Positions 1 to 64,000 of a stretch of DNA of 64,000 nt are shown here, in pieces. A program made the translations under genes and the position numbers. The notes under the pieces were generated by a model. The model made no database searches. It saw only the letters and a program-made list of their open reading frames with translations, and had not been told where the DNA came from. The DNA is taken from assembly GCA_964270895.1 (NCBI GenBank), contig OZ185435.1. The stretch is one strand, 5' to 3'. Within the stretch, counting starts at the first letter, position 1. The number at the start of each line of letters is the position of its first letter. The stretch is from Podarcis filfolensis. Its lineage: Eukaryota.

Positions 1-44
1 CTCATTTTAATATAAAAGTGAAAACTGAGGTGATACCCACATGC

Positions 45-134
45 CATAGCTGTCAACGTTTCCCTTTTTTAAAGGGGAATTCCCTTATTCCGAATAGGAT
101 TCCTCGCAAGAATAGGGAAAAGTTGACAACTATG
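45..134. mobile_element. hAT-type MITE, 90 bp
   Basis: 13-bp TIRs catagctgtcaac / gttgacaactatg; exact 8-bp TSD ccacatgc (37-44, 135-142). Confidence 0.85.
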
Positions 135-684
135 CCACATGCTTCCCAAAGGCATCTCATGAAAAACTGTGAAAACAGGATGTTGGACTAGATGGGTCAT
201 TGGCCTGATCTAGTAGGTTCATTTTACGTTCTCACCCTGCCCATTAATCTATACGGTGAATTGGTTAGGATTCCTGTTCCCCTACCCTGGTTGAGTTCAT
301 ACCTGTATATGAAACTTCCTCCTCTGTGTGAAGAGAAACAGACATTTCTTCCGAATACCCCCAGTGCTCTTCCACAACTATTATTAAAGACAGAGTATTG
401 AACTTTAGCATTTCTTATGGGAAACACTATTTGGGAATTTCGATAAGATTGATTAAGCAGTTACAAAACAAATGTAACTTTTATGGCAAGCCTTCTAGGT
501 TTAAATAAAATAAAGTAAATAAATTGGGGGAGGGGAGTGCCCAAAGCAATATCCTCTCAAATGTATTTGGGGCAGAAAAAAGTATTTCCTTAATAACTTA
601 GGGTTGGATATGGGAATTAATAGGCAGGTTGTTAGCACATTAACTACTTGTACTTTGATTTAGTTTACTTCAAAGCTTGTATAC

Positions 685-768
685 CTTTTTCTGGAGGGGC
701 TGCTTTCCTTTTGGGGACAGCAATAGATATTTTTTCTTCTGAGACAACTGTCTTTGGAACTTCTGGCA
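685..768 (-). CDS. TTN: PEVK (PPAK-type) exon
   Basis: 84 nt; VPEVPKTVVSEEKISIAVPKRKAAPPEK. Confidence 0.93.
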
Positions 769-1583
769 CTTGAAAGATAGGAAATGTAAGAAAACCACGT
801 TGTGAATTTAAAACCCTCTCTCTGAATTGTTGCTGTTGGTGGTCTTGTAAGAGGATTACAAAGAAAACTTCATAGACATTTGATATCTCAAGATTTTCTA
901 ATACAGGAGACCAACATGACAACATAATATTAAGCAGACATACATTTAGCAAAAACTTGACTATACACTTAGATAATTAACCGGCCTGCTTTTGGTTTAT
1001 GGAATTTGCTCTTTTTCAAGAACAGAAATAGTTATTTCTTATCCAAAGGCATCATAATGTAAAATATTCACTGCAGATTTTTAAACAGAAATAATATTTA
1101 TGAAATCATTTATTTTCTTTTTTTAAAAAAATAAAGGTCCGAAAGAGTGTACACTGCAGAAAACTTTCAAGAAGGACATTAAGATTCAGGACAGCTTTTA
1201 ACAGTGACAGAGAAATGTCTCACAAAACAAGAATGCCATAAGAGGTCTAAAGCACATGGCAGTTTTGCCCACATAAAAATAATATTGCAAAAGACCTTAC
1301 AAACTACACAGTCAACACAATGAAGTGCTGCAGATCAGCAAAGGCCAGCTGCTCGAAGTTGTGCAGGCAAAGTGCCTACAGGAATTCATTAACACCAGCG
1401 TTTCAAGCATCCCAGTTTAACCATAATATTCTGCATTTATTTTGACACAGAGCAGAACATTTCTGTGAAATTTAGCCAAGTTTACTTTTTCCTTATCAGA
1501 AGCAGCTGGTTCACAACTCCAGCAGGTGCCTGTTTCTGACCTATTCAAAAGCCCTCTTGCAGAGTCAGAGAAAGCAGGTGTAC

Positions 1584-1667
1584 CTTTAGCTGGTGGAGCC
1601 ACTGCTTTCTTGGGAACTGGAACGGGGACTTTCTCCTCCGGCACAGCTTTCTTTGGCACAGCTGGCA
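1584..1667 (-). CDS. TTN: PEVK (PPAK-type) exon
   Basis: 84 nt; VPAVPKKAVPEEKVPVPVPKKAVAPPAK. Confidence 0.93.
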
Positions 1668-2124
1668 CTTGAAAGATATTATTAATTTTCAGGTGACTTA
1701 AATCACGTACATGTGACACATATAAACCAGGTAACGAAACGATTCAAAGTACCGAGATCTTGACATTGTACATAAAACAAGAAAAGGTAACGCAGACTAT
1801 TTAACATAATTCGATCACTAGGGCAAAAGAAGGGATGCAAAGAGTTACCTTTGGCATACCTAAAGAAACAGGCATGCTAAAAACATTTTTTTTTGTTTGA
1901 ACAATAAATTCTTTCTCCCCCTGCTATATTCCTCTCCTATGCTATATCACAACTAGCCTTTGAAAGCTCATTCGGTTTCAAAAGTGGTTTGTTCTGCATC
2001 ATGGAGGGAAATATTTGATGACTGAGTCCCCTGGGTTTCTCGCATTTGCTGTGCAGTTCTTTAGTTCCCAAGAAATCTTAAGATACATATATATAAATTC
2101 CACAGAATTTAAAACTTTATATAC

Positions 2125-2205
2125 CTCTTTTTGGTGGAGCCTCCTCCTTCTTAGTGACTGTTACTTTTTCTTCAGTGACAACCTTTTTCTTGTGTACTTC
2201 GGTCA
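2125..2205 (-). CDS. TTN: PEVK exon
   Basis: 81 nt; VTEVHKKKVVTEEKVTVTKKEEAPPKR. Confidence 0.92.
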
Positions 2206-2534
2206 CTTAAAGACAACAAACAAAGGTAGGAATATTGCATGTGGTTCCATCTCAGAATGACAGGAATATATTTTGAATATAATTCAGTTCCGTTTAAAAA
2301 TACTGATTTATTATTTACCATATATAAAACATGAACGAGACAGTAAAAGAGACCGAGGAACTGACAACATTACTGGCAGAAGATTGAAAGAGGGGCCAAT
2401 ACGTGGGGACAGTCCCTCAAGATATTAATGTGCACGAAACCCATATAATTCTTATGTGAAATGGACCAACAAAATATATACATGACGCTGTCTAGACAAA
2501 ACACATTACTGACATGATTTTGTGTGTGTGTTAC

Positions 2535-2600
2535 CTTTGGGTGCTGGAGGTTCTTTTGCTTTAGGTGGTGCCCGTTCCTCAGGAAGCGCTTTCTTGGCCA
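2535..2600 (-). CDS. TTN: PEVK exon
   Basis: 66 nt; VAKKALPEERAPPKAKEPPAPK. Confidence 0.92.
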
Positions 2601-2808
2601 CTTAAAAATATTACAAAATTTTATAACGTTGGAGTGATTTTAACATCAACAGGAAAACACATTAAGAACTTACAACACATACATTTCACTGAGTAAATCC
2701 ACAGCCAGATTGCTTAGAGACAAGCAATTGCTCACACTTAATGCAAAAGAGATTAACATCAACTCAAATAGTTTAGATGACAGATGACCAAAAAGAAAGC
2801 ATTTTGCC

Positions 2809-2904
2809 TAGGGTTGCCATATTTCAAAAAGTAAAAACCAGGGCACCCCGAAAGTTGTTGAGCTTTTGAAATCCCAGTAATGTCTGAGACTTATGGCAAC
2901 CCTA
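2809..2904. mobile_element. hAT-type MITE, 96 bp
   Basis: TIRs tagggttgccat / atggcaacccta; exact 8-bp TSD attttgcc (2801-2808, 2905-2912). Confidence 0.9.
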
Positions 2905-2941
2905 ATTTTGCCTAAGTGAAAAAAGCAGTCTATATATATAC

Positions 2942-3025
2942 CTCTAGCTGGGGGAGCTTCCACTTTCTTGGGAACAGCAACTGGTACTTTCTTTTCTGGT
3001 TCAGGTTTCTTCCGAACCTCAGGCA
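2942..3025 (-). CDS. TTN: PEVK (PPAK-type) exon
   Basis: 84 nt; VPEVRKKPEPEKKVPVAVPKKVEAPPAR. Confidence 0.93.
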
Positions 3026-3462
3026 CTTCAGGAAGAATATTTAAGTATCAGTTATGTTCGCTGTGCATGTTATTCAAATAGTATAGAAAAATAAGGAGAT
3101 GAATCCATATTTCAATGCAAAATTCAGTCGAAATGTTCAGAGGCTAATTCTGTTTTATATACATACAGAAACACACACTAAGACATACTCATCTCTGCAC
3201 AGCAGAATCAAAAGATACACAAGGTGTTATATGAAAGCAAAATGGGCCATTGCTGGCAATTAGGGTTTTTAAAATTGAGAAAGGCACAGGAATTTGCAAA
3301 CAGGTCCTTGCCAGTCAAAAAAGATAGTTTGTAATACTTTGAGCACTACAACAACAACAAAAAAACAAGCACAAATACAATAGTAACAAGCATGGGACAG
3401 ACAGCTGTCAAACATCTATATTGAAGAGTTGATACTTTAATACCAAAGAGTTGCTGGTATAC

Positions 3463-3516
3463 CTTTAACTGGTGGGACTTCTTCATGCACTGTCTCCTCA
3501 GCGTAGTAGGCCTCTT
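3463..3516 (-). CDS. TTN: PEVK acidic exon
   Basis: 54 nt; EEAYYAEETVHEEVPPVK. Confidence 0.87.
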
Positions 3517-3669
3517 CTGTTAATGTAAAGATATTAAGAAGGTATAGTTGAATAGTTGACATGCACATGTTGATACCATTAACAAAACAAGAAAGTGACA
3601 GCTCTTACAAACACACATATATTTACTTTCATCTCATGTTACTCCTAGTACATGTGCAGGTAGGTTTAC

Positions 3670-3793
3670 TCCAGGGACAGACCTCCTGATATTGCTGGAC
3701 TACAACTCCCATAATTCCTGACCATTGGCCATGCTAGCTGGGGTCGTTGGGAGTCCAGCAAGCTCTGGAGGGCCACAGGTTCTCCATCCCTGC
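3670..3793. mobile_element. Degenerate squamate palindromic MITE (ggactacaactcccat family)
   Basis: Shares ggactacaactcccataat...ctggagggccacaggttc core with copies at 10432, 17917, 51670-51915 and 61545-61770. Confidence 0.6.
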
Positions 3794-4647
3794 TTTCCTC
3801 TCAACAGAAGCCATACTCTCTCTTCTGATTATTTCATGGGAAAAAGTGAGTAGATTACTTCCCAGTTCCCATTGAAGTCAATGTAAACCTCCACAGTGAC
3901 TTCAGCGAGAGATGACATATCTCAACTTCCTTGAAAAGGTCACATCCATGAAAGGGCCTATCTCAATGGTTCTTGTAATAAATAGGGGGAGCCTTATGAA
4001 ATGGGGTATTAGATCACATCCTTTAATTCCATAGCTCTTGGAGCAATGGCTTTAGGTAAGTTAGATTTCATGTACTTTTGTTTTGTTTAGCTCTACGTGG
4101 CTGATATGAAGGTGACTAATATTTGGAATTATTTTATAATGATAAGCAAGTAGTAGATCATATGTATGTATGAATGAATGAATAAATAATATTATCTCTT
4201 TCAAATATGTAGCTCTTTTTCTGTCTGTTTCTGGTGGTTCCAGCTTTCTTGGGAGAGTAATGAGGCTCTGAAAGTTGATCCACCCTAAATAATATGTGTT
4301 ATCTGTGTAGGAAAGTAGGAATCTTTTATTCTTATACTAATTGGCTTGCAGTGCTCTGCCTATATTTGTAAATTTGAGAAAAGAACACTTGGGTCCGTTT
4401 CTGTATTTTCATGTGAAAATAAGAATGATGGAGGGAAATAAGAAAAGAAAAAGTGTATGCACTCTTAAATTTACTCTTTTAAACCTTTGTTTGGGTTCCG
4501 AACAAAGTAAATCATATCATAAGCAGCAAATGACTGGCATAATTTCAAAAGGTCATTAAATAATTACATTCAATTCAGCCCAAAGGATATAATGGCAGAT
4601 ATTATACTATACCAACATTTGCTGCTGGCTGTTGAATTGAGGCATAC

Positions 4648-4803
4648 CTGTTACTTCAGAAATCTCTTCCTCTCTCTCATAAGAGATCTCCTCTCTCTCA
4701 TAAGAAATTTCCTCCTCCCTTTCATAAGAAATCTCCTCCTCTCTTTCATAAATTTCTTCTTCTTCCACTTCTTCCTCCTCCACCTCTTCAGGCCATTCTT
4801 CCA
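4648..4803 (-). CDS. TTN: PEVK E-rich exon with internal YEREEEIS repeat
   Basis: 156 nt; VEEWPEEVEEEEVEEEEI(YEREEEIS)x~4 EVT; donor GTATG. Confidence 0.9.
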
Positions 4804-5847
4804 CTGTTAATATTTTAAAGATGGGTTATTTTTAATTTTGCTGTGGGGTTAGATGTCCTATAACCACCCTTGCCAGGTCAGTGTAATTACTACAAACAGG
4901 CATATACAAAGGACATGAACTGATTTGCATACACAGAAACACACATTCATATCAACTGCAATTCTAGGGATCTCAGATCTTTTTCCATTACAACAGGTAC
5001 ATAAGAGAATTAATAGCAAAGTATCTACATCAAAGTTAGCTACTGCAAGGGTCTAGATGACTTGCCAAGGTCTCTTGATCTATGGAATCCTGCACTGTGG
5101 TATGTGATGACTCCATCAGGGGACAGATTCTTACAAGAAAAATCAGGTGGAGTTTTATGTAGGAAAACCCATGTCGCACTACAGGTGTCCTATGTATACA
5201 CTGTCCCTAAATCATGACTTCTTTCCACAGAGTATGGAAAGTTGAAAGGATAATGGGTTAGATCCAAAGGTGATCTTCATTTAGAAGAAAATCTTTTCCA
5301 AGCATAGTTGGACTGCTTCTGACTTAATGGAAGAACGTTGAATGACAAAATATACCCCAGATCCATAGGAGCTCCTCCACTTGCACAAGGGCATCTGTAA
5401 GACTTTGTGCAACATTTACTTCTGCCACCAAGATATAGGTGTGTCTGACTAGAATGGGGGGGGGGGGGGCTCAGCCATGAATCTCACTGGGTGAATGAGC
5501 CAATCACTATCTCTCAGCTTAACTCATCTCACTAGGTTGTTGCAAAAGCAAAGTGAAAGGAGGGACCTTGTATATCACCCTGAGATTCTTGGAAGTAGGG
5601 GATAAAATGTAATGGATAAATAATAAATGCTATTGACATTCTGGGTAACCAAGGAATTGGATCTGAGAAAAGACATTTCATCTGAGGAGCTTGCCTGGGT
5701 GTCAGATGTTATACAAATGTCCAGAGACACACAAACACAAAACTGTAATGGCAGGTGTTAACAGGGAAGACCAGTGAAGAGCAGCGACAACAAAAAGCGC
5801 CTAAAAACAGTTAAATTCCTCACAGTTCTAATTATTTGCAAATATAC

Positions 5848-5952
5848 CTTCAGGTGGTGGAGCTTCCACTCTTTTAGAAATGGCAACAGATACTTTTTCT
5901 TCTGAAACAAATCTTTTCTCTTCTAGAACAGCTCTCTTAGACACCTCAGGCA
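5848..5952 (-). CDS. TTN: PEVK exon
   Basis: 105 nt; VPEVSKRAVLEEKRFVSEEKVSVAISKRVEAPPPE. Confidence 0.93.
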
Positions 5953-6364
5953 CTTTAAAAGACATTAAACGCATTGAGTTTTAATGGGGATATACAGATT
6001 CCTGACTGACATCTGAGGAGGTTTGTCTGAACACTTGTGCAACTAACAACCGCAAAACGGACAAGTAAACTACATACTGTTCTTTACTAGGCAACATACA
6101 AAGTAAAGCTAATACAGAACTGCAAAACAAACATAAGCAAATCGTCCCCTCTTGACAGGGATGGGGAAGCTTTCTCAGTCTGAGGGCTGCCTTCTCTTTG
6201 GGGCAAGCTTCCGGGGGACACATATCAGTGGTGCACAGGGCCAGAGACAAATGTGCAGAGAGGAACTAATGTGAATTTGACAGTAGGTCAGTTTGTACAC
6301 ACACTCACCAACCCTGCTTTATTATCCATCCATCTAAGCATCCATCCCAGCCAGGCAAAAATAC

Positions 6365-6631
6365 CTCATGTGGCCAGCATGACTAAACCACTTCTAGCAC
6401 AACGGAACACTGTGACAGAAATCAGAGTGCATGGAAATGCTGTTTACCTTCCCACCGCAGAGGTACCTATTTATCTACTTGCACTGGTGTGCTTTCGAAC
6501 TGCTAGGTTGGCAGGAGCTGGAACAGAGCAATGGGAGCTCACCCCATCGCGCGTGGGGATTTGAACCGCCAACCTTCTGACTGGCAAGCCCAAGAGGCTC
6601 AGTGGCTTAGACCACAGCGCCACCCGCGTCC
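6365..6631 (-). mobile_element. Sauria SINE, 3'-truncated
   Basis: Reverse complement starts ggacgcgggtggcgctgtggtctaagccactgagcc (tRNA-derived head), then ggttcaaatcccc B-box-like and gtagataaataggtacc core; near-paralogous to 8955-9313. Confidence 0.85.
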
Positions 6632-6899
6632 TTTTACTCAAGGAGGATACAAAGCATGGCCGATGAGGTATGTGACCTTGGGAGTGTATGTGGCTTGAGA
6701 AGTGTTTTGAAGACCAGATAGAGAAGCCCACAGGGCTGTATTTGGCCCCCAGATCTAAGGTTCCCCATTCCTGCCCTATGAAAATATGTTGAACAGCAAG
6801 CAACGTGACATGGTACAAAACATAACATGATGGTCAGCATACGAAAGAAAGGTAAAAGCTCTTTTAGATAATAAGACCACTGACCACTTAAATGCATAC

Positions 6900-6983
6900 C
6901 TCTGGCTGGGGGAGCTTCCACCTTTTTGGGAACCGCAACAGGTAATTTTTCTTCAGGGATGACTTTCTTAGGTACCTCAGGCA
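6900..6983 (-). CDS. TTN: PEVK (PPAK-type) exon
   Basis: 84 nt; VPEVPKKVIPEEKLPVAVPKKVEAPPAR. Confidence 0.93.
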
Positions 6984-7130
6984 CTTTAAAGAGACCATTT
7001 AGTTTTAGAATTTTTTTGAAGTGGCAAGAATGATGTTAAAAGTACAGATTTCGGCTACAAAGAAGAGGCAGCAACTAAAAAGATATAGAGGACATTTAAA
7101 TAATGGTGCCGATGTAAAAGACCAATGGTC

Positions 7131-7563
7131 TTTTGGGTTTTTTAATTAAATTTTAATTTTATTTAACATAATTGTTACAAAATATAAGCAAAACGCTGCA
7201 AATACATACACACATATACACTTCAAATAAGCATATATACATGAAAAAAGGAACAAAAGAGAAGAAAAGAAAAAAGAGGAAGAAAAAATAAAGAGAAAAG
7301 AAGAACAAAAGTTGGAAGAATTTCTTCCAAATTTCTTCTACAAATATCTCAATATGAAAATAATAATAAAATTTAATTGATTGACTTCCATCGCTTACAC
7401 TGCACTTCCTATATACATTTTAAGCAAGATTGTATCTGTTATTCCGTATTTTTCCCATACAATCTCACACAAATATTCTTATCAATAAGTTTTCTAAACC
7501 TTTCATAAATCTATTCTAAACACAACCAATACCTTACATTTAATCCTTGTCTGCATTTGACTG
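7131..7563 (-). mobile_element. 5'-truncated LINE 3' end (probably L1-like)
   Basis: T-rich tail at the left end; flanking direct repeat caatggtc(tttt) at 7123-7130 and 7564-7571; family not identified with certainty. Confidence 0.5.
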
Positions 7564-7623
7564 CAATGGTCTTTTTGTTATGTTCTGTTCTGTTTTGTTT
7601 GTTTGTTTTGAAGTAGAGCATAC

Positions 7624-7695
7624 CTTTAGCTGGAGGAGCTTCTTCCCTTTTGCGTAGCCGCGGCACTTTTTCTTCAGGGACCGCTTTCTCAGGTA
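7624..7695 (-). CDS. TTN: PEVK (PPAK-type) exon
   Basis: 72 nt; VPEKAVPEEKVPRLRKREEAPPAK. Confidence 0.92.
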
Positions 7696-7912
7696 CTTTT
7701 AATAATTTTAAAACGAGAATATGTAAGAATATGTAGAGACTAAGAGATCATAATGGCTATTATCAACAACTATACACAAACATATGGTGCATAGGACTCA
7801 AATATGAAATGAACATACATATGATTAAGAGGACGATGCAAAGAGAGAAACAAAAGAGTCTTAAGATTTAGTTTTATATATTTTTCAAAGATATAAGATT
7901 TGAGTCTTGTAC

Positions 7913-7984
7913 CTTTGGGTGGGGGAGGCACTTTCTTCTTTGGAACAGGAACCTTTTCTTCTACTTTCTTAGGTACCTCTGGCA
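7913..7984 (-). CDS. TTN: PEVK (PPAK-type) exon
   Basis: 72 nt; VPEVPKKVEEKVPVPKKKVPPPPK. Confidence 0.93.
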
Positions 7985-8328
7985 CTTTGAAAAAAACATC
8001 AGAGTTATGAATATTGGGATCGAATATTGCTAACTATTATAAAGTGAGGAGCAGGGTCCTATATCAAGTTGTGAGATCACTTACAAGTGAACTGGGCACT
8101 TTACTGAATTTAGATGTGTTACGATAACATTGCACACTGTCCGTTTAGTGTTCTGGTGTTTAACTGAAGAACATTTGTTAATGAAGATGCTGTTGAGCAA
8201 CGAACAAATATAGGAAGACGACGATTACGACATGAAAACAATCACTGCTGAGGGACCTCAGATCTTTTCACGACACGTCATTTGAAGCAACAAATGAAAA
8301 GAGCTGCTTATGAGCGGTGGTCTCATAC

Positions 8329-8409
8329 CTTTAGCAGGTGGCTCCACTTTTTTAGGAACAGGAACAGGTGCTTTTTCTTCTGGGACTGGCTTTTTAGGTA
8401 CTTCGGGCA
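8329..8409 (-). CDS. TTN: PEVK (PPAK-type) exon
   Basis: 81 nt; VPEVPKKPVPEEKAPVPVPKKVEPPAK. Confidence 0.93.
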
Positions 8410-8730
8410 CTTTAAAGATATCAAAAGTAGATTCTGAGAATCACCCAGACACATAACAACTGATCAATGACATCTCACACTTTGTGATTACATTTCACAA
8501 CAAGGAAGAGATGGTATTTTGGAAAGGAATGCTCTAACCCAGAAGAACCTCCATTTAAGATTCCCTGTGGGCAGCAGCCCAAACACCCACATATTCAACA
8601 CATTAGCTTTGGTAACCAAACACAGAAAGACGCTGGATTTGTAAAACTCATTCCAAACGGTGGTTGCATATGGGGGACAAAGCACAGGGGACAAAGGTTC
8701 TTTGGGTGGCTTTCGTTTCAAGAAAAGTAC

Positions 8731-8814
8731 CTTTAGCTGGGGGTGCCGGTTCTTTCTTGGGAACAGCAGCAGGCTTTCTTTCTTCTGGCGTAGGTTTCTT
8801 AGGCACCTCTGGCA
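8731..8814 (-). CDS. TTN: PEVK (PPAK-type) exon
   Basis: 84 nt; VPEVPKKPTPEERKPAAVPKKEPAPPAK. Confidence 0.93.
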
Positions 8815-8954
8815 CTTGATCATTAAAAAAAGAGAGGTTTTAGAACTTGGAACTCCTGTTTGAGGCCCGACATCCAAGATTGCACAGAAATATATGGAGA
8901 GAAGCAGAAGCGAGATAAATGGCATATCAAGGCATCAAGCGAAAGCTGTTAATA

Positions 8955-9313
8955 AAGAGTTAAATGTACCCCTGACAATTAGGTTCAGTCGTTGACGACT
9001 CTGGGGTTGCGTGCTCAACTCGCTCTGTAGGCCAAGGGAGCCGGCGTTTGTCCGCAGAGAGCTTCCGGGTCATTTGGCCAACATGACTAAGCGCTTCTGG
9101 AGAACCAGAGCAGTGCACGGAAATGCCGTTTACTTTCCTGCAAGAGCGGTACCTATTTATCTACTTGTACTTTGACGTGCTTTCAAATTGCTAGGTTGAC
9201 AGGAGCTGGGACCGAGCAACGGGAGCTCACCCCGTAGCGGGGATTTGAATGGCCGATCTTTCGATCCGCAAGCCCTAGGCTCTGTGGTTCAGACCACAGC
9301 ACCACCCGCATCC
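8955..9313 (-). mobile_element. Sauria SINE, full length
   Basis: Full head-to-tail Sauria SINE sequence; 14-bp TSD gaaagctgttaata (8941-8954) / taaatctgttaata (9314-9327), 12/14 match. Confidence 0.9.
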
Positions 9314-9792
9314 TAAATCTGTTAATAGGTAAGGGTAATCTATCATGAAAAAAGCTGCACTGGCACACATCCCATTTTGATCCACAAAATTGTGTGTCTG
9401 TATGAGTGCCTTCTATACACGGCATGCAAATCTAACAGTTATCATACCATGCAGAAGACATTACGCTAACAAAGCAAAATGCCCAGACAGCTGGGGGGAT
9501 TTCCCCAATGGCTGCCTGGTCATGTACACTCTGTTCTCACTGCCCAGGGATGGCAACTGAGCATGAGGGACCACAACAGGCACCCACCCAGGAAGGAGTA
9601 AGCGTCCATTACATTACAAAGCAAAATTTAGCAAATGAATATTGGCCATCACTAAAGTACATGTATATTATATACACTTTGCTTGCAGAAAAAGACCACA
9701 AAGCCACCTATGTAACACATGGACACATTTTAGAGCATGGAGAAGAGTTCAGATAAGCAAGATGGCGGGATCAGCTCTGACAATGGATGTAC

Positions 9793-9873
9793 CTTTAGCT
9801 GGCGGAGCCTCTACTTTCGGAGGAGGAGCAGGTTTTTTCTTTTCTGGGACTGGTTTCTTTGGCACCTCAGGCA
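9793..9873 (-). CDS. TTN: PEVK (PPAK-type) exon
   Basis: 81 nt; VPEVPKKPVPEKKKPAPPPKVEAPPAK. Confidence 0.93.
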
Positions 9874-10182
9874 CTTTAAAGACACACAGGTATAAAAGTT
9901 TTAGAGAAGTGCTACAGGCCTACAGTTGTTCATAGCCCTGAAGAAAATGTTTGAAATGCCAGCATGGATTTAAAACCATGTATCTATTTAATAAAGACAG
10001 TTATGGCTATTGAAGATTAAACCCGCGTATAACGTTTAATATGTAGGATCTTAGTTGTAAAGGTGTCTTTCTGATGCAGTAGCACAGCCACATTTTGGGC
10101 TGTGTGTTTATCAATCATCTAGAAGATACACAGGCAAGAGAACTGTCTGAGATATTGTTATTATTGCACATATATTATTCAC

Positions 10183-10248
10183 CTTTAGCCGGCGGGGCCT
10201 CCACTTCCTTGGGAACTTTTTGTTCTGCTCTCTTCCTCACCTCAGGAA
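10183..10248 (-). CDS. TTN: PEVK (PPAK-type) exon
   Basis: 66 nt; VPEVRKRAEQKVPKEVEAPPAK. Confidence 0.92.
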
Positions 10249-10431
10249 CTTTAAAGATATTAATTTTGGGTTAATCAGATGATAGTGGTCATCAGAGCCA
10301 CCCTCACATTATATTTTTAAAACCTTACAGGCTTTTGTGACACATGTAAACATACATAAGCACCCAAATCTGATCAACAAGGATATAAAATAACTGCAGA
10401 TATCAAGTTCTTAATGGATAAGAGTTTAAAC

Positions 10432-10568
10432 CAGGGTTTCCCAAAACTTGGGTCTCCAGCTGTTTTTGGACTACAACTCCCATAATCCCTAGCTAGCAGG
10501 ACCAGTGGTCATGGTTGATGGGAATTGTAGTCCAAAAACAGCTGGGGACCTAAGTTTGGGAAACCCTG
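10432..10568. mobile_element. Palindromic hAT-type MITE, 137 bp
   Basis: TIRs cagggtttccc / gggaaaccctg; long internal inverted arms; TSD gtttaaac / gtttaaat. Confidence 0.85.
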
Positions 10569-10639
10569 GTTTAAATAAACTCACATACTAAAATTGTAGT
10601 AGTAATAATAATAATAATATTAATAATAATATAATCTAC

Positions 10640-10702
10640 CTTTGGGAGGTGGAACTTCAGGTGCTTCCACATAGAACCTTTCCTCATCGTACTCATCTGG
10701 TT
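10640..10702 (-). CDS. TTN: PEVK acidic exon (copy B of a local duplication)
   Basis: tttaaag|63 nt|GTAGAT; EPDEYDEERFYVEAPEVPPPK. Confidence 0.85.
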
Positions 10703-11125
10703 CTTTAAAGAGAATTATGAGATTAAAAAGTTACATTTACCCTCCATTTTAGATAATACTGAAATGCTACATGTAGACCTATTAAGATGATGGATGAATT
10801 TGTGGAAGAAAAAATTGCTCCTGCTATCCACACCTCTAAGCGTCCATCTGATCTTTTGTATGGAGTCTAGGTGTGGACAAATTGTATGTGCTTAGGCTCT
10901 TTCCACACAGTGCTTGCAAATCTGGGAGCAACAATTCCTGGCATGATCTTAAGTCCCACCACCCAACATATCGGTCATCTGAATAGTGATAAAGACATGC
11001 CCAAACCCAAGGAAGTATCAACGACGGTGTACAATGACAGCTACACATTTCAACAGTTAACAGGTTAGATGAACTCGAATGGTACAAAATAATATAGAAC
11101 TGATTTGGAAAAAGAGCGAATCTAC

Positions 11126-11176
11126 CTTCAGTTGGATATTCCACATAGAAGCTGTCCTCTTCATACTCTTCTGGTT
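11126..11176 (-). CDS. TTN: PEVK acidic exon (copy A of a local duplication)
   Basis: tttaaag|51 nt|GTAGAT; EPEEYEEDSFYVEYPTE. Confidence 0.8.
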
Positions 11177-11574
11177 CTTTAAAGAGAATTGTAAGATGTA
11201 AAAACTGTACTTTCACTCTGTTTTAGATAATACTGGATTGGTACACAAAATGACAACTAAGAAATGCAACAGCAAACAGACTTTTTTGGTGTCTATTCCA
11301 CCAATCCTAAGCAATCTCTGCACTCCCATGTGCTCACAAAACTCTTGTGCATGAGTATTGCCCCATGCAGTTCAGTATAGGGAGCAGATCCTCACTTGTT
11401 ACTCCATCATCAAGTAAAGAATGTAAGAACTCTGAGTAGGAGAATTCCATAAATGCAGAGAGGTCCCACATCCATAAGATACCATTGTATCGGGACAAAT
11501 TTAAAAGGTGCCATTTTCACATGAGACAAGACAGCAAGGAGAAAAAAGAAGTGAGGAAAGATATTTATAGTTAC

Positions 11575-11658
11575 CTGAACCGTATGTATATTCTTCTTCT
11601 CTGTGATACGAAACGGACACCTTTTCTTCTGAAATGGTCCATTGTTGTTCTGTTGGTA
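11575..11658 (-). CDS. TTN: PEVK exon
   Basis: 84 nt; VPTEQQWTISEEKVSVSYHREEEYTYGS. Confidence 0.85.
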
Positions 11659-12588
11659 CTTTAAAAAGCAAGAATTCACTTTAGTGTTTTTTAAATTAAA
11701 GATTTGGTAGACAATGAATCTATCCTTATGGAAGTTGCATAACACCACATACTACATTTAGTGAACTCAGCACCACAGCTCAAAATTACACAATTAGGGT
11801 GGATGTGCCACAGCAATAAAGAGAAACAAAAATCATAAACAGGTAACAACTGAGACCATAAAGCATAAATAGCATTTTCAAGCAGTCCAAACTATTTTTG
11901 TGTGCAAAGAGAATGTACAAAAGCCCTGTTTCCAAAGAAAAGCAGACATAAGAAGAACAAGAGAGTGGACACATACTATTGTGAGTATACAGGAGAAGTT
12001 GTATTAAATGGTAACATATAGTGTAAATTAGATGAACATAGAAGATATTAAAGAAAGAAACCAAAAAGCAAGAATTCTGCACCAATATAGACTCGGTGCC
12101 TAGGTGTTGTGGAAACCCCACAGGACTTAAGAGAACCCTGTTCCCCCACATTCATTTAAAGCACACACACCCTATAGTGATGCGAACTACCATTTCTTCC
12201 TCTAATGGCAAACTCAGATCAAGAACAACAACAGGACTGGAGTCAAAACAGATGGATTTAAGGAGCCTTAAGGAGAAACAAAAGAGGCACTAGCATGCTT
12301 TGGGAGTTGGTGTGTTTTGGAGTGTCGTGATATGGGAAGTAGAAAAACAGAATTGTGGTAAGTGTATGGAGATCTGGGGATTTCTCAAGGCATGGTCACC
12401 ATTCCTGCATAGAGAAAGAGAATGCCATGTGTGACTGTGAAGTGGGAACAATACAATGGGTTAATAAAAACCAGCAATCACTGCAGGTCAGCACAGAGTG
12501 AACATGTGGGCATGCATGCATACATTATGGAAATATTCGGATCAGGGATTACATACAAATGCTGAAAAAATAAAAATGTGTTTTGTAC

Positions 12589-12654
12589 CTTTTCTCTCTA
12601 CCACTTCTTCATGGACCACCTTTCGTGCAGGTTTTGGTGGTGGAGCTTCTGGAG
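12589..12654 (-). CDS. TTN: PEVK exon
   Basis: 66 nt; APEAPPPKPARKVVHEEVVERK. Confidence 0.88.
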
Positions 12655-13270
12655 CTTAAAGGATATAAATAGTTAGTCCCAAGCCTTTTCGGTCATCATC
12701 TAGGCTAAGATTGCATGCAGAAAATGTAACATCACACTGCATATGCGCTTGCATTTTTGCGCCACTTGTGGGATACAATTTACAAAAGACCAAATTAATA
12801 CATAGCAAAGGGTTGTATCCAAATAAGTCATTCTGTTCGTGCAAGGACTTCAATATGCATAGCAGAAGTCCCCTTGTCTCCTCATGCTTTCTCATGTTCC
12901 TCCCCCAAATCTGCTCCAGGGGGTTGGGGAAAACCCCAGAACTCTTAACTATAACCTCTTGCTTTTAATGGGCACCTCATCTCCATTTGCTCCCCCATCA
13001 CTACTTCCTTCCCTCTGCTAGTAGCTGGGCACCTAGTTTGCAAGAAGGAGGTCCAAGGTGAAGTCCCTGGTATCTCCATTTAAAAGGATAGGGTGCAGAT
13101 AACACGAAAGACATCTGCCATGGAGACCAGTGCCAGTCAGAGGAAATAGTACACTGGATCAGATGAACAAAACAGGCTGACCTGTTAAGGCAGTTTCATG
13201 TATTTCATGAATATGAAATTGATGCAAATGTATTAATAGCACATGCAATTTATATCATCTTCAGTAATAC

Positions 13271-13348
13271 CTCTGGCCCGTTTGAGATGTTCTTCCTCCA
13301 TCACTTTAGCCTTTCTTTCCACCTCTTCAGTTACAGGTTTCCGTGTAA
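13271..13348 (-). CDS. TTN: PEVK exon
   Basis: 78 nt; VTRKPVTEEVERKAKVMEEEHLKRAR. Confidence 0.88.
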
Positions 13349-13539
13349 CTACAGGAAATTTAAATAATTTCACATTAGCTGGAAATTGGTTCATTTTACA
13401 CAGAAGTTATCTTAAGAAAATAATGGGAATATGCACTTTTTAAATAGGAAAGGAAAGGAAAGAAAATAGGACTGTGAGAATCTGAATAGGACTTGCTGCA
13501 GTGGGAAATGTTTTGATACTAAAATTCTAAAGGCCATAC

Positions 13540-13632
13540 CTTTTTCTACCACAACTTTCTTCTCTACTTTCTTGGCTGAAATCTCTGGTGGTTTCCGCGT
13601 AGGTGGTTCTGGCTTTCCTGGAACCTGGACAA
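13540..13632 (-). CDS. TTN: PEVK exon
   Basis: 93 nt, phase 1/1; VVQVPGKPEPPTRKPPEISAKKVEKKVVVEK. Confidence 0.88.
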
Positions 13633-13907
13633 CTGTAACATACATTACATTTATATTAGAGAACATTACCTTACACCTGCTTCATAAACATCAAGGATTG
13701 TATAATTGAGAAAGAAAAAGAGTGCAGGGAATGTTAACAGTTGTGTATTCTTGGCCCAAATGGAAATCAACACTGGCCACCATTTGCTTAAGCAGTGCAG
13801 CATTGTTCCATATGCAAAACAATATGCTTATTTTTTTAATATGATCTGTAAGGCAAGATATAGGCAGATTTAGATTGGATGAACATCCATTTGAAATATT
13901 TTCTGCT

Positions 13908-14261
13908 GCTGGATTATGCCAAAATGGCAAAACTGACCAGAAAGCTCAGGAACCAAGAGGACCAAAACTTTAATAAAGAATGAGAAAAAAAATGTAATTT
14001 ACTTGAGAGACCACTGTAAGCAGATGAAAACTTTAGCAGGATTGCAAGAACACTTGTAATGTTGAAAATATTATGGACAAAATGGAGAGACATAAAATTT
14101 GGACGATGAAATAATATGCAGTTGAAAAGGCTGATAATAGGACCCATGGAGGGGAAGGTGGGAAGATTCAGAAAAATCTCTAAATATGGATATGTATTTT
14201 GTATTGTTACAATTCTACACTTGTAAAATCAAATAAAAATTATTATTTTTTAAAAAAAATA
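13908..14261 (+). mobile_element. 5'-truncated L1 (ORF2 C-terminus remnant, 3'UTR, A-tail)
   Basis: Encodes DYAKMAKLTRKLRNQEDQNFNKE*, resembling squamate L1 ORF2 ends (recalled); aataaaa plus A-tail; exact 14-bp TSD aaatattttctgct (13894-13907, 14262-14275). Confidence 0.8.
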
Positions 14262-14600
14262 AAATATTTTCTGCTAGTATATTGCTGCAAAAAAGCAAAA
14301 TTTGATAGAAAAAAAAGGAACAGCAGCTTTTCCAACCACATTTGAGCTCTCTTCCCCCTCCAAAGAACAGTGAAATGAGAGGTATTGGAAAATAATCATA
14401 TAGTGCAGTGGTGGGGAAGCTGTGTCCCTCCAGATATCAACCTTGCCGAATGGGTATGCTGACTGGGGCTGATAGGATATGGAACACATCAACATCTCTA
14501 GATCCACAAATTCCTCAACTGTGATATAGGCAGAAAGGCAGCAAACAAACAAAAACACAGAGAAAACAGAAAGGAGAAAGTTTTAAAAAATGAAACATAC

Positions 14601-14840
14601 CTTCTTTGCGAATTTGCTTTTCCTCATAAGTTACTTGTCTTTCTCCGTATGCCCATTCCTCTTCTCCTTCATCGTATCCTTCTTCTCGTTCATAATATTC
14701 ATGCTCCTCTCCATAATCCTCTTCCCATTCTTCATATTCTTCTTTGTGAACCTCATATACTTCTTCCTTCTTCTCATAAACTGCTTCTTTCTTCTTAGCT
14801 ACAGTGGTTACTTTGACTTCCTGAGGTTTCTTTGCAGGAG
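14601..14840 (-). CDS. TTN: PEVK E-rich exon
   Basis: 240 nt; APAKKPQEVKV...EYYEREEGYDEGEEEW...QIRKE. Confidence 0.92.
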
Positions 14841-14842
14841 CT

Positions 14843-14879
14843 AATAAATAATAATAATAAAATAATAATAATAATAATA
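14843..14879. repeat. (AAT)n microsatellite abutting a splice acceptor
   Basis: aataaataataataataaaataataataataataat directly next to the AG at 14841-14842. Confidence 0.95.
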
Positions 14880-16071
14880 CAAAGCCCAATAAGGTTGATA
14901 TGGGTATTTGCAGTTTTCAGAATAATCATTCCATACATGCATTATTGTGCTTTGAAATTGTACAAATGAAGTTTCTTGTCGTGTAGTTTCAATGCCATGT
15001 CATTCTCAAAGCAACAGCAGCAGGTTGTCCTAAGGTAGATGGATTTATTAGAGCTTACGAATGGATAGATGAATTAAATGAAAGCTTTCTGCTCAGTGAA
15101 ATCTAGGGATAGATGAATCTGTCAATGACTGTTTCTCTCAGCTTCTTGTTTTTCCCAGTCTTAAATTCAGTTCTCTTTATGCAACATTTATTTATTTTTT
15201 AAATTCCTCATGAAAATCCACCAACATTTTTCCATGCAGTTTTGACCAATGCACATATTTTTGCAAGTATTTCCCCCTAATATAATGAAATGTTTTGATG
15301 ATTTGATGCATTTTTATGTGCAGTTGCCCCTAGTATACAATTTTTTTGTTGGAGAACTACATCACAAAATTTGAAGGAGTGTGAATTTCAAAGGAGAGCT
15401 GCATTTCAGTTTGGCTATTGGATCAAAAAGTGTGAACTAGTTAGTTTGTCATTAAAACGGAAACAAAATTGAATGTCTCCTCCATCCCTATGAAATACAA
15501 TTCTGCATGGAAGTGTCCATTGATATAAGAAAAGGAGAGGAGGTTTTTTTTTTTCTGAACCCTCTCCTCCATTTTCTGCTGCAGCCCCTTGTGTCCCCAG
15601 AAAACCAGTTCAAGAGGTTTCACTCTGGAACAGTGTGGAAGGTTAGGGTAATAATGAAACTAATGAAAAAACTGCCTCCTAATCTCTTGTGCTAGCACAC
15701 ACCTCCACTAGATCAAAAGCTATTCTGCTTTAATTCTACCCACTGTCTTTTCAAAGTCCTTTTAATAAACTATCAGTATTTCAGTGGGTATTCTAGTCAA
15801 CTGATAGTTAAATCCCCTGGCTTATCTGTAGCAAGCTCCTGAAGTAAACGTTGAAGAAAGAGTTCAAATTAGTATTATCTGTAAAATCCTGTAAAGGGAT
15901 TCATAGGATGACCTTTGCATGAATAATGATGTTAGGATGACTGAAGGGAAAATGAAGAATGACAGCGCCACATTTTAAATGGCCAAAGCAACAAAAGAGG
16001 GAGAGTGGATGCCATTCTCCCCATAAAATATTATTTTCTTAGTATGTGCATTTCAGTATTTGATTCTTTAC

Positions 16072-16149
16072 CTTCTGTTGGAATAATTTCCTGTACTTTA
16101 GGAACTGGGACTAGGGCCGAAGATGGGGGTTCTGGTTCCTTTACCACTT
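16072..16149 (-). CDS. TTN: PEVK exon
   Basis: 78 nt; EVVKEPEPPSSALVPVPKVQEIIPTE. Confidence 0.88.
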
Positions 16150-16426
16150 CTGAAACATTTACAGATATGTGTGATAAGCGGCTTGATTGAGCATCATGAG
16201 CTAGCCTTTGGATTTAATTTCACCTGGTCTCGTTAACATCAGTTAGCTGAAACTGGACTGAGATCTTCGCTTTGTATTGTTAAGATGCATGGCATTCTCA
16301 TTAACATTTAAAGACAAATGGGAGAGAAACAAATCTCGGGAACAAATATTGCTAATTAAGTCTTTTGTCAAATTCAGCAGCGACAACCCAACTGAGGCTG
16401 CAATCACACACACAAGACCTAATAAT

Positions 16427-16683
16427 AGCCTCCTGAATCAGGCTAATGGCCCATCTAATCCAAAATCCTGTTCTCACAGTGGCCAACCAGATGCCTGAGG
16501 GAAACCAGGGAGCAGAACATTAGCACAAGAGCAATTCTCCTCTCCTGTGGCTCCCAGCAACGAGTTTTCGGAAGCATTGCTTCCTCCAACTGTGGTAGAA
16601 GTGGAGTAGGGAAGTCATGGCTAGTAGCCACTGGCAGTCTTCCCCTCCATTAATTTGCCTAATACTCTTTTAAAGCCATCCAC
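16427..16683 (-). mobile_element. CR1 LINE 3'-end fragment
   Basis: ggatcagg(c)aatggcccatcta.tcca..atcctgttctcacagtggccaaccagatgcc-like motif typical of squamate CR1 3'UTRs (recalled); boundaries approximate. Confidence 0.65.
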
Positions 16684-17340
16684 AGCTAGGGAGGAATTCA
16701 ATGTCATGCGAGGACAACTGTTCCACCAGGGGAAACATTTTGACTTGCCAGACAGAATGACCCCCCTCTCTTCCCACTGTTCTGAGGATTGTCTTGATTC
16801 CCCCCTCCCCCCAAACCAGTTTCATGGGGGAGGGGGGGACACAGGGAGAGGGGAAGCCCCATTGTGCAAGTGGAAGTCCCCGTGCAGGTCTTCCACTGAC
16901 AGGACTCATGAGTGGAATCCTGCCCTTACAATGCAGTCCTAACCAGGTACACTCCAGTGTAAGCCCTATTGAATTCTTACTCCCAGATAAGTGAGGGCAG
17001 ATTGTAGACTGTAAGTCCCATTGGCTGAATAGAAATCTGAGTAGACATGCATATGGCTGCTCTGTGACCTAAGCTGGAGCTGTGTCTTAATAAGCAAATA
17101 GTACTGGACCCCATTGCATGAACAGAGCCTACACATGCTTGCAGATATAGAAGATGTTCCTGAACTTATGCATTTGTAGTAACGTGTGAAAACTCCTAAA
17201 GTTTTTAGAAGGAGAGGAACATGGTCCCTCCCCCTTTCCTTTGCTGTGATTATGCCTTAATCTACTCTGGTTAACATATGTTCCTTATAAATCAATTTTA
17301 TAGTACTGTATTTGAATCAACACTTCTGGTATGATAGTAC

Positions 17341-17418
17341 CTTTAGGAGGGGCAACCTCTTCTGGAGCTTTTGGAACCACCTTTTTGGTGACTTTCTGCA
17401 CGGTTGTCTTTTTAACGA
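17341..17418 (-). CDS. TTN: PEVK exon
   Basis: 78 nt; VVKKTTVQKVTKKVVPKAPEEVAPPK. Confidence 0.9.
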
Positions 17419-17534
17419 CTAAAACAAGTACAAAATAAATAAAGCCATTAGCCACCCAAAATGAACCCAGCAGCAAGTGAAAGTGCATGTGAAGATCTGC
17501 TTTTCTGAGCATGTATGCAACAGAATTGTAATAC

Positions 17535-17591
17535 CTTTTTCCTTTTTCTTCTCTTCTGGCATAAGAAGGAAGAGAGGAAGAGCAGGAGTTT
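17535..17591 (-). CDS. TTN: PEVK exon
   Basis: 57 nt; ETPALPLFLLMPEEKKKEK. Confidence 0.85.
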
Positions 17592-17701
17592 CTGATAAAC
17601 GCAAGGGAAAATTCAATCAATGAACATTCATATGGCACACAAGTTCTAAACCACCTGCTCTCCCACCCTTAACCGCGGAATCTTTTGTATATAAGGTTTA
17701 C

Positions 17702-17749
17702 CTTCAGCTGGAACTTCAACAGGAACTGCAACTCTAGCATCTGGGATAT
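17702..17749 (-). CDS. TTN: PEVK exon
   Basis: 48 nt; DIPDARVAVPVEVPAE. Confidence 0.9.
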
Positions 17750-18799
17750 CTGGAGAACCAAATGTGCAGGGAAAGGGACCATCAGATTAATCTGGTTGCA
17801 TCCCATATACGAATAAGAAACTCATTCTAGGAGTGTGGATCCTTACACAGCTTAAGTGACACCACACATACACACACGGGAGGTACCGAAAGCTTTGGAA
17901 ATCTCTTAAGGCAGGTATGGGGAAACTTTGGCCCTCCTGATGTTGCTGAACAACAACTCTCACTGGCCATGCTTGTTGAGCAACTTCTGGAGGGCCAAAG
18001 GTTCCCATCTGTCATGAAGTTTGCAGAAGCGCAAAAACTTATTTCCAAAGCAGGGGAACCAAGCACAGCACAATAAGGAATGAAAAGGGGCCACAGCATG
18101 CTAGCTGACTTTTCTGGGGGAGGGGGGAGAGAAATTAAAAACCAGGAGGAAAAGAATAGTGTGTCCTGGAATGGAATGGACTGTCCTGGTTCAGTTAGAA
18201 GATGACTCTTAAGTCATTTGCCCTTATGAAAAAGCCATTCTAAATATTCCATTTGGCTTAGATCCAGATGTTTCACCCACTGACAGGAGCATCCTGCTAG
18301 TGGGAGCAGAACTCCGGCGGAAGGAAAGGCGATGCCTTTTGCCAATTCCGCCTTCCCTCTGCAGTCCCTTGCACCCTCTGAAAATCTGTTCCAGGGGGTT
18401 AGGAGGCCTTCAAAAATGGCAGAAAGGATGAGGTATTTTCAGGATAGAAGGGTGGCTTTCATTTGCAAGCAACTAAGTTTGGCTCCAACCCTTTAATTGT
18501 CCTACTTGGAACACACAAGAACAAATAGCCTATGCTCACTGAAACTAACTTTAATATGAAGGCTGCAGGCTTATGTGCATGTACCAGGGGATTTTCAGCC
18601 CCACCCCCATCCAGAAACATCCAGAGGCCATTGCTGAAAATCTGGGGAGGCTCCACAGTAGCATCCAACCCAGAGGGGTAGGGGCTTCTGGTGGAAGGGG
18701 AAATGTACAGGCAGAGAACCTCATCATGTGTGGGCACTCTGGTGTTTCAAAAACAAAAATAAAACTTGAGACAAACGCATCCATGCTTTTTTTCTTTAC

Positions 18800-18826
18800 C
18801 TGGGGGCTTCACTTCCAGTTTAATTT
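18800..18826 (-). CDS. TTN: PEVK-entry microexon
   Basis: cttgcag|27 nt|GTAAAG; EIKLEVKPP (human EIKLELKPP, recalled). Confidence 0.9.
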
Positions 18827-18946
18827 CTGCAAGAGAAGAAAGTAGATTTGCATTTGAAATTATTTCCACTTCGCGGACATCATTTCCACCCTTCCATCTT
18901 ACGTCCTGTGTTGGGTTTTTTTAAGATGAAGAAAGCATTTACTAAC

Positions 18947-19024
18947 CTTTAGTAGTCAGATAAAGTTCAGCAGTGCTTCTTGCTTCACCTCTTGGCTCAA
19001 GACGAGCAATGACAGAATACACCC
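18947..19024 (-). CDS. TTN: N2A exon 8 (I83, second part)
   Basis: 78 nt; GVYSVIARLEPRGEARSTAELYLTTK. Confidence 0.95.
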
Positions 19025-19137
19025 CTGAAATCACAAGGGCAATTTGTTATGTGACATCATTTTTGTCAGCAACGGGGGGGGGGACACGGGGGACGGGGGA
19101 CAACAGCAAGGGAAGGAAGCAAATAGTGTAACATTAC

Positions 19138-19347
19138 CTTCATCATCTGCAGTAACGTTGTGGATAGTCATATAATGGCAACGGCCTTCACTTCTGAAAC
19201 TGTACTTTTGACTCTCCCTGAGTTCAACTTTGCCTTTATACCATGTGACGACTGCATCATCAAAGGATACCTCGCACTCAAAGGTTGCAGATTGGTATTC
19301 GCTCACCACTATGTTCTGAATGGTCTTTGTAAACTGGATGGGTTCAG
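19138..19347 (-). CDS. TTN: N2A exon 7 (I83, first part)
   Basis: 210 nt; AEPIQFTKTIQNIVVSE...NVTADDE. Confidence 0.95.
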
Positions 19348-19873
19348 CTGTTTTTGGAAACAATTTTTTAAAAATGTAACCATTATTCCTTTACACAATT
19401 AATTTTTTTTTCATCCTTACATGAAGCTTTGCATACATACACGACTCCACCCAAAAACAAAGAAAGTTATACAAAGAACTGAGCATTCGGCATTCCATGA
19501 CAGCGAGTTCATATACTGGAAGTAGACCCAAAACTTAAGATAGTTGGCACAGTGCTGTGCCAGAAGCAAGAGAAGCCAGGTAACAATGGAAAGGGCTGCG
19601 ATCATCGTAAAAACCACAGCATAAAAGTGCCAAATGGTGAAATGGGGTGGAAAAATCCCTCCCATTGTAAAGTCAAGCTACAAGAATGTTCAAAGAGAAA
19701 TAAGCTGAGATAACAATGAGTACAATGACAGCATGACTGATATCTTGGGCGATGGGGGAAGAAGTATAGCAGAATTTTCTTCAAACAGAGGATTTCCCAG
19801 CATTGTCTTTTCTGTCTTATTTGTCAAGATTACCCCCAAACTTGCTTATTCTTACATAAAGATATATACAAAC

Positions 19874-20134
19874 CTTCAATGGTTAGGTCAGCAGTTGTTT
19901 CTAGATGGTCAAACCTGCAGGTATAGCGCCCCTGGTCTTCTGTTCGCACATCCTTAATAATGAGCCTGTGCATCTTCTCTGAGACTTCAGCTGAATATCT
20001 ACCTCCTATCTTAAGAGCCTTTCCATTTCTGAACCACTGGGATTTTGCATTTGGAACAGAAAACTGGCAGACGAAAGAGCATGTAAAGCCTTCCTTGAGT
20101 GAAGTGTCGCGCAGATGCCGTTCAATTGCTGGTT
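19874..20134 (-). CDS. TTN: N2A exon 6 (I82)
   Basis: 261 nt; EPAIERHLRDTSLKEG. Confidence 0.95.
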
Positions 20135-20221
20135 CTGTTAGCAAGTTCAAGTACATATTTTAGAAAATGCCAAGCAAAACCAAAGCTTAAGTTTGTGTTA
20201 AACAGGAAATTTTGCACTTAC

Positions 20222-20489
20222 CAATCACAGTAAGCTTAGCGCTGGCAATATGTGGCCCACAGACCACTCTGTAATTTCCTTGATCTCCAAGTTGACAATT
20301 CCTGATTTTAAGTATGTGTCGGTCGCCTTCAATTCTTATTTCATACTTGTTGTTGGAGTCCAGTTTTTCCGTGCCTTTGTACCAGGAAAGTTTGATTTCT
20401 GGATAGTTAATTTTAATCTCACACTCAAACACGGCATCTTCATCTGTTACTACAGTCAGATCTTCAATATCTCTGATCAGAGTGACGGG
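20222..20489 (-). CDS. TTN: N2A exon 5 (I81)
   Basis: 268 nt, phase 0/1; PVTLIRDIEDLTV...INYPEIKLSWYKG. Confidence 0.95.
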
Positions 20490-20601
20490 CTGAAAAACAT
20501 TTTTTCATATGTTTGACTGTTTCAGAGCACAGCCTATGCTATGTATTAGCTACAGTTGTCAGCACACATAATTAAATTTTGTAATATATGGCAATAACTA
20601 C

Positions 20602-20691
20602 CTCTGTCTGTGTAAGTCTTTGCTGAATAAATGATACCAGTTCATCAAACTCTTGTTCTTCCCTTCTGGATCTCTGTGTTACTTCAATCTC
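20602..20691 (-). CDS. TTN: N2A exon 4 (end of UN2A)
   Basis: 90 nt, phase 0/0; EIEVTQRSRREEQEFDELVSFIQQRLTQTE. Confidence 0.95.
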
Positions 20692-21202
20692 CTGTTGGAA
20701 CAAAAACCATGGTTTAAAATGGTAGAAAACCTTCATGCTTTTAGCTGTTCCCCTTTGCCACAACTTTATGAAAATGAAGCAGTTCTGTATATTCAATGCA
20801 GATCTAACTTCCTTTACATGCAGGACAGCTCAACTCCAATCCTTCCAAAATGCTTAAGGTTACCCAAAGAGAACCCAGTAAAAACTATCAGAAGCACATC
20901 TTTTCTTCTCTGCTGTCCCTAAACAATGCCTCTTAGTCTATACACCTCATGTGATGAGGTATGATTGACATCTTTTGGAGAACAACACTGAGTAGGGTTT
21001 GCTGTGAAGATGCCATGAATAAACTACCCCCAAATGTGAACCTTCATGACATCAGAAGCAACAGCTAAGTTCCAAAATAGAATATAAATCTCTGTAATTG
21101 GTTAACTGCATAGCTGGAATATTGAACACACTTATTTAAGCAATAATAGCACAACACATTTCAAAAAATTACTCTGAAGCAAATGTATATGCTGGTATTT
21201 AC

Positions 21203-21386
21203 CAGTCTATGAGTTTCTTCTTCCTGGCTTTGTTTCAGCAGCTCAAAGGCTTGGAGGAGACCTCGGAAATCGGTAATTCCATACATACGTGCATATTTTT
21301 CATATTCTTTAGGATCTACATTTTTCAGAAGTTCCATTATATCAATGGCCTTTTCTTCCTCATCTTCCTTCCTTTTAGTTGGGGTC
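21203..21386 (-). CDS. TTN: N2A exon 3 (UN2A unique sequence)
   Basis: 184 nt, phase 2/0; IDIMELLKNVDPKEYEKYARMYGITDFRGLLQAFELLKQSQEEETHRL. Confidence 0.96.
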
Positions 21387-21661
21387 CTACAGAAATGGCA
21401 GAATTTTTGGTGTTGTTCATAAAATATGCTCTCTGTGTTGAATGGTTCAATGTTCTGAATTGCTAAATTGCTAAAGCTATTTTTGGTCATCTGCATACTA
21501 TCCCTTGCTTTTTCCTGTAAGACTAGTTGCAGTCGTTAACAGTCGTCAACAGGTTTACCATACCCATTGAGTCAATCACCCATCTCCTACTACCCTTCTG
21601 AGAAAATCCCCACCTCACCCTCCCACTATATATTAGGGTCTGGTGACTTCTGTTTCAGTGT

Positions 21662-21800
21662 ATCTGAAGACGTGTGCATGCACAAGAAAGCTTGTACCCA
21701 GAACAAACTTAGTTGGTCTCTAAGGTGCTACTGGACAATGTTTTAATTTTTTTATTTATTTTGACTGTGTCAGACCATCATGGCTACCTACCTGAATCTA
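21662..21800. mobile_element. Penelope-like terminal fragment
   Basis: ctgaagacgtgtgcatgcacaagaaagctt..ccagaacaaacttagttggtctctaaggtgctac, a motif typical of lacertid Penelope-derived ends (recalled). Confidence 0.6.
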
Positions 21801-22476
21801 GAATCCTTTTTCAACTCAGCCAAGCTTATCTCTGTATGCACAATGCATAGGTTTGCACTTAGTTAACTTTTCAGATAATTTACATTCCTTTATGTAACAT
21901 GCCATGGAGAATCATAAATTACTTCTTGACAAGTTTCTCTTAATGATTTTTCTGACCAGGAAAAAGAACTTTACATTCATGCCCTTAAAACAGCATGTCT
22001 GATATATCCCCATAGGTCTGCTGTCATGTTGTGGGGTATCTCATTCATATACAACTGGATATGGATTAAATCATACTCTCTGAAATCAGTGGGACTTGTT
22101 AGTCATGATTAAGCACAACCTAAACCATAATGTTTGATTTTCTAAAACTGATGGCTGTTGTCCTCAGCATTAGAGAGTGGATCAAATTGTGGTTTCAGAC
22201 TTTAATTAATACAACATTCTGTTAGTCCCTAGTGCTGAGAAGGCTGCAAAAGGCTACATAACATCTACTACATGTTTACCACACTGAAGTTTGAGTGTCA
22301 TGATCAGGAATAGACCGATAGACTTCAAGAAGCATGTTTAGTTAGAAATAAGTCCTGCTGATTCCAGTGGAACACGGCTGCTATTAAGAGTGTTTAGGGT
22401 TGCAGCCTGAGTTATATTTGTGGTTCAGATGCTGCCTCACCTTCAGATTAAAACTTAGAGCAATTCTGGTACTTAC

Positions 22477-22759
22477 TTCTTTAGTTTTGCTCTAAGATCA
22501 CCTTCTATCACTTCTTGTTTCTTCTCCTCAACCTGTAGGTTGACGTTGCTGTCAATTTCACCGTGTTGATTGAAAGCCACACATCTGTAATGCCCAGAAT
22601 CAGTTTTTGTTGTATCCTTTATTTCCAGCTTGGCTTCATCTCCTCTTTGCTGGATGCTAATGCGACCTCCTTGGTTGAGTTGCCTCCATTTTCCCTTCAT
22701 CCATTTAACATTGGGGATGGGATCGCCACCTACTTTGGCAATAAATGTTGCAACGCTCT
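22477..22759 (-). CDS. TTN: N2A exon 2 (rest of I80)
   Basis: AG..GTAAGT, 283 nt, phase 1/2; SVATFIAKVGGDPIPNVKW...GDLRAKLKK. Confidence 0.95.
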
Positions 22760-22889
22760 CTGATGAAGAAGAAAAGAAATGAAATGTGGTAAAGAAAATA
22801 TCTGTCCCTGGCCAGGGGAAAACAGCAGTCAACATATGCCAAATTCAAGTATTATGAAAGATGGCTATTTTTTTTAAAGCTTGGCTTAC

Positions 22890-22985
22890 TTTCGATGACA
22901 GTGATGCTTTGAGGCTCCGAGACGAAGTAAAGCTTGCCATCAGTTGGTGCTTTCTTAGCTGCTGCTGGTGCAGCTGCTGCTTTTT
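22890..22985 (-). CDS. TTN: N2A exon 1 (linker and first strand of I80)
   Basis: AG..GTAAG, 96 nt; EKAAAAPAAAKKAPTDGKLYFVSEPQSITVIE. Confidence 0.93.
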
Positions 22986-23360
22986 CTGAAAAAGCACATT
23001 GAGGGAATTAAGTGGTGGAGCAGAAAGGGACTACACTAAAACCAAACAACAACAACAACTCATGCCATAGATGAGACCATTGACTAAATGCACAAAATAC
23101 TACCCAGCTTATGTATTGGGGTCCTTTTGTTTGATTTAATTTTATACCCCCGCACAAGTCATGTATAAAATACAGGATACCAAGGAACAACTAGCTCAGG
23201 GTATTGAAGCAAATGCATTTTGGGTGGCAATACTATGAAATAATGCATGTGAATATGCAAGTCGTAGTGTGATATGCAGTCATGTGCCCAGGAAAAATAA
23301 GCAGTTTTGACCTGCTAATTTATAGGTGAAGCTGCTCCTATCTACTGTAACAGGGAGATA

Positions 23361-23586
23361 CAGTGGTACCTCGAGTTACATACGCTTCAGGTTACAGACT
23401 CCGCTAACCCAGAAATAGTACCTCAGGTTAAGAACTTTGCTTCAGGATGAGGACAGAAATCGTGCTCCGGCTGTGCAGCGGCAGCAGGAGGCCCCATTAG
23501 CTAAAGTGGTGCTTCAGGTTAAGAACAGTTTCAGGTTAAGAACGGACCTCCGGAACGAATTAAGTACTTAACCTGAGGTACCGCTG
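23361..23586. mobile_element. Tc1/mariner (Tigger-like) MITE, 226 bp
   Basis: TA|cagtggtacctcgagtta ... taacctgaggtaccgctg|TA. Confidence 0.88.
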
Positions 23587-23654
23587 TACTGAATAGACTG
23601 GTACCGTAATTTTGAGTTACTGTTTCATCACCTAAGCATTAAGTTTCACTGTAC

Positions 23655-23942
23655 CTTTAATTGTCACTTTTGACTTGCAAGAGTCAGTTCCAGCTGCATT
23701 TGAAGCTTTGCATATATACTCGCCAGAATCAGTCTTAGTAACTGCCTGGACTTCCAAAACAGCGGATCCATTAGCAAAGCTCAAGCTGCATTTATCAGAT
23801 GATCTTAGCTCTTTCCCAGCTTTTAGCCACTGGATTCTGATGGGCTGCGATCCCTTGACATGGCAACTGAGCTGCAAGATTTTACCTTCTTCTATTGTTG
23901 CCGGTTTAAGAGGTTGATCAAATACTGGTGGTTTTTTGGGCT
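23655..23942 (-). CDS. TTN: Ig I79 exon
   Basis: AG..GT, 288 nt; EPKKPPVFDQPLKPATIEEG. Confidence 0.95.
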
Positions 23943-24990
23943 CTGTAATGCCATTCGGAGGTACAAAATAATGAAGCAAGAGAAGAAAAGATGTTAAGAA
24001 TTTCTCTTCCATAACAAGATACAGATCTGGGTTTGAATAAGATTATGCAGCGGATGCTGATGAATCCATTCCATTTTCCCAGTACAGTATTTATATGGTA
24101 GAAGTAGTACAAAAAGAATGGAGGTGTGAAGTATGCATACGTTAAGGTAGCACATAAAGCTGTTATTTTGCAAAGAGAAAGGAATATGAAAGCATTGAAT
24201 TAGCTGCAAAATATGCATTATCGCCTTTTATGTTAGCAGCCCAAAATTTGATGATTTCACACCAATCTACCAAAGATGTACAAGCTAGAAAGGTTGGAAC
24301 AATATATTACACAATTGGTTGCAATCCTTCACCTTCGATACCTTCAATGTGATATTGTTAAGGGGAAAAAAAATTTCAAAGAGTCCTTACATGGATAGCA
24401 GTTCCATGTAAGAAAAAGCAGGCACTCAATATATTGCTTATCTGATCAGACTCTCACAAATGCAGCTATATCTTCAAGTGTTGGGAAGCATTAAACACTT
24501 TCTAACTTTTGAAGCAGTCCTTAATGGATTTATTTGAAAAACATTTTTTTAATGGATGAAATTTTTATGCACTGTTAACAGTAAGTATGAGCACTAATTA
24601 TTTATATTAAAAACTGATGAAAAGATAACTTTTTCAGAAGGCTTAGCATTTACAGAAAAACATCTGGAAGATGTCTTTTTCAAACTATTTTTGCCTCTTC
24701 AAGCATGCATAAAGCGGCATTATTAAAGAGTTTAGTAAACAGCAGAGCATTTTTAATAAGAGAAATGTCAAGTAATGAACAGCTTCAGAAGAATTGCCTA
24801 CTATTTTCCTAATCTTACAGTTTAACTCCTGCAAGTCCTATGAATAAATAAGGTGGGACTGGATTTTATCACCCAGTGTAGAAAAGTAATTGCAATTAAT
24901 GAGTATTCTAGCGCAATTAGACAATCAGAAAACACCAAAAGCTTATGAGCTTAAGAAGAAAAATAAATACCATAGAGGCTTTCAACTGAC

Positions 24991-25281
24991 CTTTAATAAC
25001 CACAGAAGAAGTACAGAGTGCACTCCCAGCCTCATTGGACACTTTGCAGGTATATAAACCTGCATCAGCTTGTCCTGAATTCTTAATTTCAAGGAGAAGA
25101 GTGTTGTTCTTGAATGATATTTCGCAATTAGGGCTTTCATAAATCTCCTGGTTATTCTTGTACCAGGCAACAGTCAAAGGCTGGGAGCCAGAAACACGGC
25201 CCTCAAGTTTAAATGTGTTCCCTTCTGTCTCTTCTACAGTTTCTGACAGCTTTTTGGTGAAGGAAGGTGGAGTCTGTCGTT
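24991..25281 (-). CDS. TTN: Ig I78 exon
   Basis: AG..GT, 291 nt; ERQTPPSFTKKLSETVEETEG. Confidence 0.95.
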
Positions 25282-25949
25282 CTGTCAGAAAGGAAGAAAA
25301 ATCTTTGTCACCCTCCGAACAACTGTCTTCTATTCTCCTGGATTTCCCCGTTTACTGTCAGTGGCTCACATCCAGCAGAACAAACTTGCACTTGCATGAT
25401 GAGACTTCCCATTCTTCTCGGTTTCCCCCGAAGACCAAGTGCTCCCACAAATCTGCTCCAGAGGATTGAGTGCCCCCCAAGAACATATTTGTGGGAGTTC
25501 ATGGGACTGCATGGGGAAGGAGAGGAAGGGGAAGTCCCAATGGACAAATGGAAATCCGCTCACATGCCACGGACTACCACCCAAACACTCTTCAATGCGT
25601 ATTTTCAGTTTCCTCCAGTATGTCTTGTCAAAATACAGATGTTGTGATGTTTTCCAAAGCATCACTTTGTCATTGTAGCTTGAACTCTGAGACCTCCTAG
25701 GCGAGTGGAAGGCACTCATACAAGGGGTCTCCAGAGTTTGTTGATTCCAATGCCAGGTACAGCCACCTCCTGCACTGCATAACACACTATTACAGGTCAT
25801 CCTCTGAAATTCAAATGTGACTTTTTGGAAGATGCAGGGAGAAGTAAACAAAAACAAAACCCTTCCCACATGTGAAAATCTGCTCACTGTTCTTTAGAGA
25901 GAAGCCAATATGATATAATGGAAGCTGGTACAGATTAAGCACCCAGTAC

Positions 25950-26237
25950 CTTTAATATTAAGTTGAGCTGTGCAAGAGTCCTTTCCAACTTCGTTGCTAG
26001 CATGACACGTATATTTCCCAGAATCCCCTTTGCCAACTTTCAGAATTGTCAAATGGGCTATATTTTCCACATAGCTGATCTGGTAGTTCCCTCCAGTTCG
26101 CAGTTCTCGGTTATCCTTTGACCAAGTAACCTTTATTGGGCGTGTTCCAGAAATGTGGCATTCAAAGTCAGCACCATCACCAGCAACGGCGTCAACAGGT
26201 GCAATTGGGATGTCAAAGAACGGAGGAGTCTTCCCTT
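25950..26237 (-). CDS. TTN: Ig I77 exon
   Basis: AG..GT, 288 nt; EGKTPPFFDIPIAPVDA. Confidence 0.95.
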
Positions 26238-26436
26238 CTAAAGATTGGAAGAAGTAAAAATAAGGTGTAACTTTGCACATGTTAATCCAGATGAGTTACG
26301 TTGTTAAGAAAGAAACACATGGTAATTGCAGGAAGAGGCCCAAGTCACAGCATATTCATCATTTAGGATAGGCACGTAAGTGGGGAAACATCCCATTGAT
26401 GACATCAAAGAAAAGTACATTTGACACTTGACAAAC

Positions 26437-26724
26437 CTGTAAGGATGAGTTTGGCACTAGAAGAAGCAGTTCCAATAGCATTGGAAGCTGTGCAAGTATA
26501 TTGTCCGGCAAGACTCATGTCAGTTTGTGAGATCTGCAGAGTTGCAACGTTGTTTAAGTATGACGTTTGCACATTATAGCCATCTCTTATTTGTGCGCCA
26601 TCTTTATACCAGGTTACTTCAATGGGTTCGGAACCAGTAATGCCACAATCAAATGTAATTGGTAATCCAACAGTTTCGTGAATATCTCTTAATTTCCGGG
26701 AAAATGAAGGAGGAAGTTTAAGCT
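26437..26724 (-). CDS. TTN: Ig I76 exon
   Basis: AG..GT, 288 nt; [17 protein letters not shown]. Confidence 0.95.
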
Positions 26725-27691
26725 CTGCAAGGGAACAAATATTGTACATTGGAGTGTTGTTGACTAAATGTTTCAGTTGTTGTACTATATTTCCACTGCT
26801 TAAGATTTTTTCATAGAGATAAATAGTATGCACATTTGTAGCAACATATGTCCCCAATCTAGCTAAAGGCAGTGATGACTAAATCCCATTGAAATAAGTG
26901 AGAATTAGCTTAATTGGCTGCTAAAGTTGAATGGGAGTCATTGTCTTTTTTTCAAACATTACTGATAAATAGTGAATGGCGTAGAAGATGGAATTCATTT
27001 TTAAAGATTAGCCGATGTTTGATTATTCACTATTAGCAAGAACAGAAAGATTGAATCCTGTGGGCAGGAATGAAGTTACGGCATAGAGAAGTTCTAGTCA
27101 GGTCCATGACACAGATGGTTCTATAGTGAAGCATCATAACTTGTTTATATTAAATCTATGGAAACTTTCTGTTGAGGAATAAAGAACAGGTAGAAACATG
27201 GGGATCTTGGGCAGATATATTCTGCACCATGCCATTGATGCACTAATAGTGCAATAGTGATGGATTTAAACTGTCCACACATTATTCCATATTATTACCT
27301 GCCATGCCATGCTTCTCCAGTGTGTTACCCCCTCACTGATAACCTGGAGAGACACTCTTGCACCACAGCACTGCAAAAGTGGGACAAAACCCCTACGCTA
27401 CATGAAACGTGTGGCATGAAAAGTTACAGGATTTTAGCAGGACCCATGGGATGTGCATGGATTGGAAAGAAGCAGCATGTCCACTGTCAAAACTTTGTAG
27501 GCACAAGCAGTTTTGAAAGCCAGATCACTGCTGCAACACCATCATGAGCACACACCACCATGAAGGCACAAGAATAAGGAAGTCCGGGGTCACGGCATAG
27601 AATACATTTCCTGTTCTGACGCACGGGCACATTTTAAAAGAGCAATAAATCATTGTCTCTGGGGCTTTCAAAAGCATATTGCCATATTCAC

Positions 27692-27970
27692 CTTGAACAG
27701 TCAGTAGTGCTGAACAGGAAGCTTCTCCAATACTATTTTCTGCTTTGCAAATATACTCTCCACCATCGTTGCTACCCAGCTGAGTGAACACCAGCGTGGC
27801 AACTTGGTTTTTAAAGTGCATTTTAGAGGTAGCAGTTGCTCTCAGTTTGGTGTCTCCTTTGTACCACGACACAGTGATTTCTGGTGTGCCCGCAATTTGG
27901 CACTGCAGTGATGCAGAATCCCCTACTGTCACCTGAGTAGGTTCCAAGCTTCTGACAAAATAAGGTGGTT
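27692..27970 (-). CDS. TTN: Ig I75 exon
   Basis: AG..GT, 279 nt; [17 protein letters not shown]. Confidence 0.95.
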
Positions 27971-28082
27971 CTAGAGAAGAAGCACACAGACTCAGTTACA
28001 AAACCAGCCAGACCCTTCCACATGTCACAACAACCATAAAGTTAATGAAAAGGGGCGGTCACTTTTAAAACAATCTACAAAC

Positions 28083-28361
28083 CTAGTATTGAGACCGTAG
28101 ACTGTGAATTATCTTGTCCTGAGTCATTTTCTATATGGCAAGAATACAGCCCAGCATCGTCCAGTTTGCTACTAGAGATCTCAAGTATGGCAGATGTTTC
28201 AGTAGTGGTGATACTGTATTTTTCTGACTGTGCTATATTTATAGCATTTTTCCTCCAGGACACTGCAATAGGAGGTGTCCCAGTGTATGTACATTCCAGG
28301 ATTAATTGCTTTCCTTTCTCAACATTGAAGTCATTCAGTTTCTTCACAAATTTCGCTGGTT
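28083..28361 (-). CDS. TTN: Ig I74 exon
   Basis: AG..GT, 279 nt; EPAKFVKKLNDFNVEKG. Confidence 0.95.
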
Positions 28362-28459
28362 CTATCAGAAATAACATGAGAGCAAAAGTTTAAGATAATT
28401 GCCTGAGATTTGGGATTTTGTTCCAGTGTAAACAAAGGAAGCCGAAACAAAGAACAAAC

Positions 28460-28738
28460 CTTTTACAAAGAGTTGGGTTGTGCAAGAGATTTTGCCAGCT
28501 TCGTTACTAACAATGCAAGTATAGTCTCCGCTTTGGGCTGGGAGTACATCAAACAGCTCCAGTTCAGCCACTGATTCTTCCAGAGAGATGTTACATCTAT
28601 GTCCTGGGGATAGTTCAACACTACCCCTAAACCATTTCACATCAAGGGGAAGGCTTCCTTTAATGATACTTGTGAAAGTTATATTTGCCCCAGATAAAAC
28701 TTGCAGAGGTTCTGGTTTCTTCACAAAAGATGGAGGTT
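28460..28738 (-). CDS. TTN: Ig I73 exon
   Basis: AG..GT, 279 nt; EPPSFVKKPEPLQVLSG. Confidence 0.95.
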
Positions 28739-28900
28739 CTAGACATACATAACAAGAGGTTAATGAAACATAGTTATGGTTGAAAGGCAAGCAGCTGCAT
28801 TTACAAAAGATATAAAGAATATAAGGAACATGTGGTTTTTTTAAAAAAAACCAACCCCTGATATCCTGTTCTTATTATCTACCTAAGTTTCAGTATTTAC

Positions 28901-29188
28901 CTCTGACAATGAAATATGCATCACATTCATCAGATCCAGCTACATTAGTTGCCGTGCAAATGTAATTTCCAGCATCTGACTCTTGAACAGCATTCACTCT
29001 TAAAGAGCAAGTGTTATCTGTAAGAGTTGCTTGATACTTTTCTCCACTAGTGATCTCTTCTCCATCATGGAACCAAAAAACAGAAATGGGAGGTGACCCA
29101 ATTACTTTGCACTCAAGTACAGCAGATGAACCCAAGAGCCCATGTGTTTCCTTCAGCTTCTTTGTGAATGAAGGTGGTATAATGCGAT
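28901..29188 (-). CDS. TTN: Ig I72 exon
   Basis: AG..GT, 288 nt; DRIIPPSFTKKLKETHG. Confidence 0.95.
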
Positions 29189-29339
29189 CTGTGGAGCACA
29201 AAGCAAAGATAGAAACATTATGGCATGTTAAGTTTAGTTTAAAAAAGTAATAGATTCCCAAGGGCTTAACAATAATTAAACTATTTATTGGCATAAGAAG
29301 TTTGAGATGGATCTTGAAAGCAGGCATATGCACTCTCTT

Positions 29340-29600
29340 CATTTTAGAGGCATGTCCATGGCTTCTCCTTGTCTCCACATCCGGTATTGTGGGTCCAATT
29401 ATGTGGAACTCTCTCCTAGCCAACATTAGAGCAGCCCACTCTCTGTTCAACATCAGGTGCTTTTTGAAGACCTTCTTATTTCAGTAGGCATTTTAAGGAA
29501 GCTTTCCATCTTTAATCATTCACTTAAATTTATTTTATCCGCTGTCTGGTTTGATCGTACAGCACTTGGAAATTTCAGTGGTTAAGCAGTATAGGAAATC
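29340..29600 (+). mobile_element. L2 LINE 3'-end remnant
   Basis: tggaactctctcc...gaagaccttcttatttcagtaggcatttta, L2-like 3' end; related to 37005-37340; boundaries approximate. Confidence 0.55.
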
Positions 29601-29663
29601 ACTGAATTAGATAAGTCCATATATCAAGATGCAGATGGGATATTCTCAAGACATTCAACTAAC

Positions 29664-29942
29664 CTGAAACTTGGACTGATGCTTTGCAACTGCTTTGGCC
29701 TACATTGTTTTTCACCTCAAACGTATATTCTCCACTGTCCTCTACTCCTGTATTCAGAATCTTAAGCCCAGCTACTTTGTTGAAGAAAGTGATTTTGTAT
29801 TTGTGGTCAGAAGAGAGCTCGTGTCCGTTCTTGAACCACCGAGCAGTCAGCTCTGGTGTCCCAGCTACTGTACACTCCAAAGTACAAGAATCTCCAGTTG
29901 TGACTTTCATTGGTCCTGGTTTCTCCACTATAGATGCTGGCT
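29664..29942 (-). CDS. TTN: Ig I71 exon
   Basis: AG..GT, 279 nt; EPASIVEKPGPMKVTTG. Confidence 0.95.
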
Positions 29943-30051
29943 CTGGAATAAGATGCAAAACGAGTCACATTTGTAAATAAGATGTTAATATGTTAAAATA
30001 TTTATTCTTCCATATGCTTTTGTGTTGTTGTTGTTTTTACTCTATACCAAC

Positions 30052-30333
30052 CTAGAACTGATAAAGTAGCAAAACACTCCTGACTTCCGGCATCGTTTTT
30101 AATCTGGCAGGTATATTTCCCAGTGTTGCTTGGCTCTGCATTTACAACCTGAAGGATGGCAACTTTATCGGAATATGACATCCAGACATTTTCACTTTCT
30201 CTGATGATTTCACCTTTGTCTTTCATCCAAACAACAGAAATTGGCTCAGAACCTTCTACCGTAGCTTGCAGTTCTGCTGGATCCCCAACAACGGCAGTGG
30301 TATCATTAAGTTTCTTCACAAACCTTGGGGGTC
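30052..30333 (-). CDS. TTN: Ig I70 exon
   Basis: AG..GT, 282 nt; GPPRFVKKLNDTTAVVG. Confidence 0.95.
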
Positions 30334-30432
30334 CTGATCAAGAGGTGGAAAATATATAAGTGATGGAAAAGAGAGTAAGATTTTAAAAACCTGGAGTGGC
30401 CGGGGAAAACATGGCAATGGAAAGTAACCAAC

Positions 30433-30711
30433 CTTTCAGCATCACAGAGCAGATGCAAGTGTCACTTCCCACATCATTGACAGCTTTACAGTGATATTCC
30501 CCAATGTCTGCCGCGTCAACGTTGAGAATGTGAATGCTAGCAAGGTAATTCTCAGACAAAATCTTGTACTTTTTGCTGCTTCTTATTTCTCTTTTATCTT
30601 TGTACCATGAAACATGGAAGGGAGGAGTGCCTTGAAGCTCACATTCAAGGTGAACATCGAAACCTTTCAGAGTCTCTACTGGCCGTGGTTTCTTGCGGAA
30701 AACAGGAGGAG
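30433..30711 (-). CDS. TTN: Ig I69 exon
   Basis: AG..GT, 279 nt; APPVFRKKPRPVETLKG. Confidence 0.95.
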
Positions 30712-30972
30712 CTACAAAAGAGGAGGTTTGGATTTCTGTTAAATGCAAAGGAGCAACGTTTGAAAGAACAGAGAACACACCATTAAGAATGAAGGATTGC
30801 AAGGAAATGGGAGAGAAGAGACATGCAAAGGAAATTTCCCATTCCAAATAAAGGGGCCTACTAGTGGCCTTTAATGGAAACTGATATCGGCTTGCTTAGT
30901 AGGAGACGGCAAGCCCTTGCAACCTTCTACAACAGGAAGAGTAGAGAAAGCAAAGGAAGAGCAGGTTCTGAC

Positions 30973-31254
30973 CTTTCACTTTCAGTGAAGTACTGCTGTT
31001 CGCACTACCCGCTGCATTTTGGGCTTCGCAAGTGTAGTCTCCACTGTCGTCAACACTCAGACTGTGCATTTCAATGACTGCCACAGAATCGATGAATGAC
31101 ATGCTGAATTTGTCACTGGGATGGATTTGAGTTTCACCCTTGTACCACACAATGTTAATTTCTGGAGAGCCACCTATTCTGCATTCAAATCTAGTCGAAT
31201 CGTGCTCTTTCACAACCCTGGAGGAGTCTAACTTCTTAATAAACCTCGGTGGCT
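30973..31254 (-). CDS. TTN: Ig I68 exon
   Basis: AG..GT, 282 nt; EPPRFIKKLDSSRVVKEH. Confidence 0.95.
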
Positions 31255-32245
31255 CTATTAAAAAACAACAACAAGGAAAGGAAATGAATACATAAAATTG
31301 CTTGTGTTAATTTTGAAAGATCTCAGGAATGTGTGTCATCTATATTAGCTATCAAAGTGTACTGGCAAAGAGTTTACGGTCAATCTACGGAGGCAAACTG
31401 ATCCCTTACAAGTCAAGCCATAGAGCACTCAAGAACAGTTCAATACCCACTCAGATTCCTTCTAAACGTACAATATCTGAAGGCTGATTTCTCTACGTAA
31501 TATGATTTCAGCTCCAGCCTGAAGTTTTCCCTTAGGCTTGTCTATGTCCAGTTAAAGTTATGGAAGTTCATAACCCTCTTGCCCATTTAAATAACGGCTG
31601 CATGGGTTGCAATCCAGTGGTGTCCCTCCGCTGGACTTATTGAGTGAAAGATTCCATTGGAAGAATGAGAAGGAAATGTTTGCAATTTCCCCTCCCAGCA
31701 GCAGCCCCAGGCACCCATCAAAAGTGTTCCAGAGGGTTGGGGGATCCTTTCAAACATTGTGGAAGGTGGTATGAGAGGTTGTGGACTGCGGGGAGGGAGA
31801 ATTGCTTGACGTCACCTCCCTCCCTGTTCCACTGATGGAAGCCTCCAGTGGATCCAAGAGCCTTCTATCAATGGAGAGAGAAGACTGGATACAACACTGT
31901 ATTTTCTTATCGCACGAATAAACCCCAAGTTTTTTTTCTTATTCTGGACCACAGATTTCCCAGCTTAATCGCACTTCAGTGGAAAACATGATACCACAAC
32001 TCAAGTGTCACATATTAAAAGGAGAGTCTATGTTCAGCCTGTTTACGGCCTAATAAATTTCCGCAGGCTGCTAATTTTAAACAGGCTTGTAAGCAATAAA
32101 CGAAAACCCCGGTGTGGTATTAACATGCTCAAGAAAATAACTTCAAGAAGATTTTTATCAGCTGTTACTCTAGATACAGAATGCCACCCACTTGTGCCCA
32201 TTTTAGCTGGAAGATTCAAACGTGTCTTTATTTTTACAAAATGGG

Positions 32246-32333
32246 GGAGGAGGAGGAGGAGGAGGAGGAGGAGGAGGAAGAAGAAGAAGAAGAAGAAGAA
32301 GAAGAAGAAGAAGAAGAAGAAGAAGAAGAAGAA
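32246..32333. repeat. Compound microsatellite (GGA)n(GAA)n
   Basis: About 10 GGA then about 18 AAG units; ends ~25 nt into the intron after the I67 donor. Confidence 0.98.
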
Positions 32334-32358
32334 ATGACAGCACTTTCCATCAAATTAC

Positions 32359-32646
32359 CTTTGAAACTCAGCTGAGCGCCACAAGAATCCTTCCCAGCAC
32401 TGTTGCTTGCATAACAAGTATACAGTCCACCATCACCTTTGCCTACTTTAAGAATGGTCAGTGTGGCAGTGTTTTCTACCAGTGTAATTTTGTAATTGCC
32501 ACCAGGGCGGATCTCACGGTTATCTTTTGCCCAGCTGACTTTCATTGGCACTGAACCTGTGACATGACACTTGAAAGAACCACTTTCCCCAAGAGCAACG
32601 TCAAGGGGCAAAGGCTTCACATCAAAGAATGGTGGTTTCAGGTGTT
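32359..32646 (-). CDS. TTN: Ig I67 exon
   Basis: AG..GTAAT, 288 nt; EHLKPPFFDVKPLPLDVALG. Confidence 0.95.
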
Positions 32647-32809
32647 CTAAGGAAAAGAAAGAAAATCAAAAAGTGAAAAGGCATGGCAGGACGTATTGCC
32701 TTCCCTTCAAACAGCAAACTCTTAGCCTGTTGTTACAGCCCTGTGACTTGTTCACGTTCTTTAAAACTGAACCAGCATGCAACAACTTCGGACTTAGTTG
32801 TTTACAAAC

Positions 32810-33097
32810 CTGTGAGTAGGAGCTTGGCACTGGAAGAAGCAGTCCCAAGAGCATTGTGAGCTGTGCAAGTGTACTGGCCAGCGTGAGCCATGGAGGTTTG
32901 CAAGATCTGAAGCGTCGCTATATTGCTTAAGAAGGTGGTTTGAATGTTGTCGTCATCTCTCAGCTGCACCCCATCCTTTGACCAAGACACTTCAAGTGGC
33001 TCAGAGCCAACAATGCGGCAGTCAAAGGCTATAGGAGAACCAAGAGTCTCCTGCACGTCTTTCAGTTTTCTCGTGAATGAAGGAGGAAGTTTAACAT
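32810..33097 (-). CDS. TTN: Ig I66 exon
   Basis: AG..GT, 288 nt; [17 protein letters not shown]. Confidence 0.95.
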
Positions 33098-33554
33098 CTG
33101 CAAAAAAATAAATTGCAGGGTATGATAACTGGCCATGCAAGAAGACTAAAAAGAATACCTGGGCCAGTATGCCCTGCACATGTGGAGAATTCCAATAAAA
33201 AGAAACAGAGCCATGTTCTCTGTTCCTAAGCCCTCATGCCCCCCACCCATATGGGCACACACAGGGAACAGGAGGTCTGTGTGTGCCTCCCATACCCTCA
33301 TCCAGTCATCCCTTTCGAACTCATGCAAGTTCAGTAATTTGCAGGGTTTGGAGAAAGGAAGGAAGGCTGCACAGAGACACAGGAAGAACTCAGCGATATC
33401 TCAGTCTCCTTACAGCTCAGCAAAGCAGCTTGCGGACATGCTGAGAGCCCCGTCACCATGCCTGTGATTCAAGTGGGTCACACACTTCAGCATATTACAC
33501 ACAAACGTTGTGTGTCATATGACAAGGGTCAATTATTTTAAAAAGAGCCATCAC

Positions 33555-33833
33555 CTTTGATGGTGATTGTTGTCATTGAAGTAGCAAACCCAACGCTGTT
33601 TTCTGCTTTGCAGGTGTATTCGCCAATGTCAGCGTTCTCTACCCGGCTGAAAGCGAGTGAAGCCACATTGTTCTTGAAGTGCATTTTATAAGCCTGTGTA
33701 GATCTTAGTTTGGTATCGCCTTTGTACCATGACACTTTAATTTCCGGTGTTCCAGCCACTTGGCACTGTAAAGTTGCAGGCTCTCCGATGGTCACCTCCA
33801 AGTGATCCAAGTGCTTAACAAAATGAGGTGGTT
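33555..33833 (-). CDS. TTN: Ig I65 exon
   Basis: AG..GT, 279 nt; [17 protein letters not shown]. Confidence 0.95.
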
Positions 33834-33938
33834 CTGCAGCAGAAATAATCATAGTCAATACCCACAGTCAATCTAAGCACATCAGAAGATGGCAATTAGT
33901 ACAAGAATAGTTAACCAACTATTAAGACAGCAACACAC

Positions 33939-34217
33939 CTATGATTGATACCAGGGCGTGACATACATCCTCCCCAGCATCATTTGCAACTTCACAGATA
34001 TATTGTCCTTCATCTTCTGTAGAACTATTAAGAATTTCCAGAATGCCTGATTTTTCTGTGGTGGTTATATTGCATTTTGGAGACTGTGTGATGTTTAAGC
34101 CGTTCTTCTTCCACGTTACTGCGAGTGGAGGAGTTCCGCTGAATGTGCTTTCTAGAATTATGGATTTCCCATGTTCTACGCTGAAATCGCTCAGCTTCTT
34201 CACAAACACAGCAGGCT
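33939..34217 (-). CDS. TTN: Ig I64 exon
   Basis: AG..GT, 279 nt; EPAVFVKKLSDFSVEHG. Confidence 0.95.
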
Positions 34218-34356
34218 CTAAGATAAAGTCATATGAAAGAAGTGGTTAAACCAAGAACTGCAATATGGGTGTCTCTCTATGTGTGTGTGTATATCACACG
34301 GACATGCACACACACTTAACATGTGTACATGCCATAATAATAGCATTTGGACAAAC

Positions 34357-34635
34357 CTTTTACAAAAAGATGTGTGGTGCAAGAAGCACTGCCAGCATCG
34401 TTCGTGGCAAGGCAGGTGTAATCTCCAGTCTGGAGTGGCCCCACTTCGAACAATTCCAGTTCCGCAGATGAATCTGCCAAGGTGATGTTGCACGTTTTCC
34501 CTGGCACCAGTTCTCTACTCCCCTTAAACCAGTTCACTTTGAACGGAGGAGTTCCCCTAATCAGACTCCTGAACGTTACACTCATTCCAGGTAAAACCTC
34601 CAGCGGGTCTGGCGTCTTTGCAAAAGAGGGTGGTT
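34357..34635 (-). CDS. TTN: Ig I63 exon
   Basis: AG..GT, 279 nt; EPPSFAKTPDPLEVLPG. Confidence 0.95.
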
Positions 34636-34775
34636 CTAGAATTACACACAACATTTAAAAAGTTAACGCAAATGTGCCAGGTAGCTAACATCTGTATAAA
34701 ACAGGTTGTCAAGAAAGCAAGATAAACACGCACGGGAAAGATTTGCAACGGATGCCTTGTCTATCCTTTACTGAC

Positions 34776-35063
34776 CTTGCACTGTCAAAAAGGCACTGCA
34801 TTCGTCAGAACCGGCTACATTCTGGGCAGCACAGGTGTAGGGACCTGTATCAGAAGAGTCCAGAGCATTCACCTTCAAAGCACAGACATTATCTGAAAAG
34901 CCGGTTTCGTATTTGTCCCCTGGGAAAATTTCATTTCCTCCATAAAACCAAGTGACTGAAATAGGAAGGGAGCCGGCAACTTTACACTCCAAAACAACCG
35001 AGGAGCCCTGCACACCAAAGGTTTCTTTCAATCTTCTTATAAAAGAAGGAGGGACGACGTGGT
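34776..35063 (-). CDS. TTN: Ig I62 exon
   Basis: AG..GT, 288 nt; DHVVPPSFIRRLKETFG. Confidence 0.95.
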
Positions 35064-35156
35064 CTGGGTAGAAAAAGGCAACAAAGAGCCAAATTTTAAG
35101 AGGAGAAACGACAGAAGAGAAGGGCAAATGAGAAACAAAAAAGATCCCAAGCTAAC

Positions 35157-35435
35157 CTGAAATGTCGACGGAGGAAGTGCAGCTGCTTTTTCCCACTTCG
35201 TTGTGCACTTCAAAAGTGTACAATCCCCTGTCATTCATGTCTGCAGAGAGAACCTTAAGTGTCGCCACCTTGTTGGAAAAGCTGATTTGGTGCTTGCGGC
35301 TGTTGGTGAGTTCTCTTCCGTCCTTAAACCACTTGGTAATTAGTTCTGGAGTGCCACCCACCACGCACTCCAGAGTAAAAGCATTGCCAGAGGTCACCGT
35401 CATGGGCTCGGGCTTCTCTAAAATCACAGCCGGCT
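35157..35435 (-). CDS. TTN: Ig I61 exon
   Basis: AG..GT, 279 nt; EPAVILEKPEPMTVTSG. Confidence 0.95.
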
Positions 35436-35563
35436 CTGGAATGAGGGAGACAATCCAGAAAACTTGAGTTTTGAGAAAACCAAGACTTACGAAGCAAATT
35501 AGCTGCAATGGCAAAGGCAGCCAAGATTCAATTCTTTAGAAGGGGATGGGTGCCTGTACCAAC

Positions 35564-35845
35564 CTAGGACTTGTAAATGCCCTGCGCATTCTCTCATTCC
35601 AGCATCATTTTTAATCTGGCAGATGTATTTCCCGCTGTTGGTGGCTTCGGCACTTGCAATCTGAAGAGTTGCGATGTTATCCGAAAAGGAAATCTTGAGG
35701 TTTTCGCTTTCCCGTATTATTTCGCCTTTGTCCTTAAGCCAAATGACGGAAATGGGTTGGGAGCCTTCTACTACGGCCCGCAGTGCTGTGGGTTCCCCGG
35801 CATAGGTGGAGGTTTCGCTCAGCTTCTTAACAAACCGAGGAGGTT
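35564..35845 (-). CDS. TTN: Ig I60 exon
   Basis: AG..GT, 282 nt; EPPRFVKKLSETSTYAG. Confidence 0.95.
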
Positions 35846-35959
35846 CTGGCAGGGAAGAGAATTCCTTACGGTAAGAGGAAGGTGGCAAGGAAGCCGCAAA
35901 AGATAGGCAAAGGAAAGCGTGCCCGCAGACTTTGCACCACAGTCGCACTCATTACTAAC

Positions 35960-36238
35960 CTTTGAACTTCACAGCACAAGAGCAAGTGTCGCTTCCGACC
36001 TCATTTGTGGCTTTGCATTGATATTCTCCAAGGTCTGCCGCTTCGAGGTTGAGAATGTGGACACTGGCACTGAAGTTCTTGGTTGTCACTTTGAACTTCT
36101 TGCTGCTCCTGACTTGCTTTCTGTCCTTGAACCAGACGACTTCGAATGGCGGGGTGCCTGCTATTTCACACTGAAGGGTGACATCGGAGCCCTTGAGTGT
36201 GTCTATGGGGCTGGGTTTCTTGCTAAAAACGGGAGGTT
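35960..36238 (-). CDS. TTN: Ig I59 exon (no minus-strand ORF listed in the track)
   Basis: AG..GT, 279 nt; EPPVFSKKPSPIDTLKG. Confidence 0.95.
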
Positions 36239-37004
36239 CTATAAAGGAAAGGAGATGAGGACATGTAACGGGACTCCTGGGAGGGGTTTCTTGCTAACAG
36301 GGGCAAGACATCCAGAAACAGAAGGCAGGAGGTATGCTTGTAAATCCCCATTTAGGTGCCTAAGAAGATTCTCTCTCTAGTTCTCCCAAGTGCATAGCAG
36401 GTCAGTTTTAGGTCATTTCTATTTCTAAAGCTGCAAAGTCTTTCTTGGAAACTTTGTCATCCCCCCCACAAATTCCTGTTGCATGTGGCTCTGAGTTTTC
36501 CAAATAAATGCAGTTAATAAACATGGGTGTGTACCTCCGCATAACGTTTTCCACTCCCACATCTGCTATTCTCAAACTGACACCCTCAAACACATGCTCT
36601 AAACCTTCCATGGCCAAAGGTTTATTTTCTTATGGTCCTCCTCCTTATCCCTATAAGTACTGTATTTTATTTTATTTTTAAATAGAAGAAATCCTGTAAC
36701 TCTTTCCCCACTGTCCCCTGCAACTGCAATTCACATCTTATGTCTTATCTAACTATAGAGTGTTGCTAGGAAGTAACAGACAATCACCTGGCAGATTGTG
36801 TAGCTGGAACACACAAGAGAAACCTGGTCCTCCTACTCCTGTAACCTCATATCTTGCATTATCACCCACTTCTTTGATCCGTTCACCTGTTGCCTCTTCT
36901 TGTCAACTTCCTAGCTATTAATCAGATGTTCAAGGAGTATATCCTAACTGAGACATAGGTTATCTTTAAACCCTTCACTGCCTGTAAACTGAATTTTCAG
37001 GGAC

Positions 37005-37340
37005 TAGAGGGCCTTCTCGGTGGCTGCTCCCAGACTTTTTTTTGGAACTCCCTACCTAGAGAAGCTAGGCTGGCTTCCTGCTTCTTGTCTTTCAGCCAGC
37101 AGGTGAAGACTTTCTTGTTCCAACAGGATTTTGGGAACTGACTGCTTTTAGTGAAAGGGCTAGTGCTCTGTTGTTTTTATGGTAATTATTGGTATGGGTT
37201 TAACAGATGTTTAGATATGTATATAGCTTTAATTCTGTCAATGTTTGATTGTTTTTTAATGATTGTTTTTCTGTGTTGGTAGTGGTTCTTATTTTTATCT
37301 GTAAGCCACCTTAAGTCCAGTCAAGGAAACAGGCAGGGAA
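37005..37340 (+). mobile_element. L2 LINE 3'-end remnant
   Basis: agggccttctcggtggctgctcccaga..tggaactccct...gtaagccacctt; boundaries approximate. Confidence 0.6.
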
Positions 37341-37353
37341 TATTGATAATAAC

Positions 37354-37500
37354 AAGTGCCTTTTTTCCTAAAAAATATGCTTAGGGGTACTCTCATTTTC
37401 CTACTCATATTGAAATACTGGCCCTCAATGAGGCCAAACTTAGATTTACAAAATGTTTAGGGGTATGCATACCCCTGCATCCCCCCAGAAAAAAGCACTG
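37354..37500. mobile_element. hAT-type MITE, 147 bp
   Basis: TIRs aagtgcctttttt / aaaaaagcactg; flanks ataataac / ataataat; the right flank continues into an (AAT)n tract. Confidence 0.7.

Positions 37501-37547
<47 letters not shown>
37501..37547. repeat. (AAT)n microsatellite
   Basis: About 15 units. Confidence 0.98.
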
Positions 37548-37548
<1 letters not shown>

Positions 37549-37851
37549 GATTTTACTCTTTTCCGTCCTGTGCTACTTCACAGTTCTGTAATTTCTGACA
37601 CAGGCCAGTGATAGGTAAAGGCTGGAGGGGCCACTGATCCTCTAAGACTGCTTTTCCCGCTCTTAAAATTTCCAAGATTGCTTTACTATATCTATTTGCA
37701 TAGTGTGCCTGACCTCCTCATCAGCACTGCCACCATTTTCACTACAGTCGAGGAGTCTTTGGATTTCAAACATCTCAGTCCTTTGTCAGTACTTTTGACT
37801 ATGCGTTCCCAGCATTATAGCATTATCATCTAACCATTTAAGGGTAAAGTA

Positions 37852-38030
37852 GGGGAATGCCTGCAGCTCGCTGGGAGAGCATCTGCTCTGAATGAAGAGG
37901 ACCCCAGGTTCAACTTCCCAGCATCTGCAGGTAGGGCTGGGAGAGAGTCCTGACTGAAATCCTGGAGAGCCACTGTCAGTCAGTGAAGATAACACTGAGG
38001 TAGATGGACCAATGGTCTGACTCCATATGG
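37852..38030 (+). mobile_element. tRNA-derived squamate SINE (Squam3-like)
   Basis: gagcatctgctctgaatgaagaggaccccaggttcaa head; ctggagagccactgtcagtcagtgaagataacactgaggtagatggaccaatggtctgactc tail; older relative near 13027-13205. Confidence 0.6.
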
Positions 38031-38108
38031 GAAAAAAACAAAACACCTTCCAGTGCTCCTAAGGGTTGGTTAGAGTGGAGGAAGTCAGAGTAGACATTGG
38101 CTTCTAAC

Positions 38109-38390
38109 CTTTCACTGTGACTGTTGTACTGCAGCTTGCGGTGCCAGCAGAATTAAGAGCTTCACAAATGTAATCTCCACTGTCTTCATGGGTAGCATCA
38201 ACAATGATCAGCACTGCTGTGCCGTCACTGAATGCCATACGGTGCTTGTCGCTAGCATGGATTTCGTGGTCATTCTTGTACCACACAACTCTGATTTCTG
38301 GGGAACCACTGATCTTGCATTCAAGTTGACATGAATCGCCCTGTTTCAGCATTCTTGATGGTTCCAGTTTCTTCACAAATTTAGGAGGTT
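38109..38390 (-). CDS. TTN: Ig I58 exon
   Basis: AG..GT, 282 nt; EPPKFVKKLEPSRMLKQG. Confidence 0.95.
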
Positions 38391-39478
38391 CTGAGAAGCC
38401 GGAAGAAAAGTAGCATTCAATATGGAGAGGAATAAGAACAATAAAGAACATGCAAAAAAAAATTGCAGTGGAAATCATAATATGGTATTATCAAGAAGGA
38501 TAACAACAAAAATTAGTAAGTGTATGAGAAACCTCCATAAAAAAAAAAACAACTGCAAAAATTCTGACATTTCTGCTGAAATAAGCCATGGCACTGATTC
38601 ACTGAAGAGCAAACACAGCAAAATACAGCCTTTGTTTCCTCATGCCTCCCTTAACGCCAGTCCACTACAAAGAAGGGAGATTGGTGGGAAATTAGCACCC
38701 AGACTCAACATAGGAGAACTCTTCTCCTGCACCTGTGCTCCCCAAAACAGATGGATATTTTGAGAAGCAATACTTATGAGATAAGCCTCTCCCAGGTACA
38801 ATAATCTGGAGGAGGGGAGGAAGGAGCCTATCTGTGCCCAGGCGTTCCATCTGCTTCCATCTCATCTGTTTGTTGACTGGCACTCAAAGCCCTCTCAAAA
38901 TTTCAGCCTGGGGGTGGGATGCTAAGATGACATCCCTGACAGGTGCACGAGTGCAGAGGCCAATTGCTATTGCCCCACTTCCCTTTCAACTTGTCGACAT
39001 CTACTGGAGAGGTGTGCAAAACTCTTGGTAAATCCCTGCTAATGGATCAAGCTATCTATGTATATTTTCCCATGCAACTATTTTTTAGAATGTAAATTAT
39101 ACATAAACTGTAAATGAATCAAATCCGCCTCGACTTTTACAACGGCAAAAACCAAAGAATGCTATAAAAGCTACATTTAACGTGGGTATCTGTAAATCAC
39201 AACCGGCGCGTGTAATTTGTCATAAGAATCCATCACATTTCTATGAGCGCAAACATTATTCTTTTGCTCTACTGGGGTTTCAAGACACAGTAAGGAGAAG
39301 AAAATAGTTCGGAACTTAAATACTTACAGATAGTTTCCTATGAATTTTTGTTAATTTGAAAGAGGTCTGCCTTTTTCTTTTTAGCTTCTAACAGTTAGAA
39401 ACAAAGAATTCTGTGGAAAAGAAATCCCAAGAAAATCCCTTTTCTGCACAAAAGATCAGCCAACTTAAATTCAAATAC

Positions 39479-39766
39479 CTTTCACATTAAGTTGAGCCGA
39501 GCAAAAGTCTTTCCCAACATCATTGCTAGCTTGGCAAGTATACTGTCCGCTGTCTCCTTTGCCTACTCTCAGAATTCTCAAATGGGCTGTATTTGCTACA
39601 AAGGTAATGGCATAGTTTCCTCCTGTACGGATCTCGCGGCCATCTTTAGCCCACGTTACATGTATAGGTTGGGCTCCAGTAACATGACACTCAAAGTCAG
39701 CACTTTCTCCAACAGGAAGATCTTTGGACTCGGGTGTGATATCAAAGGAGGGAGCTTGTTTGCGTT
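39479..39766 (-). CDS. TTN: Ig I57 exon (no minus-strand ORF listed in the track)
   Basis: AG..GT, 288 nt; ERKQAPSFDITPESKDLPVG. Confidence 0.95.
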
Positions 39767-39902
39767 CTGGGGAATAAAATGAAGAGGAACGTTTGGATTT
39801 CTTTCAGACGCGGTAAAGCTAAATACTGTAAAATCTTTTTAGAGGTTAGGAAGAGTGGTTGAATGTAACAGATGAAAACAAGAGAGTCGGTATGAAACTA
39901 AC

Positions 39903-40190
39903 CTGAGACTGTGAGCCTAGCACTAGATGTAGCAGTTCCTACAGGATTGGTCGCTGTGCAAGAATATTGCCCAGTGTGACTCATCTCAGTTTGCAACAGC
40001 TGAAGAGTTGCCACGTTATCTATGTAAGAGGCCTGCACATTAAAGTCATCTCTTAAAGGCACACCATCCTTATACCATGTAACACTAATAGGCTCTGACC
40101 CATTTAGACGGCAAACTAATTTGATTGGGAAGCCAACGGTTTGCTCTGTATCCTTTAATTTCCTTGCAAAAGAAGGTGGACGTTTTCGCT
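39903..40190 (-). CDS. TTN: Ig I56 exon
   Basis: AG..GT, 288 nt; [17 protein letters not shown]. Confidence 0.95.
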
Positions 40191-40316
40191 CTGCAAGAAA
40201 AGAAGCATGCAATAAACATACGGCTTATGCAGGCATCTGGACAGGTGAAAATGTTTTTTAAAGAGTGAAAGATCTGTAAGTATGAGTTTTTAACCAATCC
40301 CAGATAAAATAATCAC

Positions 40317-40595
40317 CTTGAACTGCTAAGACAGCCTTTGAAGAGGCCGTTCCGACACTGTTTTCTGCTTTGCAAATATATTCCCCACTGTCACTGGCAT
40401 CCACTTTGTTAAAAATAAGTGTAGCAACATTATCTTTGAAGTACATCTTATACTCAGGAGTAGATCTTAATTTTGTATCTCCTTTGAACCAAGATATTGT
40501 AATTTCTGGGGTCCCAGTAACTTGGCATTGCAAAGTGGTATAGTCTCCAACTGACACCTCAAGAGGTCCCAAGTGAGTGACGAAAGAAGGAGGTT
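40317..40595 (-). CDS. TTN: Ig I55 exon
   Basis: AG..GT, 279 nt; [17 protein letters not shown]. Confidence 0.95.
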
Positions 40596-40705
40596 CTGGG
40601 GACACAAAGAGTCAGCATTAGGATAATGGCACCTGAACGCTACAGTGAAGAAACAATGAGGTTTTTAAATAAAAAAATATTATTAAGAAGGCGCTAAAGA
40701 CAGAC

Positions 40706-40984
40706 CTAAAGTGGATACCAGTGCTTCACAGATATCTTCTCCAGCCTCATTCTCAACCATACATGTGTATTCTCCTTGATCATCCTTTGTACTGTTAAGA
40801 ATTTCCAGAATGCATGACTTCTCTGTTGTGGTGATGCTGCACTTTTCGGACTGGCCTAAAGTTACGCCGTTCTTCTTCCATGTCACTGAAATTGGAAGGC
40901 TGCCAGTGTACCTGCTCTCTAGAATTATGGATTTGCCTGGCTCCACACAATGGTCGCTGAGCTTCTTCACAAAAACGGCTGGTT
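40706..40984 (-). CDS. TTN: Ig I54 exon
   Basis: AG..GT, 279 nt; EPAVFVKKLSDHCVEPG. Confidence 0.95.
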
Positions 40985-41072
40985 CTGGTGAGCAATAAGA
41001 AGTCAAATATTGGCATCAACGCTGCACAAACACCTAAACAATCCAAACCGAAAAAGTGCAACCTATACCAAC

Positions 41073-41351
41073 CTTTTACAGAAAGATGTGCCGTACAAGA
41101 CACTTTGCCAGCCTCATTAGTCACAACACAAGTATATTCTCCACTCTGTTGTGGCTCTACATCAAACAGCTCCAGGTCTGTGACCGAATCTTCCAAGTAG
41201 ATGTTACATTTATCACTTGGTACGAGTTCATTGACGCCTCTAAACCACCTCACCTTAAATGGTGGTGTTCCTCTAATAACAGCAGAAAATGTAACACTTT
41301 TGCCTGGTAAAATATCCACAGATTCAGGTACCTTCTCAAAAGAGGGTGGTT
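41073..41351 (-). CDS. TTN: Ig I53 exon
   Basis: AG..GT, 279 nt; EPPSFEKVPESVDILPG. Confidence 0.95.
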
Positions 41352-41513
41352 CTAAAGAAGCATCGAAAGTAACAACAGATCAGTCGATAATGAAGGAATC
41401 ATAAAGTGAAAATAAAAATTTCCTCAAATCACGGCACCAAGAGAATGCAATTTTACAAGAATAAAGATTATGGAAGATTTCTGCAAAGTGTTAGCCACTT
41501 ATTGAATACTGAC

Positions 41514-41801
41514 CTTGTACAATCAAAGCAGCCTTGGTTTCATCAGAGCCTGCCACATTAGCAGCTTTACATGCATAAGTTCCTGTATCAGATGAGTTCA
41601 GTGAACCAATCTGCAAACTGCAAACATGGTCTGAAAATGAGATTTGATGTTTTTCCCCACTGGTGAGTTTATGTCCATTATGGAACCAAGCGACTGTAAT
41701 GGGAAGGGATCCAGCCACTTTGCACTCAAGAATCACTGAAGAAGCCAGTACACCATGAGTTTCTTTAAGTTTTCTTGTGAAAGAAGGTGGAATAATCCGA
41801 T
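41514..41801 (-). CDS. TTN: Ig I52 exon
   Basis: AG..GT, 288 nt; [17 protein letters not shown]. Confidence 0.95.
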
Positions 41802-41896
41802 CTGTGTAAGAGGAGGTAAACAAAAGAAAATGAGGACCCCACAAAGGAGAACCATTTCCTGGTGGGAATACAATGAAGAGAAGCAACAGAACTGAC

Positions 41897-42175
41897 CCAG
41901 AACATCAACGGAAGCTGTGCAGCTGCTTTTGCCAACATTGTTCTGCACCTCGAAAGTGTATAAGCCACTGTCTTCCATTTCTGAATCAATAATTTTAAGT
42001 GTGGACACTTTGTTGTAGAAGGTAATTTTGTATTTGTTGCTAGTTGTTAATTCTTTTCCATCCTTAAACCAGCCTATTGAAAGTTCTGGTGTTCCACCCA
42101 CTTTGCACTCTAGGGTACAAATGTCTCCGACGGTGACTTTCATTGGTTCTGCCTTCTCAGTGATGACAGCTGGCT
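41897..42175 (-). CDS. TTN: Ig I51 exon
   Basis: AG..GT, 279 nt; EPAVITEKAEPMKVTVG. Confidence 0.95.
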
Positions 42176-42620
42176 CTGGAACGAGATTCAAGCAGTATCT
42201 ACCTGTGAATATCACTATCTCCTTAGCCACATGGCTTAATATTGCAATTACAGAAATCACTTCTCTAAAGCCACAGTTTTCTGCTTTGGAAAGGAGCCAC
42301 TGCAAAGCTATTAATGGCTCTTCTTTTCTAGAATTGAGAAACACAGTAAACACCACCGTGCCACTTATTTGTCTTCCAGAGAAGAGGAGCTGACTGCCCA
42401 ACCAATAGGAGCAGAGCAGTATGAAGCCCTCAATGGGTTTCCTGAACATTTTGCTTCAGAACCCGTTCTCCAATACTCTGTAATGCACCATGTACACTGA
42501 TGGCATGCCCCTCCCTCTCTCATCCTCAAGGCTCTGAAGGTTATTTAGCCTGCCCAACTTTTAAAAGTAACTCTCTCTTTTTTAAAGAAAATAAAAAGCC
42601 AAGTTTGTGTCATTACCAAC

Positions 42621-42902
42621 CTAGAACGGTTAAAGTAGCTATGCACTCCCGGGTTCCAGCATCATTACTGATTTGACAGATATACTTCCCAGCGCTTGCT
42701 GGTTCTGCTTTGGCAAGCTGCAAAGTGGCAACATTTTCCACGTATGTTATTGTCCTGTTAGCACTTTCTCTGATGACCTCTTCTTTGTCCTTGAGCCACG
42801 TCACCGAAATCGGCTGAGAGCCTTCCAAGGTGGCCTGCAACTCTACTGGTTCACCCACCACAACAGTAAGGTTGTTAATTTTGGTCACGAATTTTGGTGG
42901 TT
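42621..42902 (-). CDS. TTN: Ig I50 exon
   Basis: AG..GT, 282 nt; EPPKFVTKINNLTVVVG. Confidence 0.95.
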
Positions 42903-43006
42903 CTGAAGAGGAAAGAGCCAATGGGCATCAAGAGTTCCAACAAGAATTGTGCATTTTTATAAAGACAACGATGATTGCACACCGTATTTCCTCAAATAAT
43001 ACCTAC

Positions 43007-43285
43007 CTTTAAGTTTTACCATACAAACGCAAGTGTCGCTTCCGACATCGTTCTGAGCTTTGCACTGGTATTCACCAATGTCAGATACTTCAATATTCAG
43101 AATGTGAACACTTGCATGGTAGTTTTTGGATGCGACTTTGTACTTTTTACTGCTACGGATTTGCCTCTTATCCTTATACCACGTAATATCAAAAGGTGGC
43201 GTCCCAGAAATTTCACATTCAAGGCTAACCTCAGTACCCTTGAGTGTATCTACTGGAGATGGCTTCCTGCTAAAGATGGGCGGTT
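43007..43285 (-). CDS. TTN: Ig I49 exon (no minus-strand ORF listed in the track)
   Basis: AG..GTAGG, 279 nt; EPPIFSRKPSPVDTLKG. Confidence 0.95.
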
Positions 43286-44454
43286 CTAGGATGAAAGAAA
43301 GAATCAGGCGTCATTTTAAGAAAGTTACCTCAATATATATGCTGCTAGTTTAATGTGAATATAATGTGAGAATTGCCAGCTATGTATCTGTTCCAGTGCC
43401 AAGGCATGCATGCAGCAGCAGAAGAAGCACGTTTTCTTTTCACAGCTGGTTTTTAAGGGTAGCCAACGGACTGGAATGGAAGCATGCATGTCCCAGTCTG
43501 CCAGCAAAGCTCCACCCACTAAGATGCCCATGATTGGGCAGTTTAGTGTATTTGGTGGGCAATCCCACCCTGCAATGCGGCTGGCCGAATGATCTTCAGT
43601 GTGCACGCAAGTCCCAGCACTTGGGAATGGCTGGCAGCCAGCCCGCAAGAGGCTGTAACTGTTGCCCACCCGGAATAGGGTAATTGGTCATTTCAGTAAT
43701 AAAAGCAATGACCATCCTAGAATGCTGAGCCAAAAGGGTGAGTGCAGGAATGCATTTAACAACCCTTTTCTCCTCCTTTCACATGGAATGTAGTCCAACT
43801 GACTGATTACTTATCCTTTCTGTAAGAGGCAGAGAGCTGTGATGGTCACTGTTGCCTCTTGCAGATTCAGTGGACGCCAACCCTGACATCTACTCAAGCC
43901 TTTGATTAGTTGACTGGAGGAGGAGTTTTATCACCCTCTCAGTGTTGTGGTGCATATTTGATTGACTGATGGTTGCAGCCTTGATTTAAGTACCCCACTC
44001 ATTGACGTTAATGAAGAGTGGGTTATAATTGCCACCAAGCTTATGCAGGTAATTAAGAAAACATCTTTCTGTAATAGCTAATTGATTATCTCTGGGTTGT
44101 TGTTTTTTTAAAATGTAGTTTTTACTATGTGGTTGTTGTAGACCACTTTGGTTTTTTGGTTTAATAGTGGCATACAAATATTGTAATAATTAAATAACCT
44201 AAATAAATAATAGTAAATACACCACATCCCTTTGAACATTCTTGAGGGAAAGAGTGAAAGCCACAGGTTAGAGAATACTTGTTTAAAATTAACCTGGAGG
44301 CTAATTAGATGAGAAATAGGACCCTGTCCACAATGGGCAGTTATAGCAATCTAACAGTTAGCTTAGCCATACAAGAATCAGAATGAGCTAATCTCAATCT
44401 TTTTAGAGACAGTTAGTCAAAGAGAAGGAAGTCCGCCAAGGCATGTTTGCTAAC

Positions 44455-44736
44455 CTTTGACTAGGAGTTTAGTACTGCAGCTTGCCCTGCCAGCAGGGTT
44501 CTGTGCTTCACATATGTAATCTCCACTATCGTCTGCACCAAGATGCCTCATTTCAATGACTGCCACAGAATCTGTGAATGACATCTGGAATTTTTCGCTA
44601 GCATGGACCTCAGTGTCATTTCTGTACCATACCACTTTGATTTCCGGAGAGCCACTGATTTTACATTCAAGTCGTGTGGAGTCGCCCTGTTTAATCACTT
44701 TAGACGGGTCTAACTTCTTGATGAACTTTGGAGGTT
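44455..44736 (-). CDS. TTN: Ig I48 exon
   Basis: AG..GT, 282 nt; EPPKFIKKLDPSKVIKQG. Confidence 0.95.
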
Positions 44737-44946
44737 CTGGGAAACGGAAGAAAAATGAAAGCAAGGTAAATTGGAAGCAAAGAGGGATTGTGTTGAAAGG
44801 TATATAGAATAAGAGGGGAGAGAAATCTAAAAGGGTGCTTAACTTCTAGTTTTAGCAATGCAGGAAGAAAAGTAACTCAGAAACATTTACACAAAAGACT
44901 GCAGAAGACAATTAAGAAAAGAGCAACACAGAACACATTAGCACAC

Positions 44947-45225
44947 CTGTTATGCTCAGTGTGGTTGTACAAGAATCGCTGCCAACATCGTTGGAAACTT
45001 GGCAAGTATAGTTTCCACTTTTTGATACATCCACAGAATAAAGATTTAAGAAACCAGTTGACCCTTCAATCCCAAATAAACAGTTAGGTCCAGACACAAG
45101 TTCTAAATCTTCTTTAAACCACTTTATTTTAAAAGGCGGTGTTCCCTTTAAAGATGCCTTAAATTCCACTGTTGAATCAGGTATAGCTGATTGACTTTCT
45201 GGTTTTACCAAGAAGCTTGGTGGCT
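44947..45225 (-). CDS. TTN: Ig I47 exon
   Basis: AG..GT, 279 nt; EPPSFLVKPESQSAIPD. Confidence 0.95.
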
Positions 45226-45465
45226 CTAAAGGTTTTAAGAAACAAAAGAAAACTAATTAGGTTCCGGAGCAAGAAATATGGCCTGGCAAGCCACAGCAAA
45301 CCAATAAAGAGAAATAAAACATGTGTCAAAGTTAATAAGAGAAGAAAGGTTCCGTATAGATAACATTAAATGGGATCTACATTCAAAGATATTAAGATAA
45401 TGATGTGAAGTTGAAAAAGATTTATATTTTAATACAGTGTATAGAAAGAAGATAGAAATCCAAAC

Positions 45466-45753
45466 CTTTCACAGTTAAGACGGCGCTACATGAGTCACTT
45501 CCTGCAACATTTGTTACGCTGCAAGTATAATTTCCAGAATCTGTCAACTCTAGGTAATTAACCTCAAGCGATACAGTGTTCTCATGGCACAGATGCCTAT
45601 ATTTTGCACTCTCGGGTATCTCTTTTCCATCTTTAAACCATTTTGCAGTAATTGGGAGTGAGCCAGAGACTTTGCACTCCATATGAATAGACGATCCCAG
45701 AATTTTATCCATTTTTGGCAATTTTTTGGTAAACGAAGGAGGGATTGCTTGAT
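45466..45753 (-). CDS. TTN: Ig I46 exon
   Basis: AG..GT, 288 nt; DQAIPPSFTKKLPKMDK. Confidence 0.95.
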
Positions 45754-45890
45754 CTGCCCAGAAGGGAGGGAAGAAGGCAAGTAGCATCAGATTCCTTGTT
45801 TTATTCTTTCTTCTTCATGAAAAATACACAGGCAATTAAAATGTTGATTGAAAAAGAACATGCTCCATTTTGACCAAACAAAATACAAAC

Positions 45891-46169
45891 CTAGTACAGA
45901 CAAAGTAGCCTCACAGGTGCTGCTTCCAAACTCATTTTCGACCTTAAAGGTGTATGTGCCGCTGTCCTCCTTCATAATGGATTCAATCCTGAACCTAGCC
46001 ACATTATTGTCAAAGCTCATGGTGTAATATCTACTGGGCATGAGTTGTTTGCCATCTTTGGACCATTTTACTTGAAGTTCTGGTGTTCCAGCCACAGTGC
46101 ATTCTAGAGTGACTGGGTCTTTCTCCGTAACTTTAATTGATTTAGCTTTTTCTATGATCTGAGCAGGTT
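45891..46169 (-). CDS. TTN: Ig I45 exon
   Basis: AG..GT, 279 nt; EPAQIIEKAKSIKVTEK. Confidence 0.95.
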
Positions 46170-46274
46170 CTGGAGTAAGAATAAAAACACAAATATATTG
46201 AAGTCTTCCGATGAGTAACCGGCAGAAGACTGGTGCTTACTGAGGAATCAAAATAGGAATCAAAACTCACAAAC

Positions 46275-46553
46275 CTTGCACTAAAAGTAAAGCAAAACAC
46301 TTCTCAACTCCTGACTCATTCTTTGCCTGACAGGTGTATCTCCCACTGTGACCGAGGTCAACATGTCTGATCTTCAGTCTCGCCACATTGTTTTCAAATG
46401 TAATGTGGAAGCTGTCATCGTTTTCGATGATTCTTTCGTCTTTTATCCAAGACACTGTTAAAGGCTGAGAACCAGCCACAGTGCATTGAAATACAGCAGA
46501 GCTCTTCAAAACAGCATGGACGTTTTCTAACTTCTTGATGAAGGATGGGGGTT
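46275..46553 (-). CDS. TTN: Ig I44 exon
   Basis: AG..GT, 279 nt; EPPSFIKKLENVHAVLK. Confidence 0.95.
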
Positions 46554-46680
46554 CTGTGTTTATTAAAAATATAAAAAAGCCGGAATGAAACCTGGGTAAG
46601 GTTTAAAATTTGCTAAAGGAGGTGAGAGAACAAACGGAATGTTTCTTAGGCTTTTTCCCTGCTATGATTACTGAACTGAC

Positions 46681-46959
46681 CTTTCAAACTGACTTTTGTG
46701 CTACAGGAACAGCTGCCCCCTTCATTTGAAATAATGCACTGGTATTCGCCAGCATCCTGAACATCACAGTTCATGATATGAAGGGCAAAAACAGATTGCT
46801 GATCAGTCATGGTGTATTTCTTGCTACTTCGGATCTCGTTGTTGTTCTTCAGCCAGGTCACTTCAAACGGAGGAGTCCCTGTGACTTCACATTCTAACAC
46901 AGCATCGTAGGTTCTTACTACTTCCACAGGTTTTAGCTCCCTCACAAATGTGGGAGGTT
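46681..46959 (-). CDS. TTN: Ig I43 exon
   Basis: AG..GT, 279 nt; EPPTFVRELKPVEVVRT. Confidence 0.95.
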
Positions 46960-47056
46960 CTAAAGTAGTAGAAGAAAACAAAGCAACCTCAGAAATAAGG
47001 GGAGGAACCCAACTGCATGGCTGAAGGAACTGGAAAAGGAATTCTTAGCAACTAAC

Positions 47057-47338
47057 CTTTCACTCTCAGTTCAATGCTGCAACTCTCACTACCTGCGTCA
47101 TTGCGGGCCTCGCAGATGTAAGTCCCGCTATCCTCCACTTTAGCATTGGAAACTTTAAAAGTCGCCATGTTGTCTACAAACGAGACTCCATATTTAGCAT
47201 GGTCCAGCACTTCGTTCCCATCAAGGTACCAAAGGACATGGATTTCCGGTGTACCCGCTACCTGGCATTCAAAAGTGGTAGACTGTCCTTTTCTCAAAGC
47301 TACTACAGGGCTAGGCTTCTGAAGAAACCTAGGGGGCT
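47057..47338 (-). CDS. TTN: Ig I42 exon
   Basis: AG..GT, 282 nt; EPPRFLQKPSPVVALRKG. Confidence 0.95.
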
Positions 47339-47546
47339 CTAAAATAAAATTAAAAATAATTATTTAGAAAATAGTAATTGGCTTTAAAAAACACAAACCA
47401 ACCAAAAAGACTAAGGTAGATTGCAATCCTATGCACATACTTACTGTAATCCCCATCTAACACAGTGGGACTTACACTCAAGTAGACGTGCATAGGATTG
47501 AGCTGCGCAAATCGCAACTGATAACCCGGGATGTAAAAGTGCAGAC

Positions 47547-47825
47547 CTTTCACAAAAAGAGTTGTTTTGCAGGTTGTTGTCCCGACGTCATTGCTTAATT
47601 GGCAGATATAGTTCCCTGAATCAGACGTCTTGGCCGAAAAGAGTTCCAGCACGCTTGAAGTGTCATCTTTGTAAACTGAGCGAGAAGCTCCCGAAAGGAG
47701 TTCTTTGCTATCTTTGAACCACTTTATTTGTATGGGAGGCGTGCCGCTCACGAGAGCTTTGAGCTGGACTCTGGCAGCTGGTACCACATCTTGTGACTGT
47801 GGCTTTTCAACAAAGCATGGGGGTT
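47547..47825 (-). CDS. TTN: Ig I41 exon
   Basis: AG..GT, 279 nt; EPPCFVEKPQSQDVVPA. Confidence 0.95.
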
Positions 47826-47957
47826 CTACAAAGAGTGGGGAGAAAGACCAGGAAAAGAGGGAGGTCAATCATTTTGGAACGATAAACAAAAACCAGAATC
47901 AAAGCGACGTGGCAAATAAGCCTGCCACCTAGGAGAAAAAGTACAAGATGTCCAAAC

Positions 47958-48245
47958 CTTTGACGGTTAAATGGGCACTGCACTGGTTGCTTCCAGCTTT
48001 ATTTGTTGCCTCACAGGTATAAGATCCACTATCTGCACCTTCAAGCTGGTTGATCTCCAAGAATGCCATGTTATCATGGAAAGAATACTTGTGCTTTTCG
48101 CTAGCAGTTATCTCTTGGCCATCCTTGTACCACTGGATACTTATTGGGTGTGAACCAGACACTATACACTCAAGGTGAACAAAAGAGCCCTTAATGCTAT
48201 CCATTTTCTTTAGCTTTTTGGTGAATTTAGGCGGTATGATCAGAT
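47958..48245 (-). CDS. TTN: Ig I40 exon
   Basis: AG..GT, 288 nt; DLIIPPKFTKKLKKMDS. Confidence 0.95.
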
Positions 48246-48392
48246 CTACCCAAGACAAACCAAAAAGATATGTATTAGATTAGGTTGCCACTTTGCTTGT
48301 CTTTGGCATAAAAAGAAAATAAGAATTGCAGTTGCGGCCAGCACCCACCAACCGACCCACCCCCCAAGAGAAGAGGGATACACAATACGAAC

Positions 48393-48671
48393 CTAAGACA
48401 TTAATGCTAGCTTTACAGCTACTGCTTCCGACATCATTTGAAACCTCAAATGTGTATTCGCCGCTATCTTTCTTTTCTGTAGAAACAATCTTTAGCATAG
48501 AGACTGTATCGGTAACATTGATTTTATATTTGTGTCCCAATGTCAACTCCTTTCCATCTCTGAACCACTTGGCAGTAATATCTTTTGTTCCTGAAAATCT
48601 ACACTGCAATGTGGCTGGGTCGCCTTCCGTGACATCAATTGAAACAGCTTTATCAGTGATGGTGGCTGCCT
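48393..48671 (-). CDS. TTN: Ig I39 exon
   Basis: AG..GT, 279 nt; EAATITDKAVSIDVTEG. Confidence 0.95.
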
Positions 48672-48775
48672 CTGTGATAAATACAGGAGCAAATATGAGT
48701 CTGGGTGACTTGAAGTGTAGATGTTAGCAAAACACGATGCTATAAATTAAGGAGGTGGGAGTAAGCTCTACAAAC

Positions 48776-49054
48776 CTTTTACTGTTAGTAAAGCAGAACA
48801 TCTTTGGATTCCAGCATCATTTTTAGCCTGGCAAAAATATTTCCCATCGTGCTTCACTTCTATGGCCCTGATCATAAGAGTGGCCACATTGTTCACAAAG
48901 GTCATTTTGGTGTTATCGTCTTCAACAATGTCATCATTATCTTTCAGCCAAGAGACTGTTATAGGCATGGAACCTTTAATAGTTGCTTGAAACACTATTG
49001 TGCCTCCTCTAAGTGAGCTAATGTTCTCAATCCTCTTCACAAATTGTGGGGGTT
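48776..49054 (-). CDS. TTN: Ig I38 exon
   Basis: AG..GT, 279 nt; EPPQFVKRIENISSLRG. Confidence 0.95.
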
Positions 49055-49139
49055 CTATTGAAAGAATAGATGCCTTGGTGAGTATTAGCCTCAACTAAAC
49101 ATCAAAATTAAATTATTATATTTTCCAGGCGGTACTGAC

Positions 49140-49418
49140 CTTTCAGAGCCAACTCAGAGCTACAGACACAGCTTCCTACATCGTTTGTTACCCTGCACTG
49201 GTATTCTCCTGCATCTGAAGAGTCAAACTTGAAAACCTGGAGGCTAATCAAGGAATTCTCAATGCTTATTCTGTGCTTTCTACTGCTCCTCACAGGTTTG
49301 TTGTCCTTTAACCAATAGACCTCAAATGGAGGGGTACCTAAGACCTCACATTCCAGTATCACATCTGAGTCTTTTAACACTTCCCTTGGTTCAAATTCCT
49401 TGACAAAGTAAGGTGACT
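49140..49418 (-). CDS. TTN: Ig I37 exon
   Basis: AG..GT, 279 nt; ESPYFVKEFEPREVLKD. Confidence 0.95.
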
Positions 49419-49529
49419 CTGTAGCATAAGGCAGAAAGAAAGAGTGGGGTGGTTAATTGGTTCTGGGACCTTTTAAAGGCTCGAAAGACTTGCTGAGAAA
49501 ATTGAGTGCAGGGGTACTTTTGCACACAC

Positions 49530-49811
49530 CTTTTACAACCACGACACTACTGCAGGTATCTTTCCCAGCATCATTTTTTGCCTCACATGTATATTCACCA
49601 CAGTCTTCAAGAGTGACATCCAGGAGTCTGAGTACTGCTGTGGAGCCCACCAAAGTCATCTTGTGTTTGGCACTGTCTTTAATTTCCCTGTCATCCTTGA
49701 ACCAAGAGATTTTAATTTCAGGCGTGCCTGTAACTTTACATTCTAATTGGGCGTATTCTCCTTTCTTAATCAACTGCGATGGCTCAAGTCTTTCCACGAA
49801 AGTAGCGGGTT
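49530..49811 (-). CDS. TTN: Ig I36 exon
   Basis: AG..GT, 282 nt; EPATFVERLEPSQLIKKG. Confidence 0.95.
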
Positions 49812-49926
49812 CTGTGGAATTAAAGAATGTTATTAAGAAGAGTTGTAGAAAGAGGTTAAGGAAAAACAAGAGGCACCTCAAATCGCCACCCAAGCATATC
49901 ATCATAAGAGAAAGAGTTGTGCAAAC

Positions 49927-50205
49927 CTTGGACAAACAAGTTTGCACTGCATGAGGCTGAACCAGCCGCGTTGCTGACTTTGCAAGAATAGGTGCCTGAA
50001 TCAGCAGGTTTCACAGCATAAAGCTCCAAGTAACTTGACAAAGCTTCCGTCATGATGTAACAAGCTCCGCCAGTTGTTAGCTCAGCATCACCCTTAAACC
50101 ATTGTACAGAGAGTGGCGCTGTTCCCTTAAATGTACTCTTCAAACGCACTGTTGACCCGGGAGATATTTCTTGAGACTCTGGCTCCGTCACGAAGCTAGG
50201 TGGCT
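49927..50205 (-). CDS. TTN: Ig I35 exon
   Basis: AG..GT, 279 nt; EPPSFVTEPESQEISPG. Confidence 0.95.
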
Positions 50206-50338
50206 CTACACATTGTTTGAAAGAAAGAGTTGGAAAGAATCAGTAGTGCAACTTAATGTAGTGAGGAGTTTAAAAGGGGGTGGGGAAAGAACGGTTAAAA
50301 GAGATACTGAGAAGAGAATGCAAAAGAAGATGTCAAAC

Positions 50339-50626
50339 CTTTTATTGTTAAAGTTCCATGGCTTTCCTTGCCCCCCGCAGAGTTAGTAGCTCTACAGGAA
50401 TACACTCCTGCGTCATTGGTATCCAGGTGTTTGATGTCCAAAGACGCTGAACCTTCTTCGTAGCGTATTGCATACTTGGCGCTGGCAGTGATCTCTTTGT
50501 CATGCTTAAACCAAGACACTTTTATTGGAAGAGAACCTGATACTTTGCAGTCAAAGTGGCAGGAGCCACCAACCGCGCTATCGACGTTCCGCAGAGGTTT
50601 GGTAAAGAATGGAGGAAGGGTGCGAT
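50339..50626 (-). CDS. TTN: Ig I34 exon
   Basis: AG..GT, 288 nt; DRTLPPFFTKPLRNVDS. Confidence 0.95.
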
Positions 50627-50758
50627 CTGTTCCAAGGCACAGCAAAGAAAAGAAAACCAATATATATATAAAAGAGTGTTTTAGGAGTGTCCCCTCCCAC
50701 CTCCCGCCTTCTAATTGTTCTACCACCTAAATCGCAGTAGCGCTGCTGGATTACCAAC

Positions 50759-51037
50759 CTAACACAGTAAATGAGGTGGTGCACGAACTGCGTCCAACAT
50801 CGTTTGAAACTTCAAAGGTGATTTCGCCAGTATCGTGCAATTCGGCGGTGTAGAATTTCAACTGAGCAACATTGTTCTTGAAACTGATTCTATACTTTTT
50901 GTTAGAAGCCAGAGGCTTTCCGTCTTTGAACCATTTCGTTTTTAGCTCTGGGGTGCCTGCAACAGTGTATTCCAGAGTTGCTGGGTCCCCTGCCGTCACC
51001 TGAATGAATTCAGCTCTCTCAACAATGGTAGCAGGCT
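50759..51037 (-). CDS. TTN: Ig I33 exon
   Basis: AG..GT, 279 nt; EPATIVERAEFIQVTAG. Confidence 0.95.
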
Positions 51038-51135
51038 CTATAACAGAATTAAACAGTGGTCATTATAGACCTAATGCGAACAATATGCCTGTGTATAAGA
51101 AGAATTGTGCGATCTTAAAGTGCTCCTACACTGAC

Positions 51136-51414
51136 CTTTAACTGCTAATTCTCCAAAACATGTTTGGCTTCCTGCATCATTCTCAGCCAGACATGTATAT
51201 TTACCACCAGAACTAATCTGGACATCTGTGATTTGCAAAGTTGCAATGCCATTTTCAAAGGTCACTTTGACTTTGTTATCTTCTTTAATAATATCTTTCC
51301 CCTTCATCCAAGTGACAGAAATAGGAGCTGAGCCTCTCACAGCTGCCTGTAAGAAAACTTCATCCCCAGCGAGTGCAGTAACATCTTCGATTTTCTTAAT
51401 GAAAGAGGGAGGTT
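51136..51414 (-). CDS. TTN: Ig I32 exon
   Basis: AG..GT, 279 nt; EPPSFIKKIEDVTALAG. Confidence 0.95.
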
Positions 51415-51669
51415 CTAATTTGAAAAAGAAAGGAAGGAAGAAAAACCCTTATCTATCATTGCATCAGATGGTGCTTGGTGCTGCATTTAAGGCTTTTTAA
51501 AGAAAATAAATTGCCTTCTGGATACAATGGCAACGTCTTTTATGGATTTCTACCTCTGAATGTTAGGGGGAAATTTACCATTTCAATCTGGAGACAGAGG
51601 GACCATTATTTGTTGAGCAATAAGTAAATGTCTTACATTTGACAGCAGGCAAATTAATCCAGGTGAAGT

Positions 51670-51915
51670 AGAGGTGAGGAACCTGTGGCACTCTAGATAT
51701 TGTACTCCAACTCCCACCCCATTAGCCAATGGTCAGGAATTATGGGGTCCAACAACATCTGGAGGGCTGCAGGTTCCCCATCATTGATGTAAACCAGGAG
51801 TGGAGAACCTTTGGTCCTCCAGATGTTGATGAACTACAAATTGGCCATGCTGGCTGGGGCTGATGGGAATTGTAGTTCAGCAACACTTGGAGGACCACAG
51901 GTTCCCCACTACTGG
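51670..51915. mobile_element. Two adjacent palindromic hAT-type MITE copies
   Basis: Each has gaacct(g/t)tgg..ct(c)tagat ... ctggagg..cacaggttcccca arms; boundaries approximate. Confidence 0.6.
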
Positions 51916-52894
51916 TGTAAATGAGGGGACTAGGAAGAGTAAAAGAGGAATTCTTTTACTGGGCACCAAAGCTTGCTTCTCAGAAGGATGTCAGGAGTAG
52001 AGATTTTGCCTTTTGGCTATGCTTTATGTTGGAAACCCCTTAATTTCATGACACTATACTTATCAAAGGAAAGGCCAACAGACCAACCATAGGCGTGCCT
52101 ACTCAGAGGTAAGTCCCATTGAGTTCAGTGAGGCTTACTCTTAAGTAAGTGTGTGGGAATGCTAAGAGCATTTTTAACATATGAATTGCCTTTGGGCTCC
52201 TCTTTCATTACTTGGTGGAACTTTGAGTACTGATAATGTTGGGGATGGGAGATGAAAAGATGCATTAGCATTGCAAATTAGAATGCTGACTTGGGTAGGT
52301 TTTACATTTGTATCACAAGCTGACAGAAGCAATAAACTCTTTACATATCATGTGTAGGGATGGGCAAACCTATCAGTTCCTCTTTTTTAAAAGTCTTAAA
52401 TTGAGTCCTCACATTTCCACATCAGTTTGCAGTTTTTAAAAGAAGTTCTCGTGAAAATTTATCAGCAGTTTAGTATGAATTTCTTCTACTACACGCATTT
52501 TAATGCTATTTTGCCCAATATTCACTATTTCCCAAAACTATTTTTCATTTTAGTGTTCATTTCCCAGTTGGAACACAAATAAGTGTGAATTTTAAAGGAT
52601 GGCTGTGTTCTGGTCTGCATATTGTTTTGAAAGGCAAGGTCACCTTTAAAAGAGAACTGAATTGACTGTGTAAAACAGCCTCTTGCTTGGGAATTAATTT
52701 CAATGAAATCTGTTCTCTGCTTTTATTCCTGCATTCAAGAATATAAGAAAAGATTCCAAGATGTAACAAGACACAGAAAGAGAAGGAAAGGAAAGGAGAC
52801 AACTAAAAAAGAAAAATTGGTTTCCACGAAAGAGTTATTTTCTCCTTTTACACTATGTTAAAAATAGGTTTTGTTTGTTCACTTGCTCACTAAC

Positions 52895-53173
52895 CTTTCA
52901 GTATATACGTTGCACTGCAAACACATTTTCCAACTTCATTCGCTATGGAACATTCGTATTCACCAACATCTGCACTATTAAATGAAGAAATCTCCAGAGA
53001 GATAAGAGACTTTTGGGAAGTCAACCTGTATTTTTTACTACTGCGAATTTGTTTCCTGTCTTTAAACCAACTGATTTCAAACGGTCCAGTACCAGAAACC
53101 TCACAATGAAGAGTGGCATTCATTCCTCTCACTATGTCGCCCGGTTCAAGAGTTTTGATGAAAGTAGGAGGCT
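52895..53173 (-). CDS. TTN: Ig I31 exon
   Basis: AG..GT, 279 nt; EPPTFIKTLEPGDIVRG. Confidence 0.95.
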
Positions 53174-53277
53174 CTATAAAATCATCAAAGCATGAATAAA
53201 GAATTAGTGACCGATAGTACACTTGCAGCAGAACAGAGCACCTTGAAAAGAAAGCATCCCTGGGTTAAAGAACAAAC

Positions 53278-53559
53278 CTTTGACAACAATCTCAGTACTA
53301 CAGCTGTCACTGCCAGCATCATTAGCTGCTTCACACGAGTAACTTCCACTGTCATCAACTTTCACATTGGTAATATCTAGCACAGCCACGTTATTGGCAA
53401 AAGACATCCTCTGTGTGTCGCTCTCTCTAATTTCTTTGTTATTTTTGTACCATGTCACCTGGATCTCAGGAGACCCTTTGATTTTGCACTGAAGGTGCGC
53501 TGACTCTCCAGGAGTCAACAAGTAAGAGGGGTCCACTTTCTTCAGGAACGATGGTGGCT
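53278..53559 (-). CDS. TTN: Ig I30 exon
   Basis: AG..GT, 282 nt; EPPSFLKKVDPSYLLTPG. Confidence 0.95.
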
Positions 53560-54099
53560 CTAGAAGAAAAGTTCAGAAAGAAAGAAGCCTGAAATATAAC
53601 ACCTTAAGAAGATCGATTTGGTAGGACAATTACAAAGACAAGCTATTGAGAAGCATGCAGATATCTATCCAGGACAAAACTCCAATTCCTGCCATTGCTC
53701 TTAATTCTGCTTTTTATCATGGTAACCAGAACTTCTCTAAAGAATCACCTAGGACGGAAAAATAAATAAATGACAGTTTTAGTCAACACTGGAATAAAGT
53801 TTGCACATTTAAGGAAATCAGACAATAAGCTTTAGTAAAGACACAAAGACGAGTGAAAAAGATTGTAGCTTTTCTTTTTACAAAGAAACACCACACCACA
53901 CTTGGAGAAATGTGCTACGATTAGCTTTTCCCTTCTTAATGTTACCTCTCACTTCTTCATTATTTGGAACTAACAAATCGGTTCCGCGTGGGACCAAGTG
54001 GGACCAGGTTGCACTTAGGCCACCAGGCCCCACCCCTGCCTCAGCGTGGTGCAGGATAGCGTCCTGCATCATGTTGAGGGTGACCCAGCCATGCCATTT

Positions 54100-54212
54100 G
54101 CCAGGCGGCCAATCAGGGCGCTGTGGGGGCGTGGCCGGGGCCCACTTCAACCCTTCAACCCGCGGCGCGATTTTGGCAGCTCCTCTTTGAAGCACAACTA
54201 CTATAAATAAGA
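54100..54212 (+). promoter_or_regulatory. Candidate antisense promoter cassette (CCAAT, GC box, TATA/MEF2-like)
   Basis: gcggccaatcag (CCAAT 54109-54113), gggggcgtggc (54125-54135), ctataaataa (54201-54210) in a CpG-rich patch; activity not shown. Confidence 0.35.
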
Positions 54213-54256
54213 GGACATAAACGGCACCAAGTTTAGCAGACCGACAATTTCCTTAC

Positions 54257-54820
54257 CTCTGATTGTTACAGTGGCCGAAGAAGAGCTACTTCCAGCCTCA
54301 TTTGCAGCAGTGCATGCATATGTTCCTGAATCTTTAAGTTTAGACAGAGGGATATCAAGTGATGCTATCTTGTCTTCAAAGCAAATCTTGTAATCTTTGC
54401 CTGGAGGTATTCGGGTTCCATCCTTGCTCCAGGATACTGTGACTTTCCTGTCTTCATCCACTTGGCATTCAAGATGTATCTTCTTATTGACTGCAGACTG
54501 AACAGACTGCAGTTCCTTGACAAATCGTGGTTTATCAATGACAGCTATTTCTGCCTGGCAGATGTCTGCTCCAAATTTGTTTGAGGCTTTGCAAGTATAT
54601 ACCCCCCTGTCATTTACTGTGAGGCGTGGAATCTCTAAACTGTGCTTATTCTCAGAAGCTGAAATCTTGCAATGTTCTGAGGAAGAAATGGCGGCACCAT
54701 CCTTCTGCCACACTGTGTCGATTACGGGGGTGCCTGCCACTGTGCAGAGGAACCTGGCACTCTTACCCACAAAAGTAGTAATAGATTCGGGTCTGGTTAG
54801 AAAGGTTGGAGGAAACGCTT
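54257..54820 (-). CDS. TTN: Ig I28+I29 exon (two domains)
   Basis: AG..GTAAG, 564 nt; EAFPPTFLTRPES...DKPRFVKELQ. Confidence 0.95.
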
Positions 54821-55902
54821 CTGCAAAAGAAAGGGGGGAAAGTTGACATGGATTTGGCCAATACAGCAACCTTTTCCCACACCCCAGCACCAAAGAAAGG
54901 AGACAGAAACGCTGTCTCCATATACACACATTAAATTGCCTAGAAATAATGTGCAGTAAAGATTCCCAAGACTCAATACATCCAGTAAATCATTAGGATG
55001 ATCTAGCAGTTCTAAAAGCCACCTAGCAAGAGTTATTTGTTATCTAAAAGAGCAGTTTTAAAAGCCATCTAGCAAGAGTTATTTAGTCATGAAATTAGGT
55101 TTACATGTGAGGATTTGAAGTGCATGTCATGAATTAACCAGCAATACAGATTCCAGTAAGATGAAAGGTATAGGCAATTATTATAGTAATAAAAAGGCCT
55201 AGGGAGATCTTTTTAAAAGAGCGATGTCATTATGTATCCTTTATTCATTTCAAGATGGCTCCCACTACCCACTACGTCTGTAAGCATGGATCTCAAAGAG
55301 TAAATAAAATCAACTGCATCCCAGCAAGATCATGATCAGACGACTCAGTTAATACTATAATCTTTTTGAGAAGCTTAAGACATTTAAGAGTGAATGTTTA
55401 CAGGTGAATATGACGGAATCAAAAAACATTTCAAATGCCTCTGGGCACAATCCATGCCATTGCTGCATTCTTCTCTCCTCCCGACCCCAGTGTGAAATGC
55501 TTTAAGTGTGGAAGTTCTTGCCTACAATCTCCTTCACCAACTGCAGTTCTTCCATCACTAGAGAGAGGTGCTTGTACCAAATGGTGCACATCTGAAATGA
55601 ACTAGAGTATTCCCTTTATTATTCGTAAGTTTTCCTCCACGCTTAAAAGAGTTCGGAAATAATATACAATAATTACAAATCTGTTCTTTGACTCAGCTTC
55701 CGATGAAAATATATTTTTTGCTCCTGGATATGTACATTGAACCTGGGGGCCAAATACCTGGTATTTTCTTCTATTTCTATATGCACAGAAATGGAAATCC
55801 TTAGTCTGTTATTGGCCCTAGATGCATTTTACCACATACTAATGGTGAACACATTCAGTTACCTAACAAGGAAGCAGCACAGGGTTCATGTCTCGCACTT
55901 AC

Positions 55903-56181
55903 CAGTTACCGTTAAGGTTGCTTTGCTGCTTACGCTGCCATACTTATTGGAAGCTTTGCAGCTGTATTCGCCACAGTCAACTACTTGCGGTCTCGGGATT
56001 TGAAGAGTGGATGTATAATTAGTGGTGTGTATGGTATACTTGTCGCCATCATAGATTTCCCGACCGGCTCTGTACCATTGAAACCGTACGTCTGGCGCCA
56101 TCTCGATCTCGCAGGTGAACTTGGCAAGGTGGTTCACAGCAACTTCTTGGGATTCCAGCCTTCTCCTCAGTATGGGTCCAA
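55903..56181 (-). CDS. TTN: Ig I27 exon (exon 50 equivalent)
   Basis: AG..GTAAG, 279 nt; VGPILRRRLESQEVAVNHLAKFTCEI. Confidence 0.95.
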
Positions 56182-57080
56182 CTGAAGTTAAAAGTCAAAG
56201 AATAATGTGGTTACAACCATCCACGTTCATGTGGATATTGTAATACTAATAGCATGTATGGTGCTTATAAGTGTACATTCCAAAACACTGTTAATAAAGT
56301 GACCAACAGAAATGAGATGTGTGGTTTCATGAGCTATCCAAGGAAAGTGGCTGTAAAGAAAAATGGTTGTCAGAGGTGAAAGCAAACCGAAAGCAGTGCC
56401 CAGTCTACCAGAGGGCTACATACACTGCAGTGCATAATGGAACTCTGAAGATACTCTGATGTGCTACTTACTATTAAAGGCATGCAAACAACATGATATA
56501 TGAAATTATACCAGGTTGTACCAGAACATTTTCAACATGAAATGTGTGACATTATGCTAGAATGGTGCAATGACTTCTACAACGTGCTGTGCAATCTCTT
56601 GGCACGTCTACTCAGAAGCAAGTCTCACTGTGCTCAGTGGGGCTTCCTCCCTAGTAAGCGTGTTCAGAATTGCATCTTTATTGTAGCAATGAAAAGGAAA
56701 AGTGAACCAAGTTGCTCTGTGGATATGGGGATGAAAGTGCTCCTAAGACATGCACTCTTTTAAAAAAATCTGAAATTACAAATAGTTTTATTTAACAATC
56801 ATCATTCATGAAACAAAAGTTGATTTTGTTTCAGTACCAAAAAGTGCAAAATGCAAATAAAAGGTGTGAATAAGAAATATATTTAAAGAAATAAAAGTTC
56901 TAAAGAGGAAACAAAAAGTGGAGGATCTGTGATTAGTTTGGTGATGCACAGCTGAAGTTTATATACTTCTTATATCTGTATCCAAAATGCTACTAGAGAT
57001 ACAAATATGTATATGTGTGTTCTATTCAGTTAGCAAATGAGTGAAAATAGGAAAGCAATATTTTATCCCCATATTCCAAC

Positions 57081-60000
57081 CTCTTTTTACAACTGTGAGT
57101 TTCGCTGTTGCTGTTGTTTTTCCACCTTCATTCAGAGCCTCACAGGTGTACTCTCCTTGATGCACTTCCTTGAATGCTTGGTTGATTACTAGTGTGTATG
57201 TGTCATGGTCTTGCAAGCACTTGAACTCATTTCCTGAAGATACCAGCTTATCCCCAAAATACCAATTCACCACTTTAACATTTTCTATAATGGAAGTAAG
57301 ACTTACGCTGTCACCTTCTTCAACAACAGTGTCTATAAAACTTTGGCGCATGATGGGACAACCCCTGCTCACTAGACTGTCTTCTCGTTTGCTAGCCTTA
57401 ACTACATGTGCCTCCTCTTCATTTTCCTCAAAAAGTTCTTCCTTTCTCTCTTTCACTTTTAGAGCATCTATTAACCTCTCAACTGGGGCTGCTGCTACTG
57501 GAATATCAAGCGTGAGTGTGGTTGTACCTACATCTTTAATGTGCTCACTTAGAGCAGTAGTTTGGACTTCTTGAATAGACACAAGTTGCTCCTCCTGTAT
57601 TTCTGATTCAGTACCCAGGTAAGCATGTTGTAGCTCAGGTGAACCAATAATATTACTGACAGATTGTTGCTGAACAGGTGTCTCAGTTACAGTAGCAGAC
57701 TGCATTAGTTTGGAAGGTGAACAAGAAGCAAGCAACTTGTCGTGTTTAGGTTCTGCTATGGCACTGGGTTCCTCTGCTGTCAGAACATGTTTCTCGTCAT
57801 AAATAATGGAGTGAACAGCAGCTTGCAATTCGCTTTTGAAATCAGCTGTCTGAGAATATATTCCATCTAGAGAAAGAGTTATTTCTGCAGTATTGGAACT
57901 TTCCAAGATTATAAGGCAAGTGCATGTTGCATGTTGAGGTTCTTTGATCACTGTTACAGTCTTTAACTGAACGCTCTCAATATCATCGAAAGCATCCAAT
58001 GGAAATAAGTGCTGTTCATTTGTCAGAGCTACTTTCAGGGCCCTTCTGATCTGAGCCTTCATATCTAAGCTACAACATACTGGAGTCTCAGCTGCAAGTT
58101 CTTCTTCTTTCCGAAGCACTTTGTTTTCCCATGTTTCAGGCACATCCATAAGAAGCCCCAGTTGCTTTTGGGCCTTTACGTTCTCAGCATCTGGCCTTGC
58201 GATCTTGTCCAAGTGCTCTTCCTTTAATGGCTGTTTTTCCTCCAGTAACAACGGGAGCCTGACTGACTGACCTTCTTGGATGCGGGCTGCAAATTCTTGC
58301 TCTGTGGCTTCCAAGAGATCGATGCTCTCTATCGGAACACCTTGCTCCTCAACGCAGGTGGATTCTGAAGGCAACCTGGGCTCAGACACCACCTCACAAC
58401 TCATGGCCTGAACAGCCTCAAATGGCTCAGCATGTCCAACATCCAAGACCCTCTCTTCAGTCACATCAGATACCTGCATCACTGTTTGAAAGTCTTCCTT
58501 CCTCAGGGTAGCTTTCTGCTCTTTTCCTATTTCGGGGAGGATTTCCTCTTTGGGCAGAAGCATCTCCTCAGCCACAGTGGTCAGACACTTACGAAGCTGA
58601 GGCTCTGCTATAGCCACAGGGTATTCTCCGGCAATGCCACTCTGAAAGGCCTCTAAGGCCTCGGCAGCTATCTGGTTTTTTTCCTCAGATGCCACAGCAC
58701 GTTTGAGCATTATTTCAGCTTTCTGCAAAGCATTTTGGGGTTCGGGTTCTTGTACAGCCATGATGCCTTCCTTAGGCAACACTTGCTCAGTTTGGCTCGT
58801 TTGGAGATGCAACACAGAAATGGGCTCCTGGGTGACCTGAATGCTAACTGCCTCTGCCAGAGGAGGAAACTGCTTAGCATCTTCACAAGAGGTGGAGACT
58901 TGTTCTTCTGTTACTAAGCAGTGTAGCAAACATGGGCTTTTCCTAGACAGCGCCTCATCTTCCAGGGGCACCTCAGAACTAAAATGCTCTTCTCTAGGAA
59001 GCGAGTCTTGTCCATGTACAACAGGCAAATGCAGTGGCTTTTCACCCTCTCTTTGGATTTCTGCTACCACCGTGCAGTCTAACCTGGGAAGGTCCTCAGT
59101 GTGTTCATCAAAGAGCTGCTGCTTTTCTTCAGCAACCAGAGCTGTTTGGACAAGCCAGTCCTGCTCCAGAGAGCCCTTCTGCTGCTCTGCAATGGTTGCA
59201 TCAAAGGCGGACTCTTTGGGGAACATCTGTTCAGAGGCAATCGTAGCCACATGTAATACATTGGATGATTCTTGGGTATGACTAACTTCTGCAGGTGAAT
59301 CAGCATAATCGATTGCCTCAGCATGAGCTTCACTTATTTTGCATTGTTCTGCTGCTACAGCAGACTGAAAAAAGCTGCCTCGTTCTTTAGCTGGTGTGAT
59401 ATTCTCCCACTTGTGTGTGTGGTCTGCCAAAGAACTTTCCTTGGACAATTCTTGGATGCCCTCAATTCTAGGAACACATACTGCATGTTTAGGCTCACTG
59501 GTTTCAATAACTTCCTCAGCTCCTGGGACTGAGAATACAACAGACTCACCGGGGCTTACCACATATTTCTCCTCAGACAGAATGGAGGCAAACTGAGATG
59601 TTTGCTCTATAGCTGACGTTGGCCTGACCATTTCTGGAAGCTTGGTTTGCAGCCCCTTTTCTTTGTCTTCTTGGTTTATTTCCTCCACAACAGGTAAATA
59701 GAGGTCAGAAACTTGGTGGCACCAGGAACCCGGCAATTCGACTACTGGTGGGCTTTGAATTGGTTCAGAGTGTTGCTCTAGGAAACCGGGGTGCTCCTTC
59801 ACCTCACCTGTGGTAAAAGCTGAAGAAGCCACCTTTTCATTGGCCTGAGATGATGGATCTGCAATTTCTCCAACTTTGTGAGACTCAAGCAAGGCTACTT
59901 GCTGGGTCAGAAGGGCTTCCTGCTGTACAGTAGCTGTTGAATAGGAAGTCACCTGCAAAACATCTACCTCTTCACTATGTAGTGAATGCCTATCTTCAGT

Positions 60001-60944
60001 TCCAATTGTATACATCACATGCTGCCCATCATGCCTATCATCACCAGGCAGTTTAACGGCATATATCCGTGAGACGGTAGCCTCGTCACTTACAGTTTCT
60101 TTATATGACTTGGTGCGTGTTTTCTGTTTACTCTTCTGTTCCTTATATGGAGCCTCCCCAGGCACGTCTAAGAGAACAAGAAGTTCTGCACTGCTAGAGG
60201 CTTCACCTATGAGGTTGATTCCCTTACAGATGTATAAGCCACCATTGGCCCCCTGGCAGTTATTCACCATTAGTGACCCAGAACCATCTTGATTATGAAT
60301 GATAGTGTATTGTGCACAGGAGAAAATCTGGTTGTTTCCCCTAAACCACTGAATCTCTGGAGGTGGGTACCCAGCCACTTTGTACTCAAACACAGCAGGA
60401 GCACCTTGTGCACACTGAACAGGGTCTAGCTTCCTAACAAAATATGGAGGTCGTGGACTTCCTGTCTTCTCTGCAGTGAATTCTGCCTCCAGTTCCCTTT
60501 CCTCTCCCTTAGGATTGACCTTCAGATAAGCAGAGCAGGCTGTCTCTCCATGGATATTACTAGCAATGCAAGTATATTCCCCTTCATGGTCAAATTTTGT
60601 GGAGAGAATAATGAGGCTATAGTTTTCATCATCAAACACAAACTTATAGTCTGCAGATGATGTCAGCTTAACACTATTGAAATACCATTGTATCTGTGGT
60701 TTTGGATCCCCAGTAACTACAACAGAAAGTCTAGCCAAATCTCCTAAACTTATTTCAACATTTGACACATGCTTGAGGAAGGTTGGGACATTGCTCTTCT
60801 CCCTTTTCACCTCTAAACTGCTAGAATAAACTGGATTTTCAGGCATGAGTTCAAGTGTTTTATCTCTATCACATAATTGTAGGCCGCTGGTGTAACTCTC
60901 AGTTCTTTCTTCCTCAGAAGACACAATAATAGAGCTAGAAATCT
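57081..60944 (-). CDS. TTN: N2B exon (human exon 49 equivalent): I24, I25, N2B unique sequence, I26
   Basis: Acceptor ttttttccccatacag at 60945-60960; donor GTTGG at 57080; 3864 nt, phase 1/1; lies in the 1300-aa ORF; ends KTTATAKLTVVKR. Confidence 0.95.
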
Positions 60945-61139
60945 CTGTATGGGGAAAAAATTATTTACATTTTACTAAAGTGCTTTCTTGAAAAATTCAT
61001 CTTGTATCTACCAGATACTATCACTCAATTATCATGTTAGGACAACACTTCGTAATGCTGCAAGATGATTAAAACATTCATATATTTTAAAATATACCTT
61101 GAATCAAAGGGTGGACATTATTTTAGGATTCAGTTTATA

Positions 61140-61387
61140 CAGTGGTACCTCAGAAGTTGAACGTAATCCATTCCAGAAGGATATTCAACTTCCGAAACGT
61201 TCAATTTCCAAGGCACGGCGTCTGATTGGCTCTTGCAATCAGAAGAGCCAATCGGAAGCCACTTGTCTGTCACATCGGACGTTAGGCTTCCGAAAAACAT
61301 TCGCAACCCAGTACACTTTTCAGGTTTGCGGCGTTTGGGAGTCGATTTGTTTGGGAACCAAGCCATTCAAGTACCAAGGTACCAATG
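61140..61387. mobile_element. Tc1/mariner (Tigger-like) MITE, 248 bp
   Basis: TA|cagtggtacctc ... caaggtaccaatg|TA; internal inverted repeat ctgattggctctt / aagagccaatcgg. Confidence 0.82.
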
Positions 61388-61544
61388 TACTGACAATTTC
61401 CCATTTAATCAGTGCATGAATATTGGGGAATATCTGCATATAAACTGAAGGCATAATACATCTCAGATATATGGGTTGGTGTTTAATATGTATAGGCAGA
61501 CTCAGATGTTCACTTTTCCATTAGTACTAAAAAAGCAAAATCAC

Positions 61545-61770
61545 AGCTCCCATCATTCTAGAACATTAGCCATTGTGGCTGGGACTGATGGGAATTGAAA
61601 TCTAGCAAAGTCTGGAGGGCCACAAGTTCCCCATCAAGGGCAGTCTTCCCTCTCCTGCTATTCTATAGGTGTTTTGGACTACAATTTCCATCTGCTCCAA
61701 CCAGTATGGCTGTCGGTCAGGGATGATGGGAGCTGAGAGCCTCAGACATCTGGAGGATACCAGGCTGAGG
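61545..61770. mobile_element. Degenerate palindromic MITE copies (ggactacaa..cccat family)
   Basis: ctcccatcatt..gatgggaattg..tctggagggccacaagttccccat and ggactacaatttccatc..gatgatgggag..catctggagga; boundaries approximate. Confidence 0.55.
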
Positions 61771-62551
61771 AAAGTTGATCTAGGAGATACAAGAGTCTGC
61801 AATAAATGTTTGATGATTTAAATACTCCCTTAAAAAAAAAAATGGTACTGCAGATCCATGAGCTGAATGCTCATTATGGGGTGTTCCTGCTGACAGAAGG
61901 AAGAAAGGGAAAATTTTCCTGCTTCACCCTGCATCCCCCTGAAAATTTGCTCTGGCAAATTTGGGGAACCCTCCTGTGGCATGAGAATGCAAGGGGAAGG
62001 AGGAATCCACAAAAAAGATCTCTCACATTTTCTGTCAGCGGGATCCTCTATTGGAACAGAGAAACTTCTGCAGAAGAAAGGAACCCTTCTATTAATGGAA
62101 AAGGAAATCTCACTCCAAGTCATAAAGTCATAAAGAGAATATTAATTGGGATAGGGATTCAGTAACATATCACACAATAATAAATATTTAAACTTGTAAT
62201 AATTTTTTACACTGGTATATAATCTTCTACGTATTTTTTGTGTGACTTAAATTACACTTAACACCTGGAGGTAGATTCAGCAATTATTCTTATTGGATTT
62301 GCTTTATGGGGCTGTTTTATATCTGAAAAAGGAATGTGGTCTGAGGTGTAGTATGGTAAGTGAAATAAAAGGTATTCACTGAAATGGTGCTATTGATTAT
62401 ACAGCACCAATCCGGGGGGTGGGGGGAGATGCTTAAGTCCCATTGAAATCAATGAACCATAAATCCCATTCATTTCAACTGAATTAAACAGTCAAGCACA
62501 ACTATTGCACTCCACTTCATGCCATTCAGTAGAAAGATAGAATTATGGTGT

Positions 62552-62640
62552 TGGAAATAATAATAATTTATTTATACCCCGCCCATCTGGCTGGGTTTCC
62601 CCAGCCATTCTGGGCGGCTTCCAACAGAATATTAAAATAC
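62552..62640 (-). mobile_element. L2-type 3' tail
   Basis: aataataatttatttataccccgcccatctggctgggtttccccagccattctgggcggctt. Confidence 0.6.
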
Positions 62641-63389
62641 AATATTAGCCCTAAGGCAGGATGTTCTAGAGCTCAGCCAGCAAAAATTAGTTCCAAGTCA
62701 AAGACACAGACAACTATTTTATGCCAAGTCGGACCATCAACCATATGGTTCAGTATTGATAATGCCAGTGTTTCTTTCTCTGCCCAGAGGTATTTGATCA
62801 TATAATGTATCCTAGGCAGTATAGCCTTCCTCTGGAAGGAAAACATTCATCTTCTTAATACTCAGAGGCCACGTGGTTCTCAGCTCTTGATCAGAAGACC
62901 TAAGGCTGCTTTGTGGTCCACAAATGGTCCTCATACACTGTGCCAGGCAGACAAGCAGTCAGGAAACAATTTGGCTTTCCCCACCAATTGGTTGCCATCC
63001 TTTCTTATGTGCATGAGCTTCTGTAAGTCCTCCAATGGGGGCATGGATCAGTTAGATATTGACTTCCTAATCCATGCCCTCACTTTTGCCACACTTAATA
63101 CTACAAATTCTACAAAACTACAAAACAAAGCAGCTCAGTGTTTCGAAGCAAAGCTTTCGTCTTTGCCCTATGTAAGATTCTGCAATGATAACCACAGATA
63201 AAGTTGATGGTATGGAGGCGGACATGTTTTCGGGACTTTTACAAAACCACTCAGTTTTGCCGCACTAAATACTACAAATTCCTCCCTTTTTCTAAAATGG
63301 CAATTAAGATCCACAAATGGTTAAACTATGATATGAGGAGGACTATACAGCTATTACTTCCAGGTCAAATGGTACAATAAAGATATTTT

Positions 63390-63527
63390 CTGTTTCTTTT
63401 TTATTATGTATTTTGTGTTTTTATATTATTGTGATATTATGTTGTAACTGCCCTGAGACCTGCAGGCATAGGGCGGTATACAAATTTAAATCAAACAAAC
63501 AAACAAACAAACAAACAAACAAACAAA
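63390..63527 (+). mobile_element. L2-type 3' tail ending in (AAAC)n
   Basis: tgtaactgccctgagacct..agggcggtatacaaattt followed by an aaac repeat. Confidence 0.55.
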
Positions 63528-64000
63528 CGATATAGCTCTACCTAAAAACTATGGGGGGGAATAATCCCTGGCAGCACAGAATTTTCTTTGTCTCTGTCAC
63601 AGAGAACCATGGGAGTCCTGTGTACCTTCAAGGTTCTAGGGAGGCCTCTATATCTTTGGGGCTCTAAACTGCAGGTATGCAACATTACATTTCCCCTACA
63701 AACATTTAAAGTACTCTGTTAGAACACTGCAGCTGTCTACTAATGATTAATTGAGCATGTGTGCAGATGACTGGTACATGTTTTTAAATTTAAATGCCAG
63801 AATAAGTTAACTGTTCTTTGTTTGACAGTTACAAAGAGAACTTTCCCAACATCCCACCCTCTGTTCAACTCTAGAAAAAATGATGTGTTTCTAGTTTCAT
63901 ATGTCTAGAAGGATGGGCATAAAGGTTATGACCTTCACATACATACCACCATTGTTTAAAGGTCGATAATTAATTCATCAATGTATGCTCAATGAAGAAT

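What the first reader, a model, noticed from the sequence alone, without database searches (positions are those of the whole stretch)
57760..59590. Cryptic 74-residue (222-nt) repeat array inside the N2B 'unique sequence'
Seen: a recurring acidic anchor (EE/AE/NE/DE, usually followed by K/Q) starts at plus-strand positions 59569, 59347, 59125, 58903, 58681, 58453, 58237, 58015 and 57793. The steps are 222, 222, 222, 222, 228, 216, 222, 222 nt, totalling exactly 8 x 222. Most units have two halves: (A/S)hh.EE(K/Q)..h...H.E, then EP....L.....E..LP(K/R)E. Examples: ALVAEEKQQLFDEHTE...GQDSLPREEHF; AVASEEKNQIAAEALE...EEMLLPKEEIL; LLLEEKQPLKEEHLD...ENKVLRKEEEL. Established: N2B-us is generally described as a non-repetitive, intrinsically disordered cardiac spring and signalling hub (FHL1/FHL2, alphaB-crystallin, PKA/PKG/ERK2/CaMKII sites). 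Inference: strict length conservation despite heavy sequence divergence suggests selection on register, e.g. serial weakly folded or ligand-binding modules. I do not know of a description of this repeat but cannot search the literature.
Basis: partly seen in the sequence, partly recalled or inferred. Interest (0 to 1): 0.8.

Follow-up and report, generated by a model that had tools for sequence, protein, structure and literature searches.

The report
Ancient 74-residue repeats in titin's N2B spring
The heart-specific "unique sequence" of the muscle protein titin, usually described as a non-repetitive random coil, is in this lizard a row of nine diverged 74-residue modules that has kept its unit order and nearly its unit lengths from skates to lizards, and the one folded domain recently found in the human version corresponds to one of these modules.

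Summary
The window's minus strand carries the titin N2B exon (60946 to 57081, spliced, expressed), laid out as Ig, Ig, long non-Ig sequence, Ig. Residues 439-1104 of its ORF form nine tandem units of 74, 74, 74, 74, 76, 72, 74, 74 and 74 aa.

- **Periodicity:** the lag-74 autocorrelation has z = 8.7-9.4, against a shuffle maximum of 4.6. Each unit is recovered by a leave-one-out HMM.
- **Age:** there is no DNA-level repeat. The units align one-to-one with titin N2B exons of squamates, amphibians, ray-finned fishes and a skate, so the array predates the split of cartilaginous and bony fishes.
- **Length conservation:** units 3-8 measure 435-444 aa in every non-mammalian full-length orthologue (373 aa in one unidentified short sauropsid form). 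Lizard and skate differ by two 1-aa gaps at 35% identity, while the flanking unique sequence varies about twofold in length.
- **Periodic constraint:** cross-species conservation itself has period 74. The constrained positions are EE(K/Q)..L..E, EP and LPKE.
- **Link to the human domain:** unit 8 plus the first helix of unit 9 is predicted as an alpha-beta3-alpha domain. It maps onto the 115-aa folded domain shown experimentally in human N2B-us.
- **Mammals:** they have lost or eroded units 1-4, and their sequence alone shows no significant period.
- **Open point:** whether the other units fold or only dock partners. AlphaFold2 did not fold unit 4.

I found no published description of the repeat.

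The parts
57081..60946 (-). Titin N2B exon (orthologue of the mammalian N2B exon): 3866 nt, canonical AG acceptor and GT donor, encoding Ig, Ig, unique sequence, Ig
   Evidence: RNA-library contigs of related lizards cover 57081-60946 without gaps and continue into spliced sequence at both ends. The downstream loose end matches window 56152-56181 exactly, so 57081 joins 56181. Splice dinucleotides were checked. Pfam I-set hits at ORF residues 47-136, about 160-250 and 1190-1278.
59611..60171 (-). N-terminal, non-repetitive part of the large unique sequence (ORF residues 252-438). Its length varies between species. It holds a weak possible extra unit at residues 299-349 (window 59878-60030).
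   Evidence: No lag-74 signal on residues 260-440. Length is 124-187 aa in non-mammals and 2-29 aa in mammals and the short sauropsid form. A weak stack-HMM hit (10 bits, i-E 0.027) recurs in Phrynosoma and the skate.
59389..59610 (-). Repeat unit 1 (residues 439-512)
   Evidence: Leave-one-out 23.2 bits, z 15.6. The anchor aligns with amphibian, fish and skate sequences.
59167..59388 (-). Repeat unit 2 (residues 513-586)
   Evidence: Leave-one-out 30.9 bits. The anchor is conserved. Positional orthology is weakest here.
58945..59166 (-). Repeat unit 3 (residues 587-660)
   Evidence: Leave-one-out 30.8 bits. Its best cross-species match is unit 3 of the skate (score 169).
58723..58944 (-). Repeat unit 4 (residues 661-734)
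   Evidence: Leave-one-out 22.9 bits. Positional orthologue in all groups. AlphaFold2 on this unit gave no compact fold.
58495..58722 (-). Repeat unit 5 (residues 735-810, 76 aa)
   Evidence: Leave-one-out 28.9 bits. The 76-aa length is shared by squamates, fishes and the skate.
58279..58494 (-). Repeat unit 6 (residues 811-882, 72 aa)
   Evidence: Leave-one-out 11.8 bits, z 6.2. The 72-aa length is shared across groups.
58057..58278 (-). Repeat unit 7 (residues 883-956)
   Evidence: Leave-one-out 15.4 bits. The anchor LxLEEKQ is conserved from skate to mammals.
57835..58056 (-). Repeat unit 8 (residues 957-1030): the most conserved unit and the core of the folded domain
   Evidence: Leave-one-out 11.8 bits, z 8.9. 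The profile of unit-8 orthologues matches the profile of all other units in register: hhalign probability 94.8%, E 4.9e-8.
57613..57834 (-). Repeat unit 9 (residues 1031-1104): the most degenerate unit. Its first ~21 residues form the C-terminal helix of the folded domain.
   Evidence: Leave-one-out 9.4 bits against a shuffle maximum of 7.6. Helix at residues 1026-1051 in the model.
57772..58080 (-). Predicted alpha-beta3-alpha mini-domain (residues 949-1051): the last residues of unit 7, all of unit 8 and the anchor helix of unit 9. It is the positional orthologue of the human 115-aa N2B-us structural domain.
   Evidence: AlphaFold2 pLDDT 62-83, with helix 952-969, strands 986-994, 998-1006 and 1012-1020, and helix 1026-1051. 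The human domain is N2B-us residues 354-468 (PMC11530556). Through the beaver orthologue, unit 8 is N2B-us 361-434.
57358..57612 (-). C-terminal non-repetitive tail of the unique sequence (residues 1105-1189)
   Evidence: No significant unit hit. Length is 45-113 aa across species.

Best explanation
The large unique sequence of titin's cardiac N2B element is an ancient tandem array of nine homologous ~74-residue modules. Each module is probably itself an internal duplication of ~37 residues. The array already existed in the common ancestor of jawed vertebrates and has been inherited unit for unit since then.

Each module has three parts:
- a helix-prone acidic segment that straddles the unit boundary, with motif [SA]-h-x-x-E-E-[KQ]-x-x-[LI]-x-x-E-H-x-x-x-[LIF];
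- a segment with alternating hydrophobic residues;
- two conserved proline turn motifs, E-P at positions 39-40 and L-P-K-E at positions 55-58.

In module 8 these elements pack, together with the next module's helix, into a small alpha-beta3-alpha domain. This is the domain shown in human titin to unfold at about 5 pN and to hide FHL2 docking sites.

The other modules are inferred to be labile or largely unfolded copies of the same design. On this reading they act as a segmented spring whose helices and beta-prone peptides lie at fixed spacing, and probably serve as regularly spaced docking sites for partners such as the LIM domains of FHL1/FHL2.

What is shown: the repeat, its age, its length conservation, the periodic constraint, and the homology of the folded module with the others. 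What is inferred: how the non-folded modules work.
For: **Repeat is real**
- Lag-74 z = 8.7-9.4 with harmonics.
- Leave-one-out HMMs recover every unit.
- The lizard-unit HMM gave no hits in 5x shuffled sequences.

**Repeat is ancient**
- Tandem Repeats Finder finds no 222-nt DNA repeat.
- Anchors align one-to-one in squamates, amphibians, nine ray-finned fishes and a skate.
- Pairwise unit scores are dominated by positional orthologues.
- Named orthologues: Leptodactylus, Rhinoraja, Coregonus, Scleropages, Salmo, Castor, Phrynosoma.

**Register is constrained**
- Unit lengths 74, 74, 74, 74, 76, 72, 74, 73/74 are shared by lizard, fishes and skate.
- Across units 3-8, lizard and skate are 35% identical with 2 gaps totalling 2 residues in 442 aa.
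- In the adjacent non-repeat part the same pair is 27% identical with 7 gaps totalling 42 residues in 144 aa.
- Units 3-8 total 435-444 aa in 13 of the 14 non-mammalian full-length orthologues (421 aa in the divergent P0010). The flanks vary 124-187 and 45-113 aa.

**Constraint is periodic**
- Autocorrelation of the cross-species conservation profile is r(74) = 0.29. The 99th percentile of shuffles is 0.16.

**The folded module is one of the repeats**
- AlphaFold2 gives alpha-beta3-alpha at residues 949-1051.
- This maps to the human structural domain at N2B-us 354-468.
- The unit-8 profile matches the other-unit profile at 94.8% probability, in register and without gaps.
- E39-P40 and E58 of the consensus fall at the beta1-beta2 turn and at the start of beta3 in unit 8.
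- The hydrophobic pattern of unit 8 correlates in register with that of the other units (r = 0.40; best circular shift 0.34).

**Other structural and functional hints**
- AlphaFold2 predicts helices at eight of the nine unit boundaries.
- PMC11530556 reports FHL2 sites spread through N2B-us as ~5-aa beta-strand peptides.

**Half-repeat**
- Profile of half A against half B: hhalign score 14.6, P = 2.5e-5. The best of 30 column shuffles scores 8.7.

**Expression**
- The exon is expressed as one uninterrupted exon.
Against: - AlphaFold2 predicts units 1-7 and 9 with pLDDT mostly below 50 in the full-length run.
- It gives no strands and pTM 0.24 for unit 4 with a stacked alignment of units 1-6. 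There is therefore no computational support that modules other than 8 fold.
- In human N2B-us, deleting the 115-aa domain removes the only stepwise unfolding signal (PMC11530556). Older single-molecule work, from my own knowledge, fits a random-coil model.
The FHL2 site coordinates are not in the text or in the held supplements.
- The hydrophobicity correlation between unit 8 and the other units is modest.
- The half-repeat evidence is moderate only.
Confidence: 0.6

Rival explanations
1. Chain of nine foldable mini-domains. In non-mammalian vertebrates every module, not only module 8, folds into the alpha-beta3-alpha mini-domain at low force. The modules unfold one by one at a few piconewtons, so N2B-us is a series of mechanically labile domains rather than a random coil. 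Mammals have secondarily lost this property in all but one module.
For: - The near absence of indels, and ~35% identity over 450 My across units 3-8, are typical of folded domains rather than disordered linkers.
- Conserved positions are spread through each unit, not confined to two or three short motifs.
- The conserved EP and LPKE motifs coincide with turns of the unit-8 fold.
- Units 1-7 lie on the folded side of, but close to, the charge-hydropathy boundary.
- Mammals, the only group tested experimentally, carry deletions inside units 3, 4, 6 and 9.
Against: - AlphaFold2 does not fold unit 4 or any unit other than 8.
- Unit 8 (and unit 9) is clearly more hydrophobic than units 1-7.
- Human units 5 and 7, which are full length, give no unfolding steps once the known domain is deleted.
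Confidence: 0.2
2. Evolutionary relic only. The array records an ancient series of duplications that built the spring. Today the units have no individual role. Only total contour length and the folded module 8 are selected, and the periodic motifs are slowly decaying leftovers.
For: - Paralogous units share only ~15-25% identity.
- Units 1, 2 and 9 are poorly conserved and variable in length.
- Mammals and one sauropsid lineage have deleted several units and still have working hearts.
Against: - The same positions in each unit are the most conserved ones across species: r(74) = 0.29 against a 99th percentile of 0.16.
- Selection on total length alone would tolerate compensating indels. Yet individual unit lengths, including the 76/72 pair, are preserved from skate to lizard.
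- The indel density is about ten times lower than in the flanking unique sequence at similar identity.
Confidence: 0.12
3. Compositional or chance artefact. An E-rich, low-complexity sequence gives apparent EE anchors at roughly regular intervals.
For: The region is acidic (12-19% D+E per unit), and EE dipeptides are common.
Against: - Composition-preserving shuffles never approach the lag-74 signal: maximum z 4.6 against 8.7-9.4.
- Shuffled databases give no HMM hits.
- Leave-one-out tests succeed.
- The same period appears independently in frog (z 6.1), whitefish (z 6.0) and many other orthologues.
Confidence: 0.01

Closest known systems
Human titin N2B-us structural domain (N2B-us-S, residues 354-468 of the 572-aa unique sequence; Nat Commun 2024, PMC11530556)
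   Same: Same protein region. The lizard model has the same alpha, three-beta, alpha layout at the orthologous position. The paper also notes conservation of the domain to zebrafish (supplementary Fig. S19).
   Different: The paper treats it as a single domain embedded in disordered sequence. Here it is one copy (unit 8 plus the helix of unit 9) of a nine-fold repeat whose other copies are homologous in register. The paper does not describe a repeat.
Titin PEVK region (about 28-residue PPAK repeats and poly-E segments)
   Same: Diverged tandem repeats that make up an extensible spring element of I-band titin.
   Different: - The period is 74 (or 37), not about 28 aa.
- Composition is not P/E/V/K dominated: P 4-8%, D+E 12-19%.
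- The array lies in a single 3.9-kb exon rather than many small exons.
- Copy number and length are fixed over 450 My rather than varying between species. The PEVK features are from my own knowledge and the title and abstract of PMC6469411.
Titin Z-repeats (about 45-residue alpha-actinin-binding repeats)
   Same: Short, diverged, helix-forming tandem repeats in a non-Ig part of titin that act as serial docking sites.
   Different: Different location, period and motif. The unit HMM hits nothing outside N2B-us in a 7736-aa N-terminal titin fragment of whitefish or elsewhere in the window. Whether that fragment includes the Z-repeats was not checked.
Nebulin simple repeats (about 35 residues) organised in super-repeats
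   Same: A sarcomeric protein with a ~35-37-aa basic module nested in a longer super-repeat of fixed length.
   Different: The nebulin SDxxYK signature is absent from the unit consensus. This is a different protein, and no actin-binding evidence exists. The resemblance is only formal.

Membership tests
Titin N2B element (orthologue of the mammalian N2B exon) | One large exon encoding Ig, Ig, a long non-Ig unique sequence and Ig | tested here: met
   ORF with I-set domains at residues 47-136, about 160-250 and 1190-1278 and no Pfam family between. Exon 57081-60946 has canonical splice sites and is covered by spliced RNA contigs.
Titin N2B element (orthologue of the mammalian N2B exon) | Sequence orthology of the unique sequence to annotated titin | tested here: met
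   The unique sequence alone finds titin-like or titin a-like proteins of Leptodactylus, Rhinoraja, Scleropages and Castor at E from 1e-89 to 1e-45.
Titin N2B element (orthologue of the mammalian N2B exon) | Heart-specific inclusion of the exon | not tested
   The RNA runs that hold the exon are coded and their tissue is not given.
Protein tandem repeat | Self-similarity at a fixed period, significant against composition-preserving shuffles | tested here: met
   Lag 74 z = 8.7-9.4 against a shuffle maximum of 4.6.
Protein tandem repeat | Each copy is recognisable from the others (leave-one-out) | tested here: met
   All nine units score above 300 own shuffles. Unit 9 is marginal (9.4 against 7.6 bits).
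N2B-us-S type alpha-beta3-alpha mini-domain | Confidently predicted compact fold: two helical regions flanking three strands | tested here: met
   Met for unit 8 plus the helix of unit 9: pLDDT 62-83, elements as listed.
N2B-us-S type alpha-beta3-alpha mini-domain | The same fold in the other units | tested here: not met
   Unit 4 with a stacked alignment of units 1-6 gave no strands and pTM 0.24. Units 1-7 have pLDDT mostly below 50 in the long model. A negative AlphaFold2 result is weak evidence.
Immunoglobulin I-set domain (degenerate copy) | Profile similarity to the flanking titin Ig domains | tested here: not met
   hhalign probability is at most 0.4% for the unit stack and for the unit-8 domain against Ig1, Ig2 and Ig3. 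The positive control, Ig1 against Ig3, gives 99.6%.
PEVK / PPAK repeats | About 28-aa period and a P/E/V/K-dominated composition | tested here: not met
   The period is 74 with a weaker 37. P is 4-8% and D+E 12-19% per unit.

The most novel reading that the evidence does not exclude
In most jawed vertebrates the N2B 'unique sequence' is not a random-coil entropic spring. It is a chain of nine homologous, mechanically labile mini-domains that unfold one by one at piconewton forces and expose periodic docking sites for LIM-domain signalling proteins. Mammals and one sauropsid lineage independently cut this chain down, leaving a single stable module, which shortens and stiffens the cardiac spring.
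Probability: 0.2. Interest if true: 0.85.

Novelty: new variant of a known kind. Interest (0 to 1): 0.66.

Why it matters
N2B-us is one of the three spring elements that set the passive stiffness of heart muscle. It is also a phosphorylation and signalling hub studied intensively in heart failure, and it is modelled throughout the literature as a non-repetitive random coil.

Recognising it as a nine-module array with 450-My-old register conservation has four consequences:
- It gives a natural coordinate system (unit and position) for mapping phosphosites, cysteines, FHL, alphaB-crystallin and kinase sites, and disease variants.
- It explains the origin of the recently discovered folded domain as one repeat copy.
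- It predicts that non-mammalian N2B-us may show several unfolding steps or periodic partner binding, which single-molecule methods can test directly.
- It shows why the pattern was missed. In mammals, where almost all the work is done, units 1-4 are deleted or eroded and the periodicity is not significant on its own (z 2.8 against a threshold of ~3.5).

Tried and rejected
- **DNA-level repeat:** Tandem Repeats Finder on 57000-61000 found nothing with period 222, so this is not a recent expansion.
- **Compositional artefact:** rejected by shuffles.
- **Derivation from Ig domains:** rejected by profile comparison.
- **Other copies of the unit:** none in the other frames or exons of the window, apart from a weak hit at residues 299-349 of the same exon. 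None elsewhere in a 7.7-kaa whitefish titin fragment.
- **Known Pfam family:** none covers the unique sequence.
- **Solved structure:** no match by sequence at E <= 1.
- **Fold search:** the long model against 48,161 PDB representatives returned only generic long-helix matches (Z <= 5.1). It said nothing about the mini-domain.
- **ESM Atlas:** a look-up of the mini-domain gave only sub-threshold, unrelated clusters.
- **AlphaFold2 on unit 4:** with a paralogue stack that excluded units 7-9, no compact fold was predicted.
- **FHL2 sites:** I tried to test whether the 24 predicted human sites are periodic, but their coordinates are not in the text or the held supplements.
- **Identity of the short sauropsid form (P0006 cluster):** only a run accession is available, so 'bird' remains a guess.
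Full report
**What is there**

The minus strand of the window holds one long open frame, 60924..57022, of 1300 aa. Pfam finds three I-set immunoglobulin domains, at residues 47-136, about 160-250 and 1190-1278. Nothing in Pfam matches the ~930 residues between the second and third domain.

Contigs from RNA libraries of two related lizard species cover window 57081-60946 continuously, with 2-3% mismatches and no insertions or deletions. At both ends they run on into unrelated sequence. The downstream continuation matches window 56152-56181 exactly, so 57081 is spliced to 56181. The junctions have canonical AG and GT.

The exon is therefore 3866 nt, expressed and uninterrupted. Notes from the same scan say the genome is a lacertid (wall-lizard-type) lizard. 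The non-Ig part alone finds proteins named titin-like or titin a-like in a frog, a skate, an arowana and a beaver.

They fall at residues 452, 526, 600, 674, 748, 824, 896, 970 and 1044, with steps of 74, 74, 74, 74, 76, 72, 74 and 74 residues.

- **Autocorrelation.** A BLOSUM62 autocorrelation of residues 260-1190 peaks at lag 74 with z = 8.7, and z = 9.4 on residues 440-1120. Harmonics appear at 148, 221/222 and 296. The largest z at any lag in 500 composition-preserving shuffles is 4.6.
- **Half period.** Odd multiples of 37 also stand out weakly (z 3.4-4.3).
- **Unit HMM.** A profile built from the nine units finds nothing in five-fold shuffled sequences.
- **Leave-one-out.** Every unit scores above all 300 shuffles of itself: 9.4-30.9 bits, with units 1-5 strongest and unit 9 marginal.
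- **DNA level.** Tandem Repeats Finder sees no period-222 repeat, so the array is old.
- **Elsewhere in the window.** Scanning all six frames with the unit profile finds only these nine units. The one exception is a weak extra hit at residues 299-349 of the same exon.

**The array is ancient and inherited unit by unit**

A search of 1.8 billion representative proteins with the unique sequence returned 34 relatives. Most are single-exon translations of 850-1300 aa from assemblies. Grouping by identity and by the named members gives these sets:
- squamates, including Phrynosoma;
- two amphibians, one of them Leptodactylus;
- nine ray-finned fishes, including Coregonus and Scleropages (a Salmo fragment is a further named hit);
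- a skate, Rhinoraja;
- mammals, including Castor;
- two unidentified sauropsid-like forms.

Lag 74 is the top or near-top lag in most of them. On the unique sequence alone z is 6.1 in the frog, 6.0 in the whitefish and 3.6 in the skate.

In the multiple alignment, each of the nine anchors lines up with the same anchor in every group. Independent pairwise scoring gives the same result. The best match of lizard units 1 and 3-8 in the skate is the unit at the same rank, and the same holds for units 1 and 3-9 in whitefish. Unit 2 is ambiguous, and the skate's shortened unit 9 was not scored. The nine-unit array therefore predates the split of cartilaginous and bony vertebrates.

**Length and register are conserved to an unusual degree**

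Unit lengths of 74, 74, 74, 74, 76, 72, 74 and 73/74 recur in lizards, most ray-finned fishes and the skate, including the 76/72 irregularity.

| Comparison | Units 3-8 | Adjacent non-repeat part of the unique sequence |
|---|---|---|
| Lizard vs skate | 35% identity, 2 gaps totalling 2 residues in 442 aa | 27% identity, 7 gaps totalling 42 residues in 144 aa |
| Lizard vs whitefish | 34% identity, 1 one-residue gap in 443 aa | 38% identity, 6 gaps totalling 50 residues in 141 aa |

Averaged over 61 inter-group pairs, gap openings per 100 aligned residues are:
- 0.69 in units 3-8;
- 7.0 in the N-terminal flank;
- 9.6 in the tail;
- 0.24 in the third Ig domain.

Units 3-8 total 435-444 residues in 13 of the 14 non-mammalian full-length orthologues, and 421 in the divergent P0010. 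The flanks range over 124-187 and 45-113 residues.

The cross-species conservation profile is itself periodic. Its autocorrelation at lag 74 is 0.29 and at lag 148 is 0.25, against a 99th percentile of 0.16 for the shuffle maximum. The same positions of each unit are therefore the constrained ones.

The stacked profile of 133 units gives this consensus:
- E13 and E14 (67%), L/I/V18 (88%), E/D21, L/I/F26 (87%);
- E39 (78%) and P40 (56%);
- L55, P56, K57 and E58 (92%);
- L/F61, P66 and A71.

A profile of the first 37 columns aligns end to end with the second 37: hhalign score 14.6, P = 2.5e-5. The best of 30 column shuffles scores 8.7. This moderately supports a 2 x 37 origin.

**Link to the known folded domain**

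AlphaFold2 on residues 430-1190, with 24 orthologues as the alignment, gives a mostly low-confidence model (mean pLDDT 43). One region reaches pLDDT 62-83. It consists of helix 952-969, strands 986-994, 998-1006 and 1012-1020, and helix 1026-1051.

A 2024 paper (PMC11530556) showed by AlphaFold2 and magnetic tweezers that human N2B-us contains one stable 115-aa domain, residues 354-468. It has three strands between two helical regions. It unfolds near 5 pN and hides FHL2 LIM-binding peptides.

In the beaver orthologue the unique sequence starts near residue 280 and is about 565 aa long. In its numbering unit 8 is 361-434. The human domain thus corresponds to the last few residues of unit 7, all of unit 8 and the first ~34 residues of unit 9. 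This mapping assumes that human and beaver are collinear, and I did not use a human sequence.

Several results tie unit 8 to the other units:
- The profile of unit-8 orthologues matches the profile of all other units in register and without gaps: probability 94.8%, E = 4.9e-8.
- Consensus E39-P40 lies at the beta1-beta2 turn of unit 8, and E58 lies at the start of beta3.
- Hydrophobic positions of unit 8 correlate with those of the other units (r = 0.40; best circular shift 0.34).
- AlphaFold2 places helices across eight of the nine unit boundaries.
- The units are unrelated to Ig domains: probability at most 0.4%, against 99.6% for the positive control.

**What could not be shown**

A second AlphaFold2 run used unit 4 plus the next helix. 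Its alignment had 87 sequences drawn from units 1-6 only, to keep it independent of the known domain. It produced no strands and a pTM of 0.24.

Units 1-7 lie close to the charge-hydropathy boundary, and units 8 and 9 are clearly more hydrophobic. In human N2B-us, deleting the 115-aa domain abolishes the only unfolding step.

Whether the other modules fold, fold conditionally, or only present spaced motifs therefore remains inference. The very low indel density and the ~35% identity over 450 My argue for more constraint than a generic disordered spring would impose.

**Mammals and why the repeat was overlooked**

The two mammals in the alignment (beaver and P0019) lack unit 1 and keep only 26 residues of unit 2. 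They keep about half of unit 3 and 57-61 residues of unit 4, and carry deletions in units 6 and 9. They also lack nearly all of the N-terminal non-repeat part. Six further mammalian orthologues likewise keep only four or five recognisable units.

An unidentified sauropsid form (the P0006 cluster) begins at unit 4, with different deletion boundaries. The shortening therefore looks independent in the two lineages.

On mammalian unique sequences alone, lag 74 reaches only z = 2.8. That is below the 95% family-wise threshold of 3.4-3.6.

**Literature**

Five full-text searches and targeted reading turned up no description of an internal repeat in N2B-us. The reading covered:
- the N2B/N2A review (PMC8553726);
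- the 2024 structural-domain paper and its supplement;
- two 2025 comparative connectin papers (PMC12198301, PMC12241362);
- a cysteine-conservation study (PMC8971355).

These papers call the region unique, random-coil or intrinsically disordered. The library lacks most subscription-journal papers, including the original 1995-2002 sequence papers, so prior mention cannot be excluded.

**Verdict**

The finding is real and robust. The N2B 'unique sequence' is a cryptic array of nine 74-residue units, and its register has been conserved across jawed vertebrates. One of its units is the recently described folded domain. The mechanism of the remaining units is open.

That is broadly right, though the mammalian deletions do not respect unit boundaries.

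Noticed in passing
window 57022-57080 and 60947-60960: The open frame runs past both splice sites. The last ~20 residues of the 1300-aa ORF (after ...KLTVVKR) and the residues upstream of 60946 are intron read-through, not protein.
   Followed up: yes
window 56182-57080; next exon ends at 56181: An 899-nt intron separates the N2B exon from the next exon. RNA contigs of related lizards join 57081 directly to 56181.
   Followed up: partly
orthologues P0051, P0019, P0068-P0073 (mammals) and P0006/P0038 (unidentified sauropsid): Two amniote lineages have shortened the N-terminal half of N2B-us by about 300-410 residues, with different boundaries. Mammals keep parts of units 2-4, while the P0006 form starts at unit 4. 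If P0006 is avian, this would be convergent shortening of the cardiac spring in endotherms. The taxon could not be determined.
   Followed up: partly
P0010 (997 aa, assembly-derived): A very Ala/Arg/Gly-rich, strongly diverged orthologue in which the unit HMM still finds seven units (the alignment leaves residues at all nine unit positions). It looks like a copy from a GC-rich genome region. Its taxon is unknown.
   Followed up: no
window 59878-60030 (ORF residues 299-349); Phrynosoma P0064 301-346; skate P0008 349-409: Weak unit-HMM hits lie upstream of unit 1 in three distant species. They may be the remains of one or two further N-terminal units.
   Followed up: partly
window 61137-61700: Short stretches (about 61137-61214, 61275-61392 and 61564-61633) are matched by many unrelated high-depth RNA contigs and by reads with loose ends on both sides. 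This is as expected of an interspersed repeat in the intron upstream of the N2B exon.
   Followed up: no
window 58841-59281 (+), 57170-57574 (+): Plus-strand ORFs of 134-146 aa lie antisense to the N2B exon. They have no support and are most likely by-products of the stop-poor composition of the coding strand.
   Followed up: no
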